This document shows positions 1-64,000 of a DNA stretch of 64,000 nt, piece after piece. Numbering within the stretch: position 1 is the stretch's first letter; each line of letters begins with the position of its first letter. Source of the DNA: Mustelus asterias. Taxonomy: Eukaryota. The stretch spans positions 930,001 to 994,000 of the forward strand of contig NW_027590143.1 in the NCBI RefSeq assembly GCF_964213995.1, read 5' to 3'. The notes under the pieces were generated by a model that ran no database searches, had not been told where the DNA came from, and saw only the letters and a program-made list of their open reading frames with translations. The translations under genes were made by a program, and so were the position numbers.

Positions 1-162
1 TATCTTTGGACTGTGGGAGGAAACCGGAGCACCCGGAGGGAACCCACGCAGATACAAGGAGAATGTGCAAACTCCACACAGACAGTGACCCAAGCTGGGA
101 ATCGAACCCAGGTCCCTGGAGCTGTGAAGCAGCAGTGCTAACCACTACGCTACGGTGCCGCC
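1..162 (-). mobile_element. tRNA-derived SINE (HE1/V-SINE-like), 5' part
   Basis: Reverse complement reads GGGCGGCACCGTAGCGTAGTGGTTAGCACTGCTGC...GGGTTCGATTCCC (A/B boxes), followed by the body shared with other copies in the window. Confidence 0.8.
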
Positions 163-432
163 CATTTGTCTGTTTGTGTGTGTACGTTTGCGAGTTTGCT
201 TGTGTCTGCTTGTCTCAGTGTGTTTTTCTGAATGTGTGTGTGTGTGCGTGTGTTGGTCTCGCATTGTGTGTGTGTGTGAACATTTGAAAAAAAGAAATGT
301 ATGATATACTTGGCATTATGGTGACATGGCTCCAAGGTTAGCAAGGATGGGAACTAAACATTGAGGGCCATTCGATGTTTAGGAAGGACAGACAGAAAGC
401 AAAAAAATGGAGTACATTGTTTCTTAAAGCGG

Positions 433-745
433 GGCGGCACGGTGGCAGAGTGGTTAGCACTGCTGCCTCGATGGCAGGGGCCCGGGTACAATTCCGAACT
501 CGGATCACTGTCTGTGTGGAGTTGGCACATTCTTCCCGTGTCTGCTTGGGTTTCCTCCGGGTGCCTCGGTTTCCTCCCACAGTCCAAAGATGTGTGGGTT
601 AGCTTGATTGGCCATCCGAAATTGACCCTCGTGTCAGGGGATTGACAGGATAAATAATTTGGGTTACGGAAATAGGGCCGGGATTGTGGTCGGTGCAGAC
701 TCAATAATCCGAGTGGCCTCCTTCTGCACTGTAGGGATCCTATGT
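433..745 (+). mobile_element. tRNA-derived SINE (HE1/V-SINE-like)
   Basis: GGGCGGCACGGTGGCAGAGTGGTTAGCACTGCTGCC head, TGTGTGGAGTT.GCAC..GGTTTCCTCCCACAGTCCAAAGATGTG body and a CR1-like 3' tail. Confidence 0.8.
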
Positions 746-769
746 GATATTGAAGAAAGATATTAGCAC

Positions 770-2098
770 AGCGGATGTGGAAGACTGGTAAGGGAACTGT
801 GGCCAAGCCATCGCGTACAAGGGAAGAAGAAACATACAAATTGGTAAATAAATCCATCGACCTGAGAATTTGGAGCAGTTTCAATTCAGCACAAAAGGAC
901 CCAGGAATTGATTCGGAAGGGAAAAAATAGAGTGTGAAAGTAAGAAGGCGGGAAACATAACAAATAGTTGATCCATTTGTGGGCATTTTCGAAAAAATAT
1001 TTAGACTCTAAACTGGTCGCCACAGATTGGAGGGTAGCTAATATACGCCCGCCATTCAAAAAGGGAGGTAGAGAGAAATAGGGTGAACCATAAGGCAAAG
1101 AGCCGAACATTAGAACTAGGAAATTGCTCGAATCAATTATTAAGGATTTCATAACTCAGCATTTGGAAGGCAGTGGTAAAATCAGACGAAGTCAACATGG
1201 ATTTGCAAAGGGGAAATCATGCTTGGCAAATCTATTGGAATTGTGTGAGAATGTAACTAGTAGAGGTGACCAAGGAAAACTGGTGGGTATGGGTTATTTA
1301 GACTTTAAAATGCTTTCGGCAAGGTCTCATATAGCGTACGACCATAAAAGTGGCATGGATAGTGTATTGAGCTGGATAGAAAGCTGCTTAGCAGATAGGA
1401 AGCAAAGAGTTGGCAGAAATGAGTGTTTTTCCAATTGGCTGGTAGTGACCAGTGGGGTACCGCAGGGATCCACGCTAGGAGCCCAACTGTTCTTATTGTG
1501 TATAATTGATTTCAAAGAGGGAACTAAATGTGTTTTCTCCAATTTGCAGGTGACGCAAAGTTAGGTGAGAGGGTGAGCTCTGAGAAGGATGCAGCGATGC
1601 TTCAGCCTGATTTAAACAGGCAGAGTGAATGGACATATGCATCGAAGATGCAGTATAATGTGGGCAAATGCGAGATCATCCACTTCGGAGGCAACAATAG
1701 GACGGCAGATTATTATTTGAATAAATTGAGCGGTGAATATTCAGCGACAGCTTGGCATCCATGTGTATTGGCGCTGAAAGAAAGCACCACAGGTTCAGCA
1801 GGCGGTAAAGAAGGCAAGTGGTATGCTGGCCTTCATAACGACAGGATTTGAGTATAAGGATAGGGATATTTTACTGCAATTTTACAGGGCGTTGGTGAGC
1901 CCACAACTGGAGTATTGTGTGCAGTGTTGGTGTCCTTATCTGAGGAAGGATGTCCTTACTGCAGAGCGAGGGCAATGAAGATTTACCAGACTGATTCCTG
2001 GTCTGTCGTGTGAGGAGAGACGAAGTCAGTTAGGATTATATTATGTGGAGTTTAGAAGAGTGAGAGGGAATCTCATAGAGACTGATAAAATTCTAAAA
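770..2098 (+). mobile_element. Decayed CR1 LINE (ORF2 RT region), 5' part of an element split by a younger CR1
   Basis: Frameshifted RT fragments (QHGFAKGKSCLANL, SGVPQGSTLG). The element resumes at ~4581. Confidence 0.8.
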
Positions 2099-2099
2099 A

Positions 2100-4580
2100 T
2101 ACATCGACTGGCAGACTCAAGTCGGTAAGGGTGGAATGGAGGAAGAGTACTTAGAATGCTGTCGGGATAGTTTCCTTGAACAGCATGTTACGGAACCGAC
2201 GAGGGAACGAGCTATTTTGGATCTGGTATTGTGTAACGAGGTAGGTAGAATTAAGGATCTTATTGTGAAGGACCCTCTTGGGTCTAGTGACCACAATATG
2301 GTCGAATTTCTGATTCAGATGGAAGAGGAGAAAGTTTGGTCCCAAACAAGTGTCCTCTGTTTGAACAGAGGGAAATATGATAGGATGAGGGATGAATTGG
2401 CTAAGGTAGACTGGGAGAGCAAGCTGGCAGGTAGGATAGCTGAGGAACAGTGGAGGGTTTTTAAGGAGATCCTTTTCAGTTCTCAGCAAAAATATATTCC
2501 AGCAAAAAACAAGGATTGTAAGAAAAGGGAGAACCAGCCGTGGATAACGAAGGAAATAAAGGAGAGTATTAAAATAAAAACAGCTGCGTACAGAGTGGCC
2601 AAAAATAGTGGAGAAACAAGTGATTGGGAAAAATTTAAGAAACAAAAAAGAGAGACGAAGAAAGCGATAAAGAAAGGAAGGATAGACTATGAAGCTCGGC
2701 TAGCAATTAATATAAAAAATGAAAGTAAAAGTTTTTATAAATATATAAAAAGGAATAGAGTGGCTAGAGTGAATGTTGGACCCTTGGAGGACGAGAGGGG
2801 GGAGTTAATAGTGGGAAATGAGGATATGGCTGAGTCTTTAAATAAGTTTTTTGTGTCGGTCTTCACGGTGGAGGACACAAATAGTTTGCCAAATATTAAC
2901 GATAGAGGGTTGGCAGCAGGAGAAATACTTAATACAATTAATGTTACCAGAGAGGCAGTGCTGGGTAGACTAATGGGACTGAAGGTGGACAAGTCCCCGG
3001 GTCCGGATGGAATGCATCCCAGGGTATTGAAAGAAATGTCAGAGGTAATAGTGGATGCGTTAGTGATTATTTATCAAAACTCGTTGCATTCTGGGGTAGT
3101 GCCGGTTGATTGGAAAACGGCTAATGTTACGCCGCTGTTTAAAAAAGGAAGGAGACAAAAGGCGGGTAACTATAGGCCGGTCAGCTTAACGTCTGTAGTA
3201 GGGAAAATGCTGGAATCCATTATTAAAGAGGAGATAGCAGGGCATCTGGATAGAAATGGTTCGATCAATCAGACACAGCATGGATTCATGAGGGGAAAGT
3301 CGTGCTTGACGAACATGTTGGATTTTTATGAAGATGTGACTAGGGCGGTTGATGGAGGAGAACCAGTGGATGCGGTGTTTTTGGATTTCCAAAAGGCGTT
3401 TGATAAGGTGCCCCATAAAAGGCTGCTGAAGAAGATTAGGGCACACGGAGTTGGGGGTAGTGTGTTAAAGTGGATTGGGGACTGGCTATCCGACAGGAAG
3501 CAAAGAGTCGGAATAAATGGGTGTTTTTCCGGTTGGAGGAAGGTAACTAGTGGCGTGCCGCAGGGATCGGTACTCGGGCCGCAACTATTTACCATTTATA
3601 TAGATGATCTGGAGGAGGGGACGGAGTGTAGGGTAACGAAGTTTGCAGACGACACAAAGATAAGTAGAAAAGTGAATCGTGTGGAGGACGGAGAAGATCT
3701 GCAGAGAGATTTGGACAGGCTGAGTGAGTGGGCGAGGATATGGCAAATGGAGCATAACGTTGATAAATGCGAGGTTATACACTTTGGAGGAAATAATAAC
3801 AAATGGGATTACTATCTCAATGGAAACAAATTAAAACATGCTACCGTGCAAAGGGACCTGGGGGTCCTTGTGCATGAGACACAAAAGCCCAGTCTGCAGG
3901 TACAACAGGTGATCAAGAAGGCAAATGGGATGTTGGCCTATATCGCGAGGGGGATAGAATATAAAAGCAGGGATGTCTTGATGCACCTGTACAGGGCATT
4001 GGTGAGGCCGCAGCTGGAATACTGTGTGCAGTATTGGTCCCCTTATATGAGGAAGGATATATTGGCATTGGAGGGAGTGCAGAGAAGGTTCACCAGGTTG
4101 ATACCGGAGATGAGGGGTTTGGATTATGAGGAGAGGCTGAGGAGATTGGGTTTGTACTCGTTGGAGTTTAGAAGGATGAGGGGGGATCTTATGGAGACTT
4201 ATAAGATAATGCGGGGGCTGGATAGGGTGGAGGCGGAGAGATTCTTTCCACTTAGTAAGGAAGTTAAAACTAGAGGACACAGCCTCAAAATAAAGGGGGG
4301 TCGGTTTAAGACAGAGTTGAGGAGGAACTTCTTCTCCCAGAGGGTGGTGAATCTCTGGAATTCTCTGCGCACTGAGGTGGTGGAGGCTACCTCGCTGAAT
4401 ATGTTTAAAGCGCGGATGGATGGATTCCTGATCGGAAAGGGAATTAAGGGTTATGGGGATCAGGCGGGTAAGTGGTACTGATCCACGTCAGATCAGCCAT
4501 GATCTTATTGAATGGCGGGGCAGGCTCGAGGGGCTAGATGGCCTACTCCTGCTCCTATTTCTTATGTTCTTATGTTCTTA
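2100..4580 (+). mobile_element. Young 5'-truncated CR1 LINE with an uninterrupted 781-aa ORF2 fragment (2136-4481)
   Basis: End of the endonuclease (LGSSDHN), RT motifs YRPVSLTS, QHGF, LDFQKAFDKVPH, GVPQGSVLGP, KFADD, and a 3' tail of (TTCTTATG)n at ~4559-4580. Confidence 0.95.
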
Positions 4581-4930
4581 TTAGACAGGGTAAATTCAGA
4601 AAGATTATCCCAGAAGGCTGGGGAGTCCAGAACTAGGGGGTCATAGTCTGAGGATAAGGGGTAAAACCTTTAGAACTGAGGTGAAGAGAAACTTCATCAC
4701 CCAGACAGTGGTGAATCTGTGGAATTCACTAGCACAGGAAGTGATTATGACCAAAACGTTGCTGGATTTCAAGAAGAAATTAGATATAGCTCTTGGGGCT
4801 AAAGGGAGCAAGGGATCTGGAGGGAAGGCACGATCAGGATATTCAATTTGATGATCATCCATGATCATAATGAGTGGCGAAGAAGGCTCGAAAGGCCGAA
4901 AGGCCTTTTCCGGTTTCTATTTTTTCTGTT
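4581..4930 (+). mobile_element. 3' remainder of the older CR1 split by the 2100-4580 insertion
   Basis: TTAGACAGGGTA...AGAACTAGGGGGTCATAGTCT...GTGAATCTGTGGAATTC continues the sequence broken at ~2098. Confidence 0.75.
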
Positions 4931-5678
4931 TCTGTGTGTGTGGGTCTGTGTATGTTTTTTTGTTTTCCCTGAGCAACAGTGTATATCTTTCTCTGCATGT
5001 TCTTTTGATACTGCATGTGTGTGTCTGTCTGGGGCTCTGTGTGGGTGTATCCGTGTGTATGATTTCTGAGATTCTGTTTGTGTGTGTCTGAGTGTGTGTA
5101 TTTAGCTGAAAGGCAGCGTGTGTGTATGTGTGTCTGAGTTTGTCTGAGCATTTGTGTCTGCTCTATGAGAGTGTGTGTGTTTCTATGTGCTTGTTTGAGT
5201 GTGTATATATTTGTGTTGTCTGAGAGTGTGTGTTTGTGTTTGCTTGTCAATGTGTGTGTGTGTGCGCCTGTGTGTGTGTTTATCTGACAGTGTGAGTATC
5301 TATGCATGTGCTTGTGTGCATGTATGTATCTGTGTGTGTGCGTGTATATATGTGTGTGTGTCATTTTGCCTGAGGTAATCTGTGTGTCTTTGTCTACGTC
5401 TGTGATTGTGTGTGTGTCAGCTTTTGTCTAAGAGAGTTTGCATTTTTGTCTGAGTGTGTGTGTATGCCTATGGGTGTGTGTTTGTGTGCGTGTATTTGTC
5501 TGAGCGTTTGGGTGCGTGTTTGTATGTGTGTTTGTTTCTGATTGTCTGAGTGTGTGTGCGCGTTTACCTGAGTGTGTGTGCATGTCTGAGTGTGCGTTTT
5601 TCTGTGTGCGTGTTTGTTTGAGTGTGTGTATGTGCGTGTGTGAGAGTATGTGTGCTTGAGAGAGAGAGTGAGAGAGAT
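4931..5678. repeat. Degenerate (TG)n/(GA)n microsatellite field
   Basis: About 750 bp of interrupted TG dinucleotide repeats ending in GA repeats. Confidence 0.9.
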
Positions 5679-6287
5679 TCCTCACTATACTCCATGACTG
5701 CAAGGTTCTGGTCTTACTGATGGGGCTCCCTTGCACTGAAGCACTTACAGTAGCTCCTGCTCATCGCATGCTCACTTTTCGATTAACTCTTTCAGCGCTG
5801 AGCCGTTAGGTTCAAATCTACAGCACACATAAGAACAGATCAATTTCCATGTCCTGAAACCGTCGAAACAGCCCAGAATGTGCCTTTCTTTCTGCTTTTG
5901 GACTCTGCAGTTGTACTTATGGTTCTTGCCGTTTGCAGCCTAATGTTTGAGTTGTATTATTTTCTGCACCTCTGGTCATCCAGAGGAAAGACAGAGAGAA
6001 TCGTGGCATCCGCCTGTTCCCGCTGTGCAATGGGCAGTCAGCAGGGGGCGGACGTAGGGCGCATCTGGACACTGAAACAGAAATGTTCATGCATTCATAT
6101 AGGTTGCTCAATAATTAATTCAAATCTGAATAACATATTTGGAAGGTGGAGATCGTAGGACAGTGACCATGTCACTGGAGAGTCCCAGACTAATATTATG
6201 GGCACACGGGTTCAATCCAATTCCCCACCCAGCACCCTCAGTGCACCGAATGCAATGTGAATTTTTGCATTCAACAATAACTTTTAA

Positions 6288-6590
6288 GTTTATTTATTTG
6301 TGTCACAGGTAGGCTTACATTAATACTGCAATAATGTCACTGTGAAAATCCTCTAGTCGTCACACTCCGGCGCCTGTTCCAGTACATTGATGTAGAATTT
6401 AGCTTGGTCAATGCACCTAACCAGTACATCTTTCAGACTGTAGGAGGAAACCGGAGCACCCGGAGAAAACCTAAGCAGACACGGGGACAACGTGCACACT
6501 CCGCACAGATAGTGACCCAGGCCAGGAATCGAACCCGGGTCCCTGGTGCTATGATGCAGCAGTGCTAACCACTATGTCAATGTCCCGCCA
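6288..6590 (-). mobile_element. tRNA-derived SINE (HE1/V-SINE-like)
   Basis: Same head and body as the other copies, in reverse orientation. Confidence 0.75.
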
Positions 6591-7104
6591 ATCTGGGTTT
6601 AGATAGGAAGGCGAGAAAGAACATACTTGTTATAGATGGGGTGCACCACAAGTTCACCAGACTGATACTTGGGATGTAAGCATTGTCCTTTGAGGAGAGA
6701 TTGAGGTGTGCATTCAATTAAATTCTGAAGAATGGGAGATCTCATTGAAAGATATGCATTTCTGACAATTCCAGGATTATGACCCAGCAGTCCTGAAGGA
6801 ACTGCCGATATATTTCCAAGTCGGGATGGTGAGTGACTTGGAGGGTGAATCTCCTTTTGATGGTGTCCTCAGGTATCTACTGCCCTTGTGATTTTATCGC
6901 GGTAATGGCTGTGGCTCGTGGAAGTATTGTCTGGTGCTCTGGAAACACGAGTTCAAATCCCACCAACGATGACAGGTGGAATTTAAATTTAATTAATAAA
7001 AATGCAGATTTGAAAATTCGGCTGAATAATAGAGAACTTAAGAAAACTGTCATCCGTTGTTGCATAAGCACATTCTGCGCAGCAATGCTGTATCAATGCT
7101 CAAT

Positions 7105-7510
7105 GGAGTTTGGAAGAAAATGGGGGTTCTTATAGAAACGCATACAATTATGAAAGGAATAGATAAGATAGAAGCAAGGAGGTTGTTTCCATAGCAAATG
7201 AAATTAGAACTAAGGGACAAGACCTCAAAATAAAGATGAGGAGATTTTGGACTGTGTTGAGGAGGAACCTCTTCACCTAAATGGCTGTGAATCTGTATAA
7301 ATCCCTGCCCAGTGAAGCAGTTGAGGCTACATCGTTAAGCGTTTTTAAGGTAAAGATAGATTTTTGAGCAGTAAAGGAATTCAGGGTTATGGTGAGCGGG
7401 CGGGTAAGCGGAGCTGAGCCCATGAAAAAATCAGCCATAATCTTATTGAATGGCGGATCAGGCTCGGAGGGCCAGATGGCCTATTCCTGCTTCTAGTTTT
7501 TATGTTCTTT
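7105..7510 (+). mobile_element. CR1 LINE 3' fragment
   Basis: Decayed ORF2 C-terminus and a 3' UTR similar to 4480-4580. Confidence 0.75.
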
Positions 7511-8829
7511 CAGAAAGGAAATCTGCCGACAACCTGGACTATGTGTGAGAAAAGACCTAGAGAAATGTGGCCGACATTTAGCTATCTTCTGAAATGTTTA
7601 GTGAGACAAGAGGCGAGAGGCTGCAGCAACCACATAGGGCGGAAGAATAAAAATAACTCGTCATCTCTTACATCTTCCAGCCTTCATGCAAAGACATCAA
7701 TCTGAAACCTTAACTCGGTTTCTCACTTGCACAGTTACTGGCTGGCATGATGCAAGCAGCGTTTCCTGTTTTTGTCTGAAATGCTGCACTTTGGCCTCTT
7801 AAGTTCACGTTGGTTTCTTCCCTGAAAAGAAATGTGTGGCTCATTTCGAGAATTCCAACGCACAGCCTGTTTTCATCTTCACTCTTCCTGCCTACGAGTC
7901 CCTCCTCAGCCTGCTGCAATGCTCCAGTAAAGGAGCTAGATTCTTAGTAAACAAGGAGGGTGAAAGGTGATCAGTGTTGGCAGAAGCTTATAATAAGATC
8001 AGCCATAATCTTATTTACTGGCAGAGCAGGCCGGAAGTGACCAACTCCTACTTCTCAGTCCCCTGTATGTTACTGTATACATATTAAAATTTCGCGGTGG
8101 CTTGGTAAGGTGCACGTGTAAGAGACGTAGCAAGAATTGTTCCTGAATCGAAGATGAGCAAGTCGGGTTTACATTGCCAATTGTTAGGGTTTGGGATTCA
8201 TTGTCTCAAAGACCAGAGTAAACATTTTCCGTGGTGACTTTCGAAAGAGAATGATTACAAAATCGAAAATATAACATGTCGAGGGACATGTGCCAACGGC
8301 AAATGCAGTGGGGTTTGTTTTAGCTCATTGAGATAGCAAGCATGCGCTCGTTAGGCCGAATTGCCTCGTTCTTTAATGTATGAACCGGATGAATGACATG
8401 ATTGACTGGAGTGCAACACTTTCATTTGATTCACTAATAGTTGCTGCCTGAAGAATCGGTTAAACAGATACTTGTTAATTCTTGGATTCTTTCTCAATAA
8501 TTTTCATTCATTGGGCTGAGTATTATTGGCAAGGCCAAAAATTGTTGCTAGTCCGAAACGCAAATGACTGCGGATTCTATAATCCAAAACAAAAACAAAA
8601 CATTCTGAAATATCTCAGTGGGTCTGACAGCATCTGCGGAGAGAGAATGGAGCCAAAGTTTCGAGTCTCGATGACGATTCGTCAGGGCCATCCGGACTCG
8701 AAACGCTAACACTATTCTCTCTTCACAGATGATGTCAGAAGTGCAGAGCTTTTCCAGCATTTTCTGGTTTTGTGTTGCTCTTGCTAATTGCCCTTGAACA
8801 GTATAGTTTGCTCATGGCCATCTCCCCAG

Positions 8830-9147
8830 GGGAGGGAATGGCGTAGTGATATTATCGCTCGAGTATCAATCCAAAAACTCAGCTAATGTTCTGGGGTCCC
8901 GTGTTTGAAACACAATTCAATAAAAATATCTGAAATTTCGAATCTACTGATGACAGTAAAATCATTGCCAATTGTCAGAAAAAAACAGTTGGGTCACGAT
9001 GTCCTTTGGGGAAGGAAATCTGCCGTGCTTACCTGGTTTGGCCAACACGTGAGTCTAGAGCCACATCAATGTGGTTGACTGTCAACTGCCCTCCAAGGGC
9101 AACTGGAGATGGGCAATAAACGCCCATGTTCCAAGAATGAATAAACA
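8830..9147 (+). mobile_element. Second SINE family (SacSINE1/Deu-SINE-like). Further copies at ~20335-20650 (+), ~29905-30240 (-), ~45360-45670 (+)
   Basis: tRNA-like head GGCGTAGTG.TATT.TC.CT and the conserved core GGAAGGAAATCTGCCGT.CTTACCTGGT.TGGCC...GGGCAATAAA, repeated at the listed sites. The family name is from recall, not a search. Confidence 0.6.
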
Positions 9148-10059
9148 ATACTGCGTGTCAGGAGTCTCATGAAAGCCAGACGGCGTAAAGACCGCAGATT
9201 TTCTTTCTTAAGGCGGGGAAGCTCGACTGAATTGGGGAGTTGGAATGGGGTTATACGAGGAAAGATCGGACAGAGTTCATTGGAGTGCAGAAGATTGAGT
9301 GATGATTTTTTGAAACATATATGATCTTTTTTGGGCGGGGGGGGGGCGGTTGTTGTGGGGAGGTGGGGGTTCGGAGGGGTAATGGGGCCAGCGGTGTGAG
9401 GGTGGAAGCTGACGGAATGTTTAACCTTTGCGGGACAGATAGGAAAGAGGGCGAAGAAAATAATTGTTTCTTCTCTCAGATGCCTGTATGCCTTTGGAAC
9501 TGTCGTCTGCAGAAATCTACTGCAGCTTCAGTCGCTGGGAAAGTCTCTGAAAAGATTCATGCTTGTCGACAGTTGGCAACATCTGGCCTCTCACCCCTCC
9601 CCCCGCACTGCCTAACTGCCACCTCGCTGCTGGAGTTTCCAGTCCCGGGTGATTAAACCACACGTTCTGGTCTTTGAGTAAACTGAGAGGCTCAGCGACC
9701 TCTTGACTGAAACCGCACACTCGGCCCACTTCCTGCTGCCGTTGGTCGCCTTGTCAACCAGACCCTGGTTCCCCCAATCAGCAGTGAACGCATGTATCAT
9801 TTTATCTCAACAGTTTCTATCAAAATAAGCAAGCCAAAGTCGATTAACCCCCCTACTGCCGAGAAGCAAAAGAAAATCAACACCTGATAGGAAATTTAGA
9901 GCATGGACTTCGAGACTGAGAAGAGTAATTTGTGCCATTCCTGTTAGAGAGCTGGATCATTCCTCTTAAAATATCAAGTACAGGTTGAGAAGTCACACGA
10001 AAGTTTTATGGGTTTGTTGCTAGGGAGAGCGATCTCTGGGCAAGTCATCCAGAGTCCTC

Positions 10060-10378
10060 GGCACAGTGGTTAGCTCTGCAGTGCCAGAGGTACGGGTTCG
10101 ATTCCAGCCTCGGGTGGCTGCCTGTGTTGAGTTTGCACGTTCTCGCCGTGTCTGCGTGGGTTTCATCCGGGTGCTCTGGTCTCCCTCAGTCCAAGGATGT
10201 ACAGATTGGGTAGATTGGCCATGACAAAATGCACCTTTGTGTCCCACAGATGTGCAGGTTAGGTGGATTGACCGTGGGCAGAGCGGAGGGTCTGGGTTGA
10301 TTTCTCTTTCGGAGAATCAGTGCAGACTCGATGGGCCGAACGGCCACTTTCTGCAGTGTATGGTTTTTACGATTCTAT
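10060..10378 (+). mobile_element. tRNA-derived SINE (HE1/V-SINE-like)
   Basis: GGCACAGTGGTTAGC...GGGTTCGATTCC head and conserved body. Confidence 0.75.
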
Positions 10379-11044
10379 TATTATATTCTATGGTGAACAC
10401 GGGCACAAAACCCACCATGATCAATTGTTCCTCCCTCCCCCTTCAGGGGTGTTGTAACGGCATGACGATTAATCCAGAAAGCCAGGGCTAAAGCTTTGGA
10501 CACACATGAGGATTGCATTCCTGCCATGGCAGTTGGAGAAATCTGAATTCAATAAAAGCAACCTGGAATTCAACAATCGAACCATGAGTCAATTGTTGCT
10601 AAAACCCATCTGGTTCACTACCTGAGACTTCAAGTACAACACCATGGTCAATGCAAGCCACGCGGTTCAATGGTGATTCGGGATGGGAAATACATTCTGG
10701 CCCTGCCGGAAATGCACGTACCGCTGGGTGAAGCAACAAATACATTGTGTGTGGGAGTCTCTGGCCTGGCTAACGTTTATAGCCCATTCCAAATGGCCCT
10801 AATCACTGCTGCAGCCAATGTAGTCAAACCAGGCACAGGAGCAGCGTTTCGCTTTGGGTATTGGGAACATTTTTGGGTTCTTCTCGCTTCCAGGTGACCA
10901 GTTAGCTCTTCAATTCGTTATTCCTATCAGGAATTACCTTAACTTCCATTGTTTTTCGTTGTTATATTTTTCGGCGGGTTGGGGAGGGGGGTGGGGCGGG
11001 TGGGGGTGGGGGAGGATGTGAGTGGGGGGACGGCATTATAATGG

Positions 11045-11795
11045 TTAGACCACCAAAATAAAAGCGTTTCTGAAAGGAGGGTTGTGACAAGTGGCGTTCC
11101 TCAGGGGTCAGTGCTGGGACTTTGCTGTTTGTAATATATATAAATGATTTGGAAGAAAATGTAACTGGATTGATTTGTAAGTTTGCAGACGAAACAAAGG
11201 TTGGTAGATTTGCGGATTGGTAGACCTGCAGATAGCGATGAGGACCATCTGAGGATGCAGCAGGATATAGATCGGTTACAGGCTTGGGCGGAGAGATGGC
11301 AGATGGAGCTCAATCCGGACAAATGTGAGGTAATGCATTTTGGAAGGTATAATGCAGATAGGAAATATACAGTAAAGGGCAGAACCCTGAAGAGTATTGA
11401 TAGCAGAGGGATCAGGTGTAAAGGTCATTGAAAGTGGCAACCCAGGTGGAAAAGGTAGTCAAGAAGGCATACGGCATGCTTGCCTTCATTAGCCGGGGCA
11501 TTGAATTTAAAAATTGGCAAGTCATGTTGCAGCTTATAGAACCTTAGTTAGGCCGCACTTGGAATATAGTGTTCAATTCTGGTCGCTACACTACCAGAAA
11601 GATGTGGAGGCTTTGGAGAGGGTACATAAAAGATTTACCGGGATGGTGCCTGGTATGGAGGGCATTAGTTATGAGGGGAGATTGGAGAAACTTGCGTTGT
11701 TCTCACTGGAACGACGGAGGTTGAGGGGTGACCTGATAAAAATGTGCAAGATTATGAGGGGCATTGACAGAGTGGGTAGTCAGAAGCTTTTTTCA
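11045..11795 (+). mobile_element. Decayed CR1 LINE RT fragment
   Basis: GVPQGSVLG and WQMELNPDKCEVMHFG fragments, truncated where the minus-strand CR1 tail begins. Confidence 0.8.
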
Positions 11796-14700
11796 ACAAA
11801 GAACAAAGAACAATACAGTACAGGAAGAGGCCATTCGGCCCTCCAAGCCCGCGCCGCTCCCTGGTCCAAACTAGACCATTCTTTTGTATCCCTCCATACC
11901 CACTCCGTTCATGTGGCTATCGAGATAAGTCTTCAACGTTCCCAGTGTGCCCACCTCCACCACCTTGCCTGGCAGCGCATTCCAGGCCCCCACCACCCTC
12001 TGTGTAAAATATGTCCTTCTGATATCCATGTTAAACCTCCCCCCCGCCTCTCACCTTGAACCTATGACCCCTCGTGAACGTCACCACCGGCCTGGGAAAA
12101 AGCTTCCCACCGTTCACCCTATCTATGTCTTTCATAATTTTATACACCTCTATTAGGTCTCCCCTCATCCTCCGTCTTTCCAGTGAGAACAACCCCAGTT
12201 TACACAATCTTTCCTCATAACTAAGCCCCTCCAAACCAGGCAACATCCTGGTAAACCTCCTCTGCACTTTCTCTAAAGCCTCCAAGTCCTTCTGGTAGTG
12301 TGCCGACCAGAACTGGATGCAGTATTCCAAATGCGGCCGAACCAACGTTCTATGCATCTGCAACATCAGATCCCAACCTTTATATACCCCGTCCTATAAA
12401 GGCTAGCATGCCATATGCCTTTTTCACCACCTCCTCCACCTGTGACGTCACCTTCAAGGATCTGTGGAATTGCACACCCAGGTCCCTCTGCGTATCTACA
12501 CCCTTTATGGTTCTGCCATTTATCGCATTGCTCCCCCCTACATTAGCTCTACCAAAATGCATCACTTCGCATTGATCTAGTTTGAACTCCATCTGCCATT
12601 TCTTTGCCCAAATTTCCAGCCGATCTATATCCATCTGTAGTCTCTGACAATGTTCCTCACTATCGCCAATTCCAGCCAATTTCGTGTCGTCCGCAAACTT
12701 ACTGATCACCCCAGTTACATCTTCTTCCAGATCGTTTATGTAAATCACAAACAGCAGAGGTCCCAATACAGAGCCCTGCGGAACACCACTCGTCACAGGC
12801 CTCCAGCCGGTAAAAGACCCTTCCACTCCCACCCTCTGTCTTCTGTGACCAAGCCAGTTCTCCACCCATCTAGCCACCTCCCCCTTTATCCCATGAGATC
12901 CAACCTTTTGCACCAGCCTACCATGAGGGACTTTGTCAAACGCTTTACTAAAGTCCATAGAGACGACATCCACGGCCCTTCCCTCGTCAACCATTCTAGT
13001 CACTTCTTCAAAAAACTCCACCAGGTTAGTGAGGCATGACCTCCCTCTCACAAAACCATGCTGACTATCGTTAATTAGTTTATTCCTTTCTAAATGTGCA
13101 TACATCCTATCTCTAAGAATTCTCTCCAACAACTTCCCTACCATGGACGTCAAGCTCACCGGCCTATAATTACCCGGGTTATCTTTCCTACCCTTCTTAA
13201 ATAACGGGACCACATTAGCTATCCTCCAATCCTCTGGGACCTCACCTGTGTCCAGTGATGAGATAAAGATTTGCGTCAGAGGCCCAGCGATTTCATCTCT
13301 CGTCTCCCTGAGCAGCCTTGGATAGATTCCATCAGGCCCTGGGGATTTGTCAGTCTTTATACTCTCTAAAGAACCTAACACTTCCTCCCTTGTAATGGAG
13401 ATTTTCTCTAATGGTTCAACACTCCCCTCCGAGACACTCCCAGTCAACACATCCCTCTCCTTTGTGAATACCAACGCAAAGTATTCATTTAGGATCTCCC
13501 CTACTTCTTTGGGCTCTGAGCATAATTCCCCACTTTTGTCCCTGAGAGGTCTGATTTTTTCCCTGACACCCCTTTTGTTCCTAACGTATGAATAAAATGC
13601 CTTGGGATTCTCCTTAATCCTGTCTGCCAAGAACATTTCGTGACCCCTTTTTGCCCTTCTAATTCCTCTTTTGAGTTCTTTCCGACTTTCTTTGTATTCC
13701 TCCAGAGCTCCCTCCGTTTTTAACTGCCTGGACCTAACGTACGCCTCCCTTTTCTTTTTGACCAGTCCCTCAATTTCCCTGTTTATCCACGGTTCTCGAA
13801 TCCTACCCTTCCTATCCTTCTTTTTTACAGGCACATGCCTGTCCTGCAGCCCTAACAACTGTTCCTTAAAAGACTCCCACATACCAGTTGTGGATTTACC
13901 CTCAAACAGCCTCTCCCAATCAACAACTGCCAATTTCTGCCTAATCCCACTAAAGTTAGCCTTCCCCCAATTCAACACCTTACCCTTGGGACACCACTCA
14001 TCCTTTTCCATCGCTATCCTAAAGCTAACAGAATTGTGGTCACTATTTGCCACATGTTCCCCTACTGAAACTTTGAAGACCTGACCGGGCTCATTCCCCA
14101 GTACTAGGTCCAGTATAGCCCCCTCTCTAGTCGGGCTATCTACATATTGTTCCAAAGAACCTTCCTGTACGCATTTTACAAATTCCTCCCCATTCAGAGT
14201 CCCAGCTCTTAGCGATTTCCATTCTATACCAGGGAAATTGAAGTCTCCCATTGCAACAACCCTATTTTTTCCTGCACCTATCCAGTATCTCCTGACATAT
14301 CCGTTCTTCCACTTCCCTTGGGCAGTCGGGGGGCCTGTAGTATATCCCCAACATAGTGACTGCGCCCTTCCTGTTTCTGAGCTCCACCCACAGTGACTCG
14401 TTACACGACCCCTCTGAATTGTCCTCCCTCTGCACCGCTGTAATATGTTCTCTAACTAATACTGCTACTCCCCCACCTCTTTTGGCCCCTCCTCTGTCTC
14501 GCCTAAAACACTTGTACCCCGGAATATTCAGCTGCCAGTCCTGTCTCTCTTTCAACCAAGTCTCTGTCACCGCAACTACATCCAAATTCTTCGTAAGCAT
14601 TAAGGCCCTAAGTTCGTCTGTCTTACCTGCTACGCTCCTTGCTTTGAAGTAGATGCACTCCAGACCTCCAGGCCCAGTGAGTTCATCCTCCCCCAGTGTG

Positions 14701-15490
14701 CTCTTCTTCTTTGCCAGCCTTGTCCTGGCCCCAAGCTCGTCCCCAGCCTCTACACTTGTAGACCTAATTTTTTGATCCCCACCCCCCTGCCATATTAGTT
14801 TAAACCCACCCGAACTGCACGAGCAAAACTCCCAGCCAGGATATTCGTGCCCTTCCAATTTAGTTGTGACCCATCCTTCTTGTACAGGTGCCATCCTCTC
14901 TTGAAAACTTCCCAATGATCCAGGAAAATGAAGCCCTCCCTCCTGGACCAGTCCTTTAGCCAAGCGTTCAATTGTATTAACTCCCTATTCCTAGCCTCAC
15001 TGGCACGAGACATTGGGAGCAGCCCAGCTATTGCCACCCTGGAGGCCCTACCTTTTCGCCTATTTCCCAACTCCCTGAATTGCTCTCGTACGATCCCCCT
15101 GCTCTTCCTATCTACGTCATTTGCACCAATGTGTACAACGACATCCGTTTCTTTATCTTCCCCTTTTAATATGCCTCCTATCCGCTCGGAGACATCCAGT
15201 ACCCCAACACCAGGTAGGCAGACTACCATCCTGGAGTCCCGTTCGCACCCACAGAATCGCCTGTCCATGCCTCGAACCGACGCATCCCCCACCACTATTG
15301 CTCTCCGAATTCCTCTCTTTCCTTTCCGGGCCACAGAACCTGATTCTGTGCCAGTGACCTGGTCACTGTGGCTAACCCCTGGAGAGTCATCCTCCTCCAC
15401 ACTATCCAAAGCAATATACTTGTTTTGGAGGGGGACAACCACAGGTGACCCCTCCATTAATTGCTCACTAAGAGCCAAGCCTTTCCTGCT
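11796..15490 (-). mobile_element. Near full-length CR1 LINE: ORF1 esterase domain plus frameshifted ORF2 (endonuclease and RT)
   Basis: ORF 14795-15478 has SGNH/GDSL-like motifs (VVGDASVR, VVVHIGAND). ORF 14262-14963 has the endonuclease (VTETWL, GGGVA). ORF 12380-14251 has GDFN, SDHN and RT KFADD. The (TTCTTTG)n tail is at ~11796-11812. Confidence 0.92.
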
Positions 15491-15669
15491 ATGAGAGACT
15501 TTAAAAAATAAATTGGCTCCAATTGGCGGGATCTGCCATGGGGAGTTGGTATCCTCATGATGGGCTCAGTGGCCTCCATTTGTGCTGCGCGACTACAAGA
15601 GCTCTCTGTCAACCAAACCAAATGCATGTCTTCCCATTGCGTTAACAAAGAGACAGAAGACACCCTTCA

Positions 15670-16766
15670 TTAAAGACTGCAAATTTATTCAATATTATAA
15701 GCGATGCATATGAAAAAATAACAAGGTGACAGATATGCACAAAGGTGTGATTAACGAACCAGAAGAGCATAAGACGGAGGAGTAGAAGTAGACCATTCGG
15801 CCCACAGGAGCTGCTTCGCCTTTCAATGAAATCATGGTTGGTTTGATATTATCCTCAACTCCACTTTACCACCTTAGCCCCATAACTCTCGCTTCCCCTG
15901 ACTAACCGGATGATCTTAAATGTGTACGAATGTCCCATCTGTAAAATAACCTGAGAGCAATAACCTGATTTTAGGCTAAGCTCATGGCGAGATGTTCAAA
16001 AACTCTTGTTCATCTTACTTGTGAAATGCCGTGTCATGATAAAGCTCTGCACGGTGGCAAGTGGTGGCTCGATTATCTCTAAGGGCCCAGATGTACAGGC
16101 TGGGGTTTGGTGCCTCCGTGGCACTGGGAGGAAAATCTGGAGTCCAAGATTAAGTACGGGAGAGAGAATATCACCTTGGCAACAATCTAAAAGTTTGATG
16201 AAAATCCAGTCAGACCCTTGCTGATTTAATGTATCTTACGCTCTTAAATTGCATGCATTAAAGTACAATGTTTAAAATAACTACCAGAGTAAAACAACCA
16301 AAAGGAACATGTGAGGTGCCATTACCTAGATTGCCCTGTAAAGGGCTGCCATTGTCACTATGGGCTGAGTGGCTGCTTTCTCCGGAATAGGATTCTACTA
16401 TTCTAAGCAAAGAATATAAAAATCGAAGTTCTATACGTCCTAAAATTGAAAATGCTGTTTTCAAAAATGTCTCCGACACTAATGCAGGCAGACACCATGT
16501 CAATGCTAGCTCCACGCTGTTGCTGAAATGCATAATTGAAATGTTTATGTAGCATAAGCAGTAGAATTCACGCAGAACCACGAATTTCAAATCAAAATAA
16601 CAGTGGAAAAAAGTGACCGAAAAGAGGATCTTTTAAAGTTAAGTCGCCATTTAAAACAAGCGAGATTGAATTGCTTGAAGCGGAACTTCTGATCAGGAAG
16701 CCTCTGGATTTTGATACCCCAGTCAATGAGTTCACACCTGAATCCATTTCATCGTCCAATGCAGTT
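15670..16766 (-). other. TRDC: Probable untranslated exon 4 (3' UTR) of TCR delta constant gene
   Basis: Acceptor CTCCTTCCATTCCAAACAG| ends at 16767, and AATAAA lies at 15689-15684 (minus strand). Exon 3 has a GT donor 1 nt after its stop codon, which implies a further exon. The boundaries are inferred. Confidence 0.55.
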
Positions 16767-17322
16767 CTGTTTGGAATGGAAGGAGCAACAGTAGTAGCAC
16801 ATCAAAGAGTCAGCAAGCAAAGAACACCTTGTATCTTTAGGGTCTCCATTAACATTCTCCAATAATATTCTCAGAAGCCACTGCAATTGCACAAGAACCC
16901 CGACAGTGCAGAAGGATGCGATTTGGCCCATAGAGTCTGCACCGACTCTCCGAAAGAGCCACGCAGCTCAAGACCAAGGGATGGGCGGAAAAAGTTAGGC
17001 TAGTCAGTGACACCCATAATTAAACAAAAATCTGGAGAGGTTTAAGAAGTCAAGGCTGCGATTGGGAGCGGGGGTTGGCGGGCGGGGGGCGGGGCGGCGG
17101 GGGCGGGGGGGGGGCGGTGGTGCGGTGGCAAGGGAGGGATGAAAAGCGATGAGGATGGGGCACTGGAGTAAGAGTTCGTTTGTCTAAATGCATCCAAGTT
17201 AATGCTCACTCCACGGGTTAGTTTCAGCGTCTGCCTTAACAGTGGCCTCGCGAGATCCCGTCAATGGTCATTGTTCATCACAGTTTGTCTTTCTTGGCAC
17301 GCATTCAGGTGACCGACCTTAC

Positions 17323-17433
17323 CTCAAAATAGCCACACCCTGGCCGTCATCATGACATTGAAGACAATGCTCTTGAAAAACAAAATTCTTAGCCCCATCA
17401 CCGTCAAAGACAAAAAGTTCACCCTCAGTCGAT
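17323..17433 (-). CDS. TRDC: TCR delta constant exon 3 (transmembrane/cytoplasmic)
   Basis: cag|AT CGA... gives (D)RLRVNFLSLTVMGLRILFFKSIVFNVMMTARVWLF*, with the alpha/delta-type TM basic residues R and K. TGA at 17326-17324 is followed by G|gtaagg. Confidence 0.93.
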
Positions 17434-17875
17434 CTGCCAAAATAAGAGAAACAAATGATAGATCTGGTTTAATGGATATATGATTTGGTATTGAAAAACA
17501 ACTGTATACCTCTAATGTGATATTTTTTCCATTATCTAACAGCTTGACTTTCGTCCGTCTGTCCATCCCTGTCCGTCCGTCCGTCTGTCCATCTCTGTCA
17601 GTCCGTCCGTCCGACCGTCTGCCTGCCTGTCTATCTATCTTCATCTCTCTTTCACTCTGAGTTTCTCTCTCTCTCCCCGCCTCTCCTCCTCTCTCGCTAT
17701 CCCGCTCGATTGATATATCTCTCTCCCTCACTCTGTGTGACAATCTATCTTTTTCCCCATCTCACTATATGTTTATCATTCAATCTCCGGGTCTGTATCC
17801 GTGCCTATTTGTCCACTTATCAATCCGTCTATTTGCAAGTATTTTACTTTGATAAATGTTGAATAAAGCACATAC

Positions 17876-17938
17876 CGTTTTCCGTGTCACTTGATTCTGT
17901 CAAGGAATCACTTCGACCTGTAGGGCATTTAGGTTTAT
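17876..17938 (-). CDS. TRDC: TCR delta constant exon 2 (connecting peptide with interchain Cys)
   Basis: cccttccag|AT AAA CCT AAA TGC...AAC G|gtatgt. 63 nt, phase 1 to phase 1, (D)KPKCPTGRSDSLTESSDTEN. Confidence 0.88.
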
Positions 17939-18856
17939 CTGGAAGGGCAAAAATGACATTTGACTTATTAAGTGAGCAAGTGACATTACTGTAACCATGT
18001 TTGTTCTCAATATCACTTTGAATAATGTTGTTGTCATAACCAAAAGCCACGAAGAAAGTAAGAATCAAACAGCACGATTGGACTTGTTCACTTGATTATT
18101 CACAACGGAGAAACATTGGGAGCTCTGCCATTTAGTTCGTCCCAATTCTGAGTTCAAAGAGAGCAGGGTAGATTCCCCATCAGGGATTAAAACCCAGGAT
18201 CCAGAGCCGTTCCATCAGTGCAGTATTTCACTGTCTTCCGAAAACGTTGTGAAACCGAGGCCTGATTTCAGCTCTGCAGTGGATTAAATGATATCAGGGC
18301 ATTTCTCCAGAGGAACGGGATTCTCCAGTACCCTGGTTAGTATTTAATACGTTCCTAAATTCGGTGATGTACCAGCAGTTACGGGTCCTGCACACTGCCC
18401 TGAATTATAATAGTTAGCTCTTATTATTTTTATTCATTTACGGAATGTGGACATCACTGGCAGGTCAGCATTTATTGCCAATCCCTAATTGCCCCCTTCA
18501 GAAGATGGTTGTGAGTCTCCTGCTTGAACCTCTGCAGTCTGTCAGGGGTACGTACACACACAGTACTGTTAGGGAAGAAGTTCCACCATTTTGACTCTGC
18601 GACAGTGAAGGAACTGCCGAAACATTTCCAAGTCAGGATGCTGAGTGACATGGAGGGTAACGTCCAGATGATGGTGTTCCCAGGTATCTGCTGCCCTTGT
18701 CCTCCGAGATGATAACGGTCGTGAGTTTGGAAGATTCAGCGGAAGGAGACTTGGAGAGTTACTGCTGTGTATCTTGTGGATGGCACACACTGCTGCCATT
18801 GTGCTTCGGTGGTGGAAGAAGTGGATGTTTGTGAATAGAGTACTTAATGCTTGAGC

Positions 18857-19220
18857 CGCACAGTGGCACAGTGGTTAGTACTGCTGCACCGCCACCCCCC
18901 CCCCCCCCAACGCCCCGCCACTCCCCTCCGCCCCCCCCCCCCCGCCACTCCCCCCCGCCCACAGTGTCAGGGACCTGTGTTCGATTCCCGGCTTGGGTGA
19001 CTGTCTGTGCAGAGTCTGCACGTTTTCCTCGTGTCAGCGTGGGTTTGATCCGGGCGCTCCGGTTTCCTCCCACAGTCCGAAAGACGTGCTGATTAGATGC
19101 ATTGGCCATGCTAAATTCTCCCTCAGTGTACCCGAACAGGCACAGAGTGTGGCGACTATGGGATTGTCACAATAAATTCATTGCAGTTTTAATGTAAGCC
19201 GACTTGTGACACTCATAAAC
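18857..19220 (+). mobile_element. tRNA-derived SINE with an internal poly-C expansion
   Basis: The SINE head GGCACAGTGGTTAGTACTGCTGC is interrupted by C-rich tracts (18888-18960), then the body resumes. Confidence 0.7.
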
Positions 19221-19489
19221 ACACTGTTAATCAAGCGGAGCTGCTTTGTCCTGGGTCGTGTCAAATGTCTGAGTGTTATTGGAGCTGCATTCATCGAGGC
19301 AAGTGGCGAATACACTACCACAGTCATGATTATGTCTTGTGGATGGGGCAGAGAATTTGGGGGATGAGGAGATACGTTACTCACCACAGGATTCCCAATC
19401 TCCGACATTCTCTTGCAGCTACAGCACTTATATGGATAGTCCAGTCCAGTTTCTGAGCAACGTTAACCCTCAGGATGTTGATAGTGGGG

Positions 19490-19872
19490 GTTGACCTGAT
19501 AGAAGTCTACAGGATTATGAGAGGCATGGACAGAGTGGATAGTTAGAAGCTTTTTCCCAGGGTGGAAGAGTCAATTACTCGGGGGCATAGATTTAAGGTG
19601 CGAGGGGCAAGGTTTAAAGGAGACGTACGAGGCAGAGTTTTTACACAGAAGGTGGTGGGTGTCTGGAACTCGTTGCCGGGGGAGGTAGTGGAAGGAGATA
19701 TGATAGTGAGTTTTAAGGGACATCTGGACAAATACATGAATAAGATGGGAATAGAGCGATATGGTCCCCGGAAGGGAAAGGGGTTTTAGTTAAGTCGGGC
19801 AGCATCGTCGGTGCAGGCTTGGAGGGCCGAAGGGCCTGTTCCTGTGCTGTAATTTTCTTTGTTCTTTGTTTC
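19490..19872 (+). mobile_element. CR1 LINE 3' fragment
   Basis: TRGHRFKVRGARF...VVGVWNSLP and a TTCTTTGTTCTTTG tail. Confidence 0.85.
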
Positions 19873-20659
19873 AGTCATGGTAATGCCATTAAATGTCAAG
19901 AGCCGGTTGTTAGCTTCTTTCCTGTTGGAGTTGGTCATTGCCTGGAACATGTGTGGCGCAAATGTTACTTGCAGCTTGTCAGTCAAAGCCTAGGTATTGT
20001 CCAGCTATTGGTGCATTTGTAATGCACTACTACAAGATCTGAGGTGTCATGAATGGTGCTGAAAATTGTTCAGTCATCAGCGAACATCCCAACTTCTGAC
20101 CTTACAATGGATTGAAGGTGATTGATGAAGCAACTGAAGCTGGTTAGGCCTGAGACACTGAGGAACTCCTGCAGTGAAGTCCCCAGACTAGGATAATTGA
20201 CCGTCAATCATTAGTCAGCTAATCTTTCAAAAAGACTACACTTTGAGTGACGATGACACCGAGAGTCCTTAGGTCGTTAAGAGGATGGATAATATTTAGT
20301 GCAAGTTCTTCCTGTCATAAAACATTCTCAGAGGACGCAGTGGCGCAGTGGCATTGTCACTGGACTGGTAATCCAACGACCCAGAATGCTGACCTGGGGA
20401 TGGCAGCTGCGAAATTTGAACATTTTTTTAAAAATTGGAATTAAAAGTTTCATGATGACCCTGAAACCATTGTCGATTATCATTAAAACTCATCTGGTTC
20501 ACTAACTTCCTTCAGCGAACGAAATCTGCCGTCCTTACATGGTCTGGCCGGCAAGTGACTGTTAAATGTCTTCTGCTGAAGGGCAATTTAGGATGGGCAA
20601 TAAATGTTGGCCAAGCCAACGACACCCACATCACGTGAACGAAAATAAAATAAACTTAC

Positions 20660-20971
20660 CAATTTCAGCTGTGGGCGGGATGTTTACTGAGTAATTTCGA
20701 TTATCGTGAAATGCCTTGCACGTGATGTTTGGCGATTTCTCGGATTGGCGGAAAGAGAGAAAACCCGAGCTCCTGTAATTCCCGCTCTCCAATAGGACAC
20801 TGGATCTTGTCACATTGACCTCCTGGCCCAATCCCGTGTACAGGGAGAGCATGATTGCGTTGGGCGAGAAGTCCGAGGCCAAGCATACTGCAGCTGTGTC
20901 GATGCCGGTGGCTCCCCGTGGCACTGGCGGGTAAAAGACGCTCAATTTAGGCTCCACCGGGCCTTTCGCCT
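20660..20971 (-). CDS. TRDC: TCR delta constant exon 1 (Ig C1 domain)
   Basis: ttttcag|AG GCG AAA...ATT G|gtaagt, 312 nt, phase 1 to phase 1: (K)AKGPVEPKLSVFYPP...AVCLASDFSP...NVTRSSVLLESGNYRSSGFL...NITCKAFH. Two domain cysteines. Assigned to delta because an upstream D segment is present and the TM is delta-like. Confidence 0.9.
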
Positions 20972-21169
20972 CTGAAAATTTAATAAATAAAAGGAAATGA
21001 TCAGAATCCAACAGAGGGAACTCCTCCAACCTGCTGAGCCATTCGATTAGACCCGCATTTTTTCTATCTCTTAACCCTATGTGAGTTTCTCCATGAATTT
21101 ACCGAATGCTGAGACTGGATAATTAGGGCGTTTTCGCTTGGCACAGAGAAGGCTGAGGAGTGACGCCTC

Positions 21170-21173
21170 TCTT

Positions 21174-21228
<55 letters not shown>

Positions 21229-21370
21229 TTCACACACTCACATGCACACGCACACATGCCCAGGCATATAAGCAGATAGACGGACATGCATAGACACATA
21301 TGCACACAAACGCACACACACATACACACACACGCGCGCGCACACATATACATACACACACACACACACG
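21170..21370. repeat. (CT)n(CA)n microsatellite
   Basis: Direct inspection. Confidence 0.9.
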
Positions 21371-21374
21371 GGTG

Positions 21375-22140
21375 AACATAGAAACATAGATCAGTACAGC
21401 ACAGAACAGGCCCTTCGGCCCGCGATGTTGTGCCGAGCTTTATCTGAAACCAAGATCAAGCTATCCCACTCCCTATCATCCTGGTGTGCTCCATGTGCCT
21501 ATCCAATAACCGCTTAAATGTTCCTAAAGTGTCTGACTCCACGATCACTGCAGGCAGACCATTCCACACCCCAACCACTCTCTGCGTAAAGAACCTACCT
21601 CTGATATCCTTCCTATATCTCCCACCACGAACCCTATAGTTATGCCCCCTTGTAATAGCTCCATCCACCCGAGGAAATAGTCTTTGAACGTTCACTCTAT
21701 CAATCCCCTTCATCATTTTATAAACCTCTATTAAGACTCCCCTCAGCCTCCTCCGCTCCAGAGAGAACAGCCCTAGCTCCCTCAACCTTTCCTCATAAGA
21801 CCTACCCTCCAAACCAGGTAGCATCCTGGTAAATCTCCTCTGCACTCTTTCCAGCGCTTCCACATCCTTCTTATAGCGAGGTGACCAGAACTGCACACAA
21901 TATTCCAAATGTGGTCTCACCAAGGTCCTGTACAGTTGCAGCATAACCCCACGGCTCTTAAACTCCACACACTATAGGCCTTCTTCACAGCTCTATCCAC
22001 TTGAGTGGCAACCTTTAGAGATCTGTGGATATGGACCCCAAGATCTCTCTGTTCCTCCACAGTCTTCAGAACCGTACCTTTGACCCCGTAATCCACATTT
22101 AAATTAGTCCTACCAAAATGAATCACCTCACATTTATCAG
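21375..22140 (-). mobile_element. CR1 LINE 3' fragment
   Basis: ORF 21456-21968 (LVRPHLEYCVQFWSP...TRGH) and a TTTCTATG tail at ~21376-21388. Confidence 0.9.
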
Positions 22141-23815
22141 GTGAGATCCTAAATGAATATTTCTCATCAGTCTTTACTGTTGAGAAAAGCATGGTTGTTA
22201 GGGAACTTGGGGAAATAAATAGTGATGTCTTAAGGAGTGTACTTATAACAGAGAAAGAGGTGCTGGAAGTCTTAAAGCGCATTGAGGTAGATAAATCCCC
22301 GGGAACTGATGAAGTGTATCCCAGGATATTGTGGGAGGCTAGGGAGGAATTTGCGGGTTCCCGAGCAGAGATATTTAAATCATTGTTAGTCATAGGTGAG
22401 GTGCCTGAAGATTGGAGGGTGGCAAATGTTGTGCCTTTGTTTAAAAAGGGCTGCAGGGAAAAGCCTGGGAACTACAGGCCAGTGAGTCTCACATCTGTGG
22501 TGGGTAAGTTGTTGGAACGTATTTTGAGAGACAGGATCTACAGGCATTTAGAAATGCAAGGACTGATTAGGGACAGCCAGCATGGCTTTGTGAGTTTGAG
22601 TTTTTGAAGGGATAGCCAAGAAGGTAGTTGATGTTGTCGACATGGAATTTAGCAAGGTCTTTGTCAAGTTTCCACATGGTAGGTTGTTTGTAAGGTTAAA
22701 TCTCACGGGATCCAGGGTGAGGAAGCCAAATGGATACAAAATTGGCTTAATCACAGAAGCCAGAGGTTGGTTGTAGACGTTGTTTTTCAAACTGGAGGCC
22801 TGTGACCAGCGGAGTGCCTCAGGGATCAGTGTTGGGTCCAATGTTATTTGTCATCTATATTAATGATTTGGATGAAAATATAGGAGGCATGGTTGGTAAG
22901 TTTGCAGGTGACACCAAGATTTGTGGCATAGTGGACAGTGCGGAAGGTTATTTCGGATTGCAATGGGATCTCGATCAATTGGGCCAGTGGGCTGACGAGT
23001 GGCAGACAGAGTTTAATTTAGACAAATGCGAGATGAGGCATTTTGGTAGATTGAACCAGGGCAGGACTTACTCAATTAATGGTAGGGCGTTGGGGAGACT
23101 TACAGAACAAAGAGATCTAGGGGTACACGTTCATAGCTCCTTGAAAGTGGAGTCACAGGTGGACAGAATGGTGAAGACGGCATTCAGCAGGCTTGGTTTC
23201 ACTGGTCAGAACATTGAATATCGGAGTTGGGACGTCTTGTTGAAGTTGTACAAGACATTGTTAAGGCCACACTTTGAATACTGTGTACAGTTCTGATCAC
23301 CCTATTATAGAAATGATATGATTAAACTAGAAAGAGTGCAGAAAAGATTTTCTGGGATGCTACTGGGACTTGATGGTTTGAGTTAGAAGGAGAGGCTGGA
23401 TAGACTGGGACTTTTTTCTCTGGAGCGTAGAAGGCTGAGGGGTGATCTCATAGAGGTCTATAAAATAATGAGGGGCATAGATCAGTTAGATAGTCAAAGG
23501 TAGGGGAATCTGAAACTAGAGGGCATAGGTTTAAGGTGAGAGGGAGAGATACAAAAGTGTCCACAGGGGCATTTTTTTTCGCACAGAGGGTGGTGAGTGT
23601 CTGGAAGAAGCTGCCAGAGGTAGTAGTAGAGGCAGGTACAATTTTGTCTTTTAAAAAGCATTTGGACAGTTACATGGTACGATGGGTTTAGAGGGATTTG
23701 GGCCAAATGCAGGCATTTGGGGCTAGCTTCGGGCTTAAGAAAATGGCGCCATGAAAAAGTTGGGCCAAAGGGCCTGTTTCCAAGTTGTAAACCTCTATGA
23801 TTCTATGACACTATG
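22141..23815 (+). mobile_element. Decayed CR1 LINE (RT to 3' end)
   Basis: DKSPG, YRPVSLTS, GVPQGSVLGP fragments and a CTATGA tail. Confidence 0.88.
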
Positions 23816-24301
23816 ACACACACATGCATCTGGAAGCATGCATACCCCCCCCCCCCCGCCCCTCCACCACCTCCCCTCCACACACACACACACACACTGA
23901 GACATTGAGAGACACACACACCCAGCACCACACACAAACACAGAGAGTCTGGATTTGGGGACCAAATAAAATATTTCCAATCTTGCTGATGAGCACAACT
24001 AATGGTGAGGAGGATGCAAGGAGGACTTGAAGGGAATTGGGACAGGCTGAGTCAATGGGCAAGAACATGGCAGATGGAATAAAACTGAATATGTGTGAAG
24101 TTATCCACTCTGGCGGAAAAAAAACATCAGAAAGGCAGTATTTCCTAAACAGTGCGAGATTGGACAGAGTTGTTGCCAGAGAGAGCTGGATGTCCTAGTT
24201 CATGGGTCAGTAAAAATTAGCATGTAGGCACAGCAAGACATGTGGAAGGCAAATGCTCCATATTTGTGCAATCAAATAGGAGCGCGAGAGCGCGAGTGAG
24301 C

Positions 24302-24355
<54 letters not shown>

Positions 24356-27300
24356 CATGATCTGTTTGAAAGTTGGAGCATTATTTTTGGCCAAATGGCC
24401 GACTCCTGCTCTTATGTCCCTTTGAGACTGAAATACTTTTGCACGTCGCAGACACTCACACAGGCAAGCATGGACGTACGGGCACACAGGCGTACACACA
24501 CAAACATACACACACACGCACAGATCGAGAGACAATCAGACTGAGAGACAGACATGCCCAGAAACAAACACAGAGACTGGAACACACCCAGAAACTTGAT
24601 GTGGAGACCAAATAAAATAGTTCAAACCTTGCTGATGGCACAGACATAATGGAGAGGAGGATGCAATGGGGGCTTCAAGGAGATTTGGACAGGCTGAGTG
24701 AATGCGCAAAGACATGGCAGATGGGATAAAAAGTAACTAAGTATGAAGTTATCCACTATGGTTGGGCGAAATAAAACAGAAATACAGAATATTACCTGCA
24801 TGATGCGAGGTTGAAAAGAGTTGACTTCTCGAGAGACCTGTTCATGAAAAGCTAGCATTCAGGTACAGCAAACAATGAGGAAGGCAAATGCTACGCTTGT
24901 GTGTCACAAAATATTAATGTGAGTGTGCGTGTGTTTGTGTGTTTCTGTGTGTGCTTTTGTATGGGTGGGTGCGTGTGTGAATGTGTGTGAATGTGCCATG
25001 ATCAGTTTGAATGTTCGATCAGTATTGATGGGCCAAATACCTGCTCCTATGTTGATTCGAGACTTGAATACATACACACGCCGCAGACAGTCACACAGGC
25101 AGGTATGGACATACAGGCGTACAAACAAACTCACGCACAAACACACACGCGCACACGCACGCACGCACAAATACACACACACAGATATATCTATACAGAA
25201 TGATATGCAGTATAGTTGTATTTATTAAGACAATATGATAGAATGTGATAGAATGCTTAATATGCTAGTTTGCAAATGACACAATATCCAGCATTGTAAG
25301 CAGCATAGCTGGAAGCATCAAATTGCAAAGAAATATTAATATTTTGTGAATGGATAAAACTAATGGATGTTTTCATTGCAGGGAAATGTAAGTTAACGCA
25401 CCTTAGAATTAAAAATCAATGAACCATGTTGGTTATAAATGTCCATATGCTAAGACTAAGGATTGATCAACAAATGTCTTTATTCAAAGTCTTTAGACAG
25501 GTGAAGAAGACAGAATACATAAACACTGAGAGACCGAAAATATATTCGGAGCTTAATATTCATGTTTGAATGTGAAGATCTGAGATCAGGATTGAAATAA
25601 AGAAGAGTCCGCAATCAGAACCGGCAACATTTTTGTTCTGGTTTTCATAAAATTAAAATTCAGCATTTAAAAATTCCTTGAACAGAGCAGGAGGAGAAGA
25701 AATTTTACTCTGTAAGCTGTATGTATGTTCAGAGTACCCGATTAACAGTGTAGATGATGTTTAACTCTAAAACGCTGGAATTTAGTTAAGGAGTGACTTA
25801 ATCATTCCCAAACGGAGAGGGTTGATAAACAGGAACATTTGCTGCTGGTTGGTGAGTCCAAGATTTAAGCAAATTAGATTTTAGACGATGTTTAATGTTT
25901 AAGACTTTCAGGAGCGAAATCAGGAAATATTTTTCAACTTAATACCTCACTTTCCTCCATTAAGACATTTTCTAAATCCAATCCTTCTTTGACGGAATCT
26001 AATATTGTGTGCAGTTTTGGTCTCCTTTCGAAGAAAAAAATAAACTTGCAATAGAAAGAATGCAGAAAAAGTACACCAGACTGATTTTTAGGATGGCAGG
26101 ATTGTCGTTTTCGGAGAGGCGACTGCATCTGTATTCACTTGGAGTTTAGAACATGAGAGGCGATGTCATTGAAATATACAGAATTTTAGCAGGGATGAGC
26201 AGACTGGATGCAGGGATGTTGTTTCCTTTGACGGGGTGGGGTCTAGAAAAAGGGATCAAAGTTTCAGTGTTCAGGGTTGGACATTTAAGTCTGAGATGAG
26301 GAAACATTTCTTCACTCAGAGGCTGGTGAAACTAATTCTCGACCACAGAAGTTTGTGGATGCGAAATCAGTGAATATATTTTAAAAGGAAATATATTACT
26401 GTACTCTAAAGGTGTCAAGAATTATGAGGTGAGGGATAGTATGGTGTTGAGTTACAGTTTCAGCCACGGTCGTGTCGAATGGCAGAGCAGGGTCTAAGTG
26501 TCGAATGGCCTACCCGTGCTCCTATTTTCTATCTTTCTCTATATTATATATGTCCATGAAGGAAAGTGCTGGATGATGGCACTGAATGTTAATTCTTTGA
26601 TAAAGATCACAAGACGAAATTAATCACAGTGATATCGGACTCTGTAACAAACTTTTGATTGAAACTATCACTAAACATTCTTCATGCAACATTGTGGGAT
26701 GGTTGCAGCGAAATGGCAATGTCATTAGATTAGCAGCACGGAGACCCAGACTAATTCCCCTGAAGAAATGGGTTCAATTCCCGCCCCAGCACTTGGAGTA
26801 ATTTCAAATAAATTGATCGAAGTGTAGCATCCAGTAAAAACTCCGGCAACTATCGACGATTGCCGTTAATAAAGCATTGTCGTTCATTGGTTGGTATCTT
26901 ATCTTTGCAGCAAAAAGCTTTGAATATGATCTCGGACAAAGGGCTAATTCAGAATTCATGCTTTTTGGGGTAATATATTCGCATGGATAGAGGGTTGGCT
27001 AATCGATAGGATACAGAGAGTTGGGATTAGAAGAGCATTTTGAGGATGACAATCTGTTACAAGTGGAGTGCCTCAGCGATTAATGCTCGGGTCACAATTA
27101 TTTACAATATACATAATGACTTGGATGTGGAAAGTGAATTTACTATTGCCAAGTTTGCGAATGAAAAAGGACTTCTGCCATGGGTTGTAAATGCCCATTT
27201 CGATCAACAATGTCCTTTGGAGAAGGAAATATGTTTTGGATCCAAGAAGCAATGTCGTGGAACCTGAAATTGCCCAGTGGGCAATTAGGATTTGATTTGA

Positions 27301-28362
27301 TTTGATTTAATGCCCACATCAAAGAAATAAAAATAAAATTATGATTTTTTGAGTCCAATGTGACACTACTGGAGCTACAAAGACTGGACACTGCAATTTT
27401 AGGACGAGCTGAGCTGGATATTCAGCTGCGCAAATTCATTATATCAGTGTAATGTTCTCAATTGCCTTCCCACATGATGCTGCCTCCCTGTCCATCATAG
27501 AGCTGGTAATGACATTAAATAAGCTTATCCTTACTGGTCACATGCTGAACCCAGTAAGTGAACCGACTGCTGAGTGTGGGTGTCTCACTGCAGTGATTAG
27601 TAAATGTGCAGGAACAATTTTCAAGACAGAAACTTCGCATTGCAGCAGCTGAGCCATATTTACCTCATGGAGGACAGAATAAAGACATTTAATTTGCACT
27701 TTTTCGGGAGCGCGTATACAAATTTCACACAAAGTCAAGCCAAGGATGCTCACATGTTTTTCGTGTGAGATTAAATGTCACTGATTTGCAAAGATTACAG
27801 GACGATATGGGCGAGCTGGTCAGACAGGTAGAACAGTAGCAAACGGAATTTAAACCTGAAAAGTGTGAGGTGGTGCATTTTGCGAGGGGTCACAAGGCAA
27901 GGGAATACACAATGAACTGTAGGACGCGAGAAAGTGCAGAGGACCAGAGGGACCTGGTCCTCTGGTCCTCTGCAAGTCCAAAGATTATTGATGCCATAGC
28001 ATATAAGGCTGCAACCAAGTCTTGAGAAATGCGATGGAATAGATAGGGGTTTAATGGCTGGAGCAGGCACAATGGGTCGCAGGGCCTCTTCCTGTTCTGT
28101 AAAACACAATGACGATGACTCCACTGTTCCCGAAGCAAAAGCGATGCGCCTAATGGTCTCCTCCATCGTTGTAGGAGTCTAATAATTTGCTGTTGTGAGA
28201 GGACATTTTAATTTTTCACTCCACCCCTCTCGCCCCCTGCTCTTCCCAATCAACTCAACAGCAGCTATTACAGGACAAAGATTCTTTACAGGTGTATTTG
28301 AATCGGACATTACTTTTTAAAACTATAACCAGACACAAAATGCAGAAAATAGTTTCACTTAC

Positions 28363-28422
28363 TGGGTTCTACAGTGAGTTTGGTTCCACTGCCAAAGATA
28401 AGCTTGGTGGTTGCATAGTTTG
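28363..28422 (-). CDS. TRDJ: TCR delta J segment (C-proximal), functional
   Basis: NYATTKLIFGSGTKLTVEP + A|gtaagt. 12-RSS: CACAGTG (28423-28429), 12 nt, ACAAAATCG (28442-28450). Confidence 0.95.
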
Positions 28423-29203
28423 CACAGTGATACCAGATGGTACAAAATCGACATAACCCACATGAAGAGCAATGTAAGGATTATTTTTCATGCTAAGGTT
28501 TTTAAGATTCGACTTGCTTCCACAGCCAGTTCATTATTACCAAGAAACAAATGCAAAATAATATCCGAGGAAGGATGTTCTTGCTATAGGGGGAGTGCAG
28601 CGAAGGTTCACTGGACAGTTTCTGGAGTGGCAATACTGACGTATGAGGGGAGATTGAGTCGGTTAGGATTTTATTGTCTGGGGTTCAGAAGAAGGGAGGC
28701 AGGAGGAGAAGATCTCATTAAAACCCATAGTGCAGGATTAGACAGGGTAGATTCAGGATGGCGGCAGGTTCCAGAACCAGGCTTCATAGTCTAAGGATAT
28801 GGGACTAACATGAGGAGAATTTCTTTTTCACCAAGAGAATGAAAAGCCTGTGTAATTCACAATTACAAAGGTTTAAACAGAACAATGATGCTTACCCATC
28901 TCCCCTCTTTCTTTTGGGTCAACTCTCTGGATGGAATCTTCCTATCCCGTTGACAGGACACAAATCAGCTTCTCAGTTCAACATCATATTACTGAGGCAG
29001 TTCCAGCTCCTATCCCATGTATCTCTAATGCCTGGCTAAGCTGAGCTGGATCAAAACTGACGCAAAACCGTGCAGTCTCTTCGCCTGCATGCCACATATT
29101 ATATTGGCACTCTGCCCAGCTTGACTAGACTACTTACAACAGACAACTAGATAACAGAGGAGATGTGGAACGAAAGAAAAAAACATACTGACTTCACACT
29201 CAC

Positions 29204-29259
29204 TTGGTATAACGGTCACCTGGGTGCCGCTGCCGAACGTTAATTTACTGTAGCCCAGT
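29204..29259 (-). CDS. TRDJ: TCR delta J segment with open frame but defective RSS heptamer
   Basis: LGYSKLTFGSGTQVTVIP + A|gtgagt. The heptamer position reads AACAATT (no CAC), with a nonamer-like TAAGAAACC at 29278-29286. Confidence 0.85.
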
Positions 29260-30269
29260 AACAATTGCTCAGACAGTTAAGAAACCTTCTCTTGAGATAG
29301 GTGTTTCAGATTTCAGATAATTTGCGGCAAAGACAAATCTGGAACAGCCACTAATTCGCTGCAGGTATCAGACATTGCATATCTTCCCCCTCCCCACCAT
29401 CAGAGACTAAATGGGCCGAATAGCCTCCTTGGATGCTCTAAGATTCTATTAACGTGAAGAATTTCTGAGCCAAGATAGTCACTGGTCAAATGTAGCCCTC
29501 CACGCCCTTCCCCAGCAACAAATATATTTTGCCTCTGAGCCTAGGTTAGGAAACATATGAACAAGGGGAGGCTCTTCAGCCCTCAGTGCCTGCTCTGCCA
29601 ATCTCCGAAATGGCTTAACTGGTCGGCCAATGAGAGAGTTGCAGCATGGCCTTGCCAGCGACGCCTCAACCTCTGGCAGAAAAGAAATACAATTCAAGGG
29701 ATAGTATTTCATTTATTAGCTAAGCTTTCTCTTCTTGCAAATGCAGCCTGACCTGCTGGGGTTTTTCCCAGCATTACCTGTTCCTATTGTCATAGTCCTG
29801 TTAGATTTCAAAGAGGTAAACAGACATGTTGAGCATGAAAGTTGCGTTTACGTTTAGTTGAATCTGCTGTTACTCAGGCTCATTTTCCAAAAGGGAGATA
29901 TTTTTCATTAATTTGTGGGGCATGGGCATCGTTGGCTGGCCAGCATTTATTGCCCATCCCCAATTGCCCTTGGAAGGCAATTGAGAGTTAACCAAATTGC
30001 ACATGTCGGCCAGATCAGATAAGGACGGAAGATTTTCTTCTCTAAAGGACATTACTGAACCAGATAGGTGTTTCCGACAATCGACAATGGTTTTCATCGT
30101 CAACAGTAGATTCTTAATTCCAGATTTTTGAATTTAAATTCCACCATCTGTGTGGCAGAATTCGAACGTGGGTCCCCAGAACATTAGTTAAATTCCTGGA
30201 TTAATAATCTAGCGATATTGCCACTAGGCCATCACCTCCCCCCAGTTTCACCTCCCCCCCAGGAAATTA

Positions 30270-31524
30270 ACACAATGGTGGGAAACTATATTAGCTCTGA
30301 TAATGTGTATGGGTAGAGTTGAGAGATACCAAGGGGCAGAAAACATCAGATGGGTGTCATATATAGACGCCGAAACTGCAGTGGTGATGTTGGAAATGGC
30401 ATTAAACACGAAATTAGAGATGCATGTGATGAGTGAATATCGGTGATCATGGGTGATTTTAATCTGCACATTGATTGGACAAATCAAATTAGCCACAATG
30501 CCGTCGAGGAGGAATTCCTGAGTGGATACGGGATGGCTTCCTTCACCAATATGTGAAGGAACCAACGAGGGAGCAGGCCATCTTAGACTGGGTATTGTGG
30601 AGTGAGAAGGGAATAATTGCCAATCTAGTTGTGCGAGACACCTTGGGGATGAGCGACCATAACATGAGAGAATGTTTTATCAAGATGGAGAGTGAAGTAG
30701 TTGATTCGGAGACGACAGTGCTGAATCTTAATAAACGAGACAATGAATATATGAGGCGTGATTTGGCCTTCATAGATTGGGGAGACTTACTTACAGGGAT
30801 GACAATGGATAGGCAACGGCAAACATTCAAAAAGCGCATGGGGGAACTGCAGCAATTGTTTATCCCTATCTGGCACAAAAGCAAAATGGGTAAGAGGGCC
30901 AATCCAGGCTTACAAAGGAAATTAGAGATAGTATCCGATCCAAGGAAGAAGCATACAGATTGGCCAAAACCAATAATAGGTCTGAGGATTGGGAGCAGTT
31001 TAGAATTCAGCAAAGAAGTACGAAGGGATTGATTAACAAGAGGAAAATACAGCCTGAAGTTAAGCTTGCAGGGAACATAAAGGCTGATACTAAGAGTTTC
31101 ATAATGTAGAACCTTACAGACAGAGATAGGGGAATGTATATTAGGGGACGAAGAAATGGCTGACTAGCTGAAATACATACTTTAGTTCTGTCTTCACAAA
31201 TGAGGACACAAATCAAATACCATAAATGTTGGAGAATGCAAGATTGAGTGAGAGGGAAGAACTGAGGGAGATCAACATCAGTAGAGAAATGTTGCTGGGA
31301 ACATTGATGTAATTGAAGGCGGATAAATCCGCAGGGCCTGATAATCTACATCCCAGAGTACTAAAGGAAGTGGCTCTAGAAATAATGGATGCATTGGTGG
31401 TCATCTTACAGGATTCTATAGACTCTGGAATAGTCCCTGCAGATTGGAGGGTAGCTAATGTCACTCCAATATTCAAAAAGAGTGGCAGAGTGAAAACAGG
31501 GAATCATAGACCAATAAGCCTAAT
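30270..31524 (+). mobile_element. Older CR1 LINE, 5' part (resumes 33230-34600)
   Basis: Endonuclease (GDFN, MSDHN) through DKSAGPD...HRPISL, broken by a minus-strand CR1. Confidence 0.8.
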
Positions 31525-33229
31525 AAGAACATAAGAACATAAGAACTAGGAGCAGGAATAGGCCGTCTGGCCCCTCGAGCTCGTTCCTCCATTCAATAAG
31601 ATCATGGCTGATCTTTTCATGGACTGAGCTCCACTTACCCGCCCACTCACCCTTAATTCTTTACTGTTGAAAAATGTATCTATCCTTGCCTTAAAAACAT
31701 TCATTGAGGTAGCCTCAACTGCTTCACTGGGCAGGGAATTCCACACATTCCCAACCCTTTGTGTGAAGAAGTTCCTCCTCAATTCAGTCTTAAATTTGCT
31801 TCACCTTATTTTGAGGCTATGCCCCCTAGTTCTAGTTTCACCCACCACTGGAAACACCTTCCCTGCTTTTATCTTATCTATTCCCTTCATAATCTTATAT
31901 GCTTCTATAATATCCTCCCTCATTCTTCTGAATTCCAGTGAGTATAGCCCCAGTCTACTCAGTCTCTCGTCATAAGCCAACCCTCTCAACTCCGGAACCA
32001 ACCTAGTGAATTTCCTCTGCACCCCCTCCAGTGCCAGTATATTCTTTCTCAGGTAAGGAGACCAAAACTGTAGACAGTACTCTAGCTGTGGCCTCGCCAG
32101 CACCTTATACGCTGCAACATAATTTCGCCATTTTTAAACTCCATCCCTCTCGCAATGAAGGACAAAATTCCATTTGCCTTCTCAATTACCTGCTGCCCCT
32201 GTAACCCAACTCCTTGAGATTCCTGCACAAGGACACCCAGGTCCCTCTGCACAACAACATGCTGCAAAGTTTTACCATTTAAATAATAGTCCATTTTGCT
32301 GTTATTCCTACCAAAATGGATGACTTTACACTTACCAACATTGTACTCCATCTGCCAGACACTCGCCCACTCACTCAGATTATCTATATCCCTTTGCAGA
32401 CTTTCAGCATCCTCTGCACACTTTGCTCTTCCACCCATCTTAGTGTCATCTTCGAATTTTGACACACTACACTTGGTCCTCAACTCCAAATCATTGATGT
32501 AAATCATAAACAATTGCGGTCCCAACACTGATCCCTGAGGCACACCAATAGTCACTGATCGCCAACCAGAAAAACACCCTTTTACGCCCACTCTTTGCCT
32601 TCTGTTAGTTAACCAATCCTCTATCCATCCTAATACATTACCCGTAACACTGTGCACCTTTATCTTTTGTAGCAGTCTTTCGTGCGGCACCTTGTCAAAT
32701 GCCTTCTGGAAATCCAGATACACCACATCCACAGGTTCCCCGTTGTCCACTGCACATGCAATGTTCTCAAAGAATTCCACCAAATTAGTCAAACATGACC
32801 TGCTCTTCATGAACCCATGGTGCGTCTTACCAATGGGACAATCCATATCCAGAGGTCTCGCTATTTCTTCCTTGATGATAGATTCAAGCATTTTCCCTAC
32901 TACAGAAGTTAAGCTAACCGGCCTATAGTTACCTGCCTTTTGTCTACCTTCTTTTTAAAACAGTGGCGACACATTTGCTGTTTTTCAATCTGCGGGAACC
33001 ACCCCAGAGTCCAGCGAATTTTGGTAAATTATCACTAGTGCATTTGCTATTTCTCCTGCCACCTCTTTTAGTACCCTGGGATGCATTCTACCAGGATCCG
33101 GAGACTTGTCTACCTTTAGCCCCAATAACTTGCCCATCACTACCTCTTTCGTGATAATGATAGTTTCTCGGTTCTCACCGGCCATAGCCTTCCTGTCATC
33201 AATTTTTGGCATGTTGTTTGTGTCTTCTA
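31525..33229 (-). mobile_element. CR1 LINE nested in an older CR1
   Basis: ORFs 32985-33212, 32082-32891 and 31801-32103 with RT motifs. (TTCTTATG)n tail at ~31523-31546. Confidence 0.9.
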
Positions 33230-34602
33230 ATATCGGTACTGGGGAAAATTCTCGAATCCGTTATCAAGTACTTATAGCGGAGTATTTTGAAAGCTGTGGC
33301 AGGATCATACAGATTCAGCACGGATTTATGAAGGGGAAATCATGCTTGACAAATCTGTTGGAATTCTTTGAAGATGTAACGAGTGTGAGCCAGTTGATGT
33401 GGTATATTTGGACGTTCAGAAATCGTTTGACAAAGTCCCGCACAAGAGATTGTTGTTCAAGATTAAAGTGCATGGGATTGAGGGAAGTGTATTGAGAAGG
33501 ACAGAAAACTGGTTGGCAGAAAGGAAACAAGGAGTAGGAATTATTAGGTCATTTTCAAATTGGCAGGCTGTAACTCGTGGAGTGCCACAGGGATCGGTGC
33601 TGGGGCCCCAGCTATTCATAATATGTATTAATGATTTGGACGAGGGAGCAAAATGTAACATCTCAAAATTTACAGATGATACCAAGTTGGGTGGGAGGGT
33701 GAACTGTGACGAGGCTGCAGAGACCCTTCAACCAGATCTGGACAGGTTGTGCAAGTGGGCAAAACAATGGCAGATGCAGTATAATTTAGATAAATGTGCG
33801 GTTAGTCATTTTGGAAGCAAAAACAAGAAGGCAGATTGCTACCTAAATGGCTGTGAATTGGGAGAGGAGAATACATCGGGACCGAGGTGTCCTTGTTCAA
33901 CAGACGCTGAAGGTAAGCATGCAGGTGCAGCAGGCAGTAAAGATGGCAAATGGTATGTTGGCCTTCATTGCGAGAGGTTTTGAGTACAGGAGCAGGGATG
34001 TGTTGTTGCAATTATACAGGGACTTGGTAAGGCCGCACCTGGAATATTGTGTGCAGTTTTGATCTCCTTTTCTGAGGAAGGATGTTCTTGCTCCCGAGGA
34101 AGTGCAGCGAAGCTTTACCAGGCTGATCCCGGGGATAGCGCGGCTGATGTATGGGGAGAGATTGACTAGGTTAGGATTGTTTTCGCTGGAGTTCAGACGA
34201 ATGAGGGGGGATCTCATAGAGACTTCCAAAGCTCTAACAGGACTTGACAGGTAGATGCAGGGAGGATGTTCCCGATGGTGGGAGTCCAGAACCAGGGGTC
34301 ATAGTCTGAGGATTTGGGATAGACCATTTCGGACGGTAGTGAGGAGACATTTCTTCATCCAAAGAGTGGTGAGCCTGTGGAATTCATTACCACAAGAAGT
34401 AGTAGATGCCGAAACATTGAATGTATTCGAAAGGTGGCAAGATATTGCACTTGGGGCGAATGGGATCAAAGATTTTGGGGAGGAAGCAGGATTAAGCTAC
34501 TGAGTTGGACGATCAGCCATGATCGTAATGAATGGCGGAGCAGGCTCGAAGGGCCGAATGGCCTCCTCCTGCTACGATCTTCCATGTTTCTATGTTTCTA
34601 TG
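33230..34602 (+). mobile_element. Older CR1 LINE, 3' part
   Basis: QHGFMKGKSCLTNL, GVPQGSVLGP, KFTDD and a TTTCTATG tail. Confidence 0.85.
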
Positions 34603-34855
34603 AGGCACCCATCAATGCATGTCATATTGTTGAGGCCCAAAGATTGGTCTGTCACCTACAGCATGTCTAAATAAGCATTGAGACCTGAGTTAGCTGTCTC
34701 CCTATCTTTTTGAAGCTCATCTTACAGACAAAATGCCTTCACTTATGTTCCATGTGATACTTTGGATCGTTGCTGACTTGCTATTTGTCAGACACCATAA
34801 AGCGAAAAAATAATCTGCATGAAACAAAATGAATGTAACTTCCAATCGTACTCAC

Positions 34856-34916
34856 TTGGCACAACAGTCAACTGGGTGCCGCTGCCAAATGTGAGCTTCA
34901 CGGTATCATCATAATG
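34856..34916 (-). CDS. TRDJ: TCR delta J segment, functional
   Basis: HYDDTVKLTFGSGTQLTVVP + A|gtgagt. 12-RSS: CACAGTG (34917-34923), 12 nt, ACATAAACC (34936-34944). Confidence 0.95.
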
Positions 34917-35119
34917 CACAGTGCAAAGGGCACAGACATAAACCTTCCATTGGAGTGAAGATGCAGATGTCATTTAATACATGATAAAGCATACTCACTA
35001 ATTCGGGGGCAGGGCAATATACAAAGTTTACATTGGGAAGAGCCCTTGAGATCCTTGAATGAAACTTCAGCCATTACAAATTCTAACCGGATCCAAACTG
35101 AAGATTTTAAATGTCTTAT

Positions 35120-35178
35120 TGGGTCGGATAGTGAATGTGTTGCTCTGCCAAATATAAGTTTTAAAGTTCTGGTGCTAG
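35120..35178 (-). pseudogene. TCR delta J pseudogene
   Basis: STRTLKLIFGRATHSLSDP: FGxG lost, 3' part out of frame, donor mutated to ataaga. RSS CACATCT-12-ACAAAAAAT (35179-35206). Confidence 0.8.
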
Positions 35179-35504
35179 CACATCTGCACACAATGCGACA
35201 AAAAATTAAACCGAACCAGATGAGCCGAAATATAAGACTTATTTATATTTTATTTCTCCTGACTTTGAGTTTTGAGTTCAATTTCAGATTCTGCTGACAT
35301 CAATAGCCAGGACAGGAGAGATCTTGACAGAAACATATTTCCCCACATCCACCAATTTAAATGCAATTCCTTCTTCTAGCCTGTTAGCTCCATATGACAT
35401 ATATTTCTATCCACTTTACAAATGTGAATTTTATTCGCAGTAAATAATGTTCAAATTTTCTGCGTCCGCAGTGCTTCATCGTTACATTTTGCGAGGGTGC
35501 TTAT

Positions 35505-35564
35505 TGGGTTCCACAGTGACTTTTGTTCCAGTGCCAAGGATCAGCCTGTCATCAGTGGGGGTGA
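35505..35564 (-). pseudogene. TCR delta J pseudogene
   Basis: TPTDDRLILGTGTKVTVEP (F to L), donor mutated to ataagc. Weak RSS CACTGTC-12-AAACATATC. Confidence 0.82.
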
Positions 35565-36186
35565 CACTGTCGTTGCAGATGCTAAACATATCTGTTACTC
35601 TCGTGGGAACAGTAATGCCAGAAGTCTTTATTGTCTTGCTTGGTGTTTTGACTATAGATTCGGATTCAAGTTGCAGGAGGAAAATGCAACTGCACTTCTC
35701 CCCGAAACCATCTCCCAACTAACTCCAATTATATTTGATTTTCTCTATTTCACAAAAGTACAACACATAGTTAGAAGTTTAACGTTCCTTCCATGCAGGA
35801 TTTCATTAACTTCGCTGTATTCTCCTGTCATGTTAGTCCTCCCAAAATGTGTTATCTCACACTTTTCAGAGTTAAATTTCAATTTTCCACTGCTCTGCCC
35901 ATTTGACCATTGCTCTGCCCATTTTCCCTCCGTATCATACTATAATGTAAGGCTTTCCTCCTCTCCATTTACCACACCACCACTTTTTCTGTCGTCTGCG
36001 AATTTACTGATTATATCCCCTGGATTTCTGTCTCTCTACTTAGCTACCTAATGATATGTTGATCAATTTCACAATTTATTATTACATGAAATTAATTAAT
36101 TATTTTCGCTCTTTGTTACCATTTGCCAGACACGGGTTTAGCAGAAAAGTCCATCGATGGATAAAGACAAATCAGCTGGCACTTAG

Positions 36187-36252
36187 TTGGCACAACAGTC
36201 AATTGGATTCCGCTGCCAAAAGTGAGTTTCTAACTACCGTCATGGTAATAAG
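36187..36252 (-). pseudogene. TCR delta J pseudogene
   Basis: YYHDGS*KLTFGSGIQLTVVP with an in-frame TAG and donor mutated to ctaagt. Heptamer CACCGTG at 36253-36259. Confidence 0.85.
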
Positions 36253-36449
36253 CACCGTGACACATTGCCAGCAGAAAGCGACCAATGCATAAGGTCATTC
36301 AGTTTCTGGCTAATACACATAGCAAGGAAACTGGAAGATTAACTAGTTGCCTTGAAAGCTGTTATGGTGTGCGAAGAGTTCATCTTAAAATTTATTTACG
36401 CCAAAAGAGGAACAATGGATCTTATACGATTCTATAACACAAAGGACAT

Positions 36450-38305
36450 ACAAAGAACAAAGAACAGTACAGCACAGGAAACAGGCCCTTCGGCCCTCCA
36501 AGCCTGTGCCGCTCCTTGGTCCAACTAGACCAATCGTTTGTATCCCTCCATTCCCAGGCTGCTCATGTGACTATCCAGGTAAGTCTTAAACGACGTCAGC
36601 GTGCTTGCCTCCACCACCCTACTTGGCAGCGCATTCCAGGCCCCCACCACCGTCTGTGTAAAAACCATCCCTCTAATATCTGAGTTATACTTCGCCCCTC
36701 TCACCTTGAGCCCGTGACCCCTCGTGAACGTCACTTCTGACCTGGGAAAAAGCTTCCCACCGTTCACCCTATCTATCCCCTTCATAATCTTGTACACCTC
36801 TATTAGATCTCCCCTCATTCTCCGTCTTTCCAGGGAGAACAACCCCAGTTTACCCAATCTCTCCCCATAGCTTAGACCCTCCATACCAGGCAACATCCTG
36901 GTAAACCTTCTCTGCACTCTCTCTAACACCTCCACGTCCTTCTGGTAGTGTGGCGACCAGAACTGGACGCAGTACTCCAAATGTGGCCTAACCAGCGTTC
37001 TATACAGCTGCATCATCAGACTCCAGCTTTTATACTCTATACCCCGTCCTATAAAGGCAAGCATACCATATGCCTTCTTCACCACCTTCTCCACCTGTGT
37101 TGCCACCTTCAAGGATTTGTGGACTTGCACATCTAGGTCCCTCTGTGTTTCTATACTCCTGATGACTCTGCCATTTATTGTATATCTCCACCCTACATTA
37201 TTTCTTCCAAAATGCATCACTTCGCATTTATCCGGATTAAACTCCATCTGCCACCTCTCCGCCCAATTTTCCAGCCTATCTATATCCTGCTGTATTGCCC
37301 GACAATGCTCTTCGCTATCCGCAAGTCCAGCCATCTTTGTGTCATCCGCAAACTTGCTGATAACACCAGTTACACCTTCTTCCAAATCATTTATATATAT
37401 CACAAATAGCAGAGGTCCCAGTACAGAGCCCTGCGGAACACCACTGGTCACAGACCTCCAGCCGGAAAATGACCCTTCGACCACTACCCTCTGTCTCCTA
37501 TGGCCAAGCCAGTTCTCCACCCATCTAGCCACTTCTCCTTGTATCCCATGAGCCTTAACCTTCTTAACCAACCTGCCATGTGGGACTTTGTCAAATGCCT
37601 TACTGAAATCCATATAGACGACATCCACGGCCCTTCCTTCATCAACCGTTTTTGTCACTTCCTCAAAAAACTCCACCAAATTTGTAAGGCACGACCTCCC
37701 TCTTACAAAACCATGCTGTCTGTCACTAATGAAATTGTTCCGTTCTAAATGTACATACATCCTGTCTCTAAGAATCCTCTCTAACAACTTCCCTACCACG
37801 GACGTCAAGCTCACCAACCTATAATTTCCTGGGTTATCCCTGCTACCCTTCTTAAACAACGGGACCACATTCGCTATCCTCCAATCCTCAGGGACCTCAC
37901 CCGTGTCCAAAGAAGCGACAAAGATTTCCGTCAGAGGCCCAGCAATTTCATCTCTTGTCTCCCTGAGCAGTCGCGGATAGATGCCATCAGGCCCTGGGGC
38001 TTTGTTAGTTTTAATGTTCCGTAAAAAATCTAACACTTCCTCTCTTGTAATGGAGATTTTCTCTTGCGGGTCAACACCTCCCTCCAAGACACTCCCAGTT
38101 AACACGCCCCTCTTCTTCGTGAATACCGATGCAAAGTATTCATTTAGGATCTCCCCTATTCCCATGTGTTCTAAGCATAATTCCCCTCCTTTGTCCCTGA
38201 GATGACCGATTTTCTCCCTGACAACTCTTTTGTTCCTAACGTATGAATAGAATGCCTTAGGATTCTCCTTAATCCTGCCTGCCAAGAACATCTCGTGACT
38301 TCTAA
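36450..38305 (-). mobile_element. Young 5'-truncated CR1 LINE with open RT frame (ORF 36525-38333)
   Basis: Uninterrupted RT region with KFADD and a (TTCTTTG)n tail at ~36450-36465. Confidence 0.95.
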
Positions 38306-38725
38306 TTCCCTTACTGCACCCAATGGTGCACAAAGGCAGAATTGATCTGTTTTCAGAGCTAGTTATTTCTGGAGCAGGTCACTATACTGTTGCCAGGGGC
38401 TTAGAGATCGAGGAAGCCACGCTCCATATCAAACGTGGCTGAGCAGGAATCTCTCCCACTCTTACCACCAGTGCCTCACCTTCCTTGGCCATCAAGTACA
38501 TTGATTAGGACTCGAACCCGGCTTTTCTGGCTCAGGGGCAGGGACTTTCACACATACGGCACAGGACCTCTCCCCGTTATTAATGGCCATTATATTACCT
38601 CTCATCCCCAAAAGTAGATACCGATTGAAACAAAAAACATGATTTGGTGATATATATTCGAAGTGTAATTTTCAATTGTCCCCCTACTGTAAATAGGTCA
38701 TGGTGGAAAATAGTTGAGGACTTAC

Positions 38726-38784
38726 TGGGCTCCACAGTGAGTTTTGTCCCTTCGCCAAAGACAAGCTTCACAATTCCACCATAG
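38726..38784 (-). CDS. TRDJ: TCR delta J segment, functional
   Basis: YGGIVKLVFGEGTKLTVEP + A|gtaagt. 12-RSS: CACAGTG (38785-38791), 12 nt, ACAAAATAT (38804-38812). Confidence 0.95.
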
Positions 38785-39043
38785 CACAGTGGTAACAACT
38801 ACTACAAAATATCGACCCAGCCACATGAACACAGGTCTAGCTTACATTCACTTTGAGTTATTATTACTCTTTTTAATTAGCTTCCCTCCCGAACCAAATA
38901 TAACCATTTCCTCCCTGTCCACCCCCCTCCCCACCACCCCCCCCACCCCCCCCCCCACCCCCCCACACACACACAGACTTAGTTCCCACTGTTTTTTTAA
39001 ACATATTTTAAAGAGCACAATATTTGGACAAGAAATTGACGGA

Positions 39044-39360
39044 GGGCGGCAAAGTGGCACAATGGTTAGCACTGCTGCCTCACAGCCAGGGACCCGGATT
39101 CAATTCCGGCCTCGGGTCACTCTCTGTGTGGAGTCTGCATGTTCTCCCCGTGTCTACGTGGGTTTCCTCCGGGTGCTCCGGTTTCCTCCCACAGTCCAAA
39201 GATTGCGGGTTAGGTTGATTGACCAAGCTAAATTGACCGTAGTGTCAGGGGATTAGCAAGGTAAATATGTGGAGTTATGGGGATAGCGCATGTGTGGGAT
39301 TGTGGTCAGTGCAGACTCGATGGGCTGAATGGCCTCCTTCTGCACTGTCGGATTCTCTGA
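39044..39360 (+). mobile_element. tRNA-derived SINE (HE1/V-SINE-like)
   Basis: Close match to the 433-745 copy. Confidence 0.8.
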
Positions 39361-40446
39361 TTCGCTTTTTCCATCTCCCCGATACTTCTCCCTGAGCAGA
39401 AGGAGGCCATTCGGCTCACCCATCATTCAATGAGATCACGACTGATCTGATGTGATAATCCTCAACTCCAGTGTCCTCATAACCCTCGATTTCCTTGCGG
39501 ATTAAAAATCTGTCTATCCCAGCATTGAAAATGCTTAACGACAGCCTATACATCCCTCTGTGGTAACGAAGTCCACAGATTCGGTACCGTCTGAAGGACG
39601 AAATTCTTCATCATCTCTCTCTTTAAATCGGCAACCCCTTATTCTGGGATTTAGCCTCTGGTCCTAGACTCTCCCACAAGGGAATAGAATAGAAGTCTAC
39701 AGTATATCAAAGGCTCTTCGGCCCATCGTGTCTGCCCCGGCCAAAGATAAACCAGCTGACTTTTCTAATCCCATTTCCAGCACTTGGTCCATTGCCGTGT
39801 ATGATATGGCATCAAAAGCGCATAACCAAACACTCCTTAAATGTTGTGAGGGTCTCTGTCACCACCACCCTTTCAGACAGTGAGTTCCAGATTTCTGTCA
39901 CCCTTAGGACGAAAAGGTTCTCGTCACATTCCCTCCAAATCGCCTATCCCTGCCTTAAATCAATGCATCCCCCCCCACCCCCACCAAAAGAACACTGCTC
40001 ATTGATCCCTCTAAAATGGGGATACGTGTCTTCCTGTCTGCGCTATCTCTGCCCCTCGTTAGGCTGAAGCGACTTTTACGGTGCTGTCTATCTCTATGAC
40101 TCTATCGGGGCGTGCCTCTTCTAACTATCTATCAATGTGTCATTTAATTGCATTACGCACAAACATTTCATTAACACATCTCCTTGCTCGCTACCCAAGT
40201 GGGTTTTTATGATTCAAGGCCAATTAAATGTTTTAAGGAAACAATCGTGAATTGTGGAATCAAAAAAGATTTCATCTGCTCCATCTCAATGTCCATTGAA
40301 GCTGCTCTTTGGATTCCCAATGAGAGTTCCTCACCCGGTCTATAGAACAAGTGATAATTGAAATAACACAGCGACTGTCTGTCTCAATGAAGTGATAGGG
40401 AGAAAATAATATGTTGAGTGATCATTATCCAGGATTAGTTACTTAC

Positions 40447-40509
40447 TGGGTTCCACAATCAGCCTGGTTCCATTGCCGAAGATGAGCTTTGCAGTCTCTC
40501 CATACGTTA
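40447..40509 (-). CDS. TRDJ: TCR delta J segment (D-proximal), probably functional
   Basis: TYGETAKLIFGNGTRLIVEP + A|gtaagt. 12-RSS with variant heptamer CACACCC (40510-40516) and nonamer ACAAGATCC (40529-40537). Confidence 0.92.
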
Positions 40510-40633
40510 CACACCCGTTGATTCCATAACAAGATCCATTGTGGTGCTGGGAGTGTGCTGTTGAGAGAGTTTGGTGTTCTCCTGTGGGCTGTGAGGTTAT
40601 TGCACGGGCGTGAAGGGAGATTCAACTACTGTG

Positions 40634-40648
40634 GTCCCACGATATCCC
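40634..40648 (-). CDS. TRDD: TCR delta D segment
   Basis: GGGATATCGTGGGAC, open in all three frames (GISWD/GYRG/DIVG). 5' 12-RSS: CACAGTG 40649-40655, ACAAAAACT 40668-40676. 3' 23-RSS: CACAGTA 40633-40627, GCAATAACC 40603-40595. Confidence 0.93.
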
Positions 40649-42835
40649 CACAGTGATACATGCCAGCACAAAAACTCTTCAGCAGCTGTTGCTGCTACTG
40701 CTGTCGCATGTATCATCTCAGCTGCGACAGCAGAATGTCGCTGATTGATGCAACTATCAATTCCACTCCCATGAAGCAACGCACCCGATTAAAACCGTCC
40801 ATGTGATTTCACATGAGCACTGGCTAAAAATATTTGGCACAGCACACCTGTAGGGGTTAGATAACCAGCAGGATGTTCTGCGGTTGGGGTAATTTTTCAG
40901 GAAAATTGTTAAAAGAACGGAGGTAAGGAAGCTGAGGTGGAAAAGTGGGCGGGGATGAGGGAGGGGGGATTGGGGGAGGGGGGGGCGGGCAGGCGGGAAG
41001 GTGAGGAATTAACCTCGAGAATTCCCCAGCTCAGGAAGAAGGCAATTGAAGGCACAGTTGCGGATTGAGGGGCGAAAAGAATTAGGGGCACTTTCAAAAG
41101 GCAAAAACTATAGAAACAACAGATTGAAAAAGAACACAGGTTGGAGACGATTCCAGAGACGTTGAGAAGGGCATCCATCGAAGGATTTGATGAGAAGTAG
41201 GTGAATCGGTTTTGGTTTTATTTATCATCTCAAGGGGTGAGGACTTCGCTCACATCCCTAATTGCCCTGAATTGAATGGATTGTTTAAAGTTTATTAATT
41301 AGTGCAACAGCTGGGCTTACATTAACACTGCAGTGAAGTTACTGTGACAATCCCCCCGTCGCCACACTCTGGCACCTGTTCGGGTACACTGAGGGACAAT
41401 TTAGCATGGTCAAGGCACCTAACCAGCACGTCTTTCGGACTGTAGGAGAAACCGGACAATTGTTAGATCATTCCAGATGGCAAGCCATTGCTGTGCATCT
41501 GGAGTCAGATCAGGTAAGCTTGGTTCTGTTATCCAGCCTCAAAACCTTGACTCAATTTTCTCTCCACAGATGCTGGGATTTTCCAGAATTTTCTGTTTTT
41601 GCTTCGAGCCTAGAGAACCCTTCGTCAGAGCTAGCGAAAGGTCATCTAGACTCGAAACGTGTGCACTATTCGCTCCCCACAGATGCTGTCAGAGCTGTGA
41701 GATTTTCTAGCATTTTCTGTTTGTGTTGAGGAAGTTCTGCAATATCACTCATCAATGTTTAGATGAGGTATCAAATAATCTGCCTTGTCTGTTGGGCGTT
41801 TAATGTCCCGTGGCTGATTTGAAAGGGGAGCTGTCGAGTTAGTCAAAGAGTCATAAACTTCTACAGACCTTCGGCCCATCTTGTCTGTGCTAACCATCAA
41901 ACATGTAACCATTCCAATCACATCTTCCAGCTCTTGGTCCATAACCTTGTATATAATGCGTGTCAGGTGGTCATCGAAATGCTTCTTTCATAGCTGGAAA
42001 ATCCTGGGGGCAACCATTGACCAGAAACCTTTAAGAGTCAACCATATTGCTGTGTTTCTGGAGTCACATTTAGGCACATTTCCTTCCCTAAAAGGGCATT
42101 AGTAAACAAGATGGGTTTTGACAACAATCGACAATGGTCTCAATGGTTTTTTTATTTACTTCAAATTTCATCATCTGCCTTGTTCGGATTTGAACTTGGG
42201 TACCCGCCCGACTTAGTAACCTGGGTCCTTGAGTCGCTAATCTAGTGTCAATACCAGTGGGCTATCAACTGCCCATATCCCAGTATTGAAAACCCACAAC
42301 CATCAATGAGCGGACACATGTTGTTAGGTCAGGATGAGATCAGAAATGGAGATGAAGTCCTAAGTGATGTTCTTCCTATAAACCTTCTGTTCTACCAGGA
42401 TGGAAGATTCCATCACTCAACCCCTTTTCGACATGTTTCCACCTCCCTGCAATTAACACATAATATTTACAATGTTGACATTGTAAATACTGAACGTACT
42501 CCCCTTTGAAAATCACTAACGAACCGGCTCCCCCACTCTAACTATTTGGCTCCTGAACAACCAGAAACGAGTGCAAATCATTTAAATCTGCGTGATTTTG
42601 ACACCTGCCTTCCTGCCAATGCAATTATCTCTCCTTGGGTATTCCATATAAATACGAATTTGGATGGCGAATATTCTGTGTCAGCTCAGTTTCTCAAGAC
42701 TCCACACATAATTGCAGGATGTTATTCTTACATAGCTTTGCTCTGAAGGGTGAGACATGGATGGGTGTTGGATGTTTCCTGAGTGATGACTTTCGTTGAG
42801 AATGGAATATATTCAAGGTGTTCATTATTCTCGAC

Positions 42836-43615
42836 ACGAGTCTGTGTCCTCAGCCCCTTACTTTACTCCTCATACACCTAAGATTCTGTGGCCAAATTCC
42901 CCTCAAGCTCGATTTGCAACTTTGCTGAGACGCCACTGTAGTAGGGCGGATCTCAGACAATGATTAGACAGAGCACAGGAAAGATAGAGAGAATTTGGTG
43001 AATTGATGCGATGCTAATAATCTCTCCCTCAGTGTCAACAAAACAAATGACCTAGTCATCGACTTCAGGAAGCGTGATGGAAGACACGCCCTTGTCTACA
43101 TCAACGGGATGAAGTGGAAATACTCAAGAGCTTCAGGTTTCTCGGTGTCCGGATCACCAACAACCCGTCTTATCTCTCCACGCCGAGGCTGCAGTTAAAA
43201 AAAGCCCACCAACGCCTTCACTTTCTCAAGAGGCTAAGGACATTCGGCATGTCCGCTGCGACTCTTACCAACCTTTAGAGGTGCACCATAGAAAGTATCC
43301 TTTCTGGCTCTATCACGGCTTGCTCCTGCTCTGTCCAAGATCACAAGAAACTACAAACGATCGTAAACGAAGCCCAGTTCATCACGCGAACCAGCCTCCC
43401 ATCCTTTGACTCTGTCTACACTTCCCACTGCCTCGGCAAAGCAGCCAGCATGATCAAGGACCACACGCACCCAGGGCATATTCTCTTCCACCTTCTTCCG
43501 TCGAGAAGAGATGCAAAAGTCTGAGGTTACGTATCAACCGTCTCAAAAGCAGCTTCTTCCTTGCTGCTGTCAGACCTTTGAATGGACCTAACTCATATTA
43601 AGTTGACCTTTCGCT
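42836..43615 (+). mobile_element. Decayed Rex1/Babar-like non-LTR retrotransposon, RT C-terminal part
   Basis: Remnants of SPLL(Y)S..T.D.VAKFPS...FA(D)D.TVVGRISDND, LVIDFRK, KAHQRLHFL and YRCTIES, which are distinct from the CR1 copies. Confidence 0.65.
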
Positions 43616-45100
43616 ACAACCTGCGTTGGAAATGCGTTGGGTTGCATGGGATGGCAAGGGATAGTCTGTGAGAGAGTCGATACAGATTTCATGGGCCTCA
43701 TAACTGCTTCTGCACTTTAGTGATTCTATGAATCTGGTGTGCACGACCAAATCTGAAATCGAAGCAGAAAATATTGGGAATATTTAGCAGGTCAGACAAC
43801 AGTTTGGAGATAGAAAGAGAGTTCCCAGTTTTTGACTGTGACCTTGCATCAGGAGAGTTAGAAATCTAATAGGCTTTGAGCAACTGAATGGGCAAAGCGG
43901 GAAGAAAATAAAGTACAAAATCTGAGATAAGGTGGAGGGTATGAGAGATTCATTTGCAAAGAATTTCATGTTCCAACTTTTTATTGTTTATTTATAGGTT
44001 TGTGCGTGTTACTGGGTCGCGAAGCATTTATTGTCCAAGGTGGCGGTGAAGTACCAACTTGAACCATTGCAGTCCATGTGGTGTAATTACACCCACCGTG
44101 ATGCGAGGGAGGGAGTCCCATGATTTTGACTCAGCCACAATGAAGGAATGGTGATACATTTCCAAGCCAGGATGGTGAGAAGCTTGGAGGGGAATGTTGA
44201 ATGAGATTCAGTAATGGTAATGCGGTTGAATTTTTAAGGGCGACTGTTCGACTCTTTCTTGTTGGAGATGGTCATTGCCTGGCACTTGTGCAGCTTAAAT
44301 GTTTTGTTGTGACCTGCCAGCTCAAGCCTGGATATTGTCCAGGTCTTGTTGCATTTGGACATAGAGTGCGTCGGCATCTGAGGAGTTGCGAATGATGCTA
44401 AGCATTGTGCAGTCATAAGCAGAGATCCCCACTTCTAACCATTTGATGGTATGAAGGAAGCAATGTTTGCAAGTTTTGTTGTATTGTTCCATCCTGGGCA
44501 AATCAAAACAGCTTTGTGAGCAGGTATTTGCGCAGTTTTTATGTTTGAAACAACCGTGCATGAAATATGCGCCATGTGAAATTAACATTAAGCATGTGGC
44601 TAAAAGGATGCGCATGGACCCACTATTGTGAGCGAACGTAAGTTCACACTGCGACAATGATTATCTCAATAGCCATCGAAATAATCTGCTGCTTTCAGTT
44701 ACTTAGTATTAGTGAAGAGCACACATTGTCACATTGCGTCTGACAATCAGAAACGTTTCAATACATAATCCGCATGTTTAGCAGTAAGGAATAACCTTTC
44801 GAATTTCTCAGTTTCAGGAGAAACTTGCTTTTCTTTCGTCTATTCTGGTCCTGGTCAAGATTCACAGGGTGCATCCACATTCAATGATCAGCTATCTGGC
44901 CTGAACTCCGCGTGAGTGTCCTTCACCAACAGCTCTGTGTAATTCTGTCAGACTGGATCAGGAAGGGTCAGTCGCGCTTCTCGGTTGTTTCATTCGTCTC
45001 GCGTGTATACCTTTGCTCAATAGTGGAAGAAAAAACGGTAGCTAATCTATGTATTTGTCAATGCTCTCATTGTCATTGCTCTCCCAATGCTCTCTGGTGG

Positions 45101-45139
45101 CACAGTGAACAGAACGCACTCATCAATGCAACAGAAACA
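45101..45139 (+). other. Orphan 23-spacer recombination signal sequence, inverted relative to the V-gene RSS
   Basis: CACAGTG (45101-45107), exactly 23 nt, ACAGAAACA (45131-45139). Confidence 0.6.
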
Positions 45140-45705
45140 TCGACTCATAGAATCGACACACAGACGCTGGTCTTTCGGTCGTTCCAACATACTGATATTA
45201 TTGCCGCGGATGGCCTTTCCTCCAATGCTCTTCATCCAATCCGATCAATATATTTTTAGGTTTCCTTCTCCCTCGTATGCTTAACTAGATTCGCCTTAAA
45301 TGCATCTGTGCGATTTGCCTTAGTTACTCCCTGTGGTAGCAAGTTCCACATAAGAACCACAGAGCAATGGAATAATTACTGTGCAAATGGGGCTTGAATC
45401 CCAGAAAGGCAGATGCTGAAATTTGAATTCAATAAAAATCTGAAAACAAAAATCTAATGATGACCATGAAACCATTGTCGATTGTCGTGAAGAATAATCT
45501 GATTCACGAATGTCGTTTTATGGAAGGAAATCTGCCTTCCTTACTTGATCTTGCTTACATGTGACGGCATATCCACGCAACAATGCGGTTGACTCTCAAG
45601 CACCATTTGAAATGACCTAAGAAACCATTCAATTCATGGAAAATTAAGGATGGGCATCCCATGAATGGAAAGAAAAGCAGGGAAATGGCTGCAATTCCTC
45701 TTGTG

Positions 45706-45744
45706 GGTTTTTGTACAAGTCTGGATGTGATCTATATCAGTGTG
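45706..45744 (-). other. 23-RSS of the IgH-like V
   Basis: CACACTG, 23 nt, ACAAAAACC (consensus nonamer). Confidence 0.95.
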
Positions 45745-46049
45745 CTGCTGTGCACAGTAATACGTCGCGCTGTCTGCTATTGTTAACGTGCTGACAGAGA
45801 GATCGAATACGTTGTTGGAAAGGTCCTTGGATGGAATGAATCGTCCACCAAGCTGCTGATTGTAATCGTTTCTATTTTCATTATTGTACCAAAGCAGCCA
45901 TCCCAGTCCCGTCTCAGGACTGTGCCGGTACCAGAGCATGGTGTAGCTCCCAAGATCAAATCCGCTGGTTTTACAGGTTAGGGTCAGGGATTGCCCTACT
46001 ACCCCCGTTTCTGCCTCTGGCTGGGTCAACACCACATCCGACTGGACGC
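45745..46049 (-). CDS. Ig heavy-chain-like V exon in the TCR delta locus (VH-delta/TAILV-like)
   Basis: ttagcag|GC GTC CAG TCG: (C)VQS-DVVLTQPEAETGVVGQSLTLTCKTSGFDLGSYTMLWYRH...GLGWL...GRFIPSKDLSNNVFDL...DSATYYCAQQ. The motifs LTCKTSGFDL, RF..SKD.SNN.F and YYCA are typical of shark IgM VH. The frame is open and the 23-RSS is intact. Confidence 0.92.
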
Positions 46050-46168
46050 CTGCTAAAGGGAAGAAACAATAATTATGGTGAGGTGAATCCAGTTTGTGTC
46101 ATTCCACAGGGAATGATTGATGTCAAACAGAAACTGTGCAAATTTTCTGATAATATCCAACTACTCAC

Positions 46169-46220
46169 AAGATAAGATGACAAGGAACACACAGAGAAAT
46201 ATCGCTAGCATCATGCTCAT
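46169..46220 (-). CDS. Leader exon of the IgH-like V
   Basis: ATG AGC ATG ATG...TCT T|gtgagt gives MSMMLAIFLCVFLVILS, phase 1, followed by a 119-bp intron. Confidence 0.9.
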
Positions 46221-46892
46221 GGAGCCTGTGTTAAATTAGACACCCCGACAGAACCCCCAGTCACTCACTGAACAAAGTACTAAGCTGATCGTTAGATTCT
46301 GATCGTCAGTCACAAGGATTTGTGCAATGGGAGGGGGAAGGCCTTGACAAGACAACGACTATTGGCTGCCTGGAATGGAAGACGCTGTCATCACATGATG
46401 ACACCCACCTTAATACAGAATGGGCGTCAACAAATCTTCATTGTTAATTAAGTCTGCACAGACTCACTGTTACTCACGATGAATTGAACCCTATTCCTGA
46501 TGTTCCCGTTAACATTACCATTTGGAATATTGTTTCACTAGGTGACCGATTTCATGTTGCTTTAGCCTCACTGTGTTAGCTGTGCACTGACATAAGCAGG
46601 GTGTCCTCCATCGTCACCCTCCTGACATCGAAAGCAAATATATTGTGTGTAAGGTCATTGGAAGCAGTGACTCTTCCTTCAGACTCCTCACTGTTGGATA
46701 TTTAGCTGGTCCTGCCTCTTCCCGGTACTCTTCTGGTTCTAATATGGCCACTGGCCACTGAGGTCGAAGCAACTGGTTTTGGAGGCTAGGGGCAGGAACT
46801 ACCCTGGGAGCCCCATCTCTGCCTCTGACTGCGTCAGCGATACTTCCAACTTGACATCTGTTAAAGTTAGAGAGACATCAGTCATGGTGAAG

Positions 46893-47187
46893 GGCGACAC
46901 GGTAGCACATTGGTTGACACTGCTGCCGCATTACACGACAGAACAGGTTTCGATTCCAGCCTTGGCTGACTATATGGAGTTTGCACGGTCTCCCCGTGTG
47001 TGTGTGAGTTTCCTCTCGGTGCTCCGGTTCCCTCCCATAGTCCAAACATGTCTGAAGTTTTGGTGGATTGGCCATGCTCAATTACTCCTTAGTGTCCCAA
47101 GACGTTTAGATTGTTTGATTGGCGAAGTTAGGGGAAAGGGCGGGTTGTGGATCTGGGTGCAGACTTCTGCACTGTAGGGATTCTATG
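46893..47187 (+). mobile_element. tRNA-derived SINE (HE1/V-SINE-like)
   Basis: Head, body and CTGCACTGTAGGGATTCTATG tail. Confidence 0.75.
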
Positions 47188-49703
47188 ATGACTCCTGCCG
47201 GTTTAACACCACTGAGTTGAGGCACAGTGGAAAACACAAACACACACGCACACACGAGGCATTGGGAGAATTGTCAACCCACTCTGCATATGGAATCCTC
47301 CAATAGACTGATTAACATTGTTGGCTATGGCCAAGAAAAGGAGGAGAAATGGAATGGATTTCATGCATGTTGTAAAGTTTGCATAAAAGGGCAGGAATCA
47401 CCATCGAATATCGCAGACTGAAAAGATCCTTTACTCACCAATCTGTGTCACAGATGTGTGTGTGTGTGTTGAAGACACGATCATTGGTTCTATGCACTTG
47501 TGGGTTATTAATAATCGTTTCAGAGGGAATACAACATCCCTGCATCTGGCTGTCCAGCTCTTTTAGACTTTTATACGTTTCCGTGAGATGCCCTTTCATT
47601 CATCTAAATTTCAGTGAACATTGGCCCAGTAGACTCAATCACTTCCTCATATGACAATCGTTCTCTCCCAGGAACCAGTCTGGTCAACCATTGCTGCAAT
47701 CCCTCTATGGTATGTATATCCTTTATTAGATAAGGAGACCAAACTGCATGCAATACTCCAGGTATGGTTTCTCCAAGGCCCGATACAGCTGTATGAATAC
47801 ATCCTTGCAATGAAGGCCAACATAGCATATGCCTTTCTAACTACTTGCTGACGCTGCATTCTTGCTTTCAGTAACTGGTGTGGGAGGACACCAATGTCCC
47901 TTTGCAACAACAATAGTATTCTTGCAAGAACAATACCAGAACTTGCAATAAATAACAATCTTTAGAACCATTAATAATGGTGCCTTCTCTATTAGCAGCA
48001 AGTGCCAAGGCTTGAATCATTTCAATGTTACAAATGTTCATTTATGCAGCAAATTTGATTCCTGTCTCTAGCACCTCGAGATTCGCCCCTTACCCTTAGC
48101 AATAGTGGCACTCAGTCGGATCACGCCAGCAATATGCTAAGGGAATAAGTGCAATAGTCTTCGTGAAAACAAAATGACTCTTGTCCTTGTGCTGAGGACC
48201 TCACACACATTGGTTCCAGCTGTACTGTGTGCAGAGGCCGAGATGGCCGATGGACTGACACAACGTTGATTAATCCAATCCTACCCAAGCCTGGTAAATA
48301 ACCTGTTTGTGTTACAATCCACATTGAAAAAAGGGTCACTGAGGTGCCTCATATCCAACTGTGCGGAACGATCAGCAGCTGTGCTTAGCTTGGATTTAAA
48401 TTTATCCACAGCAGCAGCGGGAAGCGGCATCAATTACAATGTCAATGGTCATGATGATAGTGACAAGTAATTGACAGAACTCACTGCGCCGCGCACACAG
48501 ACACATCCTAACACACACAGGCACACACACACACACACACACACAGAATCCTGTTTTCAATCCATGGGCATTGTACTGGGGAAAGTCAAGGCGACGCAAA
48601 TCCTTGGCCGACATTGCCACTGGCCGCTGTCCACTGGATACGAAAGGCGACATTCCAATCTGCACGCAAGAACTGTGGTTGAGGATCACCAAACACCCAG
48701 CTATTCTAGTCGAATTTCCCAGCACTTGGTCCGTAGACTTGCATGCTACGGCGTGTCGAGTGTTCACCTGAATGCTGCTTAAATGTTGTGAGGGGTCGCC
48801 GTCTCATCAGGCAGTCAGTACCAGATTCCCACCACCCATTGGATGAAAGTGCTTTGACCCCAAATCACCACTAAATCTGCTGCCCCCTACCTTCAATTTA
48901 TGTCACCTCGTTATTGACCTCTCTACTAAGGGGAAATGTCCCTTCCTAGTCACAATATCTATATCCCTCGTAATTCTGTAGACCTCAATCAGGTCCCCCC
49001 CTCCCCCCCCCCCCCACATCTCTGCTTTAAGGAAAACAACCCCAGCCTAACCAGCCTCCCTTCATAGCTCATACGATCTCGCCCAGGAAACATCCTGGTG
49101 AGTCTCCTCTGCACCCTCTCTAGTGTAATCACATCCTTCGTAGTCTCTCATCATGTCTAAAAGTCTGCGTGTATCCATCTGTTGTTCAGAGCTGATCACA
49201 CTGTGCCTTCCTGCTTATTTGTATGTTCATCACCTGTAAGTTAGTTTCAAGTAAGCTAGTCACCATGTATCCATTTTGCCTGCTCGTCCAGCAGTTGATG
49301 TGGCTCCAAACTATCTAACGTCTTAGTGTCCGTGTATATGTTTTGTATGTTAGTCTAGCTCTGTCTATGAATCTATCCATTTAACTATCGAGTGACCATT
49401 TATTTGTTTTCTGTTAATTCATCCGTTCGTGTGTCTATACATCTATCTAACTGTCCGGTGACCATATTTCTGCCTTGTGTGTTAATGCATCAGTTCCTGT
49501 GTCTATCAATCTATCTTGTTAGCTGTCCAGTGACCATATATCTGTTTTATGTGTTACTGAATCAGCTGATGTGTCTAAGAATCTAATTCACATCTGTTTG
49601 CCTGTCTATCCCTGTGTTGATGCTGCAATTCTACAACACCGACATTGGACAATGGGACTACACATCATGCCGAGACCTTCCATTGCCTGGGAGAGGAACC
49701 TGC

Positions 49704-49742
49704 AGTTTATGCAGAGACTGCTGCCCGGAATATGCCAGTGTG
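49704..49742 (-). other. 23-RSS of the TCR-type V
   Basis: CACACTG, 23 nt, GCATAAACT. Confidence 0.9.
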
Positions 49743-50062
49743 TGTGTTTAAGACGCAGAAGTATTTCCTGGAGTCCTCAGCTGTCACGGGTGCAACTGTC
49801 AGACTGATGCTTCTGTAAGTTTTGCTCAGGGAGGAGGAAAAGCGACGCCTGGAAAATGTGGCGCTGTCGCTGAAACCGTCGGTGCAGCGGACGACAATAT
49901 ACTCGGGACTCCCTCCCATGGCTGGGTGGAGAGGTTCCCGGTACCAGACCAAGCAAGCCCTCTCCACCTCTGTGTAGGAGCAGGTGATTGTCGTGGTGGC
50001 TCCCTGCTGGACCATCACTTCTGCCTCTGGCTGGTGTATGACTGCGGATGCAGCCAGGCTAC
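49743..50062 (-). CDS. TRDV: TCR alpha/delta-type V exon
   Basis: cccttcag|GT AGC: (G)SLAASAVIHQPEAEVMVQQGATTTITCSYTEVERACLVWYREPLHPAMGGSPEYIVVRCTDG...RFSSSL...ISLTVAPVTAEDSRKYFCVLNT. Canonical C, WY, D.x.YFC, open frame, 23-RSS. Confidence 0.88.
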
Positions 50063-51231
50063 CTGAAGGGTAGAGAAAATTAGAATTAAGTGGAGGTTCC
50101 AGGCACTATGTCGATTTGAAACTGGGGAGGCGCGGGGGAGGGGGAGGATCGTGGGCCCAATGGAGGGCGGCCCCAGTTCCGCCTGTAGGCATCGTGCTGC
50201 CCTTGGAGTTAGCCAGCAGTCGCGATTTTGCCCTGTGAGTGCATCAGTACCATTGCACGAAGCTGAGCTGGAGGGCGGTGCTGCAGGCGCAGGGTGATGC
50301 GTCTCCAGCCTCTTGGTGTGCCGCCTGGCCAGAGACTTGGAGATTTAAGATCTGGCTAGGTCAATATCTGCAACATGTATCCAAAACCTAATGAGGCGTG
50401 GGATGCAATTTGAGTTGATAACAGGCCATGTTTTTAATTAGATGGAATCATTTCAAATTTGTTAACGCAGTAGCAGGCCATTCGGCCCATGGGCTTTTGC
50501 TGGTGTTCATTCACCCCAACCCCACTTCTTCTCACACTATGAGATTAGCCGCCTATTACTCTTTCCCTCCACCTGATAGCCCCCTGAAATACATAAACAC
50601 CGTTCACGTCACATATTCCATGTTCAACAGTTCCACGTTCTCACCATTCACTTATGGAAATAAAAAGGCTTCGCCTAAATCCCACACTAACGACTCTGTG
50701 ATTTATTCTGTCTTGGGATATGAGAGTCGCGAGACTGAGCCAGGATTTCTGCCCATGCTAATTTGCCGCCCTTGAGAAGAGAGTGTGGAACTGTTTTCCT
50801 GGAGTGCTGCGTGTGCAGATGCACAAGGTACACTCAACAGTACTTTCAGAGGGAAGGTGATGTCCCCAATGGTTTTAACACAGCGACAGTCATAGAAAGG
50901 TGATTCTAGCTTCATGGATATGTGTGGATTGGAGGGAATACTGCAGGCGATGCTTTTCGTGTCCATCAGCAGCAAATTTCCTTCCAAGTGCTGGATGTTT
51001 TGGGTCTGGAAGGCATGTCGAATATGTGTTTGGTGAACTGTTCATATCTATGATAGGTTTGCCTTTTCTCACTGCTGAAGCTTTTAAATAACTATTTGTA
51101 AAATTCCAATCATTAAAAAAAATCAGTCGCCAGTAATATTGTTGTGTACTTGTCTCGAGAGATCAACATTAAATATAAGAATATAAAAAATTTCCTGAAA
51201 GGAAATCAATGAGAATAATTCAGTTAAGTTG

Positions 51232-51522
51232 ATTTATCAGTGTCACAAGGCTTATATTAACACCGCAATTAAGTTACTGTAAAAATCCCCGAGTCGCCAC
51301 ACTCCAGCGCCTGTTCGGTTACATTAAGGGAGAGATTAGCACGGCCAGTGCACCTAATCAGCACATCTTTCGGACTGCAGGAGGAAACCAGAGCACCCAG
51401 AAGAAACTCATGTCGACATTGGAGAAACATGCGGACTCTGCACAGTGACCCAAGCCGGTAATCGAATCCGGGTCCCTGGCGCTGTGAGGCAGCAGTGCTA
51501 AACAATGTGTCAAAATGCCGCC
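51232..51522 (-). mobile_element. tRNA-derived SINE in the V leader intron
   Basis: Same family as the 6288-6590 copy. Confidence 0.75.
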
Positions 51523-51635
51523 AATTCAACAACTGCGAATATTGCTCTAATTTTTCTCCAAAAACCAACATTAAATGTGGAAGAATAAAAGTCTTTATTG
51601 CGAGGTAATCAATGAGAATCTGAAGTGTTACTCAC

Positions 51636-51687
51636 CTGAGATGATTGCTGCTAGAATGAAAGCACTTAACTCTCGTGGGTGATCCAT
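51636..51687 (-). CDS. TRDV: Probable leader exon of the TCR-type V
   Basis: ATG GAT CAC...ATC TCA G|gtgagt gives MDHPRELSAFILAAIIS, 52 nt, phase 1 matching the V exon. The intron is ~1.57 kb. Confidence 0.75.
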
Positions 51688-51741
51688 CTGCAAATGGTAT
51701 TTGCAATGGTTACAATAGTGTAATATATCTTGACTCGCTTC

Positions 51742-51774
51742 TTTATAGTGAGGGGCAGACCCGAAGAGGAAGTG
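51742..51774 (-). promoter_or_regulatory. Candidate V promoter: TATA box plus Ets site
   Basis: TATAAA at 51747-51742 (minus strand), ~55 nt upstream of the leader ATG. GAGGAAGT at 51766-51773. Confidence 0.5.
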
Positions 51775-52454
51775 CAGTTATTTGGCTTCCACCGAAATAG
51801 GAACAATAAATCCAGCTTGTTTGTACACGAGGTGTTACCAAAACATAGCTAACAAGAGTGGAGTCAATGGAGAAGGCAACGATCATTGAAAAAGCTACTG
51901 AATGAATCAATTAAGAAGCTGGAATTAGGAGCATCGTCTGAAACTGGGTTGTCACGGTGTCGACTGTAATGAAAGTGAGACGGAGCACATTGATACAGGC
52001 ATTGACATTGAGAGATAAGAGTGTGACAGAGGACAGTGAAACAGTGACACCAAGAGAGGGGGGTGAACATTTAGTAGACTTTCCTGCCACCTGATGGAAG
52101 AAATAAGAAATTCTCCATCAGCAATTTCCTGCTTTGCTTTGGAGGATAGTAGTTACTTCTGAAATCTTTTCAGAAGGACACTGCAGAAACACGGCTGTGA
52201 TCATTAAATAGCCACATGGTGCAGAAGGTAACTTGCAGAGAAAAGGCGAGATTCGCAAGAAGACAGTCATACTCAAACACAAGCATACATGCACAGACAC
52301 AGACAGAGTCTCCCACTTCCAGCAATCTCCCTCTGTTGGACCCTCTCTTTATTTCAAGCAAACACACACACACGCACACAGACACACTCTTTCATTTCAA
52401 GGCGCGGTACCTCAACAAACGCCCTCTGAAAGTAAAGTTAACTCACATCTACAG

Positions 52455-53147
52455 TGTTGTAGGTAAAATAATACCTCTGAGACGAGTCGTAGAGTCAACG
52501 TACAGTGGTTTATTTGCACAATTGTGGAAGAGGTCTCCCGAACACGGTCTCAGACTTCTTACTGAATACAGGTCAAGAGCAAACATTTATACATATATTT
52601 TCGCCTCTGGTCACGTCCTCATCTTCCCATGATTATTGCTGTCTCAGCAACTTCCGTCTTTCCCGTGTAACCGTGGCCATCCTCAAGGCTGCGAATGTCT
52701 GTTTTGTCGCCACCTGTGCGTTGTTTATCCATCACACAAGGCTATAAGTTTGCATAAACAGGGTAACTAAGATACAGGAGCGTATATAGCAATTTATATC
52801 AGTATAAATAGGATAGATGAATAGCATATAATCAATACATATGAATCTATTGTGATACAATGACAGAAGGCATACATGTCAGCTCCACCGTGTTAAACAA
52901 AGGTACATAATAGAAAGGAACTGCTTAGCTAATTCTGCTTAGCCACATTCCTGATACGCAATTAGCTGGGAACAGCAAGGACAGCTGTCTCTCTTATCTG
53001 GTTTGCATACATGAAAACAAGTTCCACAGACATGAAAACACCGAGCCCTAACGTAAACATGAGCTCCACAGTATTTCTCACAAAATCACAGAGTTCGTGT
53101 CTCAATGCTTCAGTGTTACAAAGTTCATTAACCCATTCCCGTATTCA
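52455..53147 (-). repeat. ERV 3' LTR (693 bp)
   Basis: Direct repeat of 62551-63257. TATAAA 52591-52586, AATAAA 52514-52509, and polypurine tract AGGGGAGAG at 53156-53148. Confidence 0.93.
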
Positions 53148-53198
53148 CTCTCCCCTGTTGGTCGGGCCCCATGGTCCAAACATGGCCCCATGACCAAT

Positions 53199-54772
53199 TC
53201 AGAACCATATGTTACCAGCGAATGGGCCTACCTCCTTTGTCAGGTGGTCTGCCCCCTCTGCCTGTACACTTGTGCCCGGCATAATCCGTGCTGTTCCTAT
53301 TTTGCAACAGGTGTTCAACAATGCCATACAAACATAGCAAGTAATTACAATTACAATTAATACAATCAATCCATGCATCAGCTATGCACACCACGACCCA
53401 AACCATTGCCCCAGCAATCCCGGAGGGTTATAATTGTGATATTGGTTCCCCTCATCCTGCATTGTTTTCGCCACACGTTTAATGTGATCTGCCAAGCGAG
53501 TTATATTCTCCGAAGCATCTGGAGCATACGTACAGCATTTGGAGCCAACTATAGCACATGTTCCTCCTCGGGAGGCGAGCACATAATCGAGTGCCAATCG
53601 GTTCTGTAACGCCACAGTCCGAATAGCTACGACCTCTGCTGATATTTCAGAGACAACCGTGCTCACCTCCTCGAACCCATCTTTAGTCTTATTTGCAATT
53701 CTCTCTGGGGTCGAGGCCATCCGTATCAGTTCCTGTGCAGCCTTTGCCGTCCCATAAAGTAGGTAGGCTATCATGAAGAACCGTTCTGTCTCACTAATGG
53801 CTCGCTTAGCCCTAAGCAGGTGTATCTCGGGGTGGTCCCGTAAGTCAGTGTAATGGTGAATATAAGGCATCACATATGCCAAATAGCATGATCCTGCCCA
53901 ATTCCAGGGAATGATGTGGAGATGCCGGCGTTGGACTGGGGTAAACACAGTAAGAAGTTTAACAACACCAGGTTAAAGTCCAACAGGTTTATTTGGTACC
54001 AAATAAACCTGTTGGACTTTAACCTGGTGTTGTTAAACTTCTTACGGCAATTCCAGGGAAGCCATGGATAGGCATTGCTTCCACAGATAAAATAGGTACC
54101 ATTATATGCAGTTATCCTGCTCACATAAGCGGAGGAGAGGCTAACCGGGACGGTGGCTGTGGGGCACTGGATTGTGACCTGTACCATGGCCCAAGCGTCA
54201 TTCATGATACCAATCTCTTGTATATAGTAGCGACGGCCAACAGGTATCGTTCCATTTCTTGTCAGGCAGGTAGATCCCCTTTGTTGATTTTTCACAACGA
54301 AGTAGGGTGGGGATCCTGATTTGTCGTAGCTGGGTTGGTAATATTTCTTAAAGGTCGATAAAGTGCACCCTCCGCCCCCTAGCCCTAAAACAACATCACT
54401 GTTGCTGATATTAAACGCGTCCTGCATGGTGGTACCCGATGGGGTTTTAAATGTCAGTTTCCTTTTCCATTCCTGGCTTCCATTCTGATTTAAAATACAT
54501 TCTATTATTTCCAGAGCTGATAAACGGATAGGGAATAAAGGAATTCCTCCCTTTCCTCCGTGAGTGGAAATATGTGAACAGACCCAGCACTTGCTCAGAT
54601 TCGATTGTGATGCATACAGATAAGACATATACACAAAGGTGTTCATACAATAGACAGAGTCATCATTACAAAGATGATCACTGTGCTTTACCCCTAAATC
54701 CTCATAATTCCATCTATTCTTTCCCGCTATGGCTAACAGGGCCAGGGTCGTGAGAAGCAGCGTGAAAAGCAT
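53199..54772 (-). pseudogene. env: ERV envelope gene (gamma-type), disrupted
   Basis: Signal peptide MLFTLLLTTLALLAIAG, SU CWVC, furin site RAKR, ISD LQNRLALDYVLASRGG, CX6CC (CAIVGSKCC), and a TM helix after a premature TAG (53384-53382). A 149-bp insertion lies at 53912-54060. Confidence 0.92.
53912..54047. mobile_element. Short insertion with a perfect 96-bp palindrome and 13-bp TSD (probably a Penelope-like terminal fragment)
   Basis: Palindrome 53950-54045. TSD CAATTCCAGGGAA at 53899-53911 and 54048-54060. The family assignment is from recall of shark repeats. Confidence 0.75.
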
Positions 54773-54939
54773 CTTGTCACTTACTATTAACCCGTGCGAC
54801 CGTTATACAACTTCCCGCGAACCCGTTCAGCTTGCTTGGAGGTCAGTCGTTGTCTGTACATATCTGCAATGGGAGTATATCACATATTTTCCCAATTAGT
54901 TTCAGCATATTCTTTCAACAGAGTTTAATGTTTCCATAT

Positions 54940-57900
54940 TTAAACTATTAAATCGGGGGGAGGGTGCAGGGGTAAGGGGAATTACAAAATCGAAGGTAAA
55001 GGAGAGAGTACAAGTGCAGGTTAATGTTGAGGACATTCAACTAGTTAAAGGAGTAGAGGGCTCGGGAGATGTTAGTAGCGTTTCAACAAACCGGGTCCAG
55101 ATAAATGCTGGCATAAAGACACTTTGCCTGAGTGCACGAAGCATTCGAAACAAAGTAAATGAGTTGATGGCACAAATCCATACAAATGAGTATGATCTAG
55201 TGGCCATCACAGAAACGTGGTTGCAGGGTGACCGGGACTGGGATCTGAATATCCACAGGTATCAGACATTTAGGAAGGATAGAGAGGTAGAAAAAGGAGG
55301 TGGGGTAGCTCTGTTAATAAAGGATAATATCAGGACGGTAGTGAGAGATGACATAGGCTCTAAGGAGCAAAACATGGAATCGTTGTAGGTGGAGATAAGG
55401 AATAGTAGGGGGGAAAAGACACTGGTAGGCGTGGTCTATAGGCCCCCAAATAATAGCTTAGAGGTGGGAAGGGCTACAAACAAGCAAATAATGGATGCGC
55501 GCAAAAACAGAATGGCAATAATCATGGGGGATTTTAACCTGCACATTGGTTGGTCGACTCAAATTGGACATGGAGTGCTTGATGAAGAGTTCTTAGAATG
55601 CTGTCGGGATAGTTTCATTGAACAGTATGTTACAGAACCTACGAGAGAGCGAGTTATCTTAGGCATGGTACTGTGTAATGAGACAGGTAGAATTAAGGAT
55701 CTTCTGGCGAGGGATCCTCTTGGGTTGAGTGATCATAATATGGTTGAATTTCTGATACAGATGGAGGGTGAGAAAGTAGGGTCCCAAACCAGTGTCCTCT
55801 GCTTGAACAGAGGGGAGTACGATAAGATGGGGGCGGAATTGGCTAATGTAGACTGGGCGAGCAGACTGGTAGGTAGGACAACTGAGGAACAGTGGAGGAT
55901 TTTTAAGGAGATTTTTTTAAGTACTCAGCAAAAATATATTCCGGTGATAAAGAAGGACTGTAAGAAAAGGGATAACCAGACATGGATAACGAAGGAAATA
56001 AAGGAGAGTGTTCAAATGAAAACAGATGCGTACAGAGTGGCAAAAATAGTGGAGAATTAGTGGATTGGGAAAGCTTTAAAAAACAACAAAGAACGACTAA
56101 GAAAGCGATGAAGAAAGGAAAGATAGATTATGAAACTAAACTAGCTCAAAATATAAAAAAAGATAGTAAAAATTTTTAGAAATATATAAAAAGGAATAGA
56201 GTGGCTAGAGTGAATGTTGGAACCTTGGAGGACGAGAGGGGGGATTTAATAGTGGAAAACGAGGAAAGGGCTGAGACTTTAAATAAGTTCTTTGTGTCGG
56301 TCTTCACGGTGGAAGACACAAATAGTTTACCGAATATTAGAGATCGAGAGGGAGGTGAGGTCCTTAATGGTGGGAGGTGAGGTCCTTAATGCGATTACTG
56401 CTACTAAAGAGGTAGTGCTTGGTAGACTAATGGGACTGAAGGTAGACAAGTCCCCGGGCCCGGATGAAATGCATCCCAGGGTACTGAAAGAAATGGCTGA
56501 GGTAATAGCAGATGAGTTAGTAATTATTTATCAAAATTCGCTGGACTCTGGGGTAGTGCCGGCTGATCGGAAAACAGCTACTGTTACGCCGCCATTTAAA
56601 AAAGGAAGTAGACAAAAGGCGGGTAACTACAAGCCGGTTAGCTCGACGTCCGTAGTTGGGAAGATGCTGGAGTCCATCATTAAAGAGGAAATAGCAGAGC
56701 ACCTGGATAAGAATGGTTCAATCAACCAGACGCAGCATGGATTCATGAAGGGAAAGTCGTGTTTGACGAATTTACTGGATTTTTATGTAGATGTGTCTAG
56801 TGCGGTTGACAGAGGGGAACCGGTGGATGTGGTGTTTTTTGATTTCCAGAAGGCATTCGATAAGGTGCCTCACAAAAGGTTGCTGGAGAAGATTGGGGTA
56901 CACGGAGTTGGGGGTAAGATGTTGGCGTGGATTGGGGATTGGCTATCTAACAGGAAGCAGAGAGTTGGAATAAATGGGTGCTTTTCTGGTTGGCAGTTGG
57001 TGACGAGTGGCGTGCCGCAGGGATCGGTGTTGGGGCCTCAAATGTTTACCATTTACATAGATGATCTGGAGCAGGGGACTGAGTGTCGGGTATCAAAGTT
57101 TGCTGATGACACGAAAATGAGTGGGAAAGCGGAAAGTCTGCAAAGAGATTTGTATAGGCTGAGCGAGTGGGCGAGGATCTTCCAGATGGAATATAACGTT
57201 GGCAAATGTGAGGTTATCCACTTTGGGAGAAATAATAGTAAATTGGAATATTATTTAAATGGAGAAAAATTACATCATGCTACTGTGCAGAGGGACCTGG
57301 GGGTCCTTGTGCACGAATCGCAAAATCTCAGTCTGCAGGTGCAGCAGGTGATCAAGAAGGCGAATGGAATGTTGGCCTTTATCTCGAGGGGGATAGAATA
57401 TAAAAGCAGGGAGGTCTTGCTGCAACTGTACAAGGCACTGGTGAGGCCGCAACTGGAGTACTGTGTGCAGTTTTGGTCCCCTTATTTGGGAAAGGATATA
57501 TTGGCCTTGGAGGGAGTGCAGAAAAGGTTCACCAGGTTGATACCGGAGATGAGGGGTGTAGTTTATGAGGAGAGATTGAACAGATTTGGTCTGTACTCGT
57601 TGGAGTTTAGAAGGCTGAGGGGTGATCTTATAGAGACCTATAAGATAATGAAGGGGCTGGATAGGGTAGAGGTAGAGAGATTCTTTCCATTTAGAAGGGA
57701 AACCAGAACGAGAGGGCACAGCCTCAAAATAAATGGGGGTCGGTTCAGAACAGAGTTGAGGGGGTACTTCGTCTCTCAGAGGGTAGTGAATCTCTGGAAT
57801 TCTCTGCCCACTGAAGTGGTGGAGGCTACCTCGTTGAATAAGTTTAAATCACGGGTAGATAAATTTCTGATCGATAAGGGAATTAAGGGATATGGGGAGC

Positions 57901-58020
57901 AGGCGGGTAAGTGGAACTGATTCGCTTCAGATCAGCCATGATCTTGTTGACTGGGGGGGGGGGGGGCAGACTCGAGGGGCTAGATGGCCTACTCCCGCTC
58001 CTATTTCTTATGTTCTTATA
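54940..58020 (+). mobile_element. CR1 LINE (almost complete ORF2 with several stops/frameshifts) inserted in the ERV
   Basis: Endonuclease (ITETWL, GDFN, SDHN), RT (KFADD) and TTCTTATG tail. It splits the integrase C-terminus. Confidence 0.93.
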
Positions 58021-58449
58021 TACCTTTCCCTCTTATGTCTATAAGGCACAGGTGACTCCACTAATTATAACTTCATATGGCCGATTCCATTTTGGTGCAA
58101 ACCCTGGTTTGTCAGGTAGTGCTTTCACTCGGACGTCGCACTGTTGGGACGTCAGGGAGCATTTCAAGCTCTCTCTCTCTGCGTCTCTTATTTCCTGATT
58201 GTCTTTTACCAATTTGCGCATCCCTTTTAGTTGGGTGCTTAGTTCCAAAACATATCTCCTGATTTTATCTTTGAGCGGACCTACATCAGTCCCACCTGTT
58301 ACGATGTTTTCTGGTAATTGCATCACCCGTCCTGTCATTAGTTCATAAGGGGTTAATCCGGTTGTCCGGTTTGTGGTTAGTATGGTGGGCAATACCTTTG
58401 TCCACATTTTTCCCAATGTCTGTATGGCTTTAGCTAGTGCATTATACAT
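58021..58449 (-). pseudogene. pol: ERV integrase C-terminal remnant
   Basis: W.KVLP.IL....TTGLTPYELMTGR and FAPKWNRPYEV (GPY/F-like region). Confidence 0.8.
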
Positions 58450-60899
58450 TTTATTACATGTCCCCCTTCCATAGAAAGCTCAGTTTGAATCAAATTACAC
58501 TTTGCACTGGCTGCAGCTGGACATCCATTCATTTGTATATAATCCTATCAAAAGACATCGCTTTCTCCATTAAAATCACATGCCATACAGCTCTGAGTTT
58601 TATGTGATGTATTCTTACATTCGATTTAATTTGATAATTTGGTTGGGCGTAAGCATTATAGTACTTCACAAAGTACCACTAAAACACCAACATTTAGCTT
58701 GGAATAAATAGCCTTTTCTCCTACAGAATTATGTTTTATCAATACACAATATATACCATAACACTAGTTAAGGCTTTTCAGGATTTGATTTTATTCTCGG
58801 GTCTATATGGCAGTGCTTATACTGTATAATAATCGAGCGGCAGTTGTATCATGCCATTTACATATCATAACAGTGATATCCAAACCCTTTTAATTTAAGT
58901 CGTGTCTATTTTTAAACTGAGTTCCAGATTAAAATCCCTGCATTTTTAGAAAAATAACAGGCACAATACATATAACAATAACAATAGTTAATTGATTATA
59001 AATGTTTTGGTTTGATTTTTAACTGGCTAGGCTTTAAGCTCTGCAGTGTTTTTATATTTGGAAAACCTTGAACAATAGATGGCACACGAAATTCTAACGG
59101 CAGTTTATAATTTTAACCAGTTGCAGAATACTAAACTATCAGACGTTCGTAAATCACTTTATTCTGTGGATCTTAATACTGTATTCTAACTGGGCAATGT
59201 GTATTGGTATTGGTCTCCAGAAGTTAGTACTGTAGTCAGGTTTTCCTCTGGATGGGCTAGCCAGAACTCTCGTCAATGTCAGATGATGTAATTTGTTGCA
59301 TGTTAACGAAACAACATCATACAAGCCTTGCATTTCATATTGGTCCAAATGTTATTTAGAACTAACTGGCAACAAAAGTTCCAACAGTTCATGGTGTTCA
59401 ATGGTTGGCAACAAATGCAGATTAAAAATACTTAATGACAACATATTTATCTGCATTTACAACTGAGGTTTTAATTAATTAATCTCCGCTGGAACTTGGA
59501 GTAATCAGAACTACGATTCATTTCACTAACTTGATATACTTTAAACTGACGCATAGACAATATATTCACCTCATTCTTTTGTTCCTGCTTTTCTACTTCT
59601 CCACAAATTTACTTATTTTCTTCTCTCAACTAACTCTTTTATAATTTCAACTTCAAGTCAAAGGAAAGAGCACATGGCCCTTCCAAGGTTTAACTCCTTC
59701 CTTAACATTAAAGCATTAAAGCAAACAACAACAAAACAGCCACTTTGTTAAATATGGATACACGTGGAAGCTTCCAACATTCATTCAAACTTAACATCTT
59801 AAACTGGGATGAAAGTAAAACAATTGAGAAGACAGAACGTTGATTAACAGTCGCTTTTATTCTTCTGTCTTCCAAACTGTAATTAAATTCAAAACAGAAG
59901 TAAATTCAAGAAATCTTATCACTTTAATCTCTCACAGTTTTAGCACTTCCCCGAAAATAATTTATTAAACTCGCACACAGAGAAGCAAGTCACTTTGATC
60001 TGCTATACACTATTCCATCACATGAGGCTCTCGATTGCACAATTACAACCTCTCTGTCTCACTCTGTGCCATACAGAATCTTACAGCTTGTTTCCTTTTA
60101 ACCCTTTACTCCCCTCTTTGGTCGATCACGCTTCAAGCTAACCAAGTTAACCTGATTTGAGTCCCTTCTGTCTTTGCAGCGGCACTGGCGCTGGTGTCTT
60201 ATATTCATCGGGGCAATGACGGCTACCTTAGATTTCTGGTAATTATCTACACTGGGTCGATTCCAACAATCCTCCTCCTGTTCATCCGTATCGGTACTGT
60301 GCAACAACATTAGCAAGCCAGATGCTTCCGGTTTTTTATCTTTCCTTTGCAGTCTTTCCTGTTCTGCTCTATCTCTTTTGTCCTTCTCATACTTCTCACA
60401 TTCCCATTTCAACATTACCCAAGTCTTAGGGTTTTCCTCATTATCACATACATTGATCCCTCTTCTGCGTGCATTCTTCCCGCCTCTTAACTGTTTTGTT
60501 GTGGTAATTCTGCTCCAGTAAGTGGGAGCATTCCCTCTGAGTCTCTGTTTTAAACTGGGTGAAGTGTTTATAATTTGCTTTTGGCTGCGCATCTGTTCCC
60601 CTTCGGGGTATCGGCGCTAAGTTGTGTTCTAGCACTTCCTACTCCTCTGGAGGAGCGGTTGGCCCCTGTTGTATGGACTGATTAGGAGGTAGAGGAGCAG
60701 TTTCCCCTCTCCATTGCTGGTCTTTTAATACGTGGTTTTGTTTCTCTTGTTCCCTTCTTCTGGATTCTAACTCTCTAATCTTTTCTTTATCTTGCTCAAT
60801 TAGTCCAGCTAACTGATGTATTAAGAATACTCCTATCTTCTTTGTCTTGTTTCTCTTTAGTAGGCAGGGGTGTTCTGTCCGTTAATTCCTTTCACATAG

Positions 60900-62033
60900 A
60901 TCATTTTATTCGTTTTGGGTAAGGGTAGGTCAGTGATAGATATGGAGGCTCCCCTACTAGTGCAGACACGTAGATTCTACCCTTCTTCTTACCCTAACTC
61001 ACGGGGGCCCCTTATTGCCCCTCTGCATCGCCCCCCCCTTATTGCAAAACTGGCAGGCAGGGACCTTCCTTCTACCTCCCTTCGGAGCCCCACAGACTCT
61101 GGCAAAGTGACCCGGTTTCCCACAATTATAGCACACACCCTTTGGTTTAGCTCCTTCACTGTTTGCACTAACATTTTCCTCTTTTATTTGTGGGTATGGT
61201 TTCTCATCTGGTCCGTCTCTAATTCCAGATGCCCATTCTACTAATTCATTATAAGTCTGGGTATTGAGAACTCCCATTTTAAGGATTTTTTGGTGAGCTG
61301 GCGACAGCCCATCTTTAAATGCTTGTAAAAAGGCTCTCTCTGTTCGGGCAGTTTCGGGCATCCCCGAACATTCGTGGTATACTCGAAAGAGTCGCTCCCC
61401 AAATTCAGAGGCTCCTTCACCCCTTTAATGTTTAATATGGGTAATTCTGGACCAGTTTGTTGGTGCGTTACCCGCTCCGTAACTCAGTCTCCACTTATCC
61501 TGTGGGCAAGCGGCCCGTAGCAACTGGTGTATATCCTGCAAATGTAAATGGAGCCTCCCCAGGGATGCCAAAACATGTTGTCTTTCTCCTGGGGTGTAGG
61601 GTTTGTATCGGGCAGTGGGACTCTGTAATGTCCCGCCCCGAGTTATGGGAGCGAGGTCATGGACCTCTTCCTCATGGGGGTCTCCCACTGGTGCCGTGGG
61701 TTGTACGACCGGCCCATAGGGAGGCAAGGATCCCCAGCCGGGGTCCTCTAAACATCAGTTTCCCTTCTCTAATTCTCTTTTCGCTTTGTCATCAGTCCAT
61801 TTCTTACACAAGACTGCGACCTATTCAATTATTCCGGCCAATTATTGAACTAAGAGAGCTCCAATTTTCTTAGTTCTGTCTTTCTTTTCCTTTTTCAACC
61901 ATTTTCGTTGTTGGTCTAGTGGGTGGTCTAAATCCCACCCCCCTTTGTTCATCTGTTTAATGACTTTGTCCCTCTTAGTCATATATTCGTTTATCAGGGA
62001 CCCCGGGGCCCCCCATTGTCCTTGTCCCGCCAT
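60900..62033 (-). pseudogene. gag: ERV gag, frameshifted
   Basis: Starts MAGQGQW ~500 nt after the PBS. Contains PPY and PTAP late-domain-like motifs, capsid-like AFLQAFKDGL, and zinc knuckle CYNCGKPGHFARVC. Confidence 0.85.
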
Positions 62034-62530
62034 AACATCGATAAGTTTATACTCACCACCTGGAGTCTTCTATTCTCCTTTCTCACTCTCCCTCTCCTCG
62101 GTTGCTCTTATCCGAGTTGGGTGATACCTGTCAGGGGTGATCAGATCCCTCCGTACCACCACTTATACTATACTTTTATTAAGCCGGCTTTCACATGAAG
62201 GCTTTTCCTTCAACTCCAGCGATCACTCCGACAGTTTCTTTCTCACTCACGTCTGAACATCACACCTCAGGCAACCTTTCTCCAGACCCTAACACCCATT
62301 TCAAATCCTGCCCTCAGCGTGGGGGATTTCGTCTCTTAACATTCAGCCTAAGGCTAGCTGTTAGAGTCAATTGCCTCCTTGTCCATATGTGCTCAGTTCA
62401 GACATCTTTCATTAGTTCAGACAGTCTCTCATCACAGATGATCATCCACTGTACTTTGACCCACTGTATTAAATTCGGTAATCTATTCCGGTGTCCCGGT
62501 CGTGGCCATTCGACCGGACCCGTAATCAGA

Positions 62531-62548
62531 TCCCAGGTTTCGGCACCA
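62531..62548 (-). promoter_or_regulatory. Primer binding site, tRNA-Phe
   Basis: TGGTGCCGAAACCTGGGA, 2 nt after the 5' LTR, a 17/18 match to the complement of the vertebrate tRNA-Phe 3' end (TGGTGCCGAAACCCGGGA). Confidence 0.88.
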
Positions 62549-62550
62549 AT

Positions 62551-63257
62551 TGTTGGAGGTAAAATAATACCTCTGAGACTAGTTTTAGAGTCAAAGTACA
62601 GTGGTTTATTTGCACAATTGTGGAAGAGGTCCTCCCTAACACGGTCTCAGACTTCTTACTGAATACAGGTCAAGAGCAAACATTTATACATATATTTTCA
62701 CCCCTGGTCACGTCCTTATCTTCCCATGATTATTGCTGTCTCGGCAAGTTCCGTCTTTCCCGTGTAACCGTGGCCATCCTCAAAGCTGCGAATATCTGTT
62801 TTGTCGCCACCTGTGCGTTGTCTATCCATCACACAAGATTATAAGTTTGCACCAACAGGTTAAGTAAGATACAGGTGCCTATGTCGCAATTTATATCAGT
62901 AATAATAGTGTGGATGAACAGCATATAATGAATATATATGAATCTATTGTTATACGATGACAGAAGGCATACATGTCAGCTCAACCGTGTTAAACAAAGG
63001 TACATAATAGAAAGGAACATAAAATGGAGTCTGCTTAGCTAATTCTGCTTAGCCACATTCCTGATACGCAATTAGCTGGGAACAGGAAGGACAGCTGTCT
63101 CTCTTATCTGGTTTGGATACATGAAAACAAATTCCACAGACATGAAAACACTGAGCCCTAACGTTAACATGAGCTCTACAGTGTTTCTCACAAAATCACA
63201 GAGTTCGTGTCTCAATGCTTCAGTGTTACAAAGTTCATTAACCCATTCCCATCTTCA
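62551..63257 (-). repeat. ERV 5' LTR (707 bp)
   Basis: Direct repeat of 52455-53147, with about 44 substitutions and two indels (1 and 13 bp) by hand count. Confidence 0.93.
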
Positions 63258-64000
63258 TACAGGATCCCCATTGTCCACTTTAATTGTTGCATCTTCGAAG
63301 AATTCTAGCAAATTAGTCAAAATTATTTGCCCTTCGTAAAACAATGCTGACTCTAATGAATTGCCTTGTGGCATTCTAAATGTTCCGTTACTACAATCTT
63401 AATATTGGATTCTAACAATTTTCCAAAGACAGATCTCAAACTAGTAGGTGTCTAGTTTGATACCTTCTGCCTCCCTCTCTTTTTGAATATCGGCTTTATA
63501 TTATCATTTATTCCAACCCACGGGAACATTTCACGCATCCAGGACATTTTGGATTATTATAACCAATGTACCCACTATCCCCACTACCAGTTCCTTTAAG
63601 ACAATAAGATATTAGCCATCTGGCTCTGGGAACTTGACTACCTTCAATCTCAATTGTTCAATCAACACGTTTTCCCTATTGATCGTGATTGTTCGAAATC
63701 CCTTCCTTTCTATTACCTCTGCATTATCTGTTACTATTGTGATGGTACTCGTGTTGTCCAGCGTGAAAACTGAGGCAAAATATCGATTATGCGTTTCCAC
63801 CTTTTCTGTTCTCCCCACTGTTAACTCCCCAGTGGAATACTCCAAGTGTCCAGCAATCACCTTAGCTCACTCCTCACTTTTAGATCCTTACAAATGCCCT
63901 TGCCTCACGTTCTTTTAACGCTGTGCGAGTTTTCTTTCACAATTTAACATTGATCTTTTTCTTACTTTTTAGTAACCATTTGTTGATCTTTAAAAGTTTC
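63258..64000 (-). mobile_element. Decayed CR1 LINE that served as the ERV insertion target (continues at ~52454-52400)
   Basis: YFASVFT and KFPEPDG fragments. Joining across the TSD restores GDPVDV..L.FQRAF.EVP of CR1 RT. Confidence 0.82.

Follow-up and report, generated by a model that had tools for sequence, protein, structure and literature searches.

According to published accounts, the TCR loci of sharks are organized as translocons and their Ig loci as mini-clusters (PMC12227049, PMC6795676). In elasmobranchs, IgH-like V segments named TAILV or Ig-TCR-delta V are located just upstream of D-J-C-delta (Deiss et al. 2019 as cited in PMC12227049), and in these systems one C-delta lies directly upstream of TCR-alpha. 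Table S1 of PMC12227049, which contains gene models on selected scaffolds and no count of C-delta, has rows for TAILV, IgWV-TCRD and Ig-TCRd V beside C-delta in catshark and stingray, and epaulette shark is also among its rows for TAILV or Ig-TCR-delta V. The catshark order given there is TAILV, IgWV-TCRD and then TCRA; stingray has six Ig-TCRd V, one C-delta and then C-alpha. Nurse shark possesses NAR-TCR, with a NAR V-D-J and a supporting V upstream of D-delta, as well as IgHV-TCR-delta chimeras, in which IgM V-D is joined to D-delta-J-C and which are described, in the accessible text of these papers, as somatic and formed on a translocon (PMC12227049, PMC5931798, PMC6795676).

Here we analyzed a 64-kb stretch of Mustelus asterias DNA (the window), which contains no N; C-numbers below denote contigs or scaffolds of the assembly, and positions lacking such a prefix refer to the window. 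The predicted features of the window are listed in Table 1. As in the TAILV systems, an IgH-like V is located just upstream of D-J-C-delta and a second VH-like segment precedes it by about 2 kb. This likeness is one of layout and of catshark and basking shark models. As in nurse shark, a NAR-TCR V-D-J and supporting V belong to the unit; they are located just outside the window at C111:997172-1000083. In contrast to the single C-delta next to TCR-alpha of the TAILV systems, however, M. asterias has 19 C-delta units that lie apart from the alpha J arrays. The reading that we consider probable is that the V stems from an old shark IgH-like family kept beside D-delta, that delta was duplicated into mini-clusters and that RAG formed joints in the germ line.

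Table 1. Predicted features of the TCR-delta unit in the window
Feature	Position	Strand	Remarks
Relics upstream of V	46594..50060 (approximate limits)	minus	second VH-like pseudogene fragment and interrupted TCR-type V
Leader exon, IgH-like V	46169..46220	minus	ATG at 46220; 52 nt
Leader-V intron	46050..46168	minus	GT-AG, phase 1
IgH-like V exon, delta-dedicated family	45745..46049	minus	open frame; Cys, Trp, YYC present
23-RSS of V	45706..45744	minus	nonamer perfect, heptamer 1 mismatch
D-delta 5' 12-RSS	40649..40676	(+)	RSS scan
D-delta coding segment, 15 nt	40634..40648	minus	
D-delta 3' 23-RSS	40595..40633	minus	RSS scan
J-delta 1	40447..40509	minus	weak 12-RSS; J type same as catshark C-delta model
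J-delta 2	38726..38784	minus	good 12-RSS
J-delta 3	34856..34916	minus	good 12-RSS
J-delta 4	29204..29253	minus	damaged RSS here, heptamer without CAC; intact in type B units
J-delta 5	28363..28422	minus	good 12-RSS
C-delta exon 1, Ig domain	20660..20971	minus	score 240 to catshark C-delta model
C-delta connecting-peptide exon	17876..17938	minus	
C-delta transmembrane exon	17323..17433	minus	Arg and Lys, then stop

The original prediction of a complete leader, intron, V and 23-RSS at 46220-45706 on the minus strand was confirmed, the ATG and the end of the nonamer being its limits. The heptamer CACACTG (45744-45738) has one mismatch with its CAC intact, and is separated by a 23-nt spacer from a perfect nonamer (45714-45706). 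A strict RSS scan of the 64 kb gave six sites, five of which are located at V, D or J; RSS placement is therefore not due to chance. The V was expected about 5 kb upstream of D-delta in the same orientation, and the distance to D-delta (40676-40595) is indeed 5.03 kb. Six-frame motif scans and sequence inspection gave no JH or Ig C exon in this interval, again as anticipated. The same V-D linkage, at 5.0-5.5 kb, is found again on four other contigs, which makes a misassembly of this interval unlikely. The proposed ability of the V to join D or J by cis deletion agrees with the 12/23 rule. A plus-strand 23-RSS-like site is located between V and D (45101-45139), also in two close copies, and no adjacent segment was seen; it was rejected as a partner of the V because a 23-RSS cannot pair with the 23-RSS of the V. 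More complete versions of both upstream relics occur in type B units, and upstream of the type B IgH-like V at L127 (C173:106.1k) there is an open, long-branch TCR-type V, whose counterpart in the window is interrupted by about 3 kb.

The IgM-VH hallmarks attributed to the V were found in the leader, FR1, CDR1 and FR3 and were not found in FR2. Over 46 nt the leader with its donor site has 74% identity to the leader and donor site of an IgM VH, to which it is, on sequence grounds, homologous; no promoter homology to an IgM VH was detected beyond leader and splice sites. FR2 reads WYRH, as against WIRQ or WVRQ in the IgM VH of the M. asterias genome, and is TCR-like by this motif, which catshark and basking shark relatives share. 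The V matches Pfam V-set and its best solved relatives in the PDB are mammalian VH. The Atlas ranking, a lead only, placed antibody heavy chain first and TCR V at ranks 26 and 28, and a protein search among chains of similar length gave only two VH matches (49-52%).

Trees were built from 47 of the 74 extracted V rows, then from 32 rows after 15 long-branch or near-duplicate rows had been dropped, and then from 41 rows with other species added. VH rows were labelled IgM or IgW by motifs that we take to be diagnostic, with C domains observed for few clusters. The V was located on the VH side of a 100/99 branch, in agreement with its predicted antibody-like nature, and both the trees and an identity of 25-33% place it outside the alpha/delta V families, so that a conventional TRAV or TRDV identity was rejected. 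Its identity is at most 58% to IgM VH (56-58% for the closest) and 38-42% to IgW VH. A 99/96 branch sets IgM, IgW and elephant shark VH apart from the V family and its catshark, basking shark and bamboo shark relatives. By these comparisons the V represents a lineage distinct from IgM and IgW VH and common to other sharks, the monophyly of the family depending on the root; AU tests did not reject a grouping with IgM (p = 0.23) or IgW (p = 0.32).

An IgM VH of an IgH mini-cluster was also rejected: the IgM VH at C71:7.06 Mb is followed by D1, D2 and JH within about 1.5 kb and then C-mu, which are absent after the window V. The segment is of IgH V type, stands before D-delta without IgH D, JH or C of its own and carries a 3' 23-RSS. 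The idea that it is dedicated to delta held throughout the assembly, where 14 of 14 copies precede a D-delta 12-RSS and none is located in an IgH cluster. The suggestion of a possibly undescribed family did not hold, since in models from catshark and basking shark a V with 65-67% identity is found on C-delta. Among 1.84 billion representatives, the best single-V match came from catshark, in a chain that has C-delta, the J1 type of the window and a V of 65% identity; in the basking shark model the V (67% identical) precedes J and C-delta. Matched by name, species and scaffold size, the catshark model XP_038644089.1 is presumably the row 'IgWVTCRD' of the table mentioned above. Nurse shark records were not among the named matches in the protein searches. 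An IgH-like V next to D-delta is a known kind (TAILV or Ig-TCR-delta V) recorded in other sharks; the novelty is the organization of the locus, with its multiplied delta units.

The constant gene follows a D, its exon 1 scored 240 against the catshark C-delta model versus 76 and 93 against two C-alpha exons, and in NCBI models it is spliced to double V domains of the NAR-TCR type. It is therefore assigned, by sequence, to C-delta of the ordinary isotype. The closest named proteins are from Mustelus asterias itself (83-98%), and a PDB search with C gave no informative match.

The original prediction spoke of the TCR-delta locus, but the window unit is only one of 19 C-delta units. The C-delta exon has 19 matches in the assembly (83-100% amino acid identity), none of which contains a stop, corresponding to 14 distinct C exons. 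Among 40 matches scored, the IgH-like V has 14 full-length copies, six of them 93-100% like the window V and eight 68-72%. A layout survey of all 19 C-delta units and three V copies without C gave a common plan: NAR V-D-J, supporting V, relics, IgH-like V, D, three to five J and C-delta. At C71:7.06 and 11.0 Mb an IgM cluster is located directly upstream of the delta unit. Most delta units are on unplaced contigs.

In an alignment of 5903 columns, divergence thresholds of 0.2%, 0.5% and 1% divide the 19 units into 17, 12 and 10 groups, respectively. Even if every locus were represented by two alleles, 10 loci would be required to account for 19 units. Divergence among three units that share a scaffold is 2.1-3.9%. 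It is most improbable, in our estimate, that these copies are haplotypes, false duplications and mosaics in a hard-to-assemble region that harbors no more than one or two ordinary delta loci with a V of TAILV type. Near-identical pairs do exist (C850/C71c with 2 and C106/C123 with 5 differences over the same columns), the 10 kb downstream of C138 are 99.94% identical to the window contig, and other sharks and rays have at most one C-delta row among the models of Table S1 in PMC12227049. Yet ten groups remain at 1% divergence, some units are about 10% apart, haplotypes would give two versions and not 14 distinct C exons, and RAG1 is single in the assembly. In addition, runs X2, X3 and X4 (three samples of one organism) contained three D-J1 types per run, matched by eye to assembly types, and run X5 from another organism contained three D-J1 variants. 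If each run represents one diploid animal, three types imply a minimum of two loci, which is an independent though weak bound. At least ten of the delta loci are likely to be real; some units may be alleles or assembly mosaics, which would inflate the count. No report of multiple C-delta genes in a shark was found in the literature searched, largely open-access papers, and the accessible part of PMC3964593 contains nothing on C-delta number. At L165-L166, contig C973, which has no C-delta, is 100% identical to C173 for 11 kb; the match then ends at a point between J2 and J3 that is not near an RSS.

C-alpha with a J array occurs twice in the assembly, at C546:138k-242k and C71:18.37-18.42 Mb, one array containing well over 100 J segments. 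J-alpha arrays were found only there in a genome-wide search with 40 of 2031 candidates scored. The C-alpha regions are 15% apart, and the two represent either two loci or deep haplotypes. The 155 kb that precede the J-alpha array of C71 are free of gaps and contain no J-delta or C-delta. On C546 a 200-N gap precedes the array, and the sequence upstream of this gap matches C71 3-4 kb before the first J; there, too, J-delta and C-delta were absent before the array. Two D-delta-like relics are present in that region (C546:113.6k and 120.8k), their 3' signal apparently shortened; they are possibly the remains of a nested delta locus. C546 has no C-delta, and the nearest C-delta on C71 is 6 Mb from C-alpha. 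For 11 of the 19 units the next 10 kb downstream, a short range, were searched and contained no J-alpha, and downstream of the window unit alpha/delta V in both orientations are found without J-alpha. The canonical TRA/TRD translocon, with one D-J-C-delta in or beside TRA, was not encountered, with some doubt left by the unplaced contigs. Among six weak C matches a hidden conventional C-delta was rejected for all but C16:64432087: those on C546 and at C71:18.42 Mb are C-alpha, two on C13 are of light-chain type and one on C16 is another Ig C domain.

The assembly contains 21 D-delta sites, of which 12 are unjoined, 7 form coding joints and 2 perfect signal joints. A supporting V is joined to D in C850, C401, C436, C119 and C96, whereas the V joined to D-delta on C71b is a conventional one. 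On C138, an intact VH of IgM type is followed by its spacer and then by a complete D1 that is fused to a trimmed D-delta, a 12-RSS and a 23-RSS being kept; VH and spacer match the C71 IgM cluster (99.1% over 4.8 kb). C138 has the composition of the nurse shark chimeras, except that these are described as arising somatically on a translocon, whereas M. asterias has a C-delta per unit and one IgM D1-D-delta joint in the assembly. All joints at D-delta are V-D or D-D, with little or no N addition, which likewise characterizes shark germline joints (PMC2193156). One identical supporting V-D joint is shared by C436, C119 and C96, units that are 0.7-3.5% apart, and is therefore older than their duplication. 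The proposal that the window V occupies the most favoured position was weakened by these counts: none of the 14 copies of its family is joined versus 9 of the 21 D-delta sites, which are joined to other partners, although these are small numbers that include no T-cell data.

For the joints present in a single copy we infer germline timing. The alternative that the multiplication is real but the joints of C138, C850, C401, C71b, C71d and C110b were formed somatically in T cells and entered the assembly from single long reads, leaving only the three-unit joint as germline, seems unlikely. It would fit the near identity of C850 to unjoined C71c (99.87% over 23.7 kb) and of C401 to C173 (99.6%), as well as the fact that none of the contigs listed for four runs (32 of 144 pieces) bridged the C138 D1-D-delta joint. 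Pieces at that position stop at the joint and continue as unjoined D or unjoined IgM D1; short-read contigs show presence only, and letters particular to C138 were absent at several sites, so the unit is perhaps not in the samples. On the other hand, somatic delta joints of nurse shark contain many N nucleotides (PMC5278385) and those found here little or none. C138 moreover has no unjoined twin (its D-J stretch is 94-98.7% identical to any other unit), reads from a single cell would be expected to lose to germline reads in an assembly, and IgM clusters of the same assembly are joined too. L153, L160, L162 and L091 are such IgM-type clusters, apparently germline-joined, with the V directly before JH or a 23-RSS.

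Preservation of the units bears on whether the V and most units are passengers of segmental duplications driven by IgM and NAR cassettes, with the V rarely or never used, which we regard as very improbable. Three of the 14 V copies are broken and the upstream neighbors are relics, as passengers would be; the heptamer mismatch is present in five of six close copies, the J4 RSS of the window unit is damaged, and duplicated blocks reach at least 55 kb past C-delta in three units. Opposed to this, all 19 C exons are open with splice sites kept, a TM exon follows every one of them, 11 of the 14 V frames are open and the family has been retained beside C-delta in catshark and basking shark. Moreover, the seven substitutions between the window V and the C90/C110b/C71d copy are all replacing and six are located in CDR1/2, a concentration with p = 0.002 for CDR limits set by eye after the sequences had been seen; the excess of replacing changes alone is not significant (p = 0.17). 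Versus type B copies pN/pS is about 0.5, and the frameworks of the family are under purifying selection. Together, CDR-focused change and the low ratio suggest selection on the window V family, and the V likely works as a TCR-delta V.

The 12/23 rules permit V-to-D deletion and D-to-J joining. On the preferred reading, that of a kept V family in duplicated, partly germline-joined mini-clusters, RAG would delete the 5 kb between the V 23-RSS and the D 12-RSS, D would then be joined to a J segment, and after splicing of the product to C-delta the chain would pair with TCR-gamma. Through segmental duplication of the 3' end of the delta locus, a single C-delta would have given rise to ten or more Ig-style mini-clusters that are interspersed with IgM clusters and have lost the nested position before J-alpha. 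RAG acting in germ cells would have fixed some joints, so that D-delta is now joined to a supporting V in some units and to a conventional V or an IgM VH-D1 in others. A more far-reaching proposal has about an even chance of being correct: that smooth-hound TCR-delta passed from a nested locus to 10-19 mini-clusters among IgM, is still being rewired by germline RAG and, with a fixed IgM VH-D1-D-J-C-delta unit, represents a living intermediate of the route that has been proposed for TCR-mu and VH-delta.

Marsupial TCR-mu shares with these units the IgH-like V, a germline-joined element, delta ancestry and tandem duplication of whole clusters, the repeated clusters being an analogy only, and germline RAG joining has been named as one possible origin of TCR-mu (PMC2275272). 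TCR-mu differs in having its own C isotype and a fully joined VDJ, as against ordinary C-delta and V-D or D-D joints in M. asterias, and the lineages are not orthologous. Avian TCR-delta2 is, like the M. asterias units, a VH-delta-D-J-C cluster outside TRA (PMC5278385). In newt, as in M. asterias, delta is separated from alpha, TRA occurs as two loci and there is a pre-joined V, but newt delta is described in the accessible text as lacking D and VH-delta (PMC12698447). Extra clusters number one in duck and one or two in newt versus 10-19 here (PMC5278385, PMC12698447). Germline-joined shark Ig clusters (PMC2193156) and catfish TCR alpha/beta (PMC6170632) likewise display RSS-precise trimmed joints with little N, whereas the M. 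asterias joints involve TCR-delta, connect separate gene types and keep signal joints.

If delta is indeed present in ten or more clusters, this would break the divide between TCR translocons and Ig mini-clusters; pre-joined pieces in inherited DNA would add an antibody-style layout not usually described for TCR-delta. A single animal would then allow three questions to be tested: how exclusion works in a T cell with so many delta loci, whether deletion of delta is required in alpha-beta cells, as PMC12698447 asks, and whether hybrid Ig-TCR genes can arise from joining by germline RAG, as PMC2275272 asks. Since each unit can be recognized by its C-exon variants, conventional RNA-seq would suffice to trace a transcript to its cluster.

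Several minor observations concern the NAR cassettes. L110 (C110:113696-114760) contains a signal joint between the D-delta 12-RSS and a NAR V signal, and the NAR V coding end is fused there to an apparent J signal, a hybrid joint. L169 (C122:392464-399051) is a NAR cassette with an internal inversion in which the D 12-RSS abuts the 23-RSS of the supporting V. At C111:997097-997158 and in other units the supporting V is followed by two to four tandem 23-RSS with 61-nt spacing. Finally, a degenerate TG-rich satellite of about 30 kb (C111:1,001,000-1,030,000) is located directly upstream of the NAR V.
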